Shown here: positions 1 through 64,000 of the stretch, piece after piece
Layout: every line of letters begins with the position of its first letter
Numbering within the stretch: position 1 is the stretch's first letter
Source: Clostridia bacterium
GTDB lineage: Bacteria; Bacillota; Clostridia; Oscillospirales; SIG627
Assembly: GCA_017440805.1 (NCBI GenBank)
Contig: JAFSGN010000022.1
Coordinates: 280,298 to 344,297, forward strand
Direction of reading: 5' to 3'
Length of the DNA stretch: 64,000 bases
Made by a program: the position numbers and the translations under genes
Notes under the pieces: generated by a model
Database searches by the model: none
What the model was told of the DNA's origin: nothing
The model's input: the letters and a program-made list of their open reading frames with translations, nothing else

Positions 1-1127
1 GGATAAATTTTTACATCCGGATTTTTCTGTATTATCTGTGCCGCAGTACCTGTGACATAAGGTGCTGAAAAACTTGTGCCGTACCTTGCAAAATCAAAAT
101 CCCCCTCCGAATCCACATAGTGTATGAATGTTCCCGGAGCAGCCACATCGGGTTTATTGGGCAAATTATCATCCTGAATGTATGCCGAGCAATCATCCTC
201 ACTTACAAAAAACATAGGATATGGCGGATTTTTGCCTTGAACAGAATTGCTTTTTGTTTGTACATTCCCAACGCTTATTCCGTTAAAACACATTGCAGGG
301 CTGGATACATATTCCGAATTTCCCGCAGAAGATACAAACAAAAAGCCTATGTTATATATAAGTGTATCTATGTATCTGTCAAATTCATCATAGTTACCGT
401 CAGCCTCAAATTCACCTGCACTGTAGTTTATTACCTGTGCCCCTCTGTCGAGGCAATTTTCCACCGCTTCAAACATACTTATAACACTGAACGACGGCGC
501 TATATATAATACACTTTCAGGTACAATTCCCCGATATGTTTCTCCGCCGTATTCCGCTGTACTGCCTACAAGAATACCTGCAACAACCGAAGAGTGTACC
601 GATTCTTTAAATTCAACCTCCCCATTGGTCAAAGTAAAAAGTTTTCCCTGCCGTATAGGTTCTTTAAGTTGATATGATGTAGGAATGTATGTGAGATTCT
701 GGGCAGATACCGCGCCCACTGTAACCGAATTGCCAAGATATCCGTTACGGGTACCGTCAAATCCCGGTGCGTGTGAACCGTTTATGCTGTCACTTTTGAT
801 TTGCCGCGAAATAATATCTGTCTGATGAATTATCGGCACTTTATTTGTAAACGGTATTATTGATTTCACCCGATTGTCCTTTTTAAGATTATCGACTTTC
901 TTATCGTCTGCACCGACAATAATACAATCACAGTAACGGCTCAGGAAAATCGGATTTATCTGATGCTCCCGACAGAAATTTTTGTTGTATTCGGTATGAA
1001 GAGCACTTACAATTCTGCGTTTTTCGTTTATAACATAATTGTTCCGAATCACTTTATCCGTCAAATATATTCCATGGTAAGCACAGCAAATCCCGCTGTC
1101 AAGATAAACATAATATTTATTTTCCAT
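1..1127 (-). CDS. Subtilisin-like S8 serine protease (3' end runs off the window; absent from the ORF track)
   Basis: Manual translation of the minus strand from ATG 1127 (SD AGAGGGG) is open to position 1. Motifs: HSSVVAGILVG (His, 594-596), VINYSAG, SSAGN (oxyanion Asn), KPDVAAPG, GTSFSAP (Ser, 72-74). Confidence 0.85.
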   Translation of the reverse strand, partial: MENKYYVYLDSGICCAYHGIYLTDKVIRNNYVINEKRRIVSALHTEYNKNFCREHQINPIFLSRYCDCIIVGADDKKVDNLKKDNRVKSIIPFTNKVPIIHQTDIISRQIKSDSINGSHAPGFDGTRNGYLGNSVTVGAVSAQNLTYIPTSYQLKEPIRQGKLFTLTNGEVEFKESVHSSVVAGILVGSTAEYGGETYRGIVPESVLYIAPSFSVISMFEAVENCLDRGAQVINYSAGEFEADGNYDEFDRYIDTLIYNIGFLFVSSAGNSEYVSSPAMCFNGISVGNVQTKSNSVQGKNPPYPMFFVSEDDCSAYIQDDNLPNKPDVAAPGTFIHYVDSEGDFDFARYGTSFSAPYVTGTAAQIIQKNPDVKIY

Positions 1128-1157
1128 TTTACCCCTCTTTTATTAGTTATTTACATC

Positions 1158-1186
1158 ATATTATTGAAATTAAAAGAAAATTATGA
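1158..1186 (-). promoter_or_regulatory. Putative sigE-type promoter of the S8 protease gene
   Basis: TCATA-N16-AATAATAT on the minus strand fits the sigE pattern ATA-N16-(C/A)ATAnnnT. The region is very AT-rich and overlaps a plus-strand sigA-like site at 1164-1192. Confidence 0.35.
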
Positions 1187-1270
1187 TATAATAATTCATC
1201 GAAAAAATGAATTTAAAAAATTGTACAAGTTATTTAAAACAAATTCTTATATAATTATTCAATAAATGTA

Positions 1271-1299
1271 TTGAAATTTTTTAATTTTGATATTATAAT
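1271..1299 (+). promoter_or_regulatory. sigA promoter of the sorE-like operon
   Basis: TTGAAA-N17-TATAAT. A second TTGAAA-N17-TATAAT with extended TG lies at 1164-1192. Confidence 0.6.
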
Positions 1300-1346
1300 A
1301 TATAATATAATAAAAATAATTTATACATTGAAAGGAATTTTTAACC

Positions 1347-2603
1347 ATGAAAACAAAAGCAGTAAGACTTCACGGACAAAATGACTTGAGATTGGCAGAG
1401 TTTGACCTTCCCGAAATAAAAGATGATGAGATATTGGCTCACATCATTTCCGACAGTATTTGTATGTCCTCCTACAAGGCTACAATTCAAGGCTCAAATC
1501 ACAAAAGAGTTCCGGCAGACCTTGACAAAAATCCGATTATTATCGGTCACGAATTCTGCGGAGAAATAGTTAAAGTAGGAAAAAAATGGCAGGGCAAATA
1601 TAAAGAGGGCGAAAGATTTACAATTCAGCCTGCTCTCGACGGCAGACTTGAAACACCCGGTTACGCATACCCCTTTATCGGAGGTGCGGCAACTTATGTA
1701 GTAATTCCCAACCTCTTTATTGAATGCAACAGTCTTCTCCACTATGACGGAGATGCTTTCTTCTACGGTTCACTTGCAGAACCTATGTCCTGTATTGTTG
1801 GCGGTTTCCATGTAAACTACCACACAAAAAGCGGAAGTTATGTTCATGAAATGGGTATTGTTGAAGGCGGTAATCTTGCAATTCTGGCAGGTGCAGGTCC
1901 TATGGGTCTCGGTGCTATCGATTACGCTATTCACTGTGACAGAAAGCCCTCTCTCATTGTAGTTACCGATATCAATGACGAGCGTCTTGCGAGAGCCGCT
2001 GAAATTCTCTCCCCCGATGTTGCGGCAAAAGAAGGCGTAACTCTCAAATATATTAATACCGCAAATATGGCAGATCCTACTGCTGAGCTTATGGCTCTTA
2101 CCGACGGCAAGGGATATAACGATGTATATGTTTATGCCCCTGTAAAACCTGTTGTTGAAATGGGAGATGCTCTTTTGGCTCGTGACGGCTGTCTTAACTT
2201 CTTTGCAGGTCCGACCGATCCCACATTCTCCGCCGGTTTTAATTTCTACAATGTTCACTATGCGGCAACCCATATCGCAGGTAACAGCGGCGGAAACACA
2301 GACGATATGATTGAGTCCATTCAGATGATGCAGGAAGGCAAAATCGACCCTGCTGCCATGGTTACTCACATCGGCGGTCTTAATGCAGTTGCTGACACAA
2401 CTCTTAATCTTCCTAAAATCCCCGGCGGTAAAAAACTCATTTACACCAATATTGACATGGAACTTACCGCTATTGACGATTTTGAAAAACTGGGTGCTAC
2501 CAATCCTATGTTTGCAGAACTCGCACGCATTACAAAGGCTAATAAAGGTTTATGGTGCGGAGAAGCAGAAAAATATCTTCTTGCAAACGCAAAGGCTATA
2601 TAA
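1347..2603 (+). CDS. Zinc-binding dehydrogenase, L-sorbose-1-phosphate reductase (SorE)-like
   Basis: N-terminus MKTKAVRLHGxxDLRL, SDSICMSSYKA, GHE zinc motif, GAGPMG Rossmann motif, IPGGKKLIY. SD GAAAGGA. Confidence 0.8.
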   Translation: MKTKAVRLHGQNDLRLAEFDLPEIKDDEILAHIISDSICMSSYKATIQGSNHKRVPADLDKNPIIIGHEFCGEIVKVGKKWQGKYKEGERFTIQPALDGRLETPGYAYPFIGGAATYVVIPNLFIECNSLLHYDGDAFFYGSLAEPMSCIVGGFHVNYHTKSGSYVHEMGIVEGGNLAILAGAGPMGLGAIDYAIHCDRKPSLIVVTDINDERLARAAEILSPDVAAKEGVTLKYINTANMADPTAELMALTDGKGYNDVYVYAPVKPVVEMGDALLARDGCLNFFAGPTDPTFSAGFNFYNVHYAATHIAGNSGGNTDDMIESIQMMQEGKIDPAAMVTHIGGLNAVADTTLNLPKIPGGKKLIYTNIDMELTAIDDFEKLGATNPMFAELARITKANKGLWCGEAEKYLLANAKAI

Positions 2604-2628
2604 TTAAATCAGGAATTTTTTAGAAAGG

Positions 2629-4626
2629 ATGTATTACCGCTTGAATAACTCAAGCGGTAATACCTTAACAGATATGAGTATACAACTTCTTGCCGAAATG
2701 TCCAACAAATACGGTAAAAATCCGGAATATGTCCTTGCCGGAGGCGGAAACACCTCTTTTAAAGATAACGACTATCTTTATATTAAAGGCTCAGGCACTG
2801 CACTTGCCACCATCAAACCCGAAGAATTTGTAGTTATGCGCAGAGCAGACCTTAATAAAATGTGGAATAACAAATATTCCGAAACAAATGCAGAGCGTGA
2901 AAGCGAAGTTCTTTCCGACATGATGGATGCGCGTGCAAAAGGGCAGACCGGTCGTCCCAGTGTTGAAACACTTCTTCACGAACTTTTTGATAAGGCTTAT
3001 GTACTCCATCTTCATCCCGCACTTGTAAACGCTGTCACATGTGCAAAAAACGGTGAAGCAACAATAAATGAACTTTTCCCCGATGCTCTTTGGATTCCTG
3101 CAGAAAAACCCGGTTTTATTCTTGCAAGAACCTGCAAAGAGTATTTTGACAAATATATTGCAAAATTCGGAAAAGCACCCACTTTGCTCTTCCTTCAGAA
3201 CCACGGTGTTTTCTTTGCCGAAAACGACCTGAATGCTTTAGATGCTTTGGTAGACAAAGTTATGTCGGGTATTTCCTCAAAAGTAAAAAGATATGCCGAC
3301 CTTACCCCCTGTGAGGCAGACCGTGAGCAGGTTATGACTATTGCTCCCACCCTCCGTATGCTTTACGGCAAACTTGCAGAAAGCGAAAGTGCCATTGTTA
3401 AATTCACCTGCAACAACGAAATAAAAGATATATGCAAAGACGAAAAGTTATTTGCCGATTTTTCCTATGCATTTTCTCCCGACCATGTAGTTTACTGTAA
3501 GGCTCAGCCGTTGTTCCTTGAAAACACAGACAATCTCGAAGAAAAACTTATCGCTTTTAAAAATGCAAAGAAGTTTCTTCCCAAAATTGTTTTTGTAAAA
3601 GGTCTTGGTATGTTTGCCTGCGGTACTACTGTTAAAGAAGCAGCAACCGCTACCGAAGTGTTCATGGACGAAATAAAAATCCATGCTATGTGCCAGAGTT
3701 TCGGCGGACTTCTTCCCATGAGCGAAGAACTGGTTGATTTCATTGTCAACTGGGAAGTTGAAAGTTACCGCAGTAAAACAAGTCTCGGCGGTGCAAGTGC
3801 AAAGAGACTCAACGAGAAAATTGTCATTGTTACCGGAAGTGCACAGGGATTTGGTGAGGGTATTGCCCGTGAACTTGCAAAAGAAGGTGCTAACCTTGTT
3901 ATCGCCGATATGAATGACGCCGGTGCTCAAAAGGTTGCGGACGATGTTCAAGCAACATCCGGAAAAGGCAAAGCCTTTGCAACAAAAGTAAATGTTACAG
4001 ATGAGGTTTCTGTAGCCGATATGATGTACCAGACCGTATGCAATTACGGCGGACTTGACATATTTGTAAACAATGCCGGTATTGTCCGTGCAGGAAGCCT
4101 TGAAGAAATGACTAAAGCCAACTTTGAACTCGTAAGTGCGGTAAACTACACTGCTTATTTCCTTTGCACACAGGCTGCAAGTGCAGTTATGAAAACCCAA
4201 TTTAAAGCAAATCCGCAGTATATTTCCGATATTATTGGAATTAACTCGAAGTCCGGTCTTGAAGGAAGCAACAAGAACTTCGCTTATGCCGGAAGTAAGT
4301 TTGGCGGCATCGGACTTACACAGAGTTTTGCACTTGAACTTGCTCCTTACAACATAAAGGTTAATGCCATCTGTCCCGGAAACTTCCTTAACGGACCGTT
4401 GTGGATGGACCCCGAAAAAGGACTTTTTGTACAGTATCTCAAAGCCGGAAAAGTTCCCGGTGCAAAAACAGTCGAAGATGTAAAGAAATTCTATGAATCC
4501 AAAGTTCCTCTCAACAGAGGCTGTGAAGTTATAGATGTTACACGCGCAATCCTTTATGTTGCAGAACAGACATACGAAACAGGACAGGCAATCCCCGTAA
4601 CCGGCGGTCAGGTAATGTTGTCATAA
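2629..4626 (+). CDS. Fusion of class II aldolase (RhaE-like) and SDR (sorbitol-6-phosphate dehydrogenase SrlD-like)
   Basis: N-half: GGGNTS, PSVETLLH, HLH, LQNHG, PDH. C-half: TGSAQGFG, NNAG, INSKSG, YAGSK. The start could instead be TTG 2641 or ATG 2674. Confidence 0.8.
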   Translation: MYYRLNNSSGNTLTDMSIQLLAEMSNKYGKNPEYVLAGGGNTSFKDNDYLYIKGSGTALATIKPEEFVVMRRADLNKMWNNKYSETNAERESEVLSDMMDARAKGQTGRPSVETLLHELFDKAYVLHLHPALVNAVTCAKNGEATINELFPDALWIPAEKPGFILARTCKEYFDKYIAKFGKAPTLLFLQNHGVFFAENDLNALDALVDKVMSGISSKVKRYADLTPCEADREQVMTIAPTLRMLYGKLAESESAIVKFTCNNEIKDICKDEKLFADFSYAFSPDHVVYCKAQPLFLENTDNLEEKLIAFKNAKKFLPKIVFVKGLGMFACGTTVKEAATATEVFMDEIKIHAMCQSFGGLLPMSEELVDFIVNWEVESYRSKTSLGGASAKRLNEKIVIVTGSAQGFGEGIARELAKEGANLVIADMNDAGAQKVADDVQATSGKGKAFATKVNVTDEVSVADMMYQTVCNYGGLDIFVNNAGIVRAGSLEEMTKANFELVSAVNYTAYFLCTQAASAVMKTQFKANPQYISDIIGINSKSGLEGSNKNFAYAGSKFGGIGLTQSFALELAPYNIKVNAICPGNFLNGPLWMDPEKGLFVQYLKAGKVPGAKTVEDVKKFYESKVPLNRGCEVIDVTRAILYVAEQTYETGQAIPVTGGQVMLS

Positions 4627-4642
4627 GAAAGGACTTACTGCA

Positions 4643-5929
4643 ATGGATATAAAAATGCTTATTGAAAAACTCAACGCTCCCACGGCAGAACAGCGTCTTG
4701 ATGCTCTGAAAGCCATTAAAAAACTTGTTGACAGCGGAGAACTCTCCTCCCCTGTACCTTGTGATAATGTAAACAATCACATTCACACAATGTATTCTTT
4801 CTCTCCTTACTCACCTACTGCCGCACTTTACTATGCGTGGCAGAACGGTCTTTCCACTGCAGGTATAATGGACCATGATTCTATTGCAGGTGCAAAAGAG
4901 TTTATTGAAGCAGGAAAAATTGTGGGTATGGCTGTTACAGTAGGTATTGAGTGCCGTGTAAAATTTGACAAAACCCCTGTAAACGGACGCAGAATAAATA
5001 ACCCCGACCAAAGTTCTGTTGCCTATGTTGCTCTTCACGGCGTTCCCCACAATAAAATTGACCGTGTCAACGATTTCTTTGCTCCCTACCGTGCAAAAAG
5101 AAATATACGCAACCAAAAAATGTGCAACAACATCAATAATATAATGGAAAAATACAATATTTCCATTGATTTTGAAAAGGATGTACTTCCCCTTTCAATG
5201 TATTCGGAGGGTGGCTCGGTTACCGAGCGTCATATCTGCTATGCGCTTGTTAAGCAGATAGTTAAGCGTTTCCCCTCTCCCGACCAGGTAATAAACTTCT
5301 TCAAAAACGATATGGAAATCAGTCTTTCACCGAAACTTGAAGGACTTCTGACAGAAGCAAAGCCGGAATTTTACGAATATGATATTCTGGGCGTTATCAA
5401 AGGAAATCTTGTTGAGAAATTCTATATTGATGCAGAAGAGGAATGTCCCGATGTTACAGAGTACATTGCTCTTGCAGAGGAAGTCGGTGCAGTCAGTGCC
5501 TATGCATATCTGGGTGATGTAGGTGATTCTGTTACAGGTGATAAAAAGGCTCAGAAATTTGAGGATGATTACCTTGATGAACTTTGTGAAATTCTTAAGG
5601 ATTTGCGTTTCAATGCAATAACCTATATGCCCACAAGAAACACCAAGCCTCAACTTGAACGCCTTATGGCTCTTTGCGATAAACATGGTTTTTATCAGAT
5701 TTGCGGTGAGGATATTAACTCTCCCAGACAGAAATTTATTTGCGAGGCACTTAACGACCCCATGTTTGCTCATTTAAAAGATGCTGCCTGGGCTCTTATC
5801 GGACATGAAAAATTAGCAACAAATGACTTCTCAAAAAGATTTTTTGCACCTGAGGTAATCGCTGAATATCCGAACCTTTCAGAACGCATAACAGCATACA
5901 GCAAAATTGCTAAAAAGGATTTTGAATGA
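4643..5929 (+). CDS. PHP-domain metal-dependent phosphoesterase
   Basis: NNHIHTMYS, GIMDHDS, GIE motifs typical of the PHP fold. SD GAAAGGA. Confidence 0.75.
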   Translation: MDIKMLIEKLNAPTAEQRLDALKAIKKLVDSGELSSPVPCDNVNNHIHTMYSFSPYSPTAALYYAWQNGLSTAGIMDHDSIAGAKEFIEAGKIVGMAVTVGIECRVKFDKTPVNGRRINNPDQSSVAYVALHGVPHNKIDRVNDFFAPYRAKRNIRNQKMCNNINNIMEKYNISIDFEKDVLPLSMYSEGGSVTERHICYALVKQIVKRFPSPDQVINFFKNDMEISLSPKLEGLLTEAKPEFYEYDILGVIKGNLVEKFYIDAEEECPDVTEYIALAEEVGAVSAYAYLGDVGDSVTGDKKAQKFEDDYLDELCEILKDLRFNAITYMPTRNTKPQLERLMALCDKHGFYQICGEDINSPRQKFICEALNDPMFAHLKDAAWALIGHEKLATNDFSKRFFAPEVIAEYPNLSERITAYSKIAKKDFE

Positions 5930-6768
5930 TAATGAATTCATTTAATGCACCATTGCCTAAAGTAGCCGCGATTCACGACATTTCCGGTTATGGGCGTTGT
6001 GCACTGACGGTAATTATCCCGACTTTGTCGGCTATGGGGATACAGGTTTGTCCTGTACCCACCGCCGTTCTCTCTTCACACACAGGTGGGTTTGACGGGT
6101 ATACTTTTTTGGACTTAACAGACCAATTTGCTCCCTATGCAAATCATTGGCAAACTATGGATTTGAAATTTGACTGCATTTACAGCGGTTTTTTAGCCAA
6201 TGCGACTCAAATTTCCCTGGTTTCTGATTTTATTGACAAATTCGGAAAGAATATGCCGATTATTGCAGTTGACCCTGTTATGGGAGATAATGGGGAAATT
6301 TACAAAACATACTGTGATGAATTATGCAGCGGTATGAAAAGTCTGGTACGCAAAGCAAATCTTATAACCCCCAACATAACAGAGGCCACATACCTGACTT
6401 CTACTCCGTACAAGCCGGAATATTCCAGGGAACAGGCATACGAAATAGTTAAAAAACTCATGGAATACGGTTGTAAACAGATTGTAATTACGGGTATAAT
6501 GTATCAGAATACAATAAATACCGTGTATTGTGATAATGGGAATATGGGGATAATTACAAATCCGCATATTAACAAAAATTATCCCGGCACGGGAGATATT
6601 TTTTCTTCATGTCTTATAGGAAAAATTTTATCCGGGGAAAGTCTTCAAAACGCCGCCGGATTTGCCTCTGAATTCATTCTGATGCTTATAGAGGAATCTT
6701 CCCGTTTTGACTATCCTGAGCGTGAGGGTGTTTTACTTGAAAAATATCTTCATTATTTATTGAAATAA
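5926..6768 (+). CDS. pdxK: Pyridoxal/pyridoxamine kinase
   Basis: IHDISGYGRCAL, PTAVLSSHTG, VDPVMGD, ITPNITEA, GTGD. Confidence 0.85.
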   Translation: MIMNSFNAPLPKVAAIHDISGYGRCALTVIIPTLSAMGIQVCPVPTAVLSSHTGGFDGYTFLDLTDQFAPYANHWQTMDLKFDCIYSGFLANATQISLVSDFIDKFGKNMPIIAVDPVMGDNGEIYKTYCDELCSGMKSLVRKANLITPNITEATYLTSTPYKPEYSREQAYEIVKKLMEYGCKQIVITGIMYQNTINTVYCDNGNMGIITNPHINKNYPGTGDIFSSCLIGKILSGESLQNAAGFASEFILMLIEESSRFDYPEREGVLLEKYLHYLLK

Positions 6769-6843
6769 ATTTTAGTTATTCAAAACTACCGTACATATTA
6801 AAAAATACCGAACAAAATCTATAATTAAGGAAAGGTACAAACA

Positions 6844-7527
6844 ATGAAAAAGATTTATGAAGGAAAGACAAAAGATGTTTATTCTTTGGACAACGGCAAT
6901 GTAATGCTTAAGTTTAAAGATGATTGCACCGGCAAAGACGGAGTTTTTGACCCGGGTGAAAACACAGTCGGCCTTACAATAGAAGGTATCGGCAAAGCAA
7001 ACCTCCAAACTTCTATCCGTTACTTTGAACTTCTGAAGGAAGCCGGCATCAAAACCCATTATGTAAGTGCAAATATTGACGATGCTACAATGGAAGTTCT
7101 TCCCGCTACCGTGTTTGGTCATGGTCTGGAAGTAATTTGCCGTTTGGTTGCTACCGGAAGTTTTATCCGCAGATACGGAGAATACATCAAAGACGGCACT
7201 GTTCTTGAAGGCGGATATGTGGAATGTACCTTTAAAAATGACGAGAAGGGTGACCCGCTTGTTACAGGTGAAGGTCTTGCCGCTCTGGGCGTTATGTCCC
7301 CTGAAATGTTTGAAAGTATGAAAGAACAGACTCTCAAAATCACTAAAATAGTTGCAGATGATTTAAAAACTATGGGACTTGATTTGTGGGATATTAAGTT
7401 TGAATTCGGATATAACAACAATCAGGTAATTCTTATTGACGAAATTGCTTCCGGAAATATGAGAGTATACAAAGACGGAAAGATTGTTGACCCGGTTGAA
7501 CTTACAAAAATAATACTCAGCAAATAA
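6844..7527 (+). CDS. purC: SAICAR synthetase
   Basis: [37 protein letters not shown]. Confidence 0.95.
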
Positions 7528-7549
7528 TTTCGTATAAAACCAAATATAT

Positions 7550-7579
7550 GAATAATATAATCACCTTGCGGCAATAATT
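7550..7579 (+). promoter_or_regulatory. Putative sigF promoter of spoIIR
   Basis: GAATA-N15-GGCAATAATT matches the sigF consensus G(Y/A)ATA-N15-GGnrAnAnT. spoIIR is an established sigF target. Confidence 0.65.
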
Positions 7580-7598
7580 GCTGCGAGGTGATTTTTTT
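7560..7598 (+). terminator. Intrinsic terminator after purC whose 3' arm contains the spoIIR SD
   Basis: ATCACCTTGCGGCAA / TTGCTGCGAGGTGAT stem of about 15 bp with 2 G-U pairs, followed by T7 (7592-7598). Confidence 0.8.
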
Positions 7599-8202
7599 GA
7601 ACATATTCAAGCACTTAAATAAAGATAAATACTTAATTCTTATATTTTCATTTTTATTGTCCTGCGGTATTGTTGCGTTTTTTCCGTGCAGTCAGGACAC
7701 ATCCGTATACCGCGACACTATCCGTATTCATGTTATAGCCAATTCAGACTCAATTCCCGACCAAAATTTAAAACTAATTGTTCGTGACCGGGTTATTGAA
7801 ACAGCAAATACACTTATTAAAAATTGTAATTCTAAAAATGAGGCGGTTGATATTCTTTCAAAAAACATCACTATTCTGGAAAAAACCGCATATGATGCAC
7901 AAAAAAAGTACGGATATCTCTATAATATAACTGCAACGATATCCCCTGAATACTACCCTACACGAAATTATGAAAATTTCAGATTGCCCGAAGGAAAATA
8001 TACTTCACTGAAAATAAATATAGGTAAGGCACAAGGGCAGAATTGGTGGTGTGTGATTTATCCGTCTTTTTGTCTTAAGCCGGCAGTTAAAAACATTCCA
8101 AATATTGCTGACACATCGCCAAATGTAAGATATAAAATCAAATTCAAAATATTGGAATGGTTTTCAAAAATAAGTCAGGTTGCAGAATCATCTGCAACCT
8201 GA
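7597..8202 (+). CDS. spoIIR: Stage II sporulation protein R
   Basis: IRIHVIANSDS..DQ.LKL.VRD, YPTR.Y....LP.G.Y..L.I.IG.A.GQNWWCV.YP. TTG 7597 chosen because SD GAGGTG is at 7585-7590 (the track starts at GTG 7588). Confidence 0.92.
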   Translation: MNIFKHLNKDKYLILIFSFLLSCGIVAFFPCSQDTSVYRDTIRIHVIANSDSIPDQNLKLIVRDRVIETANTLIKNCNSKNEAVDILSKNITILEKTAYDAQKKYGYLYNITATISPEYYPTRNYENFRLPEGKYTSLKINIGKAQGQNWWCVIYPSFCLKPAVKNIPNIADTSPNVRYKIKFKILEWFSKISQVAESSAT

Positions 8203-8208
8203 CTTATT
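8169..8208. terminator. Bidirectional terminator between convergent spoIIR and rluB
   Basis: Perfect 18-bp inverted repeat AATAAGTCAGGTTGCAGA-atca-TCTGCAACCTGACTTATT. Confidence 0.8.
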
Positions 8209-8917
8209 ATATTGATTTAAGGTAATCAATCTGTTTCTTATCCAGTTCTAAAATTGCTCCTGCATGTAATCCGCCGAGAGAAATTTTTCCTATTGATATT
8301 CTCTTGAGTCGCATAACATCCAATTCACAAAGTTCGCACATCTTGCGTATTTGTCTGTTTCTTCCCTCTTTCAGAGCAAATCTCAATACTGTTCCGTCTT
8401 CAACAATCTTCTCTATGCAAACCTGAACCGGCTTTATGGTATAGCCATCCAACACCAATGGACTCCGCAGTTTTTCAAGTTGTTCTTCGGTGACTCTGCC
8501 TCTGATTTTGCACAGATAAATCTTTTCCACTTCTCCCGAAGGATGCATCAGTCTGTTTGCAACCTCACCATCGTTAGTCAATATGACCAGGCCTTCGCTG
8601 TTAAGGTCAAGTCTGCCTACCGGATAAACTCTTTCGGGTATATCCCGTACAAGGTCTGCTATACACTTTCTGCCTCTTTCGTCGGACATTGTGGTTACAT
8701 ATCCCCTAGGTTTATTGAGGATATAATACTTTTTCTGGTCGCTTGTTCTTTCGATTATTTTTCCGTTATATACGACGACATCGCTGTCATCAACCTTTTG
8801 CCCTAATTCACAAGGCTTATTGTTTACTGTTATATTACCTTTTTTTATTTCTTCCTCTGCCTTGCGACGCGACATAACTCCGCAATCAGACAGATATTTT
8901 TGAAGTCTTACTTTCAT
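8207..8917 (-). CDS. rluB: 23S rRNA pseudouridine synthase, RsuA/RluB family
   Basis: S4 domain RLQKYL...G..SRRKAE, NKPRG, VGRLD, EGRNRQIRKM. Start set at MKVRLQK. Confidence 0.9.
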   Translation of the reverse strand: MKVRLQKYLSDCGVMSRRKAEEEIKKGNITVNNKPCELGQKVDDSDVVVYNGKIIERTSDQKKYYILNKPRGYVTTMSDERGRKCIADLVRDIPERVYPVGRLDLNSEGLVILTNDGEVANRLMHPSGEVEKIYLCKIRGRVTEEQLEKLRSPLVLDGYTIKPVQVCIEKIVEDGTVLRFALKEGRNRQIRKMCELCELDVMRLKRISIGKISLGGLHAGAILELDKKQIDYLKSI

Positions 8918-8919
8918 TT

Positions 8920-10077
8920 TTATCTCTTTCCGAATATTCTTTTCCAAAATGATTTTTCAGGGAGAATACTCACACTGTTTTCAAACTTTAATTCTACTTC
9001 GCCCACATATTTTCCGTTTTGCTTAAAGATTACTTTTCCTGCCTGTTCACCTTTGTCTACAGGAGGATAATAAAATCTGAAAAGTTCCACCGTGTGCGTT
9101 ATGGGTGCTGAAGACTTTTTTACACATACACTAAATTCTTTATCATTAGAGACCTTTACGGAAGACTCCTTACCGCCCGGCACAGAGACATCAAAACAGA
9201 ATTCTCCGGTTTTTGCCACTATACGGTTTTCATACAGTGTATATCCGTACTCGGTCAGTTTTTTATGAATATTCCAATCGTCACCTGCATTGAGCGTTAC
9301 ACATATCATATATATTCCGTCCCGCAAAGTACCCGAAACAAGACACCGTCCCGCCGTCTTTGTGTATCCGGTTTTCCCACCGATACAGCCATCAAGTTGC
9401 CACAAAAGGCGATTATGATTTGAAAAATAGCGATATCCTTCTGTTTTAAGCGGTACTTTATGATTTTTTGCAGATGTGATTTCCAAAAACACCTTATTAT
9501 CAATAGCATAGGAAAACAACCTTGCCATATCCCGTGCAGATGAATAATGATTTTCAGACGGCAAACCATGAGGATTTTCAAAATGTGTATTATTTAATCC
9601 CAGTTCTTTTGCCTTATCGTTCATAAGCCGGACAAAGGCTTCTTTGGAACCTGCAGTATGAATGGCAATAGCCTCTGCTGCATCATTTGCCGACTCAAGC
9701 ATCAAAGCATAAAGCATATCCAAAAGGGACAATTTCTCCCCTGCTTCAAGATATACAGATGAACCCTCGACTCCCACTGCTTCCCCGGGCATTGTAACTA
9801 TACTGTCGATAGGAGAGTTTTCGAGAGCAACTATTGCAGTCATTATTTTTGTTGTACTTGCCATTGGAAGTCTTAATTCCCCGTTAGACGAATAAACAAA
9901 TTCATCGGTATTTTTATTGTAAAGAACAACCGCCGAGGCATATATATTGTCCGTCGGGGCTATTACGGCATCTGTCTTTTCGGTTGTAAATTCAAATCCG
10001 GATGCTAATGTACTTAAACAGAGTATTGCTATAACCGCAATTGCCGCTAAAATTCTGCAGCAGTATTTTTTTATCAT
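8920..10077 (-). CDS. dacB: D-alanyl-D-alanine carboxypeptidase (S11, DacB-like)
   Basis: Signal peptide, ASTTK, SAN, KTG motifs, NPHGL. Position next to scpAB/ytfJ/rluB as in other spore formers. SD GAAAGGTGG precedes ATG 10077. Confidence 0.85.
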   Translation of the reverse strand: MIKKYCCRILAAIAVIAILCLSTLASGFEFTTEKTDAVIAPTDNIYASAVVLYNKNTDEFVYSSNGELRLPMASTTKIMTAIVALENSPIDSIVTMPGEAVGVEGSSVYLEAGEKLSLLDMLYALMLESANDAAEAIAIHTAGSKEAFVRLMNDKAKELGLNNTHFENPHGLPSENHYSSARDMARLFSYAIDNKVFLEITSAKNHKVPLKTEGYRYFSNHNRLLWQLDGCIGGKTGYTKTAGRCLVSGTLRDGIYMICVTLNAGDDWNIHKKLTEYGYTLYENRIVAKTGEFCFDVSVPGGKESSVKVSNDKEFSVCVKKSSAPITHTVELFRFYYPPVDKGEQAGKVIFKQNGKYVGEVELKFENSVSILPEKSFWKRIFGKR

Positions 10078-10085
10078 AACTGCAA

Positions 10086-10129
10086 ACCACCTTTCAATCA
10101 ATCATATTCTGAAAGGTGATTATTTATTC
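10086..10129 (-). promoter_or_regulatory. Putative sigE promoter of dacB with SD-sequestering hairpin
   Basis: Minus strand GAATA-N16-AATATGAT (10129-10101). Spacer ATCACCTTTCAG pairs with TTGAAAGGTGGT, which contains the SD. Confidence 0.65.
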
Positions 10130-10130
10130 T

Positions 10131-10556
10131 TTACTTACTCTCTTGTTCCTGATTCTGTTTTTTAGGGAACAGTTCCATAAATCTTTGAACCAAATCGGGA
10201 GAACGCTCTATAAAATCCGCTATTGTACCTACAATATTGTCAGAAGCGGAAACAGAAGGCTGATTAAGATTAAGTATACGGACATCGTCCTTTGTAACAA
10301 CAAGAAACGCAACGGGTGTCACTGTCATTCCGGCACCGTTTCCTCCGCCGAAATGTGCCTGTGCCCGGGTAGGATTATGCTTACTGTCATAATCAACACC
10401 GCCTGAAGTAATTCCCACTGCGACCTTTGATACCGGAATTATAACGGTATCATTCAAAGTGTTTATAGGTGTGCCCACTATGGTGTCAACATTCAGAACC
10501 TGTTTTATGTTCTCCAAAGAAGCCTCGATAACTTGTTTCAATGGTATGTCGTTCAT
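10131..10556 (-). CDS. gerW: GerW/YtfJ family sporulation protein
   Basis: DTIVGTPI, IIPVSKV..G..SGG, FGGGNGAG..VTPVAFLVV. Start set at MNDIP (SD GAAAGGA). Confidence 0.9.
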   Translation of the reverse strand: MNDIPLKQVIEASLENIKQVLNVDTIVGTPINTLNDTVIIPVSKVAVGITSGGVDYDSKHNPTRAQAHFGGGNGAGMTVTPVAFLVVTKDDVRILNLNQPSVSASDNIVGTIADFIERSPDLVQRFMELFPKKQNQEQESK

Positions 10557-10560
10557 AATT

Positions 10561-11184
10561 TTATTTTCCTTTCCTGTTAATTCTATCTGTAACATTTTTA
10601 TTCAGAATTCCCATTGTCTTAAGTGTAATCACTATCAGATGCCAGACCTTGAGTGTTACAATCATTTCCGATTGGAAAACACATTTTTCCGATGTATAAT
10701 CAGGTTTTATTATTATATTATTGTCATTTCTCTTAAATTTTCTGACAAAATTAGTTATTAAATCCAGCATTACCGAAACAGCATTGCAAACAGCACCGTA
10801 CATATATGCCGTTTTATCCGCCTCGGAAGAACCGATTGTTGCTATCAACTTTTTCAGATTGATTTTCAGTTTTGCAGAAAGATTTTCGGAAAGCATCTGA
10901 ATAATTGAACCTACCAAATCGATAAATCCAATAAAGTCTTCAAAGGTTCCCTTCTTTTTTCTGTCCCTGGCAGTTTCGGTCTTTGATATTTTTTTTCTGC
11001 TTTTTGATATAGTCTTGGTTCGGTTTTTTCCGTTGAACAAATCCATCACATCAAAGGTAATAAAGCATATTCTGATTTTTGCCTGAAATTCGGTTTCATA
11101 CTTCAGAATCAAATTTGCATCAAGCAAAAGCACCAGCATGATTATTGCTGCAAAAGCCAACAATATATACAGTAAAACCGTCAT
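10561..11184 (-). CDS. DUF2953/YtfI-like membrane-anchored protein
   Basis: N-terminal TM, G..EAD.TA..YG motif, I.PD(Y/F). Lies directly upstream of gerW. Confidence 0.7.
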   Translation of the reverse strand: MTVLLYILLAFAAIIMLVLLLDANLILKYETEFQAKIRICFITFDVMDLFNGKNRTKTISKSRKKISKTETARDRKKKGTFEDFIGFIDLVGSIIQMLSENLSAKLKINLKKLIATIGSSEADKTAYMYGAVCNAVSVMLDLITNFVRKFKRNDNNIIIKPDYTSEKCVFQSEMIVTLKVWHLIVITLKTMGILNKNVTDRINRKGK

Positions 11185-11204
11185 TTTTTCCGCCTTTAAT
11201 AAAA

Positions 11205-11774
11205 TTAATCAATATCCAGAGATATCTGTGCATCACCATATTTATCAATGTCGGGAAGGTCGTCTACCGAACTGAGTCCGAAACTCTTAAGGAAGTTAAG
11301 CGTTGTACCATACAAAATAGGTCGTCCCGGAGCATCCATCCGTCCCCTCTCCTCTATCAGTTCTTTTTCCAAGAGAGTATTTACTATACCGCTGCAATCG
11401 ACACCTCTGATTTTTTCTATGTATGCCTTGGTAACAGGTTGTGTGTACGCGATTATAGCAAGAACCTCAAGTGAGGGTTTTGACAGGGACACATTTCTTT
11501 TCACTTCAAGTGCCTTTGATACATAATCCTTATACTCTATTCGAGTACAAAGTGTGACGGTGTCTTCAAGGGACAACAATTCAAATCCGCCGGGATACTT
11601 TCCCATTCTGAGTTTTAACGCAGTAATGGTAACCTCCAGTTCGTCAGGATTGATTTCAAGGATTTCACAAAGTTTTTCCTTTTCAACCGGTGTACCGCAG
11701 GCAAATAAAATTGCCTCCAATGCTCCTGCAAAATGTTCTCTTTCGTAATCGTAGAATTTAGATTCAGTTATCAT
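11205..11774 (-). CDS. scpB: SMC-Scp complex subunit ScpB
   Basis: LEAILFA, LS..SLEVLAIIAY.QPVTKA.IE.IRGV, GR.DAPGRP.LYGTT..FL..FGL. Confidence 0.95.
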   Translation of the reverse strand: MITESKFYDYEREHFAGALEAILFACGTPVEKEKLCEILEINPDELEVTITALKLRMGKYPGGFELLSLEDTVTLCTRIEYKDYVSKALEVKRNVSLSKPSLEVLAIIAYTQPVTKAYIEKIRGVDCSGIVNTLLEKELIEERGRMDAPGRPILYGTTLNFLKSFGLSSVDDLPDIDKYGDAQISLDID

Positions 11775-12498
11775 TTTTCTTATCTCTTATTAATTTTATT
11801 TTATAATCACTTTCCTCCTGGGACACTCTTATTCTGCCGGATTTTGTAAGTTCAAGTGCCGCAAGAAAGATTGCCACCACTTCTGATTTAGATTTACTGT
11901 CCATTATCAATTCGCTAAATTTTACGGATTTATCCGCATTGTCTGCACGGCAAAGTTTCCTGAGAACATAAATAATTTTTTCTTCTACAGGTATAACACG
12001 GTGTTGTATCATAGCACCTATGGTTTTAAAATTATTTTCTTTTTTAACCTGAAGTGCATTAACTTTAATTGACGCAAAAGCCTGTGCAAGTTCCTGGGGT
12101 TCGTAACTGCGTAAAACGCGTGTAATCTGCATTTTCATTCCGGCGCTTCTGTAACGCTCGAAAAAGTTTTCTTTTCGTCTGTTCAAATAGTCGGCTATAT
12201 CTTTTACCTTAGAATACTCAAGAAGTGCAGTCACAAGTTCATTTCTCGGGTCTTCTGCCTGTTCGTCGCGAGGTAACAGCATACGGGATTTTATATACAG
12301 AAGTTCACACGCCATTACGACAAACTCGCTTGATAGTTCTATGTTTTCCCTGGCTGCCCTGTCCATATAGTCAAGGTACTGTTCCAGTATCTCGGAAATC
12401 GGGATATCATATATATTTATCTTGTTTTTTGATATAAGGCTCAACAGTAAATCAAGCGGACCGTCAAAAACCTCTAATTTATAATTTATTGTTTCCAT
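11764..12498 (-). CDS. scpA: Segregation and condensation protein A
   Basis: FDGPLDLLL.LI, EF.VMA..LLYIKSRMLLP, EDPR.ELV, FLA.LEL. Confidence 0.95.
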   Translation of the reverse strand: METINYKLEVFDGPLDLLLSLISKNKINIYDIPISEILEQYLDYMDRAARENIELSSEFVVMACELLYIKSRMLLPRDEQAEDPRNELVTALLEYSKVKDIADYLNRRKENFFERYRSAGMKMQITRVLRSYEPQELAQAFASIKVNALQVKKENNFKTIGAMIQHRVIPVEEKIIYVLRKLCRADNADKSVKFSELIMDSKSKSEVVAIFLAALELTKSGRIRVSQEESDYKIKLIRDKKNDN

Positions 12499-12500
12499 AT

Positions 12501-13259
12501 TCAACCTCTTGGAGGAAGTAAGTCCACAACAAATTCAAGCCCGCTGAAAACAGAATTGCCTATAAGATTAAGCGGTCTGTCAAGAACATCAAAAACAAGA
12601 AGCAAAAGAAGTACTAATGTAATGTGTTTTTCATACTTTACAAAGGTAATAAGTACATTTCTGGGGAGAAATCTGTAAAGTATTTTTGAGCCGTCAAGCG
12701 GAGGGATAGGTAAAAGATTAAATATTGCCAAACCAATATTGAGTTGAATCATATACGAGAAAAAATATATTGTAAAATAATAAACATAAAAGAAAAATTC
12801 TCCGGGGAAAGAGGCTCCGGACAACAGCGGCATACTCCATAATGTAATATACTTTATTGCAACCATGGAAATTAGTGCAATTATAATATTTGCAACAGGT
12901 CCTGAAATTGCTATAACAGCCATATCCTTAAGAGGATTTTTCAAACTGTTTCCGCTCACAGGAACAGGAGCAGCAAAAGTAAAGCATATCATTACCGACA
13001 TCAAAGACATAACAAAACCACTATTTGCACCGTTTGTAAATGTACCTATCGCCATAATGATTATAAGTAAAAGAAAGCTTGAAAAATTTATATGGTCAAA
13101 GGGGTTTAATGAAAGTCTTCCGCTCTCCTTGGCTGTATCATCACCAAGTTTGTATGAAACATAGCCATGTGCAACCTCATGAAATGTGATACTTATAAGT
13201 AAAACAACAATACTTATTGCAAGGCTGACTAAATCAAGCAACCACACATTATCAAACAT
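12501..13259 (-). CDS. Site-2 protease (M50 family)
   Basis: HEVAH, LGD.TAK..GRLSLNP, GP.AN, FNLLPIPPLDG. Confidence 0.9.
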   Translation of the reverse strand: MFDNVWLLDLVSLAISIVVLLISITFHEVAHGYVSYKLGDDTAKESGRLSLNPFDHINFSSFLLLIIIMAIGTFTNGANSGFVMSLMSVMICFTFAAPVPVSGNSLKNPLKDMAVIAISGPVANIIIALISMVAIKYITLWSMPLLSGASFPGEFFFYVYYFTIYFFSYMIQLNIGLAIFNLLPIPPLDGSKILYRFLPRNVLITFVKYEKHITLVLLLLLVFDVLDRPLNLIGNSVFSGLEFVVDLLPPRG

Positions 13260-13351
13260 TGTATGACCCCCTCTTTCTTTTGTAATATCTGTCTGACCGG
13301 TTTATAAACAATAATAAAGATAATAAATTATAATATTTTTTCATTGTACTC

Positions 13352-13379
13352 TTGCTTTTTCAGAATTTTATGGTATAAT
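13352..13379 (+). promoter_or_regulatory. sigA promoter with extended -10
   Basis: TTGCTT-N16-TATAAT with TG preceding the -10. Confidence 0.5.
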
Positions 13380-13428
13380 GTATGTATCCGGATTTCTGTT
13401 TTAATTTTGGGAAGGAACTGTCACAAAT

Positions 13429-13992
13429 ATGGATACTGCTATCAAATTGAACAACGATGACGATATAAAAATCCTTATTCTGTATTTACTTGAGAATATT
13501 GATATTCCTTTAGATTTTGACACTATTTGTGAAGTTATATTTACAATAGATTTTGTTCGTCACTTTGATTTTGCCGACCAGTTTGCCGACTTACTCAGCC
13601 GTGGGCTTGTAAACGAAATAACCGTTAATAACCAGGAAAAGAAGAAATATATTATTTCTTCTAAAGGCAAAGTCGCCCTTGACGGTTGCGGAGATATATT
13701 GCTTGACCTTATAAAAGAAAAGGCGTTACTTGCCGCAAAGCGTTTTCTTGAATATAAAGAACACGGTTTTATGGTAATGTCATATATTGAGGATTCCCCG
13801 CTGGAAGATGACAGTGACGGAGCAATGCTGCACTGTGTAATAAAAGACAACCGACTTACAATGCTTAATCTTGAAACCTATGTGGGAAGCCGCAGAATTG
13901 CCGAAAATATGAAAATAGTTTTTGAAAAGAAGGCAGAAGAACTGCTCAATCAATTCCACGCGATAATGAGTCAGGACATTAATTTACTTTAA
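13429..13992 (+). CDS. DUF4364 family protein (winged-helix-like)
   Basis: KILILYLL....PL, Y.I...G...L, and C-terminal l.l.v.sr..A pattern recalled for clostridial DUF4364. SD GAAGGA. Confidence 0.65.
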
Positions 13993-14463
13993 ATTCAACA
14001 ATGCAACAGCATGGGATGAAATTCCCTCAAGTCTGCCGGTAAAGCCCAACCGTTCTTCGGTTGTGGCTTTTATATTTATACTCTCGCATTCAAGTATTTT
14101 TTTCAAATTATCCGCCATTTGAGGAATAAACGGTGCAAGTTTCGGCTTTTGTGCTATAACGGTAATATCTGCGTTAACCACATCAAAGCCTTTGTCATCT
14201 AAAATCTTTTTCACACATTTCAACAACTCAAGGCTTGATACACCCTTATATTTTTCATCTGTATCGGGAAAATGTTTTCCAATATCACCCATACATGCCG
14301 CACCAAGCAACGCATCCATAAGTGCATGACACAACACATCTGCATCTGAATGTCCCAGAAGTCCCATTTCAAACGGCACTTCAACGCCGCCTAAAATCAA
14401 TTTCCGCTGACTGTCAAAACGATGCACATCATATCCGTGACCTATTCTGAATCCGCAAGGCAC
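13984..14463 (-). CDS. ispF: 2-C-methyl-D-erythritol 2,4-cyclodiphosphate synthase
   Basis: [37 protein letters not shown]. Confidence 0.97.
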
Positions 14464-15221
14464 TTTTCTGCACCTCTCTTTTTTAGTATAGAATCTATAA
14501 TATCATAATCCTGAGGTACTGTCAATTTTAAATTCGGTATACCTATATCCGACAGTTTAATTTTAAATCCTGCATTTTCAACCATTGAACAATCATCAGT
14601 AACCGCAAGGTCGCCTTTAAGGTGAATAGCCAATGCAGTTCTGTAAATATCGCAGGAAAAAATCTGGGGTGTCTGGGCTGCATAAAGGTCCTCGCGGGGT
14701 ATTGTTTTTTTGATAAATCCGCTACCATCCGCTTTTTTTACGGTGTCGACGACTTTACTGCACGCACACGCTGCACCGTACTTATATGCATCACGAAAAA
14801 CAAAATCAATTTTTTCCGTAGTAATAAGCGGTCTTGCGGCATCATGTATAGCAACATACTTGATGTTGTTTTTTAATTTTTCAAATCCGTTTTTAACTGA
14901 TTCATCACGAGTACTGCCGCCGGAAACAATATCTGTAACCTTTTTAAACCCGTACTTTTCTACTATATTCTTCATTTTCTCAATGTCATCATTCCGTGTA
15001 ACTATTATTACCTGCTCGACATTAAGACTCTTTTCAAAAGCAATAAGGCTGTAATAGACTGCCGGAAAACCATCAATTTCAATAAACTGTTTTGCAATAT
15101 TTCCCATACGGCTGCCGTTTCCGGCAGCCGCTATTATTGCCGCGGAACTACGCCTTTTTTTTGTTCCGGGAACTCTATACATTAATTCCGACAGTTTAGC
15201 AGTCACACTGCGAAATCTCAT
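14442..15221 (-). CDS. ispD: MEP cytidylyltransferase
   Basis: AAAG.GSRM...KQF, GG.TR..SV, IHDAARP, AQTPQ, TDD. Confidence 0.95.
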
Positions 15222-15751
15222 CAGCGGTAGTTATATCCGATGGAAAGTGCCTTTTTATTGAGGGCAATCAGTCTTTCCTTTGACGGAGGAATTGAACCAG
15301 TCATTACTTCTTCAAAGTAATTATAGTCATATATACCTGTAACCTGAATAAGTTTTCCCAGCATTATAACATTTGCCATACCGCTTATTTCGTTCTGATT
15401 TGCAAGTTCGGTAGCAGGGATATAGTAGGCTTGAATATCTGTTCTGTCAGTCTTTTTGGAAATAAGAGAACTGTCTGAAATAAGGATACCGCCTGCTTTT
15501 ATCTTATTTTCGAATTTTTCGAAAGACGGAAGATTGAGAGCAATAAGGATATCCGGGTCGGTTACAAGGGGTGAACCGATAGGTTCGTCAGAAACTATTA
15601 CAGAGCAATTTGCTGTACCGCCACGCATTTCAGGGCCATAGGAAGGGAGCCAGCTTACTTCTTTATCAGATTTCATACCGGCATAGGCAATTTGCTTGCC
15701 TGCAAAAAGTATTCCCTGTCCTCCAAAGCCTGCAAGAAGAATATTATACAT
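15221..15751 (-). CDS. 2-oxoacid:ferredoxin oxidoreductase gamma subunit
   Basis: AGFGGQG, PSYGPEMRGGTANC.V, AN..MLG. Confidence 0.92.
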   Translation of the reverse strand: MYNILLAGFGGQGILFAGKQIAYAGMKSDKEVSWLPSYGPEMRGGTANCSVIVSDEPIGSPLVTDPDILIALNLPSFEKFENKIKAGGILISDSSLISKKTDRTDIQAYYIPATELANQNEISGMANVIMLGKLIQVTGIYDYNYFEEVMTGSIPPSKERLIALNKKALSIGYNYR

Positions 15752-15752
15752 A

Positions 15753-16502
15753 TTATTTATCCTCCTTTACTGTTATGTCCTTGTATACACCAAGGGGATA
15801 GAACGGCATCATATCGCTTCTGAGCCATTCAAGTGCTTCCTGAGGTGTTTTGCCCCAGTTGGTAGGACAAGTGGAGAGAACTTCTACGATGGAAAAGCCC
15901 AACTTGTTTTTCTGAACTTCAAACGCTTTTCTTATAGCCTTTTTGGCGTTATTGATGTTTTTAACACAGTCAACAGCAACTCTTTCGGCATATGCTGTGC
16001 CGTCCAATGTCGCCAGCATTTCGCATACTCTGATAGGATTTCCCTGAAGTTTCAGGTCGCGTCCGTAGGGAGATGTGGTTGAGTACTGTCCCGGCAATGT
16101 TGTAGGAGCCATCTGACCGCCTGTCATACCGTAAATAGCATTGTTTATAAATATGATGGTTATATTTTCGCCTCTTGCCCCCACATGAACAGTTTCGGCT
16201 GTTCCGATTGCAGCAAGGTCTCCGTCGCCCTGATAAGTAAATACAAAGTTATCAGGCATGGCTCTTTTAACACCGGTCGCAACAGCAGGTGCTCTTCCGT
16301 GAGGAGCCTCTATCATGTCGCAATTAAAGTAATTATATGCAAAAACCGAACATCCTACAGGTGCGATACCTACTGTCTTTCCTTCTATGCCGAACTCGTC
16401 TATCACTTCTGCCACAAGACGATGCACTATACCGTGAGTACATCCGGGACAGTAATGAAAAGGAACATCGGTCAATGCTTTTGGTTTATCAAATACTACC
16501 AT
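15753..16502 (-). CDS. 2-oxoacid:ferredoxin oxidoreductase beta (TPP-binding) subunit
   Basis: YCPGCTHG, VGC, HGR, GDGDLAAIG...NNAIYGMTGGQ, STCPTNW. Confidence 0.92.
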   Translation of the reverse strand: MVVFDKPKALTDVPFHYCPGCTHGIVHRLVAEVIDEFGIEGKTVGIAPVGCSVFAYNYFNCDMIEAPHGRAPAVATGVKRAMPDNFVFTYQGDGDLAAIGTAETVHVGARGENITIIFINNAIYGMTGGQMAPTTLPGQYSTTSPYGRDLKLQGNPIRVCEMLATLDGTAYAERVAVDCVKNINNAKKAIRKAFEVQKNKLGFSIVEVLSTCPTNWGKTPQEALEWLRSDMMPFYPLGVYKDITVKEDK

Positions 16503-16518
16503 TGTTATTCATCCTTTC

Positions 16519-17574
16519 TTATTCAGCATATTTTTCAATATTTTCAAGAACTTCGTTTACCGAAGGCATCATTCCTCCGGTGCGTCCGAAAAATTCTACA
16601 GGTTTTTTGAACTGTGTTGCCAACTTTACATCTTCAACCATCTGTCCCATGCTAAGTTCTACAGCAAGGAATTTCTTTGTTGAATCAGCAAGTTGGTTTA
16701 ATCTTTCAGAGGGGAACGGCCACAAGGTTATGGGGCGGAAGAGTCCTGCCTTAATTCCTTTTTTGCGTGCGGCATTTACTGCTGATTTTGCAATACGCGC
16801 AGTTATACCGAAAGCAACAACAACTATATCTGCATCGTCGGTAAGATACTCTTCGTATTTAACCTCTGTTTTTTCAATCTTCTTATATTTTTCAAAACGC
16901 TCAATTACGGTTCTCTCAAGTTCATCGGGTTCTATGTAAAGAGAATTTACAATATTGTGTTTGCGTTTGCCGTCGTGTCCGCAGGCAGCCCATGTCTTTT
17001 CCGGTATTTCTCTTGGAGTTCTTGCTTCAAAGTCAACCGGCTCCATCATCTGACCGAGTGCGCCGTCTGCGAGAATCATTGCAGGCATTCTGTAAATATC
17101 CGAAAGGTCAAAGGCTTCCATTGTAAGGTCGGCAATTTCCTGAATTGACGCGGGTGCAAGTACAAGAATGTGCTGGTCACCGTGTCCCAGTGCTCTTGTT
17201 GCCTGATAATAGTCCGCCTGAGACGGCTGAATACCACCCAATCCGGGGCCTCCGCGTTGCACATTTACGATTACGCAAGGCAGGTCTGAACCGACAATGT
17301 ATGATATACCTTCTGATTTAAGGCTTATTCCGGGGGAAGATGACGATGTCATTACTCTTTTTCCGGTAGATGCCGCACCGAGAACCATATTTATAGCGGC
17401 AATTTCACTTTCTGCCTGCACACAAAGTCCGTCAACTTTAGGCATACGCTTTGCAAAAGTTTCCGCAACTTCGGTCTGAGGTGTTATAGGATAACCGAAG
17501 AAAAGTCGGCATCCCGCTTTTATGGCAGCTTCAGCTATTGCTTCGTTGCCTTTCATCAGTATCTTTTTACTCAT
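16519..17574 (-). CDS. vorB: 2-oxoacid:ferredoxin oxidoreductase alpha subunit (VorB-like)
   Basis: GNEAIAEAA, GYPITPQTE, ESEIAA, SSSPG.SLK.E, RGGPGLG.IQPSQ. Confidence 0.88.
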   Translation of the reverse strand: MSKKILMKGNEAIAEAAIKAGCRLFFGYPITPQTEVAETFAKRMPKVDGLCVQAESEIAAINMVLGAASTGKRVMTSSSSPGISLKSEGISYIVGSDLPCVIVNVQRGGPGLGGIQPSQADYYQATRALGHGDQHILVLAPASIQEIADLTMEAFDLSDIYRMPAMILADGALGQMMEPVDFEARTPREIPEKTWAACGHDGKRKHNIVNSLYIEPDELERTVIERFEKYKKIEKTEVKYEEYLTDDADIVVVAFGITARIAKSAVNAARKKGIKAGLFRPITLWPFPSERLNQLADSTKKFLAVELSMGQMVEDVKLATQFKKPVEFFGRTGGMMPSVNEVLENIEKYAE

Positions 17575-17588
17575 TTGTATATCTCCTT

Positions 17589-17798
17589 TTAATCTTTTTC
17601 AACTTTAATAACTACATCGGGGCAGACAGTCGCACAAAATGCACAGGCAATACACTTGGTATCATCTGTAATTGTAGCCGGATGATAACCTTTTTTATTC
17701 AGTATTGTCGTGTCAAGTGAAATAATTTTCTTGGGGCAGGCGGAAACACACAATCCGCATCCTTTGCACAAATCAATTTTAAATGTTACCTTTTTCAT
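17589..17798 (-). CDS. 2x[4Fe-4S] ferredoxin (delta subunit)
   Basis: Two CxxCxxCxxxCP motifs. Confidence 0.92.
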   Translation of the reverse strand: MKKVTFKIDLCKGCGLCVSACPKKIISLDTTILNKKGYHPATITDDTKCIACAFCATVCPDVVIKVEKD

Positions 17799-17813
17799 AT
17801 GTACTCCTTTTAA

Positions 17814-18485
17814 CTAATAATATATATGTTTTGTTATATCTCTGATAAACACCATATCTTTTTTTTGTTCCGGGGAGAACTGGCTCTCCAGAGTATCCAT
17901 TACTGTTGTGGCAGCAATTTCAAGGCCGGTAATGCGTGAAATTTCTTTGGCATATTCCATACCTGAAAGTATTATGTCACGGGTTGTTTCGATTCCGAGA
18001 TTTGTATTGTTTATAATTGCCGAAAATTTCATCCCCGATGTCTTTTCAATCTCGTACATCATTTGTGCTGCATCCACAGGGTTTTCAACCTGCGGACGGC
18101 ACATATTAACAACATAGTACATTTCATATCCGCGTTTTAAAAATCCCTGTGAAAATCCGCAGAGTGCAACAGCACCTGCATCATCGCCCCCTACATCAAA
18201 AACCGCACTTTTACCCGGCAGAAAAACCGAGTTTATATTTGCAGGGACAGAAGGAATATCAACATTTGTATTTGCGAAAACAGGTGTTATAACATGTATT
18301 CCCTGTTCCTCAAGTTCCTCCTTATTGTCCGCGGAGCGAAAAAACGGATTGACCAAATCCAAATCTATAAGTGTAATATCACTGTCTTTCATTTTGAGTG
18401 CCAGATTGACCGCCACATTTGTCTTTCCCACTCCGTAGTGACCGCATATTACATATATAACATTTTTTCTGAATATGTCTATCAA
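17814..18485 (-). CDS. P-loop NTPase (MinD/ParA/CobQ-like), function unknown
   Basis: GHYGVGKT Walker A, DLDLVNPFFRS, DVGGD. First gene of the oxidoreductase operon. Confidence 0.75.
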   Translation of the reverse strand: MIDIFRKNVIYVICGHYGVGKTNVAVNLALKMKDSDITLIDLDLVNPFFRSADNKEELEEQGIHVITPVFANTNVDIPSVPANINSVFLPGKSAVFDVGGDDAGAVALCGFSQGFLKRGYEMYYVVNMCRPQVENPVDAAQMMYEIEKTSGMKFSAIINNTNLGIETTRDIILSGMEYAKEISRITGLEIAATTVMDTLESQFSPEQKKDMVFIRDITKHIYY

Positions 18486-18636
18486 AAACTCACCTCGGTA
18501 CTTCTGTGTTTTTTATAAAGCCACAGGTAAATAATCTACCTTATCAGTATACCACAAAATTGTAAAGTATGGAAGAGGTTTCAGTAAAAAAACACAAATA
18601 AATATATAATTATTTAAAGAATTGTAAAAAACAACT

Positions 18637-20202
18637 TTACCTCAGACCAAAGTCATAATCGTTATAGAAATATCCGCTGTCATTTCCGGAATAACCTTTT
18701 TTGAAATTTGCATAGTTTATAAAAACAGAAACTGCTCTTTCAAAAATGCCCTTAAGCTGACTTTGACTTACTTGGAAGATATCCTCCGTCAAGAACGGAA
18801 ATTGCGGCACTGCAAAATTGGAAAATCCAAGGGATATGCCGGGATGTATTTCCCCCGAATAAAAAGCAACACTATCAAAAGATATTTCCAGGGAATTTGC
18901 ACTATACAAAATATTACCGTCAGCACTGACAATTTTTTCCGGTATACCATCTTCTGTGTTCTGTATGTAAAATTCGTATACATGCTTTTCAGAATCAATT
19001 TTAAACGCACATTCTGTAAAGAACCCGGGATGTTCCGGCAACACAAGAGTTAATATATATTCATCAGAAACATCGGTGCGGTTATTTGAAAAAACACCTT
19101 TTACGGTATTTATACCATTCGTTATTTCAAACGATATGTTCCTGTCAGGTTCAATCGTAAAATCAACTTTATTTTGTGTTCCGTCACTATAACAGAACAA
19201 CTCTCCGTCAACCTTCTGCAACATTCCGCTTTTAGTGTCAAAATGAAAATTGTATATCAGCGACACATCGGTCAATAATTGCAATACACTCTCTATTCCT
19301 GACTTGAAATAATTTAAGTTATTTTCTTTTAATATATCAAAGTCAATGTCCAGATTATCACAGATTTCCGAAGGAATTAAAATTTTTAAAAATTCGTTTC
19401 CTGCTTCTGTCTGTGCTTCATATCCGGATAAAAGCACATAGAAAATGTCATACACGACCCGACTGTCAATTGTACGGGTATACTTTAATATTTTCCTGCT
19501 TTCCCCGCCTGTATCAACTGTATATTCGCTTACCTCTTTACCGGTTGTATCAAAAATCTCCTTTATTTCTGTCAAAATCAAATCTTTGATTTCACTCTTA
19601 ATATCCATATACTTTTCAAAACAACCTGAAACACTCTTGAAATATTCTCGGTCAAAGCCATGTTGCTGACAGAACATAACAACTTTTTCTTCATCGAGTT
19701 CCAAAAGTTGCCCTAAAGGAGAAACAATAAACTTATCCAGCATTTTTTCAGGGTCGGAGAAATCTATACTATATGATTTTCCTCTTCCCAACAACAAATC
19801 GGATTGTATAACCACACATGATGTATCCGCATAAACACTCAAATCCGCTGTTTCGTTCGGAATTATCCCTTTTAATTCCAAATCAATACTTATTCTTTTG
19901 TTTTTTCTGTCTGATTTTATTTTGGAAAAGATGTTGGAGTAACCGTTATAGGTATAATCTGAATATTCTGCGACCAAGGAAAGTTGGCCATTGTTTTCTG
20001 CTATAAAATTTAACGGTTTAATTTCATCTCCAAAAATTTTCTCAAAATCAACCGACCTGGATAAAACATCAACGAAATTTTTGCTCAGATAATCTGCAGT
20101 GAGATTTTTGGTTCCTGTTTTTTGCGGTATATTGCTGCATCCGCCTAAAAAAAGAACTGTTGTTAAGCCGCAAAGCAGTACTGTCAACAAGAACTTTTTC
20201 AT
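18637..20202 (-). CDS. Hypothetical lipoprotein
   Basis: MKK, hydrophobic stretch, then lipobox LGGC. SD AGGAGTG. No recognisable catalytic motif. Confidence 0.65.
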   Translation of the reverse strand: MKKFLLTVLLCGLTTVLFLGGCSNIPQKTGTKNLTADYLSKNFVDVLSRSVDFEKIFGDEIKPLNFIAENNGQLSLVAEYSDYTYNGYSNIFSKIKSDRKNKRISIDLELKGIIPNETADLSVYADTSCVVIQSDLLLGRGKSYSIDFSDPEKMLDKFIVSPLGQLLELDEEKVVMFCQQHGFDREYFKSVSGCFEKYMDIKSEIKDLILTEIKEIFDTTGKEVSEYTVDTGGESRKILKYTRTIDSRVVYDIFYVLLSGYEAQTEAGNEFLKILIPSEICDNLDIDFDILKENNLNYFKSGIESVLQLLTDVSLIYNFHFDTKSGMLQKVDGELFCYSDGTQNKVDFTIEPDRNISFEITNGINTVKGVFSNNRTDVSDEYILTLVLPEHPGFFTECAFKIDSEKHVYEFYIQNTEDGIPEKIVSADGNILYSANSLEISFDSVAFYSGEIHPGISLGFSNFAVPQFPFLTEDIFQVSQSQLKGIFERAVSVFINYANFKKGYSGNDSGYFYNDYDFGLR

Positions 20203-20237
20203 ATCATCACTCCTGAATATTGCTATTCAATATAATG

Positions 20238-20268
20238 TAAAAACCGCCATTTTTCAAAACAGCGGTTT
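20238..20268 (-). terminator. Terminator after the pseudo-ATPase gene, overlapping a sigA-like promoter for the lipoprotein
   Basis: Minus strand AAACCGCTGTTTT / AAAATGGCGGTTT followed by T. TTGAAA-N17-TATATT starts in its loop. Confidence 0.55.
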
Positions 20269-20276
20269 GTATTTTG

Positions 20277-22526
20277 TCACCCAAATATTGCGGTAAATAA
20301 CACTGGCATAAACCACACTAACTGGTAACAACATATATGCAGTGCATTAACACCCGGCATACATCCCCCGCCGATAAGTGAAAGAGCAATTACCATTACA
20401 AAGGCAACTATGACAGAAATAAATTTTGTCAAAATATTGAGGGAAACATTTTTTGCGATTTTATTGCAACACAAAATACCTCTGAGCAAATCAAATGCAT
20501 TTCCTTTGCAGACCACACCGGCAGACACATTATCATAAACCTCGTCTGCAGGCAACGGAAGTGTCGATTTAACTATCCGAACATAATATTCCTTGCGACG
20601 CAAAAGTTTTGTGAGCAATGCATCATCAATATTAGGGTCGCAGGACTTTATTCCTACACAAACACCTACTCCCGTAAGTCTTGAAAGCAGTTTTTCAAAA
20701 CCACGGTATATTGAATATTTGATATAGAACTTGGCGGCAATGTTATCGCCTACAGTCATATACATTATGCGACCTACGGAATTTTCAAATGCGTCGTCTG
20801 TTGAATCTTTTACAAATCCGAAATTATACGCCAACATAAAACTTTTTTTGCCTATGTACACATCGTTTCCGTCTATGACAGTGCGTATTCCATCGGGTTC
20901 GATAGAAACAATTTCTACCGGCTGGACATCGTCCACCGCATTCTTTATATAATTCTCAAACACCGGTGCAAGAGGACCGCCCACCGTTTTAAAAATGCGT
21001 GCAGCATACATAATTGTATGGTCTATTCTGTGTTCACCGTAGGTTCTTACACTGTTAACCTTTATTCCGCCCGACGGAAAAACAACAGTATCGTTAAAGG
21101 ATACAACATCTGCAACACTATACTCCTCAAAGGTGTTTCCGCCTATCATGGCACAACCTTTTCTGAACACCCTGAAACTTTCAACAAGGTATGGCAGGGT
21201 TATATACATAATTGAAGATACAGGAAGCATGGCAAGGCACAAAATTGCAAGAGCATTAAATGCCGCATTTAAGTCACCGCTCTGAACAAAAATTATAATT
21301 GAAAAAGCTATTGATGCTATGACTACAAGAGGAAGAATAATTTTGAAATTTCTATCCGACTCCGGTGCAGTATTTATATTTCTTACCGCATCATCGACAA
21401 ATTTCGCCTTTTTGAATGAAAAAATTTCAGGGTCTTCGGGAAGGTATTCATCCAGTTCGTAAAGGTTTTCCTCGTGTTTGTCTCTTTTTTCGGCAACAAG
21501 TTTTTCACCGTCAGCCGAAAGAATTTTGAATGTAAGAAGATTTCTTCGGCTCTCCATGTAATTTTTCAGTAATGTAAACACACCGAAAAGGCAGCCAACA
21601 GATGAATAAAGCATTATTGTTTCGGGTGTGGAGGTAAAATATACCGCAACTGAATGCAAAGCACAGACTGTCATGGCAACCGCAGACAATGTATTGGAAT
21701 TAGGTTTTCCGCGGAACATTGCTTTAAAACCATCTATAAAGTTTTCATAAATAAGTGCTGCCGAAATAACAAGAAGTTGTATATCAACCAAAACCAGAAC
21801 AAGCCTCATTTTTGTCGGGTCAAGAAAAGCAGGACGCGGAATTGACGAGTTAAAAGAAAAACTTTCAATATACATCATTGCCAAAAATACAATTATTCCG
21901 CAGACTGTAAGCAAAAGAGAAAATTTGGCTGAAGAACGGTAATAATTTATAAACTGTTCTGCTTTTGACGGATCGGTATATTCGTCTATTTCAAATTGTT
22001 CTTCTTGGTCTTCTTCATCATCCTCGGTATCATTTGTATCATACGGATTGTATTCTGCGTCTGATAATCCGTCAATTGCTCCGTGGTCAACTTCACCGAA
22101 TACAACTTTCATATCATCATCAGAATCCTGATTTAATTCATCACTGTCTTCCATTGCACGGATATCTTCATCGACCTGCAGGGTACTGCGTATTTTTCCG
22201 TTACGCCTTTTACTGCGTTTTTCATTTGAAACAGATTCTTCGTCATAAATACTTTCCGCACTCTGCTCGGGCATAACAACCTCTTGGGGAGGTGTACTTG
22301 TAATCCCGAAAACAGCAGTATCTTCGTGTTCGTTTTCTGCCGGTTCAACAATAAAATTATCAATATCCTTTGTTTGTCTTTCAGTCTTGCTTTCGTCAAT
22401 CATTACATTATCAGCCGTATCTGATTCAGGCACGCCGTATTTCTTATCATATCCGTGAAAGAAATATGAGGGCGGCTTTTTCATTAGCCCCTTGGGGTCA
22501 TTGGAGATTTTGTATGTATTTGCCAT
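20277..22526 (-). CDS. Membrane protein with degenerate P1B-type ATPase architecture and an acidic N-terminal tail
   Basis: TM and domain order follows CopA, but DKTGT reads NDTVV, CPC reads LPV, HP reads GP, TGD reads SCD, and TGE and GDGxND are absent. Start MANTYK after SD GAAAGGA. Confidence 0.7.
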   Translation of the reverse strand: MANTYKISNDPKGLMKKPPSYFFHGYDKKYGVPESDTADNVMIDESKTERQTKDIDNFIVEPAENEHEDTAVFGITSTPPQEVVMPEQSAESIYDEESVSNEKRSKRRNGKIRSTLQVDEDIRAMEDSDELNQDSDDDMKVVFGEVDHGAIDGLSDAEYNPYDTNDTEDDEEDQEEQFEIDEYTDPSKAEQFINYYRSSAKFSLLLTVCGIIVFLAMMYIESFSFNSSIPRPAFLDPTKMRLVLVLVDIQLLVISAALIYENFIDGFKAMFRGKPNSNTLSAVAMTVCALHSVAVYFTSTPETIMLYSSVGCLFGVFTLLKNYMESRRNLLTFKILSADGEKLVAEKRDKHEENLYELDEYLPEDPEIFSFKKAKFVDDAVRNINTAPESDRNFKIILPLVVIASIAFSIIIFVQSGDLNAAFNALAILCLAMLPVSSIMYITLPYLVESFRVFRKGCAMIGGNTFEEYSVADVVSFNDTVVFPSGGIKVNSVRTYGEHRIDHTIMYAARIFKTVGGPLAPVFENYIKNAVDDVQPVEIVSIEPDGIRTVIDGNDVYIGKKSFMLAYNFGFVKDSTDDAFENSVGRIMYMTVGDNIAAKFYIKYSIYRGFEKLLSRLTGVGVCVGIKSCDPNIDDALLTKLLRRKEYYVRIVKSTLPLPADEVYDNVSAGVVCKGNAFDLLRGILCCNKIAKNVSLNILTKFISVIVAFVMVIALSLIGGGCMPGVNALHICCYQLVWFMPVLFTAIFG

Positions 22527-22692
22527 ATTTCTGACTGTTCCTTTCCGTGCCTCACGGCACAAACCGTAAAACTGAAATAAACTGCTTCATGGGTAGACCG
22601 TATATTATTTCAGGTAAACCCGAAAGAATAAACAATGATGTAAAATGTTTTTTCAGATTTCTGTTTCTGATTTCTGATATACCTTATAGTTA

Positions 22693-23562
22693 TCAATTGC
22701 TGTTTCGTCCGCTTATTGCACGATAGAGGACTGCCGCAGCGGCACATGATACATTAAGTGAATTCACCTTACCTCTCATCGGCAGGGAAATAATATAATC
22801 GGAATTTTTCAAAACCTGTTTTGAAATACCGTTTTCTTCGCTTCCGAGGATTATACAAAGAGGAATATCATAATCCACACTGTTGTAGTCGGTTCCACCT
22901 GCTTCGCAGGACATAATCCACAGTCCTTTTTTCTTCAATTCCTCTATGGTGGCATTGATATTTGTAACCTTAGCCACCGCCATATGCTCTATTGCACCAG
23001 CCGATGCCTTTGCAACCGCGGGACTCAACCCCACGCTTCTTCTCTTTGGTATTATTACCCCGTGTACTCCGGCACCCTCACAACACCGTATAAGCGAGCC
23101 GAGATTATTAGGGTCGCATATTTCATCCGCTATTACAACAAAAGGCTTTTCACCTCTCTGAGTTGCTATCTCAAGGATTTCGTCAACTGTTGAGTAACCT
23201 TTAAACGCCGCCATAGCCACAATTCCCTGATGGGAAGTGAATCCGGAAAGCGCGTCAAGTTTACTTTTTTCGGTTTCAATTATCGGTATTCCTCTTGAAA
23301 TAGCCTCTGCCGCCAATGCCACAATTGAACCCTCGCGTTCTCCTTGCTGAGTATATATCTTATCAATTGTGCGTCCGCTTTTAAGAAGTTCCCGAACAGC
23401 GTTACGACCTGCAACAATACCGCTGTCGACCAGTTCATCTCCGCTTTTTTCAAAGCCTTCTCTTGTGGGATGTTTACGGTATTCCGTTTTTTTTCTGTCG
23501 GAAAAATCTCTGCCGTGCTGCTTTGAATTTTTTGCATATTTTGCCGTATTTTTGTTATTCAT
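22693..23562 (-). CDS. rlmB: 23S rRNA Gm2251 2'-O-methyltransferase
   Basis: GRNAV.E, HQG.VA, DP.NLGS..R, GSE..G, SLNVS SPOUT motifs. Confidence 0.93.
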   Translation of the reverse strand: MNNKNTAKYAKNSKQHGRDFSDRKKTEYRKHPTREGFEKSGDELVDSGIVAGRNAVRELLKSGRTIDKIYTQQGEREGSIVALAAEAISRGIPIIETEKSKLDALSGFTSHQGIVAMAAFKGYSTVDEILEIATQRGEKPFVVIADEICDPNNLGSLIRCCEGAGVHGVIIPKRRSVGLSPAVAKASAGAIEHMAVAKVTNINATIEELKKKGLWIMSCEAGGTDYNSVDYDIPLCIILGSEENGISKQVLKNSDYIISLPMRGKVNSLNVSCAAAAVLYRAISGRNSN

Positions 23563-24317
23563 ATTTCTCCAATCAGATTCTTCATATTATACATTCCGCA
23601 AGGTTTATCCTTGAGAAATTCGGCTGCCCGTATAGCACCCATTGCAAAAACCTCACGAGATGCCGCATGATGTGAAAGGGTTATAACCTCATTATATCCC
23701 GCGAAAATAACATCGTGTTCTCCTACGATTGTTCCTCCCCTTATTGAAGAAAAACCGATTTCGGATTTACTTCTCTCTTCTCTGCGGCAGGAACGGTCAA
23801 AAACATATTGCGGTTTTTCGTCAAACACCTCTGATATTCCGTCTGCAATCATAAGTGCCGTACCGCTCGGTGCATCCAGTTTTTTGTTGTGGTGTTTTTC
23901 CACTATCTCAATGTCAAAACTCTCTCCCAGAAGTGTTGCCGCTTTTTTTGCAAGTTCGGTTATAAGATTAATGCCTATAGACATATTGTACGAGTAAAAT
24001 ACGGGTATCTTTTCTGCCGCAAGAAAAATCTTCTTCTTTTCTTCCTCGGTATGTCCGGTTGTCGAAATAACACAGGGAAGATTGTTTGCAACCGCAAATT
24101 GTAAAAGACTCTCGGTGAGAAGATGATTGGAAAAATCAACAATAACACCGTCGGGATTTGAAATATCATCTACCGACCTAACGAGAGGATACGGATACGA
24201 CTCGTCGTTTGCAATATCAACCCCGCAGGTTATATTAAATTCTTCCAGTTCCGATACTTTGGAGGTTATAAATCTTCCCATTCTTCCCAAAGCACCTGTA
24301 AGTATAATATTTGTCAT
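23559..24317 (-). CDS. dapB: 4-hydroxy-tetrahydrodipicolinate reductase
   Basis: GALGRMG, DFS, E.HH.KK.DAPSGTA, RGG..VGEH. Confidence 0.95.
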   Translation of the reverse strand: MTNIILTGALGRMGRFITSKVSELEEFNITCGVDIANDESYPYPLVRSVDDISNPDGVIVDFSNHLLTESLLQFAVANNLPCVISTTGHTEEEKKKIFLAAEKIPVFYSYNMSIGINLITELAKKAATLLGESFDIEIVEKHHNKKLDAPSGTALMIADGISEVFDEKPQYVFDRSCRREERSKSEIGFSSIRGGTIVGEHDVIFAGYNEVITLSHHAASREVFAMGAIRAAEFLKDKPCGMYNMKNLIGEI

Positions 24318-24339
24318 TATTATGCCTTTCAAATATGTA

Positions 24340-25224
24340 TCAGATTATATTCAGTTCTTTCATTATGCTCTTAAGTTTTTCATAATTCTTTTCTTCAATC
24401 TCGTAAAGAGGCAGACGGAGTTCTCCGTTGCAATATCCCATAATCTGCATTGCTGCCTTTACGGGAATGGGATTCACCTCACAGAACAAAGCCGAAATAA
24501 GTTCATGATATTTCAACTGGAGTTTCAGACTTTCTTTTGTCTGTCCCTTATCATACAACTCACAAATATCGTGAACCTGCTTTGGAATAAGATGAGAAAG
24601 TACCGAAATGACACCCTGTCCTCCCAGAGACATAACAGGTACTATCTGGTCGTCGTTACCGGAATAAAGGTTAATCTGGTCTCCGCACAAAGCCATTGTA
24701 TGTGCTATGGCAGACATATCTCCGCCTGCTTCCTTTATACCCGATATGTTAGGATGCTTGGCAAGTTCTGCGTATGTTTCAGGTTTAATGCACAAGCCTG
24801 TACGAGAGGGAACATTATAAACAATTATAGGCTTATCAACATTATCTGCAACTTTATAGAAATGCTTGACAAGACCTCTCTGTGTTGTTTTATTGTAATA
24901 CGGAGTTACCATAAGAAGTGCGTCTGCACCTATTTCACATGCTCTTTTGGAAAGTGATACTGCATATTCGGTATCATTGCTTCCTGTACCGCAAAGTACA
25001 GGAACACGGCCTGCAGTATGCTTGATGCAAAACTCCATGACATCCATGTGTTCCTGGTCATTCAAGGTGGAGGGTTCACCTGTTGTTCCGCAAACTACAA
25101 GTGCATCAATTCCTCCGTTGATTTGAAAGTCTATAAGACGGGCAAAGGATTCATAATCTACCTTGCCATCCTTAAAAGGTGTTATAAGCGCTGTGGCTGC
25201 TCCGCGAAAAACCGGTTTTTTCAT
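24340..25224 (-). CDS. dapA: 4-hydroxy-tetrahydrodipicolinate synthase
   Basis: ALITPF, GTTGE, PYYNK, YNVPSRT, GIKEA, NPIPVK. Start MKKPV after SD GAAAGGA. Confidence 0.95.
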   Translation of the reverse strand: MKKPVFRGAATALITPFKDGKVDYESFARLIDFQINGGIDALVVCGTTGEPSTLNDQEHMDVMEFCIKHTAGRVPVLCGTGSNDTEYAVSLSKRACEIGADALLMVTPYYNKTTQRGLVKHFYKVADNVDKPIIVYNVPSRTGLCIKPETYAELAKHPNISGIKEAGGDMSAIAHTMALCGDQINLYSGNDDQIVPVMSLGGQGVISVLSHLIPKQVHDICELYDKGQTKESLKLQLKYHELISALFCEVNPIPVKAAMQIMGYCNGELRLPLYEIEEKNYEKLKSIMKELNII

Positions 25225-25304
25225 AATACATATGTCCTTTCTGTTTGGAATGATATGACTGCATACAAAATATGCGAAAAAATTGAAATATAACAAAAAA
25301 ACAG

Positions 25305-25333
25305 TTGAAAATTAATCTCACTTGGTGTATAAT
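25305..25333 (+). promoter_or_regulatory. sigA promoter toward queA
   Basis: TTGAAA-N17-TATAAT. Confidence 0.6.
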
Positions 25334-25348
25334 ATAATCAATATATAT

Positions 25349-25377
25349 ATTTTATCACTATTTTTCTTTTTTGTCAA
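25349..25377 (-). promoter_or_regulatory. sigA promoter toward dapA
   Basis: Minus strand TTGACA-N17-TAAAAT with extended TG. Confidence 0.65.
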
Positions 25378-25455
25378 ATGGTTTTTTTGATATTTGACAC
25401 ATATTTTTTTCAACAACCTGATATTTTATTATTTTGCATCGGAAAGGATATAATT

Positions 25456-26484
25456 TTGGACTTTCTTAAACGCTCTACTTATAACTATCTTTTACCTGAA
25501 GAACTCATTGCGCAGGAACCGGTCGAACCCCGTGATTCATCCAGGCTCATGGTGTGCTGCAACGAAAAAATTGAACACAGGTGTTTCCGCGATATTACCG
25601 AATATCTCCATCCGGGAGATTTGTTGATTGTAAACAACTCAAAAGTTATTCCTGCAAGGCTCTGGGCTAAGAGAGAAAACGGCTCGCTTATCGAAGTAGT
25701 TCTTCTTGAACAAAAAAACACCGGTGTTTGGGAAGCACTCACCCGCCCCGGCAAAAAAACCAGACCGGGAACCACCCTTGATTTTGGCGAATTGCTCAAG
25801 GGTGAAGTAATCGATATTACAGATGGCGGAAACAGAATAATAAAATTTGATTATGACACTTCAAAAACATTTTTTGAAGTGTTGGACAAAGTTGGAAATA
25901 TGCCGCTTCCGCCGTACATACACAAAAAATTAGCTGATAAAAACCGTTACCAGACAGTCTATGCGAAAACCGAGGGCTCTGCTGCCGCTCCCACCGCCGG
26001 TCTGCATTTCACACCCGAACTTTTGGAAAAAATAAAAAGCATGGGGGTTAATATTGCTCCCGTAATGCTTCATGTAGGACTGGGCACTTTCAGACCTGTC
26101 AAATCGGAGGACCTTTTATCCCATAAAATGCATTCTGAATATTACAGTATTTCAGAAGAAACTGCCAACCTCATAAATCAGACAAAGGCGTCGGGAAACC
26201 GGGTAATCTGTGTGGGCACGACCTCTTTCCGCACGCTTGAGGGAGCATACCGTAAAGAAGGTTGTATAAAATCATCATCGGGATATACGGATATTTTTAT
26301 TTACCCGGGCAAAGAAATCAATGTGGTCGATTGCCTTATAACCAATTTCCATCTTCCGGAAAGTACACTTATTATGCTTGTTTGTGCTCTGTACGGATAC
26401 GATAACACCATGGAGGCATACAGACAAGCCATTGAAAACAAATATCGTTTCTTCTCCTTCGGTGACGCGATGTTCATTCAATGA
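25456..26484 (+). CDS. queA: SAM:tRNA ribosyltransferase-isomerase
   Basis: [21 protein letters not shown]...[41 protein letters not shown] start after SD GAAAGGA. Confidence 0.97.
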
Positions 26485-26491
26485 TGAAATC

Positions 26492-26576
26492 ATAGAATGA
26501 ACAAGTGAAGAGGTAATGACGATTTTCGCTTTAGCGAAAATCAACCTCACTTATTCCCTATTCCTTCTTACTCTCC
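26492..26576. repeat. Long imperfect inverted repeat in the queA-miaA intergenic region
   Basis: Core GATTTTCGC-ttta-GCGAAAATC (26521-26542), extended by GAGGT/ACCTC and AAGTG/CACTT. Purine-rich left flank and pyrimidine-rich right flank. Confidence 0.6.
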
Positions 26577-26616
26577 GCACATACCCGGTATACAACTTTT
26601 AACACACAGGTGAATC

Positions 26617-27534
26617 ATGAACAAAGCGATAATTATTGCGGGACCGACAGCAAGCGGAAAAACCGCTTTATCTATAGAAATCTGCAAAAAATTCAATGGT
26701 GAAGTTATTTCTGCCGACTCAATGCAAATATACAAAGGCATGGACATTGCCACGGCAAAGCCCACATCTGATGAAATGTGCGGTATTCCGCATCATCTCA
26801 TGAGTATCGCTGACCCCAGCGAACTGTTCAGTGTTGCAAAATTTAAAACTCTTGCAGAAGACGCCATTGAAGATATTCTATCAAGAGGCAAATTGCCTGT
26901 AATTGTCGGCGGGACAGGACTATATATTGACAGTCTTATCAATAATACGCGTTTCGGAGAATTCGACGGAGATGACAAATACCGTGAGCAATTGCGACTG
27001 ATTGCCGAAAAGAACGGAAATGCTTTTCTGTGGAACATGTTGATGGAAGCAGACGAACCTACTGCCTCAAGAGTAAATCCCAACGACTTGAAAAGAGTTA
27101 TACGGGCATTGGAAGTATACCACTGTACAGGTAAGAGAATGTCCGAATATGATGCGGTATCCCATACAGAAAAAAGCAAATATGATTATCTGTTTTTAGG
27201 ATTGTTCTTTGAAGACAGAAGTATACTCTACGACAGAATAAACAAAAGAGTTGACAAAATGTTTGAGTGCGGTCTTGTTCAGGAAGCACAACGGGAATTG
27301 AATAAAAACATTTCTTCAACAGCGCGCCAGGCAATAGGCTACAAGGAACTCATCCCGTATTTTAAAGGTCATTCCACCCTTGAAGAAGTTTCAGAATCAC
27401 TGAAAAAAGCAACAAGAAATTACGCAAAACGCCAACTCACATGGTTCAGAAGATATGAAAACATCGTCAAAATATTTCCTGACAAAAACCAACTGCAAAA
27501 CTCGGAAGAAATTATAAGGAGTTTTTTAAATTGA
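26617..27534 (+). CDS. miaA: tRNA dimethylallyltransferase
   Basis: GPTASGKT, SADSMQIY, TAKP, VGGTGLY, AIGYKE, YAKRQ.TWF. Confidence 0.97.
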   Translation: MNKAIIIAGPTASGKTALSIEICKKFNGEVISADSMQIYKGMDIATAKPTSDEMCGIPHHLMSIADPSELFSVAKFKTLAEDAIEDILSRGKLPVIVGGTGLYIDSLINNTRFGEFDGDDKYREQLRLIAEKNGNAFLWNMLMEADEPTASRVNPNDLKRVIRALEVYHCTGKRMSEYDAVSHTEKSKYDYLFLGLFFEDRSILYDRINKRVDKMFECGLVQEAQRELNKNISSTARQAIGYKELIPYFKGHSTLEEVSESLKKATRNYAKRQLTWFRRYENIVKIFPDKNQLQNSEEIIRSFLN

Positions 27535-28802
27535 GATTATCAAAATTCACGGTAAATATTATTTCCTTTCTGATTACCATTGGTACGGTACTCTACATCG
27601 GAATATGGTTTATGCGTACTTTTAAAAGCGATGTGGGTGTTGAATATGCGGGCATTTCAACAGTGGAGCAGAAGCTTAATGCCGACGGATACATTATCCG
27701 AAACGAAGAGGTGCTGACACTGCCGGATAACGGAGTTGTATATTATATTGCAGACGAGTTGGAAAAGGTTTCTAAAAACTCTGTTGTTGCAAATATTTAT
27801 GCTTCGGAAAGATTTGCAGACACACAGGCACAAATCATTGAAATTGACAGAAAAATCAAAGTTCTGGAAAGCAGTCGGATTGATAAAAACTTTGTTATTA
27901 CAAACATGGCAAAAATTGATAATCAGATATCAGAATCTATCATACGGCTGAAAAATAACGCACTTAGCCGAAATTATAAAATTACCGTTCAAAACGGCGA
28001 CGAACTTTTAACAATTCTTAACAAACGACAGTTGATAGCACAAAAATCAGATGGATTTGACGATAAAATAGCACAATTGGAAAACCAAAGGACAAATCTT
28101 TCTCACTCTCTTACAGGATTGAAAAGCAGCATTGTTACCAACACCGGAGGATACTTTTCAACCGCAGTAGACGGCTACGAAAACATTTTTACATCAGAGC
28201 AGGTCGAAAATATGACCGTGGACTCCTTTAACAAATTGATTACTTCACAGCCGGATGAATCTCTCAAAACGAATCATGCCGGAAAGATTATAAAAGACTT
28301 TTTGTGGTATATTTTATGCTCTGTGGATAAAAGTTTATGCACCGAATTTTCGGAAGGCGAAACATACGATATTATCTTCCCGCACTCCTCAGACACAAGA
28401 ATACAATTTGTTCTGGACAAAAAACTCACCCAAACAAATCTGCCCAATGCCGTTTTAGTTTTCTCCACACTCGAAGAACCTAAAAACTTTGATTTTTCAA
28501 GGCTCCAGGAACTTCAGATAATAAAAAAGAGTTACAGCGGATTAAAAATCCCGAAAAATGCCCTGCGTATACAGGACAAGTTTGAGGGAGTGTTTGTATT
28601 AAGCGGAAATGAGGTAAAATTCAAGCGTATACACCGCATTTTTGAATCTGACAGTTTCTATCTTGCGGATTTGAACGACCCGTTAAGTTCAGGGGAATAT
28701 TTAAACAACGAACAAGAAAATAACACCTACAGTTATCTTTCTCTTTATGACGCCGTTATAACAGAGGGTAAAGAATTATACGATGGAAAGGTAGTAAAAT
28801 AA
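27531..28802 (+). CDS. HlyD-like membrane-fusion/adaptor-fold protein
   Basis: N-terminal TM, G.I.RNE, barrel-sandwich half (G.V......EKV.K...VA.I), coiled coil, G.FS..VDGYE, GLKIP..A, LYD.VI. Confidence 0.7.
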   Translation: MRLSKFTVNIISFLITIGTVLYIGIWFMRTFKSDVGVEYAGISTVEQKLNADGYIIRNEEVLTLPDNGVVYYIADELEKVSKNSVVANIYASERFADTQAQIIEIDRKIKVLESSRIDKNFVITNMAKIDNQISESIIRLKNNALSRNYKITVQNGDELLTILNKRQLIAQKSDGFDDKIAQLENQRTNLSHSLTGLKSSIVTNTGGYFSTAVDGYENIFTSEQVENMTVDSFNKLITSQPDESLKTNHAGKIIKDFLWYILCSVDKSLCTEFSEGETYDIIFPHSSDTRIQFVLDKKLTQTNLPNAVLVFSTLEEPKNFDFSRLQELQIIKKSYSGLKIPKNALRIQDKFEGVFVLSGNEVKFKRIHRIFESDSFYLADLNDPLSSGEYLNNEQENNTYSYLSLYDAVITEGKELYDGKVVK

Positions 28803-29503
28803 TGACACTTGATGAACAAAAAAAGTTTATATCGGACAATATCAAGCGTATAAAATCCGAAATCGGAAACAGAGATGTAACATTACTTGCAGCAACCAAA
28901 ACCCAGTCGGCAGAACTTATCAACTATGCTATTGACTGTGGTATAACTCACATTGGTGAAAACAGGGTTCAGGAGTTGCTTGACAAATACGACGATATTG
29001 TAAAAGACAATGTTACAATACACTTCATCGGGGCACTGCAGACAAACAAGGTGAAGTACATCGTAGATAAGGTTTCTATGATTCAATCGGTTGACCGTAT
29101 TTCTCTTGCTGAGGAAATTGACAAACGCTGTAAAGCCATTGGTAAGGTCATGGATGTTTTGGTGGAAGTAAATATCGGTGAAGAAGAGTCAAAGTCAGGC
29201 GTTGACACAAATAATCTTGAAAACATGTTAACCGAAATTTCAAAATTCAGAAACATATCAGTAAAAGGTTTGATGTTTATACCACCTATTTTTAAAAATA
29301 TTAATGAACAAACCTTTTATTTGGAGAAAATTAAGAGTTTATTTATTGACATACGGTCGAAAAATATAGATAATATATGTATTAGTACACTTTCCTTCGG
29401 AATGTCCAATGATTATATTGCTTCTATGGAATACGGCTCAACCATGATTCGGATTGGGTCAGGCATTTTTGGCAACCGATACTATCCACAAAAAAATAAT
29501 TAA
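28802..29503 (+). CDS. yggS: PLP homeostasis protein YggS/YlmE
   Basis: L.AATK, GENRVQE, HFIG.LQ.NK, GMS.DY, R.GS.IFG.R. Confidence 0.93.
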   Translation: MTLDEQKKFISDNIKRIKSEIGNRDVTLLAATKTQSAELINYAIDCGITHIGENRVQELLDKYDDIVKDNVTIHFIGALQTNKVKYIVDKVSMIQSVDRISLAEEIDKRCKAIGKVMDVLVEVNIGEEESKSGVDTNNLENMLTEISKFRNISVKGLMFIPPIFKNINEQTFYLEKIKSLFIDIRSKNIDNICISTLSFGMSNDYIASMEYGSTMIRIGSGIFGNRYYPQKNN

Positions 29504-29517
29504 ACGGAGGAATAAAC

Positions 29518-29997
29518 ATGGATTTTTTAAAGAAAATGCAGTCTATGATTTACAACACTGACAGCGAGGTAGAGGACGAAACAGATACATACGGCGGTGA
29601 CATATACGGCGACGCAGAACAAGACCCCCGTGCTTTGGGCACCAACAACGCAACCCGCTCATTCAGTGACAATATATCAGCGGAGGATATTCGTTCTTCC
29701 TCCAATGTAAGTGTGACAAGTGGTTCTTCAATTGAGATGAAAGTTATTCGTCCTGAAAAACTGGACAGCGTTACACAAATTGCAGACTATCTTACATCGG
29801 GAAACACTGTTCTTCTCAACCTTGAAGCAACAAATAAAGAAACCGCACGCCGTCTCCTTGACTTTCTCAACGGTGTTGCTTATGCAGTCGGCGGAAAACT
29901 CAAAAAGGTTGCTAACAGCACTTTTGTAATAACACCTGCAAATGTGTCAATATCCGGCGGTCAGACCTCAGACACTTCTGACCACGACTCTATCTGA
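29518..29997 (+). CDS. sepF: Cell division protein SepF
   Basis: IAD.L..G..V.LNLE, R.LDFL.G..YA..G, F..TP..V. Confidence 0.92.
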   Translation: MDFLKKMQSMIYNTDSEVEDETDTYGGDIYGDAEQDPRALGTNNATRSFSDNISAEDIRSSSNVSVTSGSSIEMKVIRPEKLDSVTQIADYLTSGNTVLLNLEATNKETARRLLDFLNGVAYAVGGKLKKVANSTFVITPANVSISGGQTSDTSDHDSI

Positions 29998-30056
29998 GCC
30001 ATCAACGACTCCGGTCCGGATAATTTCTTTTATCATTTTAAACTAAAGGCGGTTTA

Positions 30057-30332
30057 ATGAACATCTTGTCTTTTCTGATTATCAGAGTTTTTGATATACT
30101 CCTTACCGTGCTTGAGTATCTGATGCTCATACGGGCGGTTCTTTCATGGATTCCTACCATGTCTGGAAATGTTATTACAGACTTTGTTTATTCCGTTACC
30201 GAAATCGTGATAGGTCCTGTAAGAAAATTTCTCTCACGAACCGGACTTGTAGGTTCTTTGCCTATTGACTTGTCTTTTATGGCAACCTACCTGCTTTTAA
30301 TTCTTTTACACAGCATTTTACCAAATTTTTAA
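30057..30332 (+). CDS. yggT: YggT/YlmG membrane protein
   Basis: R..LSW.P, TE....P.R, IDLS. Confidence 0.88.
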   Translation: MNILSFLIIRVFDILLTVLEYLMLIRAVLSWIPTMSGNVITDFVYSVTEIVIGPVRKFLSRTGLVGSLPIDLSFMATYLLLILLHSILPNF

Positions 30333-30335
30333 TTT

Positions 30336-31085
30336 ATGGATAACACTCTGCTTAGAAACAAAATCCTCGATGCTGTATACAATGCGCGTGAGAAGTATAT
30401 GTATTGTGTGTTCGGTTTCTCCGACGAAAGTGAACAAAGTCTTCTGCACAGCATTATACACTCCACAGGATTCACAGATTATATGTTTTGGGGCGGATAC
30501 ACGGATGCCGAGCGCAAATGCCTCGGCATTTTTCCGAGTGTACCCGAAACGGAATATTTTCCCATTTCTTTTATAAAATTCACATCCGACAAGTTTTCTT
30601 CACTCACCCATCGTGATTATATGGGGAAACTTTTAAACGAAGGTGTAAAACGCGATATTCTGGGAGATATTCTGATTATTGACAAGCATTCCGCCTATGT
30701 CGCAATATACAATCAGAACAACATGGCAGACTACCTGTGCAATTCCGTTTCAAAAATCGGCCGTGCAACAGTCAGGTGCCAACTTATGCCGGAAGGATTT
30801 ATTCCGGATATCACAAAAGCATTTGAAATTATTTCTTTCACTGTTTCGTCCCTGAGACTTGACAGTGTAGTGGCAGGTGCAATCCATTCTTCAAGAACAA
30901 CTGCTCTCAAATTGATACACGACGGAGCAGTCACATTGAATCATGTCCAGTGTACCAAACCCGACTGTATTATGAAATGCGGTGATGTTTTTTCTGTACA
31001 CAGGAAAGGAAAATTCGTTCTGCAGGAAAACGGCGGACTTACAAAGAAAGATAAAACAAGAGTAAATATAAAAAAATATATTTGA
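30336..31085 (+). CDS. ylmH: YlmH S4-domain RNA-binding protein
   Basis: GGY.DAER, L.HRDY.G, GDI, S.RLD..VA, SR, TKK.K. Confidence 0.9.
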   Translation: MDNTLLRNKILDAVYNAREKYMYCVFGFSDESEQSLLHSIIHSTGFTDYMFWGGYTDAERKCLGIFPSVPETEYFPISFIKFTSDKFSSLTHRDYMGKLLNEGVKRDILGDILIIDKHSAYVAIYNQNNMADYLCNSVSKIGRATVRCQLMPEGFIPDITKAFEIISFTVSSLRLDSVVAGAIHSSRTTALKLIHDGAVTLNHVQCTKPDCIMKCGDVFSVHRKGKFVLQENGGLTKKDKTRVNIKKYI

Positions 31086-31106
31086 CCTAACGGAAAGGAA
31101 ATTATT

Positions 31107-31670
31107 ATGATACCTCCGCACGAATTAAAAAACAAAACTTTTTCCATGGGATTTCGCGGATACACCCCCGCAGAAGTTGACGAGCACATTGAATTTCTTA
31201 TAGAGAAATATACCGAACTCTACAAGTCAAATCTTGAACTTGAAAAGCAACTCTCTTCTGCAAACGAGCGTCTTGAACAACTCAGTGACGAAGAAGAGGC
31301 TATCAGAAAAACGCTTGTAAAAGCACAGAAGGTAGGCGAAGGATTTATCCAGCAGGCTCAGGATAAGGCTGACGGTGTAATTGCACAGATACGAGAACGC
31401 AGTGAGGCAATAATTGCCGAAACCGAGTCAAAAATCGCAGCCGAAAAAGAAACTATTGCAAATCTTAGAAAGTCTGCCGATGAGTTCCGCGAAAAGATAT
31501 TTGATTTGTATGTTAACCAACTCAAGTTTATAAAAGAGACCCAAAACGGCGAGTTGCAGGATTTATTATCTGAGATTCCCGAAGGTACAGAACTGAAAAA
31601 AGAACTTCTCGACATTGATACAGACACTGTATTAGAACCTGAAACAACAACTGAAAACGAAAATATATAA
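31107..31670 (+). CDS. divIVA: DivIVA-domain protein
   Basis: P.E..NK.F...FRGY...EVD followed by coiled coil, LV.AQ. Confidence 0.88.
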   Translation: MIPPHELKNKTFSMGFRGYTPAEVDEHIEFLIEKYTELYKSNLELEKQLSSANERLEQLSDEEEAIRKTLVKAQKVGEGFIQQAQDKADGVIAQIRERSEAIIAETESKIAAEKETIANLRKSADEFREKIFDLYVNQLKFIKETQNGELQDLLSEIPEGTELKKELLDIDTDTVLEPETTTENENI

Positions 31671-31694
31671 TCACGAATAGGAGCAATATAAATT

Positions 31695-34511
31695 ATGGCA
31701 TCTGAACAAAAAGACTACGCCGGCACACTGAATTTGCCGTCCACATCATTCCCGATGCGTGCCAATCTCCCGCAAAAAGAGCCGGAAATTCAAAAAAAAT
31801 GGGAAGACGGAAAACTTTATGATACTCTGATGAAAAAGAACGACGGCAAACCTCTTTTCGTTCTTCACGACGGTCCTCCATATGCTAACGGGGATATTCA
31901 CATCGGACACGCTCTTAACAAAATAATCAAAGATTTTGTGGTTAAAAACAAAAACATGAGCGGATATAAAGCACCCTATGTTCCGGGTTGGGACACACAC
32001 GGTTTGCCTATTGAACTTCAAATGATTAAGAAGCACAATATAAACCGTAATGCAACCGACTCTGTAAAATTCCGTTCTTTGTGTACTGAATTTGCACAAA
32101 ACTGCGTTAACAATCAGAAGACACAGTTTCTTCGCCTGGGTTCATTGGGAGACTACGATCATCCGTATCTTACTCTCCACAAAGAATTTGAAGCCAAGCA
32201 AATCGAAATATTCGGAGAAATGGCTGAAAAGAAATACATCTACAAGGGCATGAAGCCTGTTTACTGGTGCGCTCATGACGAAACCGCACTTGCAGAAGCG
32301 GAAATTGAGTACAGTGACGATCCCTGTGATTCCATTTATGTTAAATTCCGTGTTTCTGACGATAAAGGAAAATTTGCCGACATAAAATGCGAAAATATTT
32401 TCTTTGTAATCTGGACAACCACAACCTGGACTTTGCCCGGAAACATGGCAATCTGCGTTGGTCCCGATTTTGAATATTCAGTAATGCGATACGGCGACCA
32501 GGCATATGTTCTTGCAACAGAACTTATAGAATCAACCGAAAAAGCCGCCGGCCTTTCGGACGGTGTATGTCTGGGCAAATTCAGAGGAAGCGACCTTGAG
32601 TTCATTGAGTGTATGCATCCTTTCATTGACCGTATCTCCCCTGTTATTGTCGGCGACCATGTAAGTCTTGACAGCGGTACCGGTTCAGTCCACACTGCCC
32701 CCGGTCACGGTCTTGAAGACTATCAGGTTTGCCTTAAATATAAAAATCTCAAAGAAAACATTATTGTTCCGGTTGACTCTAAAGGCCGCCTTAACGAACT
32801 GGCAGGAAAATACAACGGTTTGCCGGTAGAAGAGGCGAATAAGGCAATACTTGCCGATATTAAAGAAAGCGGTGCTCTTCTGGCGGTTGAAAAAATTGTC
32901 CATCAGTATCCTCACTGCTGGCGTTGCAAGAGTCCTATAATTTACCGTGCAACAGAACAATGGTTCTGTTCCGTTGACGGATTCAAGAAAGAGGCACTTG
33001 ATGCTATAAAATCTGTTAACTGGATTCCCAACTGGGGCGAACAGAGAATTGAAAATATGGTTCGCGACCGTGCCGACTGGTGTATTTCCCGTCAGCGTAT
33101 ATGGGGCGTTCCCATTCCGATTTTCTATTGTGCAGACTGTCACAAACCCATCATTTCCAAAGAGACCATAAAAGTAGTTGCAGAACTTTTCAAGAAGGAA
33201 GGCTCTGACGCATGGTACAAATACAGTGCGAAGGAAATCCTGGGCGACTTGTGTCAATGCGAATGCGGATGCCATGAACTTGAAAAAGAAACCGATATCA
33301 TGGATGTATGGTTTGACTCCGGTTCTTCCTATGCATCTGTTCTGGAAAGAGAAAACCACCAGTTCCCTGCCGACTTGTATATTGAAGGTAACGACCAGTA
33401 CAGAGGATGGTTCCAGTCATCGCTTCTGACTTCTGTGGCAACAAGAGGCACTGCACCTTACAAGGCGGTTATCACTCATGGTATGACTGTTGACGGTGAA
33501 GGTAAAAAAATGTCCAAATCTCTCGGAAACGGTATTGACCCATTGCAGGTTACCAAAGAATACGGTGCAGATGTCCTTCGTCTTTGGGTTTCCAGCGTTG
33601 ATGTTACCGGCGACCAGAGAATTTCAAAAGACATTCTCAAACAACTTTCCGAAATATACAGAAAAATAAGAAATACCATCCGTATTCTTCTTGCAAATCT
33701 CGGAGAAGGCGAAAATGCATTTAACCCGGATATTGATTCTGTTGAATACGACAAGTTAGTAGAAATAGACAAATGGGCGCTTTCAAGACTCAACGGTCTT
33801 ATTGAGAGAGTACGCTCTGCTTATGACAGTTATACCTTCCATTATATATATCATGATATTCATAACTTCTGCACCATTGATATGTCGAAACTTTATATTG
33901 ACATTACAAAAGACCGTGTTTATGCCGAAACTGCAAAATCAGAAGCACGCCGTTCTGCACAGACTGTTATGTATATCATTGCAAACGCACTCACCCGTCT
34001 TATTGCACCAATCCTTTCTTTCACTGCCGAGGAAACCTGGGCATATATGGCTCATACATCTCAGGATGACAAGGAAAGCGTTTTCTTCAACGATATGCCT
34101 TGTGTAAATCCGATGTATACCAACCTTGCGGTTGAAGAAAAATACAACCACCTCTTTGATTTCCGCGATGATGTTATGAAAGCACTTGAAAAAGCCCGTG
34201 CCGAAAAAACCATCGGTAAATCTCTGGAGGCAAAAATCACAATTTACGGTGAACAGAACAGTGATGTTATGGCACAGTTTGAAAAATTCAAGGATATGTT
34301 GTCTACCGTATTTATTGTATCACAGGTAAACCTTTCATACCAGACGGCACCTGCCGATGCCTTTACCGAAACCGAAAGCGGTATTGCGGTAAAAGTTGAA
34401 AGTGCAGACGGCGAAAAGTGTGCCCGTTGCTGGATGTATGTTACAGATTTTGAAAAAGACGAATGCGGTCAGGCTCTTTGCCCCCGCTGTATGAAAAACA
34501 TTAAATTATAA
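31695..34511 (+). CDS. ileS: Isoleucine-tRNA ligase (type 1)
   Basis: DGPPYANG.IHIGH, WTTT.WT, WCISRQR.WG, KMSKS, C-terminal CARCW...CPRC zinc finger. Confidence 0.98.
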   Translation: MASEQKDYAGTLNLPSTSFPMRANLPQKEPEIQKKWEDGKLYDTLMKKNDGKPLFVLHDGPPYANGDIHIGHALNKIIKDFVVKNKNMSGYKAPYVPGWDTHGLPIELQMIKKHNINRNATDSVKFRSLCTEFAQNCVNNQKTQFLRLGSLGDYDHPYLTLHKEFEAKQIEIFGEMAEKKYIYKGMKPVYWCAHDETALAEAEIEYSDDPCDSIYVKFRVSDDKGKFADIKCENIFFVIWTTTTWTLPGNMAICVGPDFEYSVMRYGDQAYVLATELIESTEKAAGLSDGVCLGKFRGSDLEFIECMHPFIDRISPVIVGDHVSLDSGTGSVHTAPGHGLEDYQVCLKYKNLKENIIVPVDSKGRLNELAGKYNGLPVEEANKAILADIKESGALLAVEKIVHQYPHCWRCKSPIIYRATEQWFCSVDGFKKEALDAIKSVNWIPNWGEQRIENMVRDRADWCISRQRIWGVPIPIFYCADCHKPIISKETIKVVAELFKKEGSDAWYKYSAKEILGDLCQCECGCHELEKETDIMDVWFDSGSSYASVLERENHQFPADLYIEGNDQYRGWFQSSLLTSVATRGTAPYKAVITHGMTVDGEGKKMSKSLGNGIDPLQVTKEYGADVLRLWVSSVDVTGDQRISKDILKQLSEIYRKIRNTIRILLANLGEGENAFNPDIDSVEYDKLVEIDKWALSRLNGLIERVRSAYDSYTFHYIYHDIHNFCTIDMSKLYIDITKDRVYAETAKSEARRSAQTVMYIIANALTRLIAPILSFTAEETWAYMAHTSQDDKESVFFNDMPCVNPMYTNLAVEEKYNHLFDFRDDVMKALEKARAEKTIGKSLEAKITIYGEQNSDVMAQFEKFKDMLSTVFIVSQVNLSYQTAPADAFTETESGIAVKVESADGEKCARCWMYVTDFEKDECGQALCPRCMKNIKL

Positions 34512-34537
34512 CAAACCGACCGGGTATAGGAGAGCAG

Positions 34538-35050
34538 ATGTTAACAGCCGTATTGATAATACTCGCAGTAGTTGCGACAGACCAACTAACCAAATATCTG
34601 GCATTGACTCTGCTCCGGCCTATCCACCGTTTCCCGGTCATTGACGGAATTTTTGAATTTTGTTTTGTCCGAAACAGAGGCGCCGCCTGGGGAATGCTGG
34701 CCGATAAGAGATGGCTGTTTATGACCATATCGGTTGTTTCTTTGCTTCTGATGTTGTCATATCTGATATTTACAAAAAACAAACATCCGTTTTTTGTTGT
34801 TTCGCTTTCTCTCATAATCGGAGGCGGAACGGGAAATATGATTGACCGCCTTTTTTATGAAGATGGTGCTGTTGTCGATTTTCTGTACTTCAAACTTATT
34901 GATTTCCCGGTTTTTAACATTGCGGATTGCGGGGTAACCATAGGTGCAATACTTCTTCTGTTTTACATTATTTACTTTGAAACCATAAAACCGTATCTGA
35001 AAAGCAAAACAGTTAAGGATAACAAAAATGGAAAAGATATTGTGCAGTGA
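34538..35050 (+). CDS. lspA: Signal peptidase II
   Basis: DQLTK, N.GAAWG, GN.IDR, VVDF, FPVFNIAD. Confidence 0.95.
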   Translation: MLTAVLIILAVVATDQLTKYLALTLLRPIHRFPVIDGIFEFCFVRNRGAAWGMLADKRWLFMTISVVSLLLMLSYLIFTKNKHPFFVVSLSLIIGGGTGNMIDRLFYEDGAVVDFLYFKLIDFPVFNIADCGVTIGAILLLFYIIYFETIKPYLKSKTVKDNKNGKDIVQ

Positions 35051-35948
35051 AAGTTCTGTCAGACTTGATGTGTTTGTGTCAAAAAATTTTGACATAACCC
35101 GTTCGAGAGCCGCTCAACTCTGCGAAGAAGGTCAGGTTAAAGTTAATTCCGTTTGCGGCAAAAAAAATCTTGTTTTAAAATCGGGAGACACTGTTGAAGT
35201 TAATATACCCGCCCCGGTTTCTATTGACACCTTACCGGAGAATTTACCTCTGAAAATCATATATGAGGATAATGACATTTTGGTTGTGGATAAGCCACAA
35301 GGTATGGTTGTTCACCCTGCCGCAGGAAACTATTCGGGAACACTTGTAAATGCACTTTTGCATCACTGCAAAGACTCCCTTTCCGGTATAAACGGCAAAC
35401 TGCGTCCCGGAATAGTACATAGAATTGATAAAAATACCGCCGGTCTTTTAATTGTTGCAAAAAACGATGTTTCTCATGAAGCACTTGCAAAACAGATAAA
35501 AATTCACTCTTTTCTTCGGAGATACCACGCAATAATTTACGGTAATCTCAAAAACGACCAGGGTACGATAGATATGCCCATTGGCAGACACCCTGCAGAC
35601 CGTAAGAAAATGTCAGTATATAACACAGAAAAGGCCGGTGTCCGTTATGCCATCACCCATTACCGTGTGCTTGAGCGATTTGATGGCTATTCCTATGTCG
35701 AGTTGACTCTTGAGACCGGACGAACACACCAGATAAGAGTTCATATGGCATATCTTGGACATCCCGTTGTAGGTGATGATGTTTATGCGGCATCGTTTGT
35801 GAAAAAAGACTCAAACAAATTTCCAGGCCAACTTCTGTATGCCAAACAAATAGGTTTTACACATCCGATTTCACAGGAGCAATTGTTTTTTGAGGGTGAT
35901 TTACCTGACTATTTTGTTTCTTTTTTAGAGAAACTGAGAAGAATGTGA
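35028..35948 (+). CDS. rluD: RluA/RluD family pseudouridine synthase
   Basis: S4 domain, KP.GMVVHP, RPGIVHRIDK.T.G, TGRTHQIRVH. Confidence 0.9.
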   Translation: MEKILCSESSVRLDVFVSKNFDITRSRAAQLCEEGQVKVNSVCGKKNLVLKSGDTVEVNIPAPVSIDTLPENLPLKIIYEDNDILVVDKPQGMVVHPAAGNYSGTLVNALLHHCKDSLSGINGKLRPGIVHRIDKNTAGLLIVAKNDVSHEALAKQIKIHSFLRRYHAIIYGNLKNDQGTIDMPIGRHPADRKKMSVYNTEKAGVRYAITHYRVLERFDGYSYVELTLETGRTHQIRVHMAYLGHPVVGDDVYAASFVKKDSNKFPGQLLYAKQIGFTHPISQEQLFFEGDLPDYFVSFLEKLRRM

Positions 35949-36018
35949 AATAACGGATTGAAAGAAACATCATATTTTTACGGCTATGAATTAATAATAA
36001 CAACCGAGGTAACACATA

Positions 36019-36840
36019 TTGGGTAAGTTTGATAACATAATCGTAGTTTCGGACCTTGACGGAACCTTTTTCGACGACGACTCCCGACCTGCAAAGAATA
36101 ACCTTGATGCAGTAAAGTACTTTACGCAAAACGGAGGCCTTTTCGGTTTTTCCAGCGGGAGAAATGCCGGAATACTCAAGGAAATAATCCCTGAAGCCGT
36201 AATGCTGAACAATATTCCCTCAATTCTGTCCAACGGGGCATATTTATATGACTTTAAAACCGACACCCGAACAGAAGAACTTCTTCTGCATACAGAAAAA
36301 ATAAAAGCACTCACCGAAGAAATTGAGAAAAGGTCCTCCATCGTCGGATTTCGATGGGACAGTCCGGAAGGATTTATAACCTACAACAATCAACTGCTTT
36401 CCGAATTTGATTTCAAAGAATACAGAAACCGGTTTCCTGAATACAGCCGTGATTATGTTTTCTCACAAAAACTGTATAAAGTGGTTGTGTGTTCCGACGA
36501 AAAACGAATTATGCAAATAAAAGATTATCTTCCTTGTTTAGATGACACTTCTTTCTCATATACACTCACCGCCCCCACCTCTCTGGAAATAATGCACTGT
36601 GATGCAACCAAAGGAAAAGCCCTGACAAAACTTAAAAATATTCTCGGCTTACCTCATGCGACAGTATATGCAATGGGCGACTATGACAACGATTACGATA
36701 TGCTTCTGGCGGCGGATGTTGCTGTTTGTCCGTCAAACGCACTTGAAAGTATAAAACAAATATCAGACATAGTTCTTTGTTCCAACAATCAAGGTCTGTT
36801 CGATGTTCTTATAAAAACAATTGAAAAGGACATACTATAA
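36019..36840 (+). CDS. Cof-type HAD-IIB hydrolase
   Basis: DLDGT, SSGR, NGA, K motif TKG, GDYDND. Confidence 0.88.
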   Translation: MGKFDNIIVVSDLDGTFFDDDSRPAKNNLDAVKYFTQNGGLFGFSSGRNAGILKEIIPEAVMLNNIPSILSNGAYLYDFKTDTRTEELLLHTEKIKALTEEIEKRSSIVGFRWDSPEGFITYNNQLLSEFDFKEYRNRFPEYSRDYVFSQKLYKVVVCSDEKRIMQIKDYLPCLDDTSFSYTLTAPTSLEIMHCDATKGKALTKLKNILGLPHATVYAMGDYDNDYDMLLAADVAVCPSNALESIKQISDIVLCSNNQGLFDVLIKTIEKDIL

Positions 36841-36896
36841 TCTAATTATGCGCAAAATAAAAATTAATATATAATAACATTCAGGAGGATTACAAA

Positions 36897-37730
36897 ATGC
36901 AACAGGCAAGAATTAAGGAATTACAAAAAATTGCCAATAACATCAGAATGGGAGCACTTGAAGGTATTTATACTGCGAATTCCGGTCATCCGGGCGGTTC
37001 TCTTTCCATCGCTGATATTATGTCATATCTCTTTTTTGAAAAAATGAACATTGACCCCAAAAATCCTGCTTGGGAGGATCGTGACCGCTTTGTTCTTTCT
37101 AAGGGTCACACAGCACCCGCGCTTTACTCTACTTTGGCTCATCGCGGATACTTTTCAACCGAACTTCTCAAAACATTCAGAAACAAGGAAAGTATCCTTC
37201 AGGGTCATCCCGATATGAAAGGCGTTCCCGGCGTTGATATGTCTACCGGTTCTCTCGGTCTTGGCATTTCCACAGCCTGCGGTATGGCTCTTTCAGGCAA
37301 AATTTCCGGCAAAAATTATAAAGTATATTCTATTATGGGTGACGGTGAACAGGAAGAAGGACAGGTTTGGGAGGCTGCAATGTTTGCGGCTCACTACAAA
37401 CTCAACAATCTTGTTGCTTTTGTGGATTTCAACGGTCTTCAGATTGACGGCGATATAACAAAAGTTATGAACCCCACTCCGTTAGATGAAAAATATAAGG
37501 CGTTTGGCTGGAATGTGATTGTTATCAACGGTCACGATTTCAATGAGATTGAAAATGCAGTTAATGCTTCCGATTCTTCTGACAAGCCTACTGTTATAAT
37601 CTCAAAGTGTATCAAAGGAAAAGGCGTTTCATTTATGGAAAATGATGCCGGATGGCATGGTTCCGCTCCCAACAAAGAGCAATATGAACAAGCTATTGCC
37701 GAACTTACTGCTGCAAACGAAAATTTATAA
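36897..37730 (+). CDS. Transketolase, N-terminal subunit
   Basis: SGHPGGSLS, DRFVLSKGH, STGSLG, GDGE..EG..WEA...N TPP motif. Confidence 0.93.
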   Translation: MQQARIKELQKIANNIRMGALEGIYTANSGHPGGSLSIADIMSYLFFEKMNIDPKNPAWEDRDRFVLSKGHTAPALYSTLAHRGYFSTELLKTFRNKESILQGHPDMKGVPGVDMSTGSLGLGISTACGMALSGKISGKNYKVYSIMGDGEQEEGQVWEAAMFAAHYKLNNLVAFVDFNGLQIDGDITKVMNPTPLDEKYKAFGWNVIVINGHDFNEIENAVNASDSSDKPTVIISKCIKGKGVSFMENDAGWHGSAPNKEQYEQAIAELTAANENL

Positions 37731-37761
37731 TTTTTGAAAATCAAAGGAGTTTTATATAACT

Positions 37762-38721
37762 ATGAGTATTTACGAAATCGGAAAAAAGATTGCTACCCGT
37801 GAAGCATATGGCAATGCACTTGCCGAATTTGGCGGCGACGAAAGAATCGTTGTTCTTGATGCCGACCTTTCAAAATCTACAAAAACCGCGAATTTCATTA
37901 AAAAATACCCCGAAAGATTCTTCAACTGCGGTATTGCGGAAGGAAACATGATTTCTGTTGCTGCAGGTCTTGCGGCAACCGGTAAAATTCCCTTTGCAAG
38001 TTCTTTTGCAATGTTTGCTGCAGGTCGTGCATTTGAGCCTATCCGCAACTCTATCGGATATCCTCACCTCAATGTTAAAATCGGTGCAACACATGCAGGT
38101 ATTACAGTCGGAGAAGACGGTGCAACACACCAGTGTAATGAAGACCTTGCTCTTATGAGAGTTATTCCCGGCATGGTTGTTATCAATCCTGCAGATGCTA
38201 CCGAAGCACGCGCTGCCGTTAAAGCCGCTATCGACTACAAAGGTCCCGTATACTTACGCTTCGGCCGTCTTGGCGTTCCGGTAATTTACGACACCGACAC
38301 TTATAAATTTGAAATAGGAAAAGGCAATATGATTTCCGACGGAAACGATGTGACCTTGGTCGGCACAGGTATTATGGTTGCTCAGGTAATTGAAGCGGCT
38401 AAAATACTCAAGGCAGAAGGAATTAATGCAAGAGTAATAAACATTGCTACAATCAAACCCATTGATAAGGATATACTTGTTAAGGCTGCAAAAGAAACCG
38501 GTGCAATTGTAACCGCAGAAGAACATAATGTTATCGGCGGTTTGGGAAGTGCAGTTTGCGAAGCACTTGCTGAAGAAAAACCCGTACCTGTTCTCAAGGT
38601 AGGTGTAAATGACACATTCGGTAAATCCGGAAAAGCGGAAGACCTTCTTGAAGTTTACGGTCTTACAGCAAAAGACATTGCGGAAAAAGCAAAGAAAGCA
38701 ATCGCAATGAAAAACTGCTAA
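37762..38721 (+). CDS. Transketolase, C-terminal subunit
   Basis: DADL..ST, GIAE.NM, GEDGATHQ, EEH...GGLG. Confidence 0.93.
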   Translation: MSIYEIGKKIATREAYGNALAEFGGDERIVVLDADLSKSTKTANFIKKYPERFFNCGIAEGNMISVAAGLAATGKIPFASSFAMFAAGRAFEPIRNSIGYPHLNVKIGATHAGITVGEDGATHQCNEDLALMRVIPGMVVINPADATEARAAVKAAIDYKGPVYLRFGRLGVPVIYDTDTYKFEIGKGNMISDGNDVTLVGTGIMVAQVIEAAKILKAEGINARVINIATIKPIDKDILVKAAKETGAIVTAEEHNVIGGLGSAVCEALAEEKPVPVLKVGVNDTFGKSGKAEDLLEVYGLTAKDIAEKAKKAIAMKNC

Positions 38722-38741
38722 TATTATTTAAAAACAAAACG

Positions 38742-38774
38742 GCTGCGGTAAATACAATTTACCGCAGCATCTTT
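38742..38774 (+). terminator. Terminator after transketolase
   Basis: GCTGCGGTAAAT-aca-ATTTACCGCAGC perfect 12-bp stem with a short T tail. Confidence 0.7.
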
Positions 38775-38905
38775 GCATAAAAGATTTAAAATTCAGACAC
38801 AATATTATGTAAAAATTATGATACACTATATCTGATAAGTAATTTTACATATAGTATCTTACTTTCCAATTTTATCTGCGCTTAATGCGAAAAAAGGAGT
38901 AAAAA

Positions 38906-40114
38906 ATGAACAACAAGAAAATTACATGTCTTCTCACACTGATTTTATCTGCAATTATGATGATGTCAATGTTAGTTTCCTGCAACAATGAAGTTGTAAA
39001 CAACGGCGAGCAATCGGATAATAACCAGGTTGCCACGGATGATATGTTTGATTTTTCTGAACTTGATATATCCACCGTATCCTACTTCAAACCCGAGGGT
39101 GAGCAGACAGGATACATTGAAAACAATGGTGAAAAAATTGTTCCTGAATATGTTTTGAAAATAAACGGTATTCCTGTATCTATCGAAGAATACAGATATC
39201 CGTATCTTAATGAAAAATTCCGTCTTGACGGTGGAGACGATACTCTCTGGACCGAAGAGGCAGCCGAAGAAAACCGTCTTACTGCTGAAGATGCGGAAAC
39301 GGTAAAAAACAATACTGTAAACTACCTCAAGCAAACTATGATTTTCCAATTTTTAGCCGCAAAATATAATGTTTCCCTCTCAGAAGAAGAGATTAAACAG
39401 GTTGATGACCTTATGCAATCCACAAGAGACAGTTTCAATGCCGAAGACAGCGACTACACATACGAAGAAGCATTGAACGAATCATATCTCACCGATGCAT
39501 ATTTGCGTTACGGAAATCTTAATGCCTCACTTTCAAACAAGGTGTTCTCCGCTTTCTACATTGACGAAAACGCTCCGTTAAAGTTTTCTGCAGAACAGGC
39601 AGTTCAGTATCTCAAAGACAGTGATTATATAAGAGCACAGCACATCCTTATTAAATTCCCCGATGAACCCACTGAGGGAACTGAAGAGGAAATTGCTGCG
39701 GCAGTTGCGCAGAATAAAGCCGATACATTAAAAAAAGCCGAAGAGGTTCTTGAAAAAGTTAATGCCGGCGAAGATTTCATGACTCTGGTTGAACAGTACA
39801 ACGAAGACCCCGGTATGGGAATTTACGGAGAAGACGGATATTATTTCACAAAAGGAGTAATGGTTGAGGAATTTGAAAATGCTGCCTACGCTCTTGAAGA
39901 AGGTGCTACCAGCGGCCTTGTTGAAACATCATTCGGATACCATATAATCAAAAGACTCCCGCTTGAAGCTGATTATATACTTGAAAACGCTGCAACCTAT
40001 CTTGTACCTGCATATTCATCAGATTTCACCGACAAGATTAACTCCGGTGTTGAATCACTCACCATCGAATACGCGCCCGAATACGAACTTATAACCCCCT
40101 CAACACTTTTCTGA
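38906..40114 (+). CDS. PrsA-like parvulin peptidyl-prolyl isomerase lipoprotein
   Basis: Lipobox LVSC, A.HILI, DF..L...Y.EDPG, G.MV.EFE.AA, ET.FGYHII. Confidence 0.88.
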   Translation: MNNKKITCLLTLILSAIMMMSMLVSCNNEVVNNGEQSDNNQVATDDMFDFSELDISTVSYFKPEGEQTGYIENNGEKIVPEYVLKINGIPVSIEEYRYPYLNEKFRLDGGDDTLWTEEAAEENRLTAEDAETVKNNTVNYLKQTMIFQFLAAKYNVSLSEEEIKQVDDLMQSTRDSFNAEDSDYTYEEALNESYLTDAYLRYGNLNASLSNKVFSAFYIDENAPLKFSAEQAVQYLKDSDYIRAQHILIKFPDEPTEGTEEEIAAAVAQNKADTLKKAEEVLEKVNAGEDFMTLVEQYNEDPGMGIYGEDGYYFTKGVMVEEFENAAYALEEGATSGLVETSFGYHIIKRLPLEADYILENAATYLVPAYSSDFTDKINSGVESLTIEYAPEYELITPSTLF

Positions 40115-40132
40115 TATTAAATTTATAATATT

Positions 40133-40167
40133 GTATCACGGTGCAATTTGCATCGTGATACTTTTTT
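40133..40167 (+). terminator. Terminator after the prsA-like gene
   Basis: GTATCACGGTGCA / TGCATCGTGATAC stem followed by T6. Confidence 0.8.
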
Positions 40168-40177
40168 GGAGGCCCCT

Positions 40178-40972
40178 ATGCTGATAGATTTCCACACTCA
40201 TGTTTTTCCTGACACCCTTGCAAGTCGGGCAATAGGTGTACTTTGTTCCAACCTGCGAATCCCCATTACCCCGGTACATAACGGTACTGTTTCAAGCCTG
40301 AAAGAACGAATGGCAGAATGGAATATAGACAAGTCTGTTGTTGTTCCCATTGTAACAAAGGAATCCCAGACCAGAACACTGAATGAATGGGCGCAAAGTA
40401 TTGCCGATGACAAAATTATACCCTTCGGCAGTATCTTCCCCCACGGCGGACACTACAAAGAAGATATAGATTTTATATGTTCTCTCGGACTGAAAGGATT
40501 GAAATTTCACGCGGAATATCAGGATTTTGTACTTGACAGCCCTGAAATGATTAAAATTTATGACTATGCTCTTTCCAAAAATCTCATTATAATTCATCAT
40601 GCGGGATATGATTACGGCATGCCGCCACCATATAAAAGCAGTCCGAAACAATTTTTAAACATTTCAAAGCAACTCAAAGGCGGCATAATAATAGCCGCCC
40701 ATTTAGGCGGCCATGAACAATGGAACGATGTATACGAATACCTGTGCGGGACAGATATATATCTGGAAACATCTATGGGATTTGAATACTATGGAGCAGA
40801 AATGTTCAAAAAAATAGTTGCAAAACATGGTGCAGACAAAATTCTGTTTGGTTCCGATTCACCCTGGAGCAATGCTTTATATGACTTTAATGCTTTGAAA
40901 AGCAGCGGTATTGAACAATCTGCCATAGACGCTATTACGCATCAAAATGCAGAAATAATTTTGGGGCTTTAA
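40178..40972 (+). CDS. Amidohydrolase_2 family protein
   Basis: IDFHTH, GLKFH, HAG, AHLGG, LFGSDSP. SD GGAGG precedes ATG 40178. Confidence 0.88.
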   Translation: MLIDFHTHVFPDTLASRAIGVLCSNLRIPITPVHNGTVSSLKERMAEWNIDKSVVVPIVTKESQTRTLNEWAQSIADDKIIPFGSIFPHGGHYKEDIDFICSLGLKGLKFHAEYQDFVLDSPEMIKIYDYALSKNLIIIHHAGYDYGMPPPYKSSPKQFLNISKQLKGGIIIAAHLGGHEQWNDVYEYLCGTDIYLETSMGFEYYGAEMFKKIVAKHGADKILFGSDSPWSNALYDFNALKSSGIEQSAIDAITHQNAEIILGL

Positions 40973-40985
40973 TATTCCAGACAGA

Positions 40986-41798
40986 TTATTCTTTTTGGTA
41001 TACAAGAAGGTGAAATTCTGTCCGTGTTTCCAGATATGATGTATTTTTCAGTCTCTCATGACCTTCAACATCTGTTTTCCAAAAATACGGTGTCATACTG
41101 AATAACGCATAAATCAACTCGCTGTTTTCCAGTACAAGAGACGATTGTATCGGAATGCGTTTGACGAACTTAAATCCCTCGTAATTACTTTCCGTAACCT
41201 GGTTTTCATACGGATTGTTGTACAATATTTTCTTCATTTCCAACAGATGAACAGGTCCCGGAACTGCAATAACCAGGTATCCGCATTTTTTCAACACCCT
41301 GCAAAATTCCCTGTCGGCAAGAGGAGAAAAAATACTAAGAACAAAATCCGCACACTCATCCGCAACAGGCATATCATATACGCCTGCAACGGCATAACTT
41401 ATATTTTTATTATTATTTGATGCATATTTTATTGCAAACTTTGAAATATCGATACCCACGATATTGCTTTTAGGCAGACTGCTTTTTATAATTTTATCAT
41501 AGTACCCCTGACCGCACCCGGCATCTACAATAACAGGTTCATCTCCTAAACTGTATTCCCTGCAAACATCGGCTATTCCATCGGCAAAAACTTTATATCC
41601 CCCGCTCTCAAGAAAAACCGTTCTTGATTTTACCATTTCTTTGTTGTCTCCCGGTACTGCCGAATTTGCCTTTCCTGAAGGCAAGAGATTCACATACCCT
41701 TCTTTTGCGATATCAAATGTATGGCAATTCCGGCACACATAACTTTTTCCGTCCCGTTCAAGAACGGATTTACATACCGGACAAATAAAAAAACTCAT
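40986..41798 (-). CDS. rlmA: RlmA-like rRNA m1G methyltransferase
   Basis: CPVC...C...H.FD.AK.GYVNLL zinc finger, GD..EM, DAGCG.GYY, HL.E.K, MTPY.W. Confidence 0.85.
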   Translation of the reverse strand: MSFFICPVCKSVLERDGKSYVCRNCHTFDIAKEGYVNLLPSGKANSAVPGDNKEMVKSRTVFLESGGYKVFADGIADVCREYSLGDEPVIVDAGCGQGYYDKIIKSSLPKSNIVGIDISKFAIKYASNNNKNISYAVAGVYDMPVADECADFVLSIFSPLADREFCRVLKKCGYLVIAVPGPVHLLEMKKILYNNPYENQVTESNYEGFKFVKRIPIQSSLVLENSELIYALFSMTPYFWKTDVEGHERLKNTSYLETRTEFHLLVYQKE

Positions 41799-41924
41799 CA
41801 CTATCACCTTTCTTCAACATATATATTATACTTTTTTTCGGAAAAAGTCAAGCAGAGCATTGCTTCGGTAACCGCAAATTCTATGAAATGATTAATAAAA
41901 AATGTGAAAATTTTCATTTGTATA

Positions 41925-41953
41925 TTGAAATTTTTATTTGGTAGTAGTATAAT
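41925..41953 (+). promoter_or_regulatory. sigA promoter of ilvE
   Basis: TTGAAA-N17-TATAAT. Confidence 0.6.
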
Positions 41954-41992
41954 ATAAATTAGTATAATATTTCAATTATCCGGAGGTTCAAT

Positions 41993-43057
41993 ATGTTAAA
42001 TATCAAAATTGAAAAAACTACTTCTCCCCGTCAGAAACCCGACTATAATAATCTCGGTTTCGGCCGTCATTTCACCGACCATATGTTTATTATGGATTAC
42101 TCCGACGGAACATGGAATAATCCGAGAATAGTGCCGTACAACGACATTACCCTCTCTCCTGCCGCAATGGTTTTCCACTACGGTCAGGAAATGTTTGAAG
42201 GTCTTAAAGCATATTACACAAAAGACGGCAACATTCAACTCTTCCGTCCCCAGAAGAATATCGAAAGAATGAACCGTACAAATGACCGTATCTGTATTCC
42301 CAGAATCAATCCCGATGATGCTTTACAGGCAATTAAGGCTATTGTAGAGGTTGACAAAGAATGGATACCTACCAGCGAAGGAACATCTCTTTACATCCGT
42401 CCTTTTATTATTGCAACTGAACCGCATCTGGGTGTTGCTCCTTCAAAAACATATATGTTTATTATCATCCTTTCTCCTGTTGCTTCCTACTATGCCGAAG
42501 GTCTTAATCCTGTAAAAATTTATATTGAAAACAAATATGTCCGTGCTGTAAAGGGCGGTACAGGTTTTGCAAAAATAGGCGGCAACTATGTTGCTTCTCT
42601 CAAGGCACAGATGGATGCCAAGGAATTGGGATATTCCCAGGTACTCTGGCTTGACGGTGTTGAACACAAATATGTTGACGAAGTCGGTGCAATGAATGTT
42701 TTCTTTGTTATAGGTGATGAGGTGGTTACTCCCTCTCTTGACGAAGGAAGCATACTTCCCGGTGTTACCCGTGATTCCTGCCTTGCTTTGCTGAAAAAAT
42801 GGGGTATCAAGGCTACTGAACGCCGTATTTCTGTTGATGAACTTGCACAGGCTTATGACAGAGGCGAATTAAAAGAGGTTTTCGGAACAGGAACTGCTGC
42901 GGTTATTTCTCCTGTGGGTGAACTCAACTACAACGGAAAAATCATGACTATAAATGACGGCAAAATCGGAACTATATCCCAGAAACTCTACGATGTGATG
43001 ACCGGTATTCAGTGGGGTAATCTTGCTGATGACATGGGCTGGATTGAAAGAGTTTAA
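41993..43057 (+). CDS. ilvE: Branched-chain amino acid aminotransferase
   Basis: LGFG..FTDHM, HYGQ..FEGLKAY, YIRP, K.GGNY, ILPGVTR, GTAAVISP. Confidence 0.96.
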   Translation: MLNIKIEKTTSPRQKPDYNNLGFGRHFTDHMFIMDYSDGTWNNPRIVPYNDITLSPAAMVFHYGQEMFEGLKAYYTKDGNIQLFRPQKNIERMNRTNDRICIPRINPDDALQAIKAIVEVDKEWIPTSEGTSLYIRPFIIATEPHLGVAPSKTYMFIIILSPVASYYAEGLNPVKIYIENKYVRAVKGGTGFAKIGGNYVASLKAQMDAKELGYSQVLWLDGVEHKYVDEVGAMNVFFVIGDEVVTPSLDEGSILPGVTRDSCLALLKKWGIKATERRISVDELAQAYDRGELKEVFGTGTAAVISPVGELNYNGKIMTINDGKIGTISQKLYDVMTGIQWGNLADDMGWIERV

Positions 43058-43098
43058 TAATCGTGCCGTATAAGGATAAAAGTTTTACAAATAATAGT

Positions 43099-43136
43099 AA
43101 AGATACCTCCGCTGATACTGCGGCGGAGGTGTCTTT
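43099..43136 (+). terminator. Terminator after ilvE
   Basis: AAAGATACCTCCGCTG / CGGCGGAGGTGTCTTT 16-bp stem with G-U pairs. Confidence 0.7.
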
Positions 43137-43155
43137 AAATCCGGGGCAAGCAATA

Positions 43156-44280
43156 ATGTCTTACAGGGATAATAATAAATCTCACCTTGATAAAAGCACT
43201 CCCTTTTATCTGAGAGCCTTTTTTATACTCTGCATTTTCAGTCTTATTTGCTTTGCCCTTCTTTTCATTTACAGACTAAACAGTAATTTTTCGGAATTTT
43301 TTGTGCGGTATATTTCTTCACCGGTGCGTATGTGCCTTGGTGCTGTTACATCTGTATTCCCCTTTTCACTTGCCGAAAGTATTTTTATGCTGGTTCTTAT
43401 ATGCGCGGTACCGGTCTGCATATTTTTAAAGCCGACAAAAAAGAACATCATTATTATTCTGATGTTTTCCCTTGTTCTTTTTGATTTGTTTGCAATTACA
43501 GTTGCTCCGTCATATCACAGAACACCGCTATATATAAATCTGGGTATTGAAAACAGGGATATAACCCCTAAGAGACTCAAAAACACCTGTAGTATTATGG
43601 TGGAAATGCTTAATCAGTGTGCGTCGGATATTTATTACGGTTCTGACGGAAAAAGTTATTCAACCGACAATTTGTCCGAAATGTCACAGGAAATTTTGAA
43701 TTGCTATCGTTCCCTGTGTCAGCGGTATGACTTTATCTTTCCCGTAGGGTTTAACGCAAAACCCATAGCACTCAGTGTGCCGTTAACATATCTGCACATT
43801 TCGGGAATATACACATTTTATACCGGAGAGGCAAATATAAATACAAATTATCCCGACTATATTATTCCTCACACAATAGCACACGAAATGGCCCACTCAA
43901 GAGGGATTTTCAATGAGGGGGATGCAAATTTCGTAGGCTTTATTGCGTGTCTTGAAAGCGACAACCCGTATATTCGTTACTCGGGCATTATAAACATATT
44001 TCCGTATGTTGCAAATGCTTTGTATTCTGCAGACCCCTCTGCTTACGGCGAAGTGATGCATAACATGACATATTTGGTTTTTGAAGAGATGGATTCATTT
44101 TCAAAGTTTTTTGAAAAATACAGTTCTTCAAAAGTGGCACAGATATCCGGTTCTGTAAACGACGCTCTTCTGAAAGCAAACGGTCAGGAAGAGGGTATCA
44201 ACTCATACGGTCTGGTTGTTGACCTTACAGTGAATTATCTGGAGGAAAAGTATAATGAATCAATCGGAACAGAAAATTAG
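43156..44280 (+). CDS. DUF3810 family membrane-anchored putative zinc metallopeptidase
   Basis: N-terminal TMs, PFSLAE, ISG.Y..(Y/F)TGEAN.N, HEMAH..G...E.DANF. Start moved downstream of the ilvE terminator. Confidence 0.8.
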   Translation: MSYRDNNKSHLDKSTPFYLRAFFILCIFSLICFALLFIYRLNSNFSEFFVRYISSPVRMCLGAVTSVFPFSLAESIFMLVLICAVPVCIFLKPTKKNIIIILMFSLVLFDLFAITVAPSYHRTPLYINLGIENRDITPKRLKNTCSIMVEMLNQCASDIYYGSDGKSYSTDNLSEMSQEILNCYRSLCQRYDFIFPVGFNAKPIALSVPLTYLHISGIYTFYTGEANINTNYPDYIIPHTIAHEMAHSRGIFNEGDANFVGFIACLESDNPYIRYSGIINIFPYVANALYSADPSAYGEVMHNMTYLVFEEMDSFSKFFEKYSSSKVAQISGSVNDALLKANGQEEGINSYGLVVDLTVNYLEEKYNESIGTEN

Positions 44281-45433
44281 ACTGAAAACAACAGAAAACT
44301 CTCTGAGAATTCTGTCCTTGTTTTTGTGTGTTGTTTTATTGTTGTCATTTGTTCCCGTTATAACGACAACGGCTACCGATATACCACTGCTTTATTTAAA
44401 CGATTCTTTCTTCTCAGATTGGGAAATCACTCCTCCGTACACTGTTGACGGCGTTGTATATATACCAATAACAATGTTTACAGCACTTGACACTGTGTAC
44501 TATTACTCAAATCCGGATGTAGGAACTTTTTATCTCCAGAACAGCCTTACAAAAGAATACCTTTCATTTTCTCTCAAAAGCGGAAGTGCATATAACGGTA
44601 CCTCCATAATAAAAATGAATATAAAGGTATTTCATGATACTATATATCTTCCCGCGTTGGAAACAGTAAAAAGACTTGGTCTGTTTCTGGAAATGAATCC
44701 GGAAAATACCATAGTAAGATTAAGCGACACCTCTGCAAAACTTCCTTTCAGCAAATTAATATCTCTCTACACCCCCATAACCGAACCCGTCGTAACTCCT
44801 CCGTCAAATAACGATACTCCGCCGGCACAACCTGATGAAAACGATAATACAGATAATCCTCCGGATGTTGTTGAACCTGTGCCGGTCATTATTCCCTGCG
44901 ATGTATCGATTGGTTTTAAAAACCCAGACCCCAAAAATCTTGACAAACTGATAGTTGCTCTTGAAAGCAAAAAACTTCCCGCTTCATTTTTCCTGTCATC
45001 CGATTATATTGAAAATAACCCCAAAGATGTTCTAAAAATTTATTCTCACGGATATTCAATCGGTATAGCAGTTTCAACCGATTATTCGGATAATTCTCAG
45101 ATTATTTCCGATGTCAATCGTGCAAATGACAATTTAAGAAGAATTATAAAACAAAAAACCCGTATTTTGTTAATACGCAATAACAAAAACAATCTTTTGG
45201 ATTTTCTGTCAGAAAATGGTTTCACTCCTCACATATTTGACTTTGAGTCTCCCGCAAACCCCAAGACTTCAAAACAGGTAACCGACAGTATAAAAGAATA
45301 TCTTCCGGGGCGTTCTAAAATAAAATTGCTTATAGGAAGCGATATCTTTTCGATTACCTCATTATACGAAACAGGAGATTTTTTGAACGGTAACGATATT
45401 ATTAATCTGTATGGAATAGACGAAACGGTATAA
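44255..45433 (+). CDS. Exported protein with stalk-like N-domain, Pro-rich linker and degenerate NodB polysaccharide deacetylase domain
   Basis: Signal/TM segment, Y.P...F repeats, PVVTPP...PPDVVEPVP linker, L......ASFF....I..NP.....I...G.SIG pattern without TFDDGP or H(S/T)xxH. Confidence 0.6.
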   Translation: MNQSEQKIRLKTTENSLRILSLFLCVVLLLSFVPVITTTATDIPLLYLNDSFFSDWEITPPYTVDGVVYIPITMFTALDTVYYYSNPDVGTFYLQNSLTKEYLSFSLKSGSAYNGTSIIKMNIKVFHDTIYLPALETVKRLGLFLEMNPENTIVRLSDTSAKLPFSKLISLYTPITEPVVTPPSNNDTPPAQPDENDNTDNPPDVVEPVPVIIPCDVSIGFKNPDPKNLDKLIVALESKKLPASFFLSSDYIENNPKDVLKIYSHGYSIGIAVSTDYSDNSQIISDVNRANDNLRRIIKQKTRILLIRNNKNNLLDFLSENGFTPHIFDFESPANPKTSKQVTDSIKEYLPGRSKIKLLIGSDIFSITSLYETGDFLNGNDIINLYGIDETV

Positions 45434-45449
45434 CGAAAGGCGAATTTGT

Positions 45450-46151
45450 ATGAACAAAAACATCTTGATAGTAGAAGACGAAAAAACCATTGCAGAAATT
45501 CTGCTTTTTAATATAAAGAAAAACGGATTTGACGCCAAAGCCGTCTACGACGGAAACAGCGGCCTTGATGAGGCACTCTCCGGTAAATACGACCTTATTC
45601 TTCTGGACCTTATGCTTCCCGGTATGGATGGTTTTGAAATATGCCGAAGAGTCCGTGAGGTAAATGATACACCTATAATTATGCTTACTGCACGCGAAGA
45701 AGAGGCTGATAAGGTAATGGGGCTGGAATTAGGTGCAGACGATTATATGACCAAACCTTTCAGTATAAACGAACTCTTAAGCCGAATAAAAGCAAATATC
45801 CGTCGTTTTTCAAACGAAATGGTTACCCGCAAAATCACCGAAAATGTAATTAAGGTAGGAGCCGTTACCATTAATAACGAAAGTTATGAAATAACAAAAG
45901 GCGATGTAAAACTGGACCTTACCAAAAAAGAATATGAGGTTGTGGCTTTTCTTGCCAAAAATTTAGGAAAAGTATACTCCCGGGAGCAGTTAATGGAAGA
46001 AATATGGGGATATGACGGTTTTTACGGCGATATGCGTACTGTGGATGTTACCATTGCCCGTCTGAGAAAAAAACTTGAAGATAACCCTTCCCTTCCCGAA
46101 TATATACAAACAAAAAAAGGTATCGGATATTTCTTTGCCAAACCGGAATAA
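45450..46151 (+). CDS. walR: OmpR-family response regulator, WalR/YycF-like
   Basis: VEDE, LDLMLP, MLTA, GADDY.TKPF, GD.RTVDVTI.RLR.K.ED.PS.P.YI. Heads a kinase-yycH-yycI cluster. Confidence 0.8.
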   Translation: MNKNILIVEDEKTIAEILLFNIKKNGFDAKAVYDGNSGLDEALSGKYDLILLDLMLPGMDGFEICRRVREVNDTPIIMLTAREEEADKVMGLELGADDYMTKPFSINELLSRIKANIRRFSNEMVTRKITENVIKVGAVTINNESYEITKGDVKLDLTKKEYEVVAFLAKNLGKVYSREQLMEEIWGYDGFYGDMRTVDVTIARLRKKLEDNPSLPEYIQTKKGIGYFFAKPE

Positions 46152-46169
46152 AAACTTTGGAGCATAACG

Positions 46170-47990
46170 ATGTTTAAAAAACTTCAATTCAAAATAGTGC
46201 TTATTATGATTGTCTTTATAACTCTTGTCATGGCAGTTATAGGCACTACTTTGCTTAACAATCTTTTTTCTTACTTTTCAGAAGAATTTAATAATCAACT
46301 GGATAGTTTTTTTGACAAAGAACACATGGACATTTTAAGTGAAAGTCTCGAAAGCGCCAATTATGTTGAAAGTCTTAAGAACAAATTGAACGCCTATTCC
46401 TCATTTCTCGGAATAGACCCATACAGAAGTTTTTTCATACTTGATGCGTTCGGCGGATTTCTTGAAAGTAATTCAGGAGCAGATAACAAAGAAATTACGG
46501 TTCATAAAACTCCAAATCTTATTTCCGCCATTAATAATACAAATTTTGAAAACAAGGCTTCCAGAAAAGATTTTATAGATTATGCCGTAAGGCTTGATAA
46601 CGGAGAACGAACTGCAATAATTTATATTGTGGACACGCAGGAAGAAGTCCGCAGTATTGCAAACATAATATTCAACATTATTATTCAGGCACTGCTTATC
46701 GGAAGTGCCATTGCCCTTATACTTTCATTTCTGTTATCAAAAGTAATATCCTCACCTATTCAAAAAATAACGGCTACTGCCACTCTTATTTCTGATGGTG
46801 ACCTTTCCCAGCGGGTTGAAATTCACTCTGCCGACGAGATTGGTATTCTTGCCGAAACATTTAATACCATGGCACTGAAGTTAAAAAGCAATCTTGACGA
46901 AATAACCGGGGAAAGAGAAAAACTCAGCACAATTTTTTCATATCTGAAAGATGGTGTAATTGCTTTTAACTCTTACGGCGAAATACTTCACATAAATCAG
47001 ACTGCAATTGATTTACTGAAAGATACTTACAGCGAAAACATATCTCTGCCGCAATTTATTTCCCTTTTGAACATTGACTATTCAGACAAGCAACTTGTAA
47101 AAGACACCTCTCTGGGAGACGGTAAAGTATTTTATAACATTAATTTCGGAAAGAAATTTATTGATATAAATTTCGGAAGTTTCAGTTTTGAACTTTCGGG
47201 CAGACCTTATATAGGCTATATTGTTGTTATTCACGATGTTACAGAGCATTTTGAACTTGAACTTGCCCGCCGTGAATTTGTTGCCAATGTTTCACACGAA
47301 TTACGAACACCGCTCACCGGAATAAAAGGTGCGGCAGAAACCATAATGGAAAATCCTGACATACCCCCTGAACTTTCTTCTCATTTTCTTGAAATGATAA
47401 TAACCGAATCTGACAGAATGACCCGTATTGTACATGACCTTCTTATGCTTTCAAGACTTGATAACAATCGGGTTTCCTGGAAACTTTCTTCATTCTCTCC
47501 CCTTGAACTTATGAATAACCGTGTCGAAATAATGCAGCACGAAGCAAGAAGTCATAATCAGCAACTTATCGTGGAAAAAGAAAAAGGTGCTATTCCGGAT
47601 ATAACCGGCGACCGCGAAAAAATCGACCAGGTGCTTACAAATGTAATTCAGAATGCACTGAAGTATACACAGGATAACGGTACAGTTACAGTATCAATTT
47701 CCTTTAAAAACCTGAAATCTCAAAAAAACCTGAAAGATGGTCAATATGTTGTTCTTAAAGTAGAAGATAACGGTATCGGAATACCCAAAGACGACATTCC
47801 ACATATTTTCGAACGGTTTTACCGGGTTGAAAAGGCGCGTTCCTCCGAAAAAGGCGGAACAGGATTGGGTCTTGCCATTTCAAAAGATATCGTAAATGCT
47901 CACGGCGGTGATATTACAATATCAAGTGTTCTCGAAAAAGGAACCTGTGTGAATATTTATCTGCCATTACAATGTTCTATCAAGGAGTAA
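46170..47990 (+). CDS. walK: Sensor histidine kinase, WalK/YycG-like (TM-extracellular-TM-HAMP-PAS-HisKA-HATPase)
   Basis: HAMP (DEIG.LA..FN.M), PAS (DGVIA...HDVTE), FVANVSHELRTP, NALKY, D.G.GI, GGTGLGLAI. Confidence 0.8.
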   Translation: MFKKLQFKIVLIMIVFITLVMAVIGTTLLNNLFSYFSEEFNNQLDSFFDKEHMDILSESLESANYVESLKNKLNAYSSFLGIDPYRSFFILDAFGGFLESNSGADNKEITVHKTPNLISAINNTNFENKASRKDFIDYAVRLDNGERTAIIYIVDTQEEVRSIANIIFNIIIQALLIGSAIALILSFLLSKVISSPIQKITATATLISDGDLSQRVEIHSADEIGILAETFNTMALKLKSNLDEITGEREKLSTIFSYLKDGVIAFNSYGEILHINQTAIDLLKDTYSENISLPQFISLLNIDYSDKQLVKDTSLGDGKVFYNINFGKKFIDINFGSFSFELSGRPYIGYIVVIHDVTEHFELELARREFVANVSHELRTPLTGIKGAAETIMENPDIPPELSSHFLEMIITESDRMTRIVHDLLMLSRLDNNRVSWKLSSFSPLELMNNRVEIMQHEARSHNQQLIVEKEKGAIPDITGDREKIDQVLTNVIQNALKYTQDNGTVTVSISFKNLKSQKNLKDGQYVVLKVEDNGIGIPKDDIPHIFERFYRVEKARSSEKGGTGLGLAISKDIVNAHGGDITISSVLEKGTCVNIYLPLQCSIKE

Positions 47991-47994
47991 TTGT

Positions 47995-49467
47995 ATGAAA
48001 TTGGGTAAACTCCTTAAACCACGCCAGAAAGAAAATTTGAAACTTGCTGTTATAGTAATTCTGTTTTTATCCATGCTGTTTCTTTTTTTCCGCTTTCTTG
48101 ACGAAAAAATGGGTTTGGGAAACAATCTGGGATTTAATTCAAAAAACACTCTCCCTGCCGACAAACTGTGGGTTTTAACGGGAGATTCCTTCCGTTCCTA
48201 CATGGCGGAAACCGAATCACCCTATATTTTTCCAACCTCGATTACATTCAGAAACAACGAAAAAACCTACTCGGCACTAAAGCAGAAGAGCACAATTGTT
48301 GCACTGTACAATGACTTTACTCCTTACATTTCGCAAATTCTGGGGCCTTACTATATCGCAAAACAAGTTGATTACAATGAATACACATCTGTCGTAACCG
48401 ATTTGAGCAGTGATTACACACTTTTCACATACGACACCGATATTCCTGCCTATGTACTCCGTATTTATTGCGATCGTCTGTCAGGCGGGTTTTATGAGGG
48501 TGAGGCGTGCAATATTAAAAAAATTCTTATTTTTCTCGGAAAAAACAATAAACCTTACGCCTACACTGTTGACTCAAACAACGGCACAATGCTTTTTTCA
48601 CCTTTGGAAAGTTATCTGGATAAAATCCCCGACTATACCGTAACAGATGGTGCTGTCATGTCATATAATAGCAATAAAGTTCTTGTGCCCTCGCAAATGT
48701 CTTTTGAATCTGAATATTTTTCAGATTTACAACATGAAATTGCCCCGGATATCGTACTTACTCACAATATGCAATTTTACGAGACCGGTATAATAAATTC
48801 GCTGAATTTTATTGGAAATTTATCACAGGAAGAGGATATTTTCAAAAACGATAAAATTATTTCAATTTTAAAGAGTTTTGAAATTAATACAAGCCTTGTC
48901 CGTCAATACACGGAAGATAATGTAATCAACTTTATTGAAAACAACGCCGTGTTAAAACTTTCAAAAGACGGATATATCACTTACAGCGGTGAGAACGGCG
49001 GTATTCCCCTTTCAAGAATACTCAACAGTTACTCTGACACTTTTTCTTTTACCGACAAACTCAATGCCGCTACAACTCTGATGAACAATTTCAGTAAAGA
49101 TATAATTTGCGGAAGCGGAAACCTGATGCTTTCTGCTATTAATTACCAAAAGGACACCGATATACTGAATTTTGAATTTACTTACACTTTTGACTCGGTT
49201 CCGTTTCCGGAACTGGATAAAATCCGGCTCAGTATAGGAAAGAATTCCATTTTCAGTGCCAGAATACCAACCTATAGTCTGTACCGTTATTCCACGAGAA
49301 AATCACAGACTATCTCTCCCGAAATTTCTCACAGTATTACAAATATTTCAGATAATACATTTATCAGCGACTACAAACCTGCGTATATCCTTTCAAGCAA
49401 GGGAAACACTGCTACTGTTTCGTGGATTGCAGTATCTTCTGCTGATTCAGAGGCTAATCCCGGTTAA
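47995..49467 (+). CDS. YycH/WalH-like single-TM extracellular regulator
   Basis: E..K..VIV.L..S N-terminal anchor plus large extracellular domain, directly after the kinase. Confidence 0.55.
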   Translation: MKLGKLLKPRQKENLKLAVIVILFLSMLFLFFRFLDEKMGLGNNLGFNSKNTLPADKLWVLTGDSFRSYMAETESPYIFPTSITFRNNEKTYSALKQKSTIVALYNDFTPYISQILGPYYIAKQVDYNEYTSVVTDLSSDYTLFTYDTDIPAYVLRIYCDRLSGGFYEGEACNIKKILIFLGKNNKPYAYTVDSNNGTMLFSPLESYLDKIPDYTVTDGAVMSYNSNKVLVPSQMSFESEYFSDLQHEIAPDIVLTHNMQFYETGIINSLNFIGNLSQEEDIFKNDKIISILKSFEINTSLVRQYTEDNVINFIENNAVLKLSKDGYITYSGENGGIPLSRILNSYSDTFSFTDKLNAATTLMNNFSKDIICGSGNLMLSAINYQKDTDILNFEFTYTFDSVPFPELDKIRLSIGKNSIFSARIPTYSLYRYSTRKSQTISPEISHSITNISDNTFISDYKPAYILSSKGNTATVSWIAVSSADSEANPG

Positions 49468-49499
49468 CAGAATTGCACAGGAAAGGAAAACTCAAGAAA

Positions 49500-50372
49500 A
49501 TGAATAGTTCAAGTATAAAAAACTTTTTGATTGTTCTGCTTGTTGCTGTCAATCTGTATTTACTTTTCAGTTTAACCGGTGCCAATCCTTCAAATCATGA
49601 ATTATCATCGGAATCACTTGAAAATTATGAAGATGCCCTGAAAAGCAAGGGGATTTATGTTGAGGCAGAACAAATACCCTCGGAAAAATATTTCAACTCC
49701 ATTATTGCCGTAAACTGCTCCGTACAAAACCGATTGTCTGCCGCAAAACAGTACCTGGGCAATATTTTGGCGGAATACAGTCTTCCCAACGGCATAACAT
49801 TCCAGTCAGAAGACGCATATATCAGTTTCTTTGATGACGGAAAATTTGAATACGGTCTTTCAAAACATTATGATTCCTCAACTTTCTCATGGAACAGCCC
49901 CGCTGCATCTTCCTTTTCCCCTATCACAAAAGAAAACAGAAAAATCATTGAAAGGACTTTTTCTCAACTTATTTCCTATTCAAACAATTACAACAAGTTT
50001 TCTTTCAGGGAACTAGGACAGACTGAAAATGATGACTGCGTTACAATATATGTTGAACTTCTGACATATGGTCTTCCTGTTCATGACGGTCTTATTACTT
50101 TTATAATTCAGGACAGCAAACCGGTGTATATATTTGGTAAATATCTATTTGATTCGTTTAACGAGGAATTTACCGGTGAATATATAGACGCTCCCAGCGC
50201 TCTTTTTCTTGTCGAAAACGCCATATCGGTGGAAGACATCCATATGATTTACTACCCGGTAATGACAGACTCCGATAACTATTTTTTAATACCGTCATGG
50301 AAAATAATATCTTCCGATGGCAGTTCTTTTATCTTTGACGGAGTAAGCGGATACAAAAGAACACAATATTAA
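49500..50372 (+). CDS. YycI/WalI-like regulator
   Basis: M..S.IK..LI..L..VN..L N-terminus and C-terminal IPSW.I......FDG. Follows the yycH-like gene. Confidence 0.65.
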   Translation: MNSSSIKNFLIVLLVAVNLYLLFSLTGANPSNHELSSESLENYEDALKSKGIYVEAEQIPSEKYFNSIIAVNCSVQNRLSAAKQYLGNILAEYSLPNGITFQSEDAYISFFDDGKFEYGLSKHYDSSTFSWNSPAASSFSPITKENRKIIERTFSQLISYSNNYNKFSFRELGQTENDDCVTIYVELLTYGLPVHDGLITFIIQDSKPVYIFGKYLFDSFNEEFTGEYIDAPSALFLVENAISVEDIHMIYYPVMTDSDNYFLIPSWKIISSDGSSFIFDGVSGYKRTQY

Positions 50373-50463
50373 CAATTTCTAATTACTTTATTTATTACCT
50401 GTTTTAATTATTCATATATAATTATTCAGATATGCTATTGAAAGGAAGGGTCCTAACCAACAC

Positions 50464-51735
50464 ATGGATAAATATGTTATAAACGGCGGCCGCCCACTTA
50501 ACGGTGAAATTCATGTTTCCGGTATGAAAAATGCTGCTGTTCCCATAATTCTTTCCAGCATCTTGGTAGAGGGAAAAGTTACCATTGAAAATGTTCCCGA
50601 TATAAGTGATGTTAGAATTTCTCTTGAAATACTTGAGGCAATGGGTGCCATTGTCAACTATATAGATAAAAATACCGTCGAAATAGATACTACCGATATC
50701 AATCCCGAACTGACCCCTCAGCATCTGGTAGGAAAAATGCGTGCCTCCTATTATCTGATAGGTGCTGAACTTGCGCGTTTCGGCAGAGCAACTGTTGACT
50801 GCCCCGGCGGATGTGATTTCGGTTCACGCCCCATCGACCAGCATATAAAAGGTTTTGATGCCCTTGGTGCAGATGTTGTAACCGTTAACGGAAAACATAT
50901 TGACGCGTCTACAGACCCCGAAAAAGGCCTGGTCGGCACTTCTGTGTATATGGATGTGGTTTCGGTAGGTGCTACAATAAACATAATGATTGCGGCAGTC
51001 AAAGCCAAAGGCACAACAATTATAGAAAATGCTGCCCACGAGCCACACATTGTTGACACCGCAAACTTTCTCAACACATGCGGTGCACGGATAAGCGGTG
51101 CAGGAACCGATGTGATAAAAATACACGGTGTGGACTCCCTTACAGGAACTACCTACGCTATTATTCCTGATATGATAGAAGCAGGAACTTATATGGTTCT
51201 TGCTGCAGCAACCGAAGGAAAATTGAAAATTTCAAATGTTATTCCCAAACATCTTGAATCTATTTCAGCAAAACTTGTAGAAATGGGTGCAATTATTGAG
51301 GAAGAAGACGAATCGGTTACTGTTTACCGTGACGCCCCTTTGAGTAATGTAAGTGTTAAAACATTGCCCTATCCCGGTTTTCCTACTGACATGAATCCAC
51401 AGATATGCGTACTTTCATGTCTTGCAAACGGTAAATCCACCATTACAGAAGGTGTCTGGGACAGCCGTTTCAGATATGTAGAAGAACTCAAACGAATGGG
51501 TGCTTCCATAAATGTTGAAAAAAGCACTGCCGAAGTCACAGGTGTGGAAAGTCTTACCCCTGCCAAAGTCCGTGCCGTAGATTTGCGTGCCGGTGCCGCA
51601 ATGGTAATTGCTGCTCTTGCTGCTGACGGAAAAAGCGAAATTGAAGAAATATATCACATTGAACGCGGATATGAGAATATAATAGAGAAACTCCGACTTG
51701 TTGGTGCGGATATAACAAAAGTAACAGAAGAATAA
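50464..51735 (+). CDS. murA: UDP-N-acetylglucosamine 1-carboxyvinyltransferase
   Basis: G.KNA, MRASYY, PGGC.FG.RPID.H, SVGAT.N, PD.IEAGT, PGFPTD, DLRAGA, RGYE. Confidence 0.96.
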   Translation: MDKYVINGGRPLNGEIHVSGMKNAAVPIILSSILVEGKVTIENVPDISDVRISLEILEAMGAIVNYIDKNTVEIDTTDINPELTPQHLVGKMRASYYLIGAELARFGRATVDCPGGCDFGSRPIDQHIKGFDALGADVVTVNGKHIDASTDPEKGLVGTSVYMDVVSVGATINIMIAAVKAKGTTIIENAAHEPHIVDTANFLNTCGARISGAGTDVIKIHGVDSLTGTTYAIIPDMIEAGTYMVLAAATEGKLKISNVIPKHLESISAKLVEMGAIIEEEDESVTVYRDAPLSNVSVKTLPYPGFPTDMNPQICVLSCLANGKSTITEGVWDSRFRYVEELKRMGASINVEKSTAEVTGVESLTPAKVRAVDLRAGAAMVIAALAADGKSEIEEIYHIERGYENIIEKLRLVGADITKVTEE

Positions 51736-51743
51736 AAGATATT

Positions 51744-51780
51744 ACAGCCTTTGCAAAATAATACTTTGCAGAGGCTGTTT
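51744..51780 (+). terminator. Terminator after murA
   Basis: ACAGCCTTTGCAAA / TTTGCAGAGGCTGT stem followed by TT. Confidence 0.7.
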
Positions 51781-51845
51781 AGTTATCAAAAAAAGGATTA
51801 AGCAAGAAAATTTTCATTTCTTTTAAAAAAATACAAAAATAGTTC

Positions 51846-51874
51846 TTTACAATATTAAAATTTTAGTATATAAT
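51846..51874 (+). promoter_or_regulatory. sigA promoter of prfB
   Basis: TTTACA-N17-TATAAT. Confidence 0.55.
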
Positions 51875-51912
51875 ATATATGGAGATAATTATTTACTTTT
51901 AAGGAGAAACCA

Positions 51913-53022
51913 TTGATACTCATATTAGAACAGTCCAAGCAGACACTTGATGAACTCAGTGACAAAATTGATGAATTGGGTGTTTCGTTGGATATTGAAA
52001 ATTTAAAATTAAAAATTGAAGAACTGGAATCGGCTGTGCAATCAGAGGGATTCTGGGATGACCCGCAAAATTCCCAGAAAACTCTTGTTGAATTAAAAAT
52101 TCAAAAAGACAAATACGAAAGTTTTATAAATCTTAAAACTCTTTACAATGACACTTGCGAACTTCTCCAACTTGCATCTGAAGACGATGACGAGTCTATG
52201 ACCGAAGATATCCTGTCAGACATCAAACTTATCAAAAAAAGTTATGAAGACCAGAGGACACAGATACTTCTTTCCGGAGAGTACGACCGCAACAACGCCA
52301 TTATTGCCATACATCCCGGTGCAGGAGGTACTGAGGCTCAGGACTGGGCACAGATGCTTTATCGTATGTACTCACGGTGGGCTGAAAAAAGAGGCTTTAA
52401 GGTCAAAGTTCTTGACTATCTTGACGGTGACGAAGCAGGTATTAAAAGTGTAACATTCCTTGTGGAAGGGTTGTATGCATACGGGTATGCCAAAAGCGAG
52501 AGCGGTGTTCACAGACTTGTAAGAGTTTCACCCTTTGATTCATCGGGAAGACGCCATACATCTTTTGCTTCGGTTGAGGTTGCACCCGAGTTCAACGATG
52601 AAATAAAAATTGAAATCAAAGAAGAAGAAATCAAGGTTGAAGCACATCGTGCCAGTGGTGCAGGCGGTCAGCATGTAAATAAAACCGACTCGGCAATTCG
52701 AATTACCCATATTCCCACGGGAATCGTCGTAGGTTGCCAGAACGAACGCAGTCAGGTTCAAAACCGTGAAGTTGCCCTGAAGATGCTCAAAAGTAAACTT
52801 CTCGAAATAAAAGAGCGTGAACATCTCGAAAAAATTGAAGATATAAAGGGCATTAAAAATAATATTGAATGGGGTTCTCAAATCCGTTCATATGTATTTA
52901 TGCCTTATACCCTTGTAAAAGACAATCGCACAAATTACGAAGTGGGTGACATTTCATCCGTTATGGACGGAGAACTTGATGACTTTATGAATGCGTTTCT
53001 TAAATCAAAAGCCCAATCATAA
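51913..53022 (+). CDS. prfB: Peptide chain release factor 2 (single continuous frame)
   Basis: GAGGTEAQDW, SPF specificity motif, GGQ, WGSQIRSY. SD AAGGAG with TTG start. Confidence 0.97.
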   Translation: MILILEQSKQTLDELSDKIDELGVSLDIENLKLKIEELESAVQSEGFWDDPQNSQKTLVELKIQKDKYESFINLKTLYNDTCELLQLASEDDDESMTEDILSDIKLIKKSYEDQRTQILLSGEYDRNNAIIAIHPGAGGTEAQDWAQMLYRMYSRWAEKRGFKVKVLDYLDGDEAGIKSVTFLVEGLYAYGYAKSESGVHRLVRVSPFDSSGRRHTSFASVEVAPEFNDEIKIEIKEEEIKVEAHRASGAGGQHVNKTDSAIRITHIPTGIVVGCQNERSQVQNREVALKMLKSKLLEIKEREHLEKIEDIKGIKNNIEWGSQIRSYVFMPYTLVKDNRTNYEVGDISSVMDGELDDFMNAFLKSKAQS

Positions 53023-53047
53023 AATTATACAATAAAGGAGATTTATT

Positions 53048-53398
53048 ATGCGTAAACCAAATCTTATCATCGGAATAACACTTGTAGTTCAGTCAATCAC
53101 CATGTTTATCCTTTTCATTTCTTTCTTGAGCAAAAATAAAAAGCAACTTGCAGGAACTTTTCTTACCGTCGGTATTGTAGGCGGTCTTGTTGGCGGATGG
53201 ATGCTTTATCTTGAATATGTTGAAAACGAAAAACAGCGTCATATAGACAAAATGGATGCTTGTTTTGATTGCGAAGACGACTGTTCTGATTGCTGCTTTA
53301 CAGACGGATTTGACGGTCTGGATTTTGAAGATGACGAAGTAAGTTATACTATTCAGGAAAACGAAGACGCTCCCGAAGAAGATACCGAAAACAACTGA
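53048..53398 (+). CDS. Small two-TM membrane protein with a Cys-rich acidic tail
   Basis: SD AAGGAG, two hydrophobic segments, CFDCEDDCSDCC followed by a D/E-rich tail. Confidence 0.75.
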   Translation: MRKPNLIIGITLVVQSITMFILFISFLSKNKKQLAGTFLTVGIVGGLVGGWMLYLEYVENEKQRHIDKMDACFDCEDDCSDCCFTDGFDGLDFEDDEVSYTIQENEDAPEEDTENN

Positions 53399-53427
53399 TT
53401 CATTACACACAATTCTAAATAAAAACT

Positions 53428-53480
53428 TATATAGCATAATTAGTCTCTGTTTAACAGCAATTAATTATGCTATATATTTT
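53428..53480 (+). terminator. Long AT-rich hairpin, probable terminator
   Basis: TATATAGCATAATTA ... TAATTATGCTATATA (15 bp) with inner CTGTT/AACAG, followed by TATTTT. Confidence 0.6.
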
Positions 53481-53501
53481 ACCGGGAAGTGAAAGTGTTT
53501 T

Positions 53502-54827
53502 ATGAGTATCGCTTTATATAATTCTCATTTTTCAGAAAAGGCAAAGTGGATTTGCAAAGAAGAAGTGGGGTATCTTACATTAAAAGTATTTTCCCCAAAA
53601 AACAGAAACTTGAAATTGCCTTTGGCGAACACATTATTGACGGTAAAGTACGCCAGAAAATTGACAACCGGAATTTCAGTGTGGAAGTCATAGTAAAAAG
53701 CGGAGAGAATCAGTACACCAATTATTTCAGGCGTTTAGGCCTGAGATATATAGAAATTCATTCCGATGAAGAACTTGAAATAGAATTTATTTCCCTTTTA
53801 CCATGTCAGTATCCGCTGAATAAAATTTCTGCGGATTTTCCGGACCCTATCGACCAAAAAATATATGACACCTCGCTAAGAACATTGGAATTATGTATGC
53901 ACGACCACTACGAAGACTGTCCCTGGCGTGAACAGGCGCTTTATACCATGGACAGCGGAAATCAGATTTTATGCGGTTATTATGCCTTCAAAGAGTTTCG
54001 ATTTTCCCGTTCTGTATTGTATTTAATGAGTCAGGACAACAGGAAAGACCGCCTTTTATCTATTTGTTTTCCCACTTCAATTGACCTTACTATTCCGTCA
54101 TTTTCTTTTTTCTACTTTTTAGAAGTTTATGAATACACCGTATACTCCGGTGACATCACCTTATTCAAATCAATTCTGCCTAAAATGGAATCTATAATTT
54201 CTGCCTTTTTAGAACGCAGAGTTGACGGACTTATTCAGAATTTTACAGACAAACATCACTGGAATTTTTATGAATGGGTGGATGGCTTGAACGGCAATCT
54301 GGGAAGTGAGTCAGCACCGACAGCAGATGCCGCTTTAAACTGTTTATGTTCTCTCGCTCTTTCCTGCTTAGACAAATTATACAGTCTTTCGGGATTAAAA
54401 AGCGATTACCAAAAAATTGCAAACGAGATGAATGCAGAAATAAGTTTTTCAGCAAAACGGCGGATTTTATATCAACAACGCCAACAATAATAAACTGTAC
54501 GAATTAGTAAACGCCCTTGCAGTACTGTGCGGTGCATCTACAGGAGACGAGGTAAAACATATATGCGACCGCCTTGCCGACGGTGATTTTATAAAATCAT
54601 CCTTAAGTATGATTTGTTTCAAATATGATGCACTTTTAAAAACGGATAAAGAGAAATATAAAAAGTATATTCTTGACGATATACGCAAAAAATACAAAAA
54701 AATGCTGGGCCAGGGTGCTACATCATTCTGGGAAACCGAGAATGGTGCAAACGATTTTGACAACGCCGGAAGTTTATGTCACGGCTGGAGTTCAATGCCG
54801 ATATACTACTATAATATACTGTTATGA
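53502..54827 (+). pseudogene. Disrupted GH78 alpha-L-rhamnosidase-like gene
   Basis: EDCPWREQ, R.G.RY, GATSFWE, SLCHGWS motifs are spread over different frames. Frameshifts at the A6 run 53597-53602 and near 54442. N-terminal region appears deleted. Confidence 0.8.
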
Positions 54828-54864
54828 TATTCCTGCCATGTTCTCAAAAGTTAATATAATAATA

Positions 54865-54893
54865 TTGAAATTGTACCCAATCTATGCTATACT
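54865..54893 (+). promoter_or_regulatory. sigA promoter of the ligA-proC operon
   Basis: TTGAAA-N17-TATACT with extended TG. Confidence 0.6.
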
Positions 54894-54895
54894 GA

Positions 54896-56899
<2,004 letters not shown>

Positions 56900-56902
56900 C
56901 AG

Positions 56903-57712
56903 ATGTTAGGATTTATTGGCGTGGGAAATATGGCATCCGCCATTATTACGGGTATTTTAAATAAAGGATTATATTCAGAAAAAGATATTAAAATATATGA
57001 CAAGGATACCGACAAATACAAAAAGTTTAATTTGACACCTTCGGAGAGTATAAAAGATTTGTGTATCGAAAGCGACATGATTTTCCTCTGTGTAAAGCCT
57101 CAAATATACACCGATGTACTTGAGGAAATATCTTGTTCCGTTCCGAAAGAACTTATTGAAAAAAAGGTTTTTATTTCAATTGCGGCAGGTATATCAACTT
57201 CATTTATATGCAGAAAACTTTCGGTAAAAACCGCGGTAATTCGAGTAATGCCCAATACTCCCCTGCTTATAGGTGAAGGAGCAAGTGCAATTTGCAAAAA
57301 TGAATTTGCAAATGACGACACTTTTTCAAATGTTGCGGATATTTTTTCTTCACTTGGCGTATGCAAAAAACTTGAAGAAGATACGATGAACAAAATAATT
57401 GCCGTAAACGGTTCTTCTCCCGCTTATGTGTACCTGTTGGCAAAAGCAATGTGCAACGGTGCACTGGCGCAGGGAATTCAGGATGACATACTTCCTTTGA
57501 TTATACAGACAATAATCGGCTCGGCAAAAATGATGGAACAAAGTTCACTTACACCCGACCAACTCATTAAAATGGTAGCATCTCCCAACGGTACAACTCT
57601 TGCTGCTCTGCAGAGTTTTGAAGACGATGATTTTTGCGGTATTGTAGCCCGTGCAATGCAACAATGTACAAATCGTGCAGAGGAAATTGCCGAGGAGATA
57701 GAAAACAACTGA
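56903..57712 (+). CDS. proC: Pyrroline-5-carboxylate reductase
   Basis: GFIG.GNM, VKPQ, SIAAG, RVMPN.P, GSSPAY, V.SP.GTT. Confidence 0.95.
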   Translation: MLGFIGVGNMASAIITGILNKGLYSEKDIKIYDKDTDKYKKFNLTPSESIKDLCIESDMIFLCVKPQIYTDVLEEISCSVPKELIEKKVFISIAAGISTSFICRKLSVKTAVIRVMPNTPLLIGEGASAICKNEFANDDTFSNVADIFSSLGVCKKLEEDTMNKIIAVNGSSPAYVYLLAKAMCNGALAQGIQDDILPLIIQTIIGSAKMMEQSSLTPDQLIKMVASPNGTTLAALQSFEDDDFCGIVARAMQQCTNRAEEIAEEIENN

Positions 57713-57717
57713 TTTTT

Positions 57718-57765
57718 GAATACATAACATCACACTGACATATTATTGAATGGGTGATGATATGT
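57718..57765 (+). promoter_or_regulatory. Putative sigE promoter with SD/start-sequestering hairpin
   Basis: GAATA-N16-CATATTAT (57718-57746). Spacer ACATAACATCAC pairs 11 of 12 with GTGATGATATGT (57754-57765). Confidence 0.6.
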
Positions 57766-58315
57766 GCGTAAAAATGAAACTTTAAATACTCTTAAACTGT
57801 ACCGTGTTTCTTTTGGTATAAATTTCTTACTATTTTTATTTTTTGGATTGTTCTCGTTATTTTTCCCTTCAAATTTTAGTTTTTTGAATTATATTCTGCG
57901 TGTTTGTGATACCGGCGGAGATTTTTTACCAAGTCTTTTAAAATTCTGGGCGGAAAATCTTTTACCAGTCTGCGTTGCGTTTCTTTTGGGGCTTACCATT
58001 TATGAACCGATATTTTCCGCTTTATTCAGCAGTGTTTTAGGCATTATTTATTCACTGGATATTTACACACTGCTTTCAGATTACAAACTCTTTTTCGCAA
58101 TTACAATGATATTCATAAAACTGTGTACCAACTGGATATATTTATGGTATCTCTCTTACGTTTCAAGTGTTTCTGTAACTGTTTATACAGGTACTGTTCC
58201 CCTGACAAAAAAACTGGATTACATTTTTATGGCAAAGTACATTGTGTGGTTTAGTATGTTTGCATGTTTATTGCTTTTATTATGCATTGCACAATGTATA
58301 ATGTTCAGAATATAA
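57764..58315 (+). CDS. Multi-pass membrane protein, SpoIIM-like
   Basis: About 5 TMs. FLLGLTIYEPIF......LG resembles the SpoIIM G(l/f)t..g.P.......G segment. Good sigE promoter directly upstream. Confidence 0.55.
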   Translation: MRKNETLNTLKLYRVSFGINFLLFLFFGLFSLFFPSNFSFLNYILRVCDTGGDFLPSLLKFWAENLLPVCVAFLLGLTIYEPIFSALFSSVLGIIYSLDIYTLLSDYKLFFAITMIFIKLCTNWIYLWYLSYVSSVSVTVYTGTVPLTKKLDYIFMAKYIVWFSMFACLLLLLCIAQCIMFRI

Positions 58316-58343
58316 AAACAAGTAAAAAAAAAGAGGATATGAA

Positions 58344-59318
58344 ATGGCAAAATTTAAATTTTATGATTACACAAAACCCGGGAAAGGTGTTAAGAAGAGT
58401 TCGGTAAAACAGGATTTTTCACTGGCTAATTTTTTTAAAATTTATATACGGAAATTCTGGAAACTCTGCAGTCTTAATATTTTGTATTTTGTTTTTAACT
58501 TTCCCTTCTTCCTTTTCCTGTTAGGTCTTTCGGGAAATTTCAATATTGCGTTCAGTACACCCGCAGGACCAATGTATCAGCAAATACATTCAGTTCTGAT
58601 GCATACCGGGAACACGCCGGCATCCGCTTCTATTTTGGGATTTGAAAAATTCGGAAGACTTATGGAGTCTTCCTATCCCGGAACAGTATCAAATATACTT
58701 ATATGGTGCGGTTTACTGACTGTTCTCACTTTTGGTCTTGCAAACAGCGGAATTGCTTATATTCTTCGTAATTTTGCCCGTGAAGAACACGCATACATTT
58801 GGGAGGACTACAAATCAACCATAAAAAAGAATTTCTCTCAGGCAATGATTTTGGGAGTAATTGACATTCTGGTATCAGCAGTCATTTCGTATGATGTTGT
58901 TTTCTTCCGGTATAACACAGGAATAAATTTTATTACAGATGTTATGTTCTGGATTGCTCTGCTTTTAGGTCTGATATATTTTATAATGCGTTTTTATATG
59001 TATACCATTCTGGTTACTTTCAACCTGAGCATACCAAAAATTCTCAAGAACTCATTCATATTCACATTCCTTTGCGTAAAAAGAAATATTGTCGGTCTTA
59101 TCGGAATTGCGGCCGCTGTAGCACTTAATTACTTTATTCTTGCTTATTTCCCGCCTTTAGGTGCAATTATACCCTTTATGTTCACGGTTTCTTTAGTGAC
59201 CTTTATAGCCTCATATACAGCATATCCGGGAATTAAGAAATATATGATTGACCCTTACTACGCAGATAAAAATGAGCCGGAACAAGAAAACAACGATACT
59301 ATATTCAGCGACAATTAA
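58344..59318 (+). CDS. DUF624/YesL family membrane protein
   Basis: PGKGV.K, FWKL..LN, G.AY..RN..REE...W.DY....K.NF.Q, KNS..F. Confidence 0.75.
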   Translation: MAKFKFYDYTKPGKGVKKSSVKQDFSLANFFKIYIRKFWKLCSLNILYFVFNFPFFLFLLGLSGNFNIAFSTPAGPMYQQIHSVLMHTGNTPASASILGFEKFGRLMESSYPGTVSNILIWCGLLTVLTFGLANSGIAYILRNFAREEHAYIWEDYKSTIKKNFSQAMILGVIDILVSAVISYDVVFFRYNTGINFITDVMFWIALLLGLIYFIMRFYMYTILVTFNLSIPKILKNSFIFTFLCVKRNIVGLIGIAAAVALNYFILAYFPPLGAIIPFMFTVSLVTFIASYTAYPGIKKYMIDPYYADKNEPEQENNDTIFSDN

Positions 59319-59319
59319 G

Positions 59320-59359
59320 ACAACCCCTATGTTCTCTTGTCTGAGAACATAGGGGTTGT
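59320..59359. terminator. Hairpin 1 between convergent DUF624 and msmX genes
   Basis: Perfect 17-bp stem ACAACCCCTATGTTCTC-ttgtct-GAGAACATAGGGGTTGT. Confidence 0.75.
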
Positions 59360-59367
59360 TGTATAAC

Positions 59368-59400
59368 AAAAACTGACATTGCTTTCGCAATGTCAGTTTT
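59368..59400. terminator. Hairpin 2, bidirectional terminator
   Basis: AAAACTGACATTGC-tttc-GCAATGTCAGTTTT. Confidence 0.8.
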
Positions 59401-59415
59401 ATGTATGTTATAATA

Positions 59416-60528
59416 TTAGAACACAATGCACTTTTCAGTGTCTTTGTCAAAAATATGAATACGGGACATATCAATAGCAACTTTGATAGTATCACCGGAT
59501 TTTGCCTTGGAGCGAGAAGAAACACGGGAAACAATGTTCTGTTCCTGTGAAGTAAGGTACAAGTGAATTTCCGCACCCATAAGTTCGGTGATTTCAACAT
59601 CTGCATCAATAACCCACTCAGAGAGAGAGGAGAGATACATAGGCTCATCATGGATACATTCAGGACGAACACCCATAATAACTTCCTTGCCAACATAGTT
59701 TGCCAACTCGGCAACTGCAGCCTTTTCTGCAGGAAGTTTCAGTTCTACTTCGCCGTATTTAACAAAGTAGTCTTCACCCTTCTTAACAAGTGTAGAGTTA
59801 ATAAAGTTCATTTGAGGTGTACCGATAAATCCTGCAACAAAGATATTAACGGGTTTATCGTAAAGATTTTGAGGTGTATCAACCTGCTGAATAAGACCGT
59901 CTTTCATAACAACGATACGGGAAGCCATTGTCATAGCCTCTACCTGGTCGTGTGTTACATAGATAAAGGTTGTTTCAAGACGCTTGTGAAGTTTTGTAAG
60001 CTCTGTTCTCATCTGTGCACGAAGTTTAGCATCAAGGTTGGAAAGCGGTTCGTCAAGAAGGAATACCTTCGGTTCACGAACTATGGCACGACCTAATGCA
60101 ACACGCTGTCTCTGACCACCGGAAAGAGCCTTCGGGCGTCTGTCGAGAAGGTGTGCGATATCAAGAATACGCGCTGCTTCTTCAACTCTTCTCTTAATTT
60201 CTTCCTTAGGAGTTTTGCGGAGTTTTAATCCGAATGCCATGTTTTCAAACACGGTCATATGAGGATAAAGCGCATAGTTCTGGAACACCATCGCAATATC
60301 TCTGTCCTTAGGTGCTACATCGTTTACCAGGCGGTCGCCGATAAACAATTCACCTTCGGAAATTTCTTCAAGTCCTGCTATCATACGAAGGGTTGTGGAT
60401 TTACCGCAACCTGAAGGACCAACAAGAATAACAAATTCCTTGTCCTTAATTTCCAGGCAGAAATCGCTTACCGCGGTTACTCCACCGGGATATTTTTTGA
60501 AAATATGCTTTAATGATACACTTGCCAT
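59416..60528 (-). CDS. msmX: Multiple-sugar ABC transporter ATPase (MsmX/MsmK/UgpC family)
   Basis: [33 protein letters not shown]-terminal TOBE domain. SD AAGGAGG. Confidence 0.9.
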
Positions 60529-60782
60529 TAATAATCCTCCTTATATAGCCAAACGGAGCACCGTTTTAACTTATACAAACTTTCATGTCTATATTTTAAC
60601 AGAAAACAATAAATTTTTAAAGTGTTTTTACCCACAAACTTTTAGTGTTCATTTTGTATACAATGCACAAATTATGTCACAACAATTAAATTTAGCCTGT
60701 TTTTATAGTTTTTTTGAGTATAATTTACTGGTTTTTGACACGGTTTTATACATTTTAAACAAAATAATCCCATATATTTGTA

Positions 60783-62927
60783 TTATTTTTTCATTGTCAG
60801 AGATATTCTTTTTTTGCCAAGGTCAACCGCCAGTACTTTTACATTTACAACATCTCCCACGGACAGCACTTCACCGGGATGTTTTATATATTTCTCGGTT
60901 ATCTGGGATATGTGTACCAATCCGTCCTGATGAACACCTATATCAACAAAGGCACCGAAATCGCACACATTTCTGACAGTTCCCACAAGTTCCATACCTT
61001 CTTTAAGGTCCTCCATATCAAGTATATCATCTCTGAGTATCGGCTGTGCAAAGTCATCGCGTATATCCCGTCCCGGCTTTTCCAGTTCTTTTATTATATC
61101 CTTTAAAGTCGGCACACCCACGCCAAGTTTTTCTGCAATTTCGGAAATCCCTTCCTTCTCTGCTTTTTCCATAAGCCCCGAAACTCCGTTTTGTGCAACA
61201 TCCTTATCGGTATAGCCGAAGAAATCAAGAAGGTTAAGTGCCGCATCATAAGATTCGGGATGGACTCCGGTATTATCAAGCGGATTTTTTCCAAAAGGAA
61301 TACGCAAAAATCCGGCACACTGTTCAAATGCTTTCGCACCGATTTTGGGAACTTTCTTCACTTCTTTTACAGAGGAAAATTCTCCGTTTTCCTCACGGTA
61401 TTTAACTATATTTTTTGCCGAGGTCGCATTAATTCCCGCCACATAGGAAAGAAGAGAGTGACTCGCAGTGTTAAGGTCAACTCCAACCGCATTAACGCAA
61501 TCCTCCACCACTCCTCCCAGTACATCAGTGAGTCTTGCAGGCTTCATATCATGCTGATACTGTCCTACTCCTATTGCCTTAGGTTCTATTTTTACAAGTT
61601 CGGCAAGAGGGTCCTGCATACGACGCGCAATGGAAACCGCGCTTCTCTGGGTAACATCAAAATCCGGGAACTCCTCGGCCGCAAGTTTGGATGCGGAATA
61701 AACCGACGCTCCCGCTTCAGACACCATCATATACTTTAAGTTCAGCGAATTGTTTTTTATAAGATTTGCCACAAAAATTTCTGTTTCCTTGGATGCCGTA
61801 CCGTTTCCTATCGCAAAAATATCAACGCCGTGTTTTTCAATCATTCTCAAGATTATTTTTTCGGCCTCTTCAATTTTTTCATATGGCTTTGCAGGGTAAA
61901 TAACCGATGTATCAAGAACCTTTCCTGTTTTATCCACTACCGCAACCTTACATCCGGTACGATAGCCCGGGTCAAGACCGATAACTGTCTTGCCTTTTAT
62001 AGGCGCCTGCATAAGAAGATTGTGCAAATTGTCGCCAAACACCACCATTGCACTTTCACAAGCCGATTCAAATATATCGGAGCGTATCTCTCTTTCTATT
62101 GACGGCTTGATAAGTCGTGTGTATGCGTCATTCACGGCAGATTCTACATATTTTTCGAAAATAGACTTGCCAAGAATGTTTTTGTTGTAAAGATAATTGA
62201 GTATCATATACTCATCCATCTCGAGAGTGACCTTAAGATACTCTTCTTTTTCACCGCGATTCATTGCAAGTATACGATGACCCGGGATTTTTGCCACTGC
62301 CTCGGAGTAATCATAGTACATGGAGTAAACCGAGTCTTCTTCCTTGGTATTCCTGCTTTTTATCACACCATAACGGAATGTCATACGGCGTATTTCTTTA
62401 CGGAATTCTGCATTGTCCGAAACATTTTCCGCGATAATATCAAGTGCACCGGATATCGCATCGTCAACACTGTTAACACCTTTTTCCTCATTGAGATACC
62501 CGGATGCCAAAAGGTTTATATCCCCTGTTTTGAGTTCCTGGGCAAAAATAATTTCCGCAAGAGGCTCAAGACCTTTTTCTCTGGCAACAGAAGCCCGTGT
62601 TTTTCTGTGGGGTTTATATGGGCGGTAAATATCCTCAACCTCAGTAATGGTCTGGGCAGACTCAAGTGCAGAAACTATCTCGTCCGTGAGTTTGCCCTGT
62701 TCTTCTATGGAACACCGAACTTCTTCCTTGCGTTTTTCAAGATTACGCAGATAATTAAGACGGTCGGAAAGGTCGCGTAATACCTGGTCGTCAAGGGAGC
62801 CTGTAACTTCTTTTCTGTAACGCGCAATAAACGGCACGGTGTTACCTTCATCAAGAAGTTTCACCGCGTTTTCAGTCTGATACTGCTGAATTTTTAATTC
62901 TTCGGTCAGTTTTTTGATAATATCCAT
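60783..62927 (-). CDS. tex: Tex family RNA-binding transcription accessory protein
   Basis: G.TVPFIARYRKE.TG, DPG.RTGCK, EAGAS.YSAS, IGVGQYQHD, C-terminal S1 domain. Confidence 0.95.
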   Translation of the reverse strand: MDIIKKLTEELKIQQYQTENAVKLLDEGNTVPFIARYRKEVTGSLDDQVLRDLSDRLNYLRNLEKRKEEVRCSIEEQGKLTDEIVSALESAQTITEVEDIYRPYKPHRKTRASVAREKGLEPLAEIIFAQELKTGDINLLASGYLNEEKGVNSVDDAISGALDIIAENVSDNAEFRKEIRRMTFRYGVIKSRNTKEEDSVYSMYYDYSEAVAKIPGHRILAMNRGEKEEYLKVTLEMDEYMILNYLYNKNILGKSIFEKYVESAVNDAYTRLIKPSIEREIRSDIFESACESAMVVFGDNLHNLLMQAPIKGKTVIGLDPGYRTGCKVAVVDKTGKVLDTSVIYPAKPYEKIEEAEKIILRMIEKHGVDIFAIGNGTASKETEIFVANLIKNNSLNLKYMMVSEAGASVYSASKLAAEEFPDFDVTQRSAVSIARRMQDPLAELVKIEPKAIGVGQYQHDMKPARLTDVLGGVVEDCVNAVGVDLNTASHSLLSYVAGINATSAKNIVKYREENGEFSSVKEVKKVPKIGAKAFEQCAGFLRIPFGKNPLDNTGVHPESYDAALNLLDFFGYTDKDVAQNGVSGLMEKAEKEGISEIAEKLGVGVPTLKDIIKELEKPGRDIRDDFAQPILRDDILDMEDLKEGMELVGTVRNVCDFGAFVDIGVHQDGLVHISQITEKYIKHPGEVLSVGDVVNVKVLAVDLGKKRISLTMKK

Positions 62928-62960
62928 ACAACTATCTCCATTCCAATTTACATCACTTTA

Positions 62961-62989
62961 ATTATACTTCAATCCGTCAAATTTGTCAA
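62961..62989 (-). promoter_or_regulatory. Consensus sigA promoter of tex
   Basis: Minus strand TTGACA-N17-TATAAT. Confidence 0.8.
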
Positions 62990-63004
62990 TATAACAACCA
63001 CAAC

Positions 63005-63030
63005 AATCGGCGGTGAAATCACCGCCGATT
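63005..63030 (-). terminator. Hairpin downstream of the Cys-rich gene
   Basis: AATCGGCGGTG-aaat-CACCGCCGATT. Confidence 0.65.
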
Positions 63031-63056
63031 ATTATAAAATATCCTGTTGTCGGTTA

Positions 63057-63929
63057 TCATCTGTATTCCTTGGGGTCAATGGTTTTGCCTGTACCAGAAG
63101 TGCATCCGCAACCGCAATTTCCGCAATCTTCTTTAGGGAAAAATTCCTCAACAGGAAAACTCATTGCACGGAAAAGAGAACATGCATCATCAAATGTTGC
63201 ACCGCCGGAACACTGTTTATCGGGTACACAGTAATCTCCCGCAGGCACAATAATCTGGGTTGCACGCTGCAAACGGATAAGTGCGAATATACCAATACTT
63301 ACAAATACTGCCTTGGAATCATTATGCTCAACAATATTACTGTCAAAACAGCAGCTGACCTGTTCGGGCAATTCTTCTCCCGCACCTACACAGTATCCGA
63401 AGTTACAGGGACATTTTTCCTTAACCTTGAGATTGAGAACTATAGGGTCTGCAACATCCAGGACAATCTGAGGGTGGTGACCTGCAGAGCATCCGCTGTT
63501 AAAAATCGGACCGCCGCAAAATACCGAGTTCACATCGGAACGGAAGGTGGATACATTGCATTCGCCTCCGCAAAGCACTGAAGTCTGGTCGTAAGAAGCG
63601 ATACCCGAAAATTCTCTGGGTGTTCCGTTAACACAGCCCTCAAGAACTATATAAAAATAATAGCGTATCTTTATCTGATAGTAGCCTCTGTTGAACGGCA
63701 TTTCCTCAGTATTTATCTTAACCCACGCAACCTTGACATTTTTAATACGGATTTCCGAGGATGCATTAAGAATTTCCTGTCCGCCGTCGGTCAAGAGAAC
63801 TTTTAAGTCCTCAAGACAAAGTTGATCACGGCAGGAATCAAATATCTTATAAGTATCTATACAGCAGACATCGCCTATATTATCTGCCGAACAAGCGGTT
63901 CTTGTGTCACCGCAATTTCTGTCATTCAT
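63057..63929 (-). CDS. Cys-rich hypothetical protein, probable spore coat/exosporium component
   Basis: SD AAGGAGG, CCIDTYKIFDSCRD motif, many Cys, CGNCGCGC tail, sigK-like promoter upstream. Confidence 0.65.
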   Translation of the reverse strand: MNDRNCGDTRTACSADNIGDVCCIDTYKIFDSCRDQLCLEDLKVLLTDGGQEILNASSEIRIKNVKVAWVKINTEEMPFNRGYYQIKIRYYFYIVLEGCVNGTPREFSGIASYDQTSVLCGGECNVSTFRSDVNSVFCGGPIFNSGCSAGHHPQIVLDVADPIVLNLKVKEKCPCNFGYCVGAGEELPEQVSCCFDSNIVEHNDSKAVFVSIGIFALIRLQRATQIIVPAGDYCVPDKQCSGGATFDDACSLFRAMSFPVEEFFPKEDCGNCGCGCTSGTGKTIDPKEYR

Positions 63930-63972
63930 TTTTGTTTCCTCCTTAATAAAATTAAACACTTTCGTGTTACTT

Positions 63973-64000
63973 TATTTTATGCTTCAGGGGGAATATTTGT
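63973..64000 (-). promoter_or_regulatory. Putative sigK (or sigE) mother-cell promoter
   Basis: Minus strand ACA-N16-CATAAAATA. The -35 sits at the window edge. Confidence 0.5.

Follow-up and report, generated by a model that had tools for sequence, protein, structure and literature searches.

A P1B-like reading frame downstream of rlmB

The window, by which we mean the whole stretch of 64,000 nucleotides analysed here, carries on its minus strand an intact 749-codon reading frame that encodes a pseudo-pump derived from a P1B-type ATPase (Table 1). The original prediction had described this frame as long, intact and co-directional with dapA, dapB and rlmB, and so it is. Translation starts at the ATG at 22526 and ends with the stop codon at 20277-20279; the ATG is preferred over an upstream TTG at 22562 because the N-terminus MANxYK is common to the orthologues. 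A regular expression for the N-terminal subfamily motif M-[AS]-x-x-Y-[KR]-[FIL] matches 28 of 155 family representatives. These 155 proteins, from which 13 of 168 had been left out as shorter than 650 aa, are the basis of the residue counts given below. The same genome encodes a separate, intact CopA.

The predicted model contains eight membrane helices and comprises the elements by which the P1B fold was recognized (MA, MB, M1-M6, P, N). Residues 1-178 form the acidic N-tail already noted in the original prediction, with 27% D+E, a net charge of -29 and pLDDT values below 50. Throughout the family the tails vary in length between 77 and 598 aa and are net negative in 154/155 cases. The 22 longest members have no Pfam domain in their tails, a single low-complexity match to Extensin lying far below the cut-off, and proteins of between 1312 and 3745 aa, searched at E<=1e-3, gave no hint of longer fused forms.

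Table 1. Features of the reading frame and its upstream region, in window coordinates
Feature	Position	Strand	Basis
Whole reading frame	20277..22526	-	translation; homology by profile, fold and hhalign comparisons
Acidic disordered N-tail (residues 1-178), where CopA-type pumps have the HMA metal-binding domain	21993..22526	-	pLDDT <50; charge
Conserved N-terminal peptide MANTYKISNDPK	22491..22526	-	orthologue alignment; N-termini of locus ORFs
E-Y-T motif directly before helix MA; E182 in 142/155	21975..21983	-	alignment
Membrane helices MA, MB/MB' platform, M1, M2; residues 186-336	21519..21971	-	model helices, hhalign, family HMM
MB' platform helix YENFIDGFKAMFRGKPNSNTLSA; G266 in 146/155	21681..21749	-	hhalign and family alignment
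Actuator (A) domain remnant, 52 aa	21363..21518	-	hhalign; pLDDT 69-88
M3-M4, residues 389-455	21162..21362	-	profile alignment; family counts
Remodelled motif I SFNDTVVFP, aligned on xxDKTGTxT	21075..21101	-	profile alignments
N (nucleotide-binding-type) domain, residues 487-584	20775..21068	-	fold comparison
GGPL in the place of SEHPL; G517 in 154/155; adenine-binding His gone	20970..20981	-	profile alignments, family counts
Second hinge strand AAKFYIKY, aligned on the CopA hinge strand with D-x-x-K	20715..20738	-	profile alignment
KSCDPNID, counterpart of LTGDN	20625..20648	-	profile alignment; family counts
P domain, second half (residues 585-676), without GDGxND and, by manual count, some 34 residues short of its length in CopA	20499..20774	-	
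M5-M6, residues 677-749	20280..20498	-	model helices; family counts
Spacer between rlmB and the ATG, 166 nt, unusually long here	22527..22692	-	
Small hairpin GTGCC-GTGA-GGCAC in the spacer	22547-22560		
rlmB (SpoU_sub_bind and SpoU_methylase), upstream partner gene	22693..23562	-	Pfam; synteny

Homology to P1B-type ATPases and the elements lost

In both structure and sequence the protein is genuinely homologous to the P1B (CopA-type) ATPases, with a similarity far beyond chance, as confirmed by the comparison with CopA and ZntA that had been proposed together with the original prediction. The best Foldseek E-value of the model was 8.4e-17, and VIA-align superposed 491 residues on LpCopA (3rfu_A) with Z 23.4; structures of CopA in the E2P state ranked at or near the top, 4bbj being first in Foldseek and 3rfu followed by 4bbj in VIA-align. 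P1B pumps scored between Z 16.6 and 23.4, compared with approximately 13-14.6 for KdpB and P2 pumps. Ranks 1-8 (Z 18.5-23.4) are held by Cu+-ATPases of the P1B-1 type, namely Legionella CopA (3rfu, 4bbj) and three entries each for ATP7B and HMA4, with two further ATP7B mutant entries at Z 13.9-14.6, and the P1B-2 Zn2+/Cd2+-ATPases ZntA (4umv, 4umw) and CadA (7qbz), which have the same fold, score slightly below CopA at Z 16.6-18.0. With the P1B-1 enzymes the protein shares the eight-helix topology including MA, MB and the MB' platform, the M4 proline and the folds of the P and N domains. KdpB and the P2/P3 pumps, in contrast, agree with it in general P-type architecture, reach clearly lower scores and lack the MA and MB helices. 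The N domain by itself superposes on that of the Menkes protein (2kmv; Z 14.5, rmsd 2.6 A, 125 residues) and on that of CopA (2voy_J; Z 13.3, rmsd 2.5 A, 114 residues; both VIA-align).

At the sequence level, the family profile matches PDB entry 3rfu with an E-value of 1.1e-6, the family HMM scores 37 bits against the genome's own CopA, and hhalign pairs the two proteins with 96.4% probability from CopA residue 89 onward. The best single-sequence match in the PDB is CadA (7qbz, E 8.9e-4), and NCBIfam model TIGR01525 is matched with E 1.9e-7 at 30.4 bits, compared with a cut-off of 346. Pfam does not detect the window protein; among 51 family members PF00122 was found in one and PF00702 in none. 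All six segmental resemblances that had been read by eye from the sequence are reproduced in these alignments. The hhalign pairing with the own CopA (96.4% probability) places the platform segment GFKAMFRGKPNSNTL on GFRSLMHLSPNMDTL and, in M2, LYSS...LLKNYMESR on LYFES...VGKLLEAK. LAMLPVSS in M4 falls on ISCPCALG with the proline kept (profile and hhalign alignments) and, in profile alignments, VVSFNDTVVFPSG of motif I on AIAFDKTGTLTIG, GGPL on SEHPL and KSCDP on LTGD. Positions 21081-21095, within motif I, encode N478-V482, and the aspartate of NDT lies one residue after the canonical one, just as predicted. The sequence alignment with CopA extends from MA to the TGD strand. For the C-terminal third hhalign gave a probability of 0.4% and no usable alignment, and the placement of SAGVVCKGN..LLRGI on ESADVVLMKSN..AALRL of CopA and the 34-residue deletion were obtained by reading and length counting only; by manual count, 46 residues separate the TGD aspartate from the M5 stalk, compared with 80 in the own CopA.

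The losses concern every element of the pump cycle. DKTGT, GDG.ND (the GDGxND Mg2+ site of motif IV, which had been predicted to be missing) and the CxxC of the HMA domain occur in 0/155 family members and in 0/74 reading frames from the surveyed loci, while the genome's own CopA, serving as a control, was positive for all three. Motif I follows the family consensus S-F-[D/E/N]-D-[K/T/R]-[E/D]-V-F-P, so that [D/E/N]-D-x-[E/D]-V stands where P1B-1 enzymes have DKTGT, and the window protein reads NDTVV. The column of the canonical phosphorylation aspartate is only loosely kept (D64, E33, N17 of 155), in line with the absence of a phospho-enzyme. The metal ligands CPC (M4), YN (M5) and MxxSS (M6) are absent. 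CPC is replaced by LPV with no cysteine on either side, the triplets at 434-436 reading LPL, LPA, MPV and similar in the family with only the proline retained (Pro435 149/155; Pro445 153/155), and M6 has a new conserved Y-Q-x-x-W-x-x-P (Q735 139/150, W738 140/150, P741 127/151). [VLI]GGPL is present in 109/155 proteins and [ST]EHP in 1/155. Compared with the P1B-1 enzymes an acidic disordered tail has been added and the HMA domain is lacking; the losses relative to P1B-2 enzymes are the same. The actuator TGE domain had been described as missing. It is truncated and not absent: hhalign against the own CopA shows a cut of about 75 residues or roughly two thirds, and a 52-aa remnant with conserved K342 (153/155), E354 (141/155) and F376 (146/155) persists. 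TGE itself is not conserved; TGESIP is paired, with low confidence, with LDEYLP, and the aligned glutamate column holds E55/D35 of 152.

Part of the original prediction went too far in stating that all catalytic and metal sites had been erased, as the M4 proline, both the T/S and the D of the TGD motif (154/154 each) and an aspartate in motif I (153/155) are kept and rank with the best-conserved positions of the family. Judging from the family alignment, the old phosphorylation pocket appears to have been remodelled rather than erased. D479, next to the old phosphorylation position, is the aspartate concerned and opens a D-x-[D/E] motif in 132/155 proteins, the window protein having Val at +2. 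The counterpart of TGD is [KR]-[TS]-x-D-P-N, in which T/S628 and D630 are kept, the glycine is replaced and a proline follows (P631, 154/154). The motif IV segment is deleted; D630-x-x-x-D634 (D96/N41 of 154) belongs to the strand of motif II. Together with K599 (150/154) and Y604 (154/154) of the hinge strand, D479, T/S628 and D630-P631 form a near-invariant set at the old catalytic pocket and hinge, and even members with 20-23% identity retain D479 (4/5), Y604 (5/5), D630 (5/5) and F/Y483-P484 (5/5). Because the pocket retains Asp, Thr/Ser, Asp and mostly D-x-[D/E], some phosphoryl or metal chemistry may remain. In the membrane, Q250 (146/155) and Q735 are conserved polar residues, whereas D248 is present in only 85/155.

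An order-wide family next to rlmB

The family comprises 2684 representatives at E<=1e-3 (476 at <=1e-30). Its distribution and synteny, the survey of which had been suggested at the outset, proved to be sharply defined: within a single order of the Clostridia, 237 of the 301 genomes sampled encode the protein, as a rule in one intact copy, and 30/30 of the families sampled are represented, compared with 0/289 genomes from other orders. Matches in the ESM Atlas are confined to unnamed Bacillota clusters. As the family is large, undetected by Pfam and near-universal in a major gut and rumen order of the Clostridia, we regard the gene as belonging to the core of abundant gut bacteria while lacking an annotation. 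A link to sporulation was considered and rejected: of the order's 301 genomes, 267 have Spo0A, and 17 of the 20 Spo0A-negative genomes inspected, out of 34, still carry the gene.

Identity to the same-genus orthologue amounts to 76% for the headpiece, 54% for the transmembrane part and 44% for the tail, and the cytosolic headpiece is thus the most strongly constrained region. dS is saturated even in this comparison, and constraint was therefore read from pN/pS and from identity by region. Long-term purifying constraint rather than ongoing decay is supported, which makes the protein a repurposed and not a decayed descendant of a P1B pump. The original prediction had proposed exactly this, and the order-wide family, its conserved residues and the lack of DKTGT and GDGxND in all 155 members bear it out.

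Directly upstream of the gene and on the same strand, rlmB is found in 66 of 76 loci; in the other 10/76 the match starts less than 600 bases from the end of the record. Two of the 76 surveyed loci (L046 and L076) are without a called reading frame for the protein. The gap between the two genes has a median of 20 nt over 57 loci, and the linkage persists in 5/5 of the most divergent members, down to 20% identity. Apart from rlmB, none of the neighbours is conserved in the 76 loci. The downstream lipoprotein and ParA-like genes of the window were rejected as candidate partners, since they are located next to the gene in 0/76 loci (E<=1e-5). The N-terminal extension of RlmB is net positive in 28/51 cases with a median of +1, and because it is not consistently basic, the idea that it simply pairs by charge with the acidic tail is unsupported. 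A complex prediction for residues 180-749 with RlmB yielded a score of 0.00 and carries no weight either way.

Possible functions of a P-type body without its engine

Few membrane machines are understood as well as the P-type ATPases. We know of no bacterial branch that keeps the P-type body and drops the engine, and full-text literature searches returned no prior description of a pump-dead bacterial P-type branch. Since the parts needed for ATP and metals are lost and yet the adjacency to rlmB is order-wide, the protein must have another job. We infer that it does not perform ATP-driven transport and functions through binding. Specifically we favour, with slightly better than even confidence, a non-cycling pseudo-pump that serves as a membrane-anchored adaptor or ligand-binding scaffold. 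It would descend from a CopA-type heavy-metal pump whose cycle is no longer possible, and would have kept the eight-helix membrane domain, the MB' docking platform, the proline kink in M4 and a compact headpiece of P and N domains at the expense of HMA, some two thirds of the actuator, CPC/YN/MxxSS, DKTGT, the adenine-pocket histidine and the segment of about 34 residues with GDGxND. The rigid headpiece may present the remodelled pocket to a partner protein, or to a small ligand or cation, with the long acidic tail extending into the cytoplasm. A common transcript with the gene for the 23S rRNA methyltransferase RlmB would hence put production in step with growth.

It appears unlikely that the protein is still an enzyme. 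It would then work at the membrane as a phosphatase or phosphotransferase of the HAD type, or as a phospho-sensor, in which D479 would be the nucleophile and the acid at +2 the general acid/base, with a donor that is perhaps not ATP. The P domain has the HAD fold, the family motif D-x-[D/E] resembles HAD motif I, and such a role is favoured by the conservation of D479 (153/155), of E or D at +2 (132/155), of T/S628 at the HAD motif II position (154/154) and of a basic residue at 653 (142/154) as well as by divergent members that read TDLDIFP, TDEDVFP, TDSDLFP or DDSELFP. Unlike in HAD phosphatases, however, none of the members has kept the motif IV strand with GDGxND, which holds the catalytic Mg2+ (0/155), and the P domain forms part of a P1B membrane protein that also has an N domain. 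Furthermore, histidine and glutamate of the adenine pocket are replaced (GGPL, F512), the most divergent members lack K599 and GGPL, and, given Val at +2 and Asn at -1 in the window protein (NDTVV), the flanking acids are dispensable in its lineage. Quite unlikely is a passive channel or uniporter for an ion or small solute, in which the P1B membrane domain would be freed from its ATP-driven gate and regulated by the headpiece. All eight helices, the helix-breaking M4 proline (149/155), conserved polar residues in MB and M6 (Q250, Q735, W738, P741) and the prominence of E2P-state CopA in both fold searches are in line with this, but conservation is lower in the transmembrane part than in the headpiece (54% vs 76%), every known ion ligand is lost, and D248 occurs in only 85/155.

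The sole conserved synteny, order-wide, with a median gap of 20 nt and retained at 20% identity, could also mirror a physical complex, in which the protein would anchor RlmB or late 50S assembly intermediates to the membrane. To our knowledge an RlmB membrane tether is without precedent, the RlmB extension is not consistently basic and co-regulation alone could explain the adjacency, and we consider this very unlikely. The missing motifs, and nothing more, speak for a recently decayed CopA pseudogene or a functionless annotation artefact; the intact frame of 749 codons, the occurrence in 30/30 families, invariant residues maintained down to 20% identity, the absence of DKTGT or GDGxND from all 155 members and the separate intact CopA refute this, leaving it a negligible chance. 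A far-reaching and rather improbable reading would see in the protein a fossil ion pump turned into a 'receptor', the first of its kind in bacteria. Its former phosphorylation pocket, having regained a D-x-D/E signature like that of HAD phosphatases, would bind a divalent cation or a phosphorylated metabolite, or turn it over, the state of the pocket would be relayed to membrane partners by the locked P1B body together with the acidic tail, and the invariant rlmB operon would couple envelope physiology to ribosome biogenesis in an order-wide, possibly essential housekeeping system.

Irrespective of its role, the protein shows, as an experiment of nature, what can be taken out of a P1B pump without loss of a stable fold, gives a starting point in the search for a new membrane function, and leaves its very close linkage to the gene of an rRNA methyltransferase to be explained. 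Another P-type body outside the classic pump role is found in the P4-ATPase-like modules fused to guanylate cyclases of apicomplexa and ciliates, which differ in being eukaryotic, P4-type and cyclase-fused. Activity of the Plasmodium ATPase module is reported to be needed, so that it is not a dead scaffold of the kind we propose here.

P1B homology and loss of the pump motifs

The pseudo-pump is a real homologue of P1B (CopA-type) ATPases. Pfam finds no domain in it, NCBIfam's model for heavy-metal P-type ATPases, TIGR01525, matches weakly (E 1.9e-7, 30 bits vs a cut-off of 346) and phmmer against the PDB matches the Cd2+ pump 7qbz (E 8.9e-4). An AlphaFold2 model built from 21 family members (pTM 0.69) is confident over residues ~180-749 (pLDDT mostly 85-95), while residues 1-178 are disordered. 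With this model, Foldseek ranks P1B pumps on top, LpCopA (4bbj, E 8.4e-17) being followed by ATP7B, ZntA and CadA; VIA-align yields Z 23.4 over 491 residues for 3rfu_A, and the P1B pumps among its top 12 rows reach Z 16.6-23.4, whereas KdpB and the P2/P3 pumps score ~13-14.6. Taken by itself, the N domain superimposes on its counterparts in Menkes (125 residues at rmsd 2.6 A, Z 14.5) and CopA (114 residues at rmsd 2.5 A, Z 13.3). Furthermore, the family sequence profile matches LpCopA (E 1.1e-6), and hhalign pairs residues 206-566 with 89-524 of the genome's own CopA (probability 96.4%). Every motif pairing proposed in the original prediction reappears in the alignments: PNSNTL/PNMDTL (platform), MESRR/LEAKTK (M2), LPV/CPC (M4), SFNDTVV/(V/F)DKTGT (motif I), GGPL/SEHPL and KSCDP/LTGD.

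In comparison with CopA, the pseudo-pump has no HMA domain, no GDGxND and none of the metal ligands (Cys of CPC, YN and MxxSS). From DKTGT the K, T, G and T are gone, and from SEHPL the His; by our own count, 46 residues separate the TGD Asp from the M5 stalk vs 80 in CopA. DKTGT, GDG.ND and HMA CxxC occur in 0 of 155 full-length family members and 0 of 74 locus-derived ORFs, the own CopA serving as a control positive for all, and the predicted absence of the GDGxND hinge is thereby borne out. The actuator domain, also predicted to be missing, has indeed lost ~75 residues, but a 52-aa remnant is left. The own CopA carries HMA CxxC, CPC, DKTGT, SEHP, TGDN and GDGIND. As an intact CopA is present in the same genome, the pseudo-pump exists alongside the real copper pump and does not replace it.

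A remodelled pocket and an acidic tail

The proposal that all catalytic and metal sites are erased is correct for the listed motifs but not for the old catalytic pocket, where near-invariant residues are kept. Among 155 members motif I reads S-F-[D64/E33/N17]-D(153/155)-[K/T/R]-[E82/D50]-V-F-P, so the canonical Asp is loosely constrained and the neighbouring Asp invariant; with N478 and V481 in the window's protein, D479 stands alone. T/S and D of TGD are each kept in 154/154 members, and an invariant Pro comes next. The second hinge strand is marked by K599 (150/154) and Y604 (154/154), G517, P518 and L519 are near-invariant, and the M4 prolines P435 (149/155) and P445 (153/155) are retained. 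In five members at 20-23% identity, D479 and the acidic +2 residue are each kept in four, F/Y483-P484, G559, Y604, D630, W738 and P741 in all five, and GGPL and K599 are gone.

Synonymous divergence (dS) is saturated even towards a same-genus orthologue, with which amino-acid identity falls from 76% in the headpiece (cytosolic P and N domains) through 54% across MA-M4 plus the actuator remnant and 51% across M5-M6 to 44% in the tail. Family tails span 77-598 aa (median 265), contain 26.5% D+E, are net negative in 154/155 members and, up to the longest of them, are free of Pfam domains. An N-terminal M-[AS]-x-x-Y-[KR] peptide is common to close relatives, and most relatives have a short DETxxLLxxxFG-like helix within the acidic tail (alignment columns ~335-360), which is deleted in the window's protein; the 4-mers AFGM and DETD recur in 28/155 and 25/155 tails.

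Distribution and genomic context

Searched exhaustively with phmmer, 1.84 billion representatives yielded 2684 proteins at E<=1e-3, of which 1922 reach <=1e-10 and 476 reach <=1e-30. Most of the best 150 of the 2684 match over residues ~180-749, and their identity is mostly 25-37%; six rows lie higher (up to 62%), about a dozen are shorter fragments, and N-terminal lengths vary. Relatives occur in 76 species genomes, nearly all of which are MAGs or stem from uncultured isolates. Many come from samples of animal gut or rumen, and the titles read Oscillospiraceae, Eubacteriales, Clostridia or Ruminococcus. In a sample spread evenly over the class (E<=1e-20, one genome left unscored), the gene was matched in 8/10 other genomes of the own order and 0/289 of other orders; this order is probably GTDB Oscillospirales. 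Within it, 237/301 genomes (203/257 of high quality) are positive at E<=1e-15, as are 30/30 sampled families. Low-count families probably hold divergent copies: a broader profile matched five of five such genomes (E 2e-31 to 7e-51). Pfam misses the family (PF00122 in 1/51 members, PF00702 in 0/51) and the Atlas search returned only nameless clusters. A link to sporulation was rejected, the gene being retained in 17/20 listed Spo0A-negative genomes.

The SpoU-type methylase gene rlmB lies immediately upstream on the same strand in 66/76 loci, the match in the other ten beginning <600 bases from the record end, and precedes five of five very divergent members. Over 57 loci the distance from its stop to the pseudo-pump start has a median of 20 nt and ranges from -44 to 60; the window, where 166 nt precede the ATG, is an outlier. 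Although a longer reading from TTG 22562 is possible, orthologues begin with the same MANxYK peptide, which argues for ATG 22526. Besides rlmB, ORF clustering revealed no conserved neighbour of the pseudo-pump, and the 521-aa ORF does not adjoin it consistently in other loci. Sub-clades (L043-L070 and other loci) carry further genes upstream of the pair, in about 6-10 loci a cell-division hydrolase module (ftsE, ftsX, M23 peptidase, CtpB-like S41 protease) and in ~11-12 others a 205-aa sigma-70-like factor plus a treble-clef zinc-finger protein.

Features of the pseudo-pump region and the own CopA gene
Feature	Position	Strand	Remarks
2-oxoacid:ferredoxin oxidoreductase alpha subunit	16519-17574		after the ParA/NUBPL-like gene
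ParA/NUBPL-like P-loop protein	17814-18485	-	223 aa; PF10609, E 1.2e-6; downstream of pseudo-pump
521-aa ORF	18637-20202	-	directly downstream; signal peptide, lipobox-like LGGCS, lipoprotein-like N-terminus by reading; no Pfam family
Pseudo-pump	20277-22526	-	single intact ORF, 749 codons
Hairpin GTGCC-GTGA-GGCAC	22547-22560	-	just upstream of pseudo-pump ribosome-binding site; no T-run after
RlmB-type SpoU methyltransferase		-	upstream
dapB		-	upstream
dapA, ORF as listed	24340-25296	-	upstream; TTG start, 318 aa
Own CopA	L079:125-2623 (G000:C22:42424-44922)		outside window; intact, 832 aa

Possible function

The Post-Albers cycle of P-type ATPases depends on the A domain, the Mg2+ site, the adenine pocket and metal ligands. 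Judged from its sequence, the pseudo-pump has none of these and would therefore be unable to run the cycle; we regard the family as a branch of the P1B ATPases that is non-catalytic and order-wide. The literature covered by full-text searches held no account of a non-catalytic P-type ATPase family in bacteria.

Long-term conservation is centred on headpiece and remodelled pocket, which speaks for a role in binding. We lean slightly towards an adaptor or ligand-binding module that is static and anchored in the membrane; it would bind via headpiece and pocket, extend the disordered acidic tail as an arm and be produced together with RlmB. Residual HAD-type chemistry in the pocket, with which D-x-D/E in 132/155 members is consistent, appears unlikely, passive conduction by way of the membrane domain a little more so, and least probable is a physical tether of RlmB or the ribosome.

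As a minor observation, the listed dapA ORF probably has a later start at an internal MKKPVF, its first ~24 residues resembling read-through of the upstream spacer.
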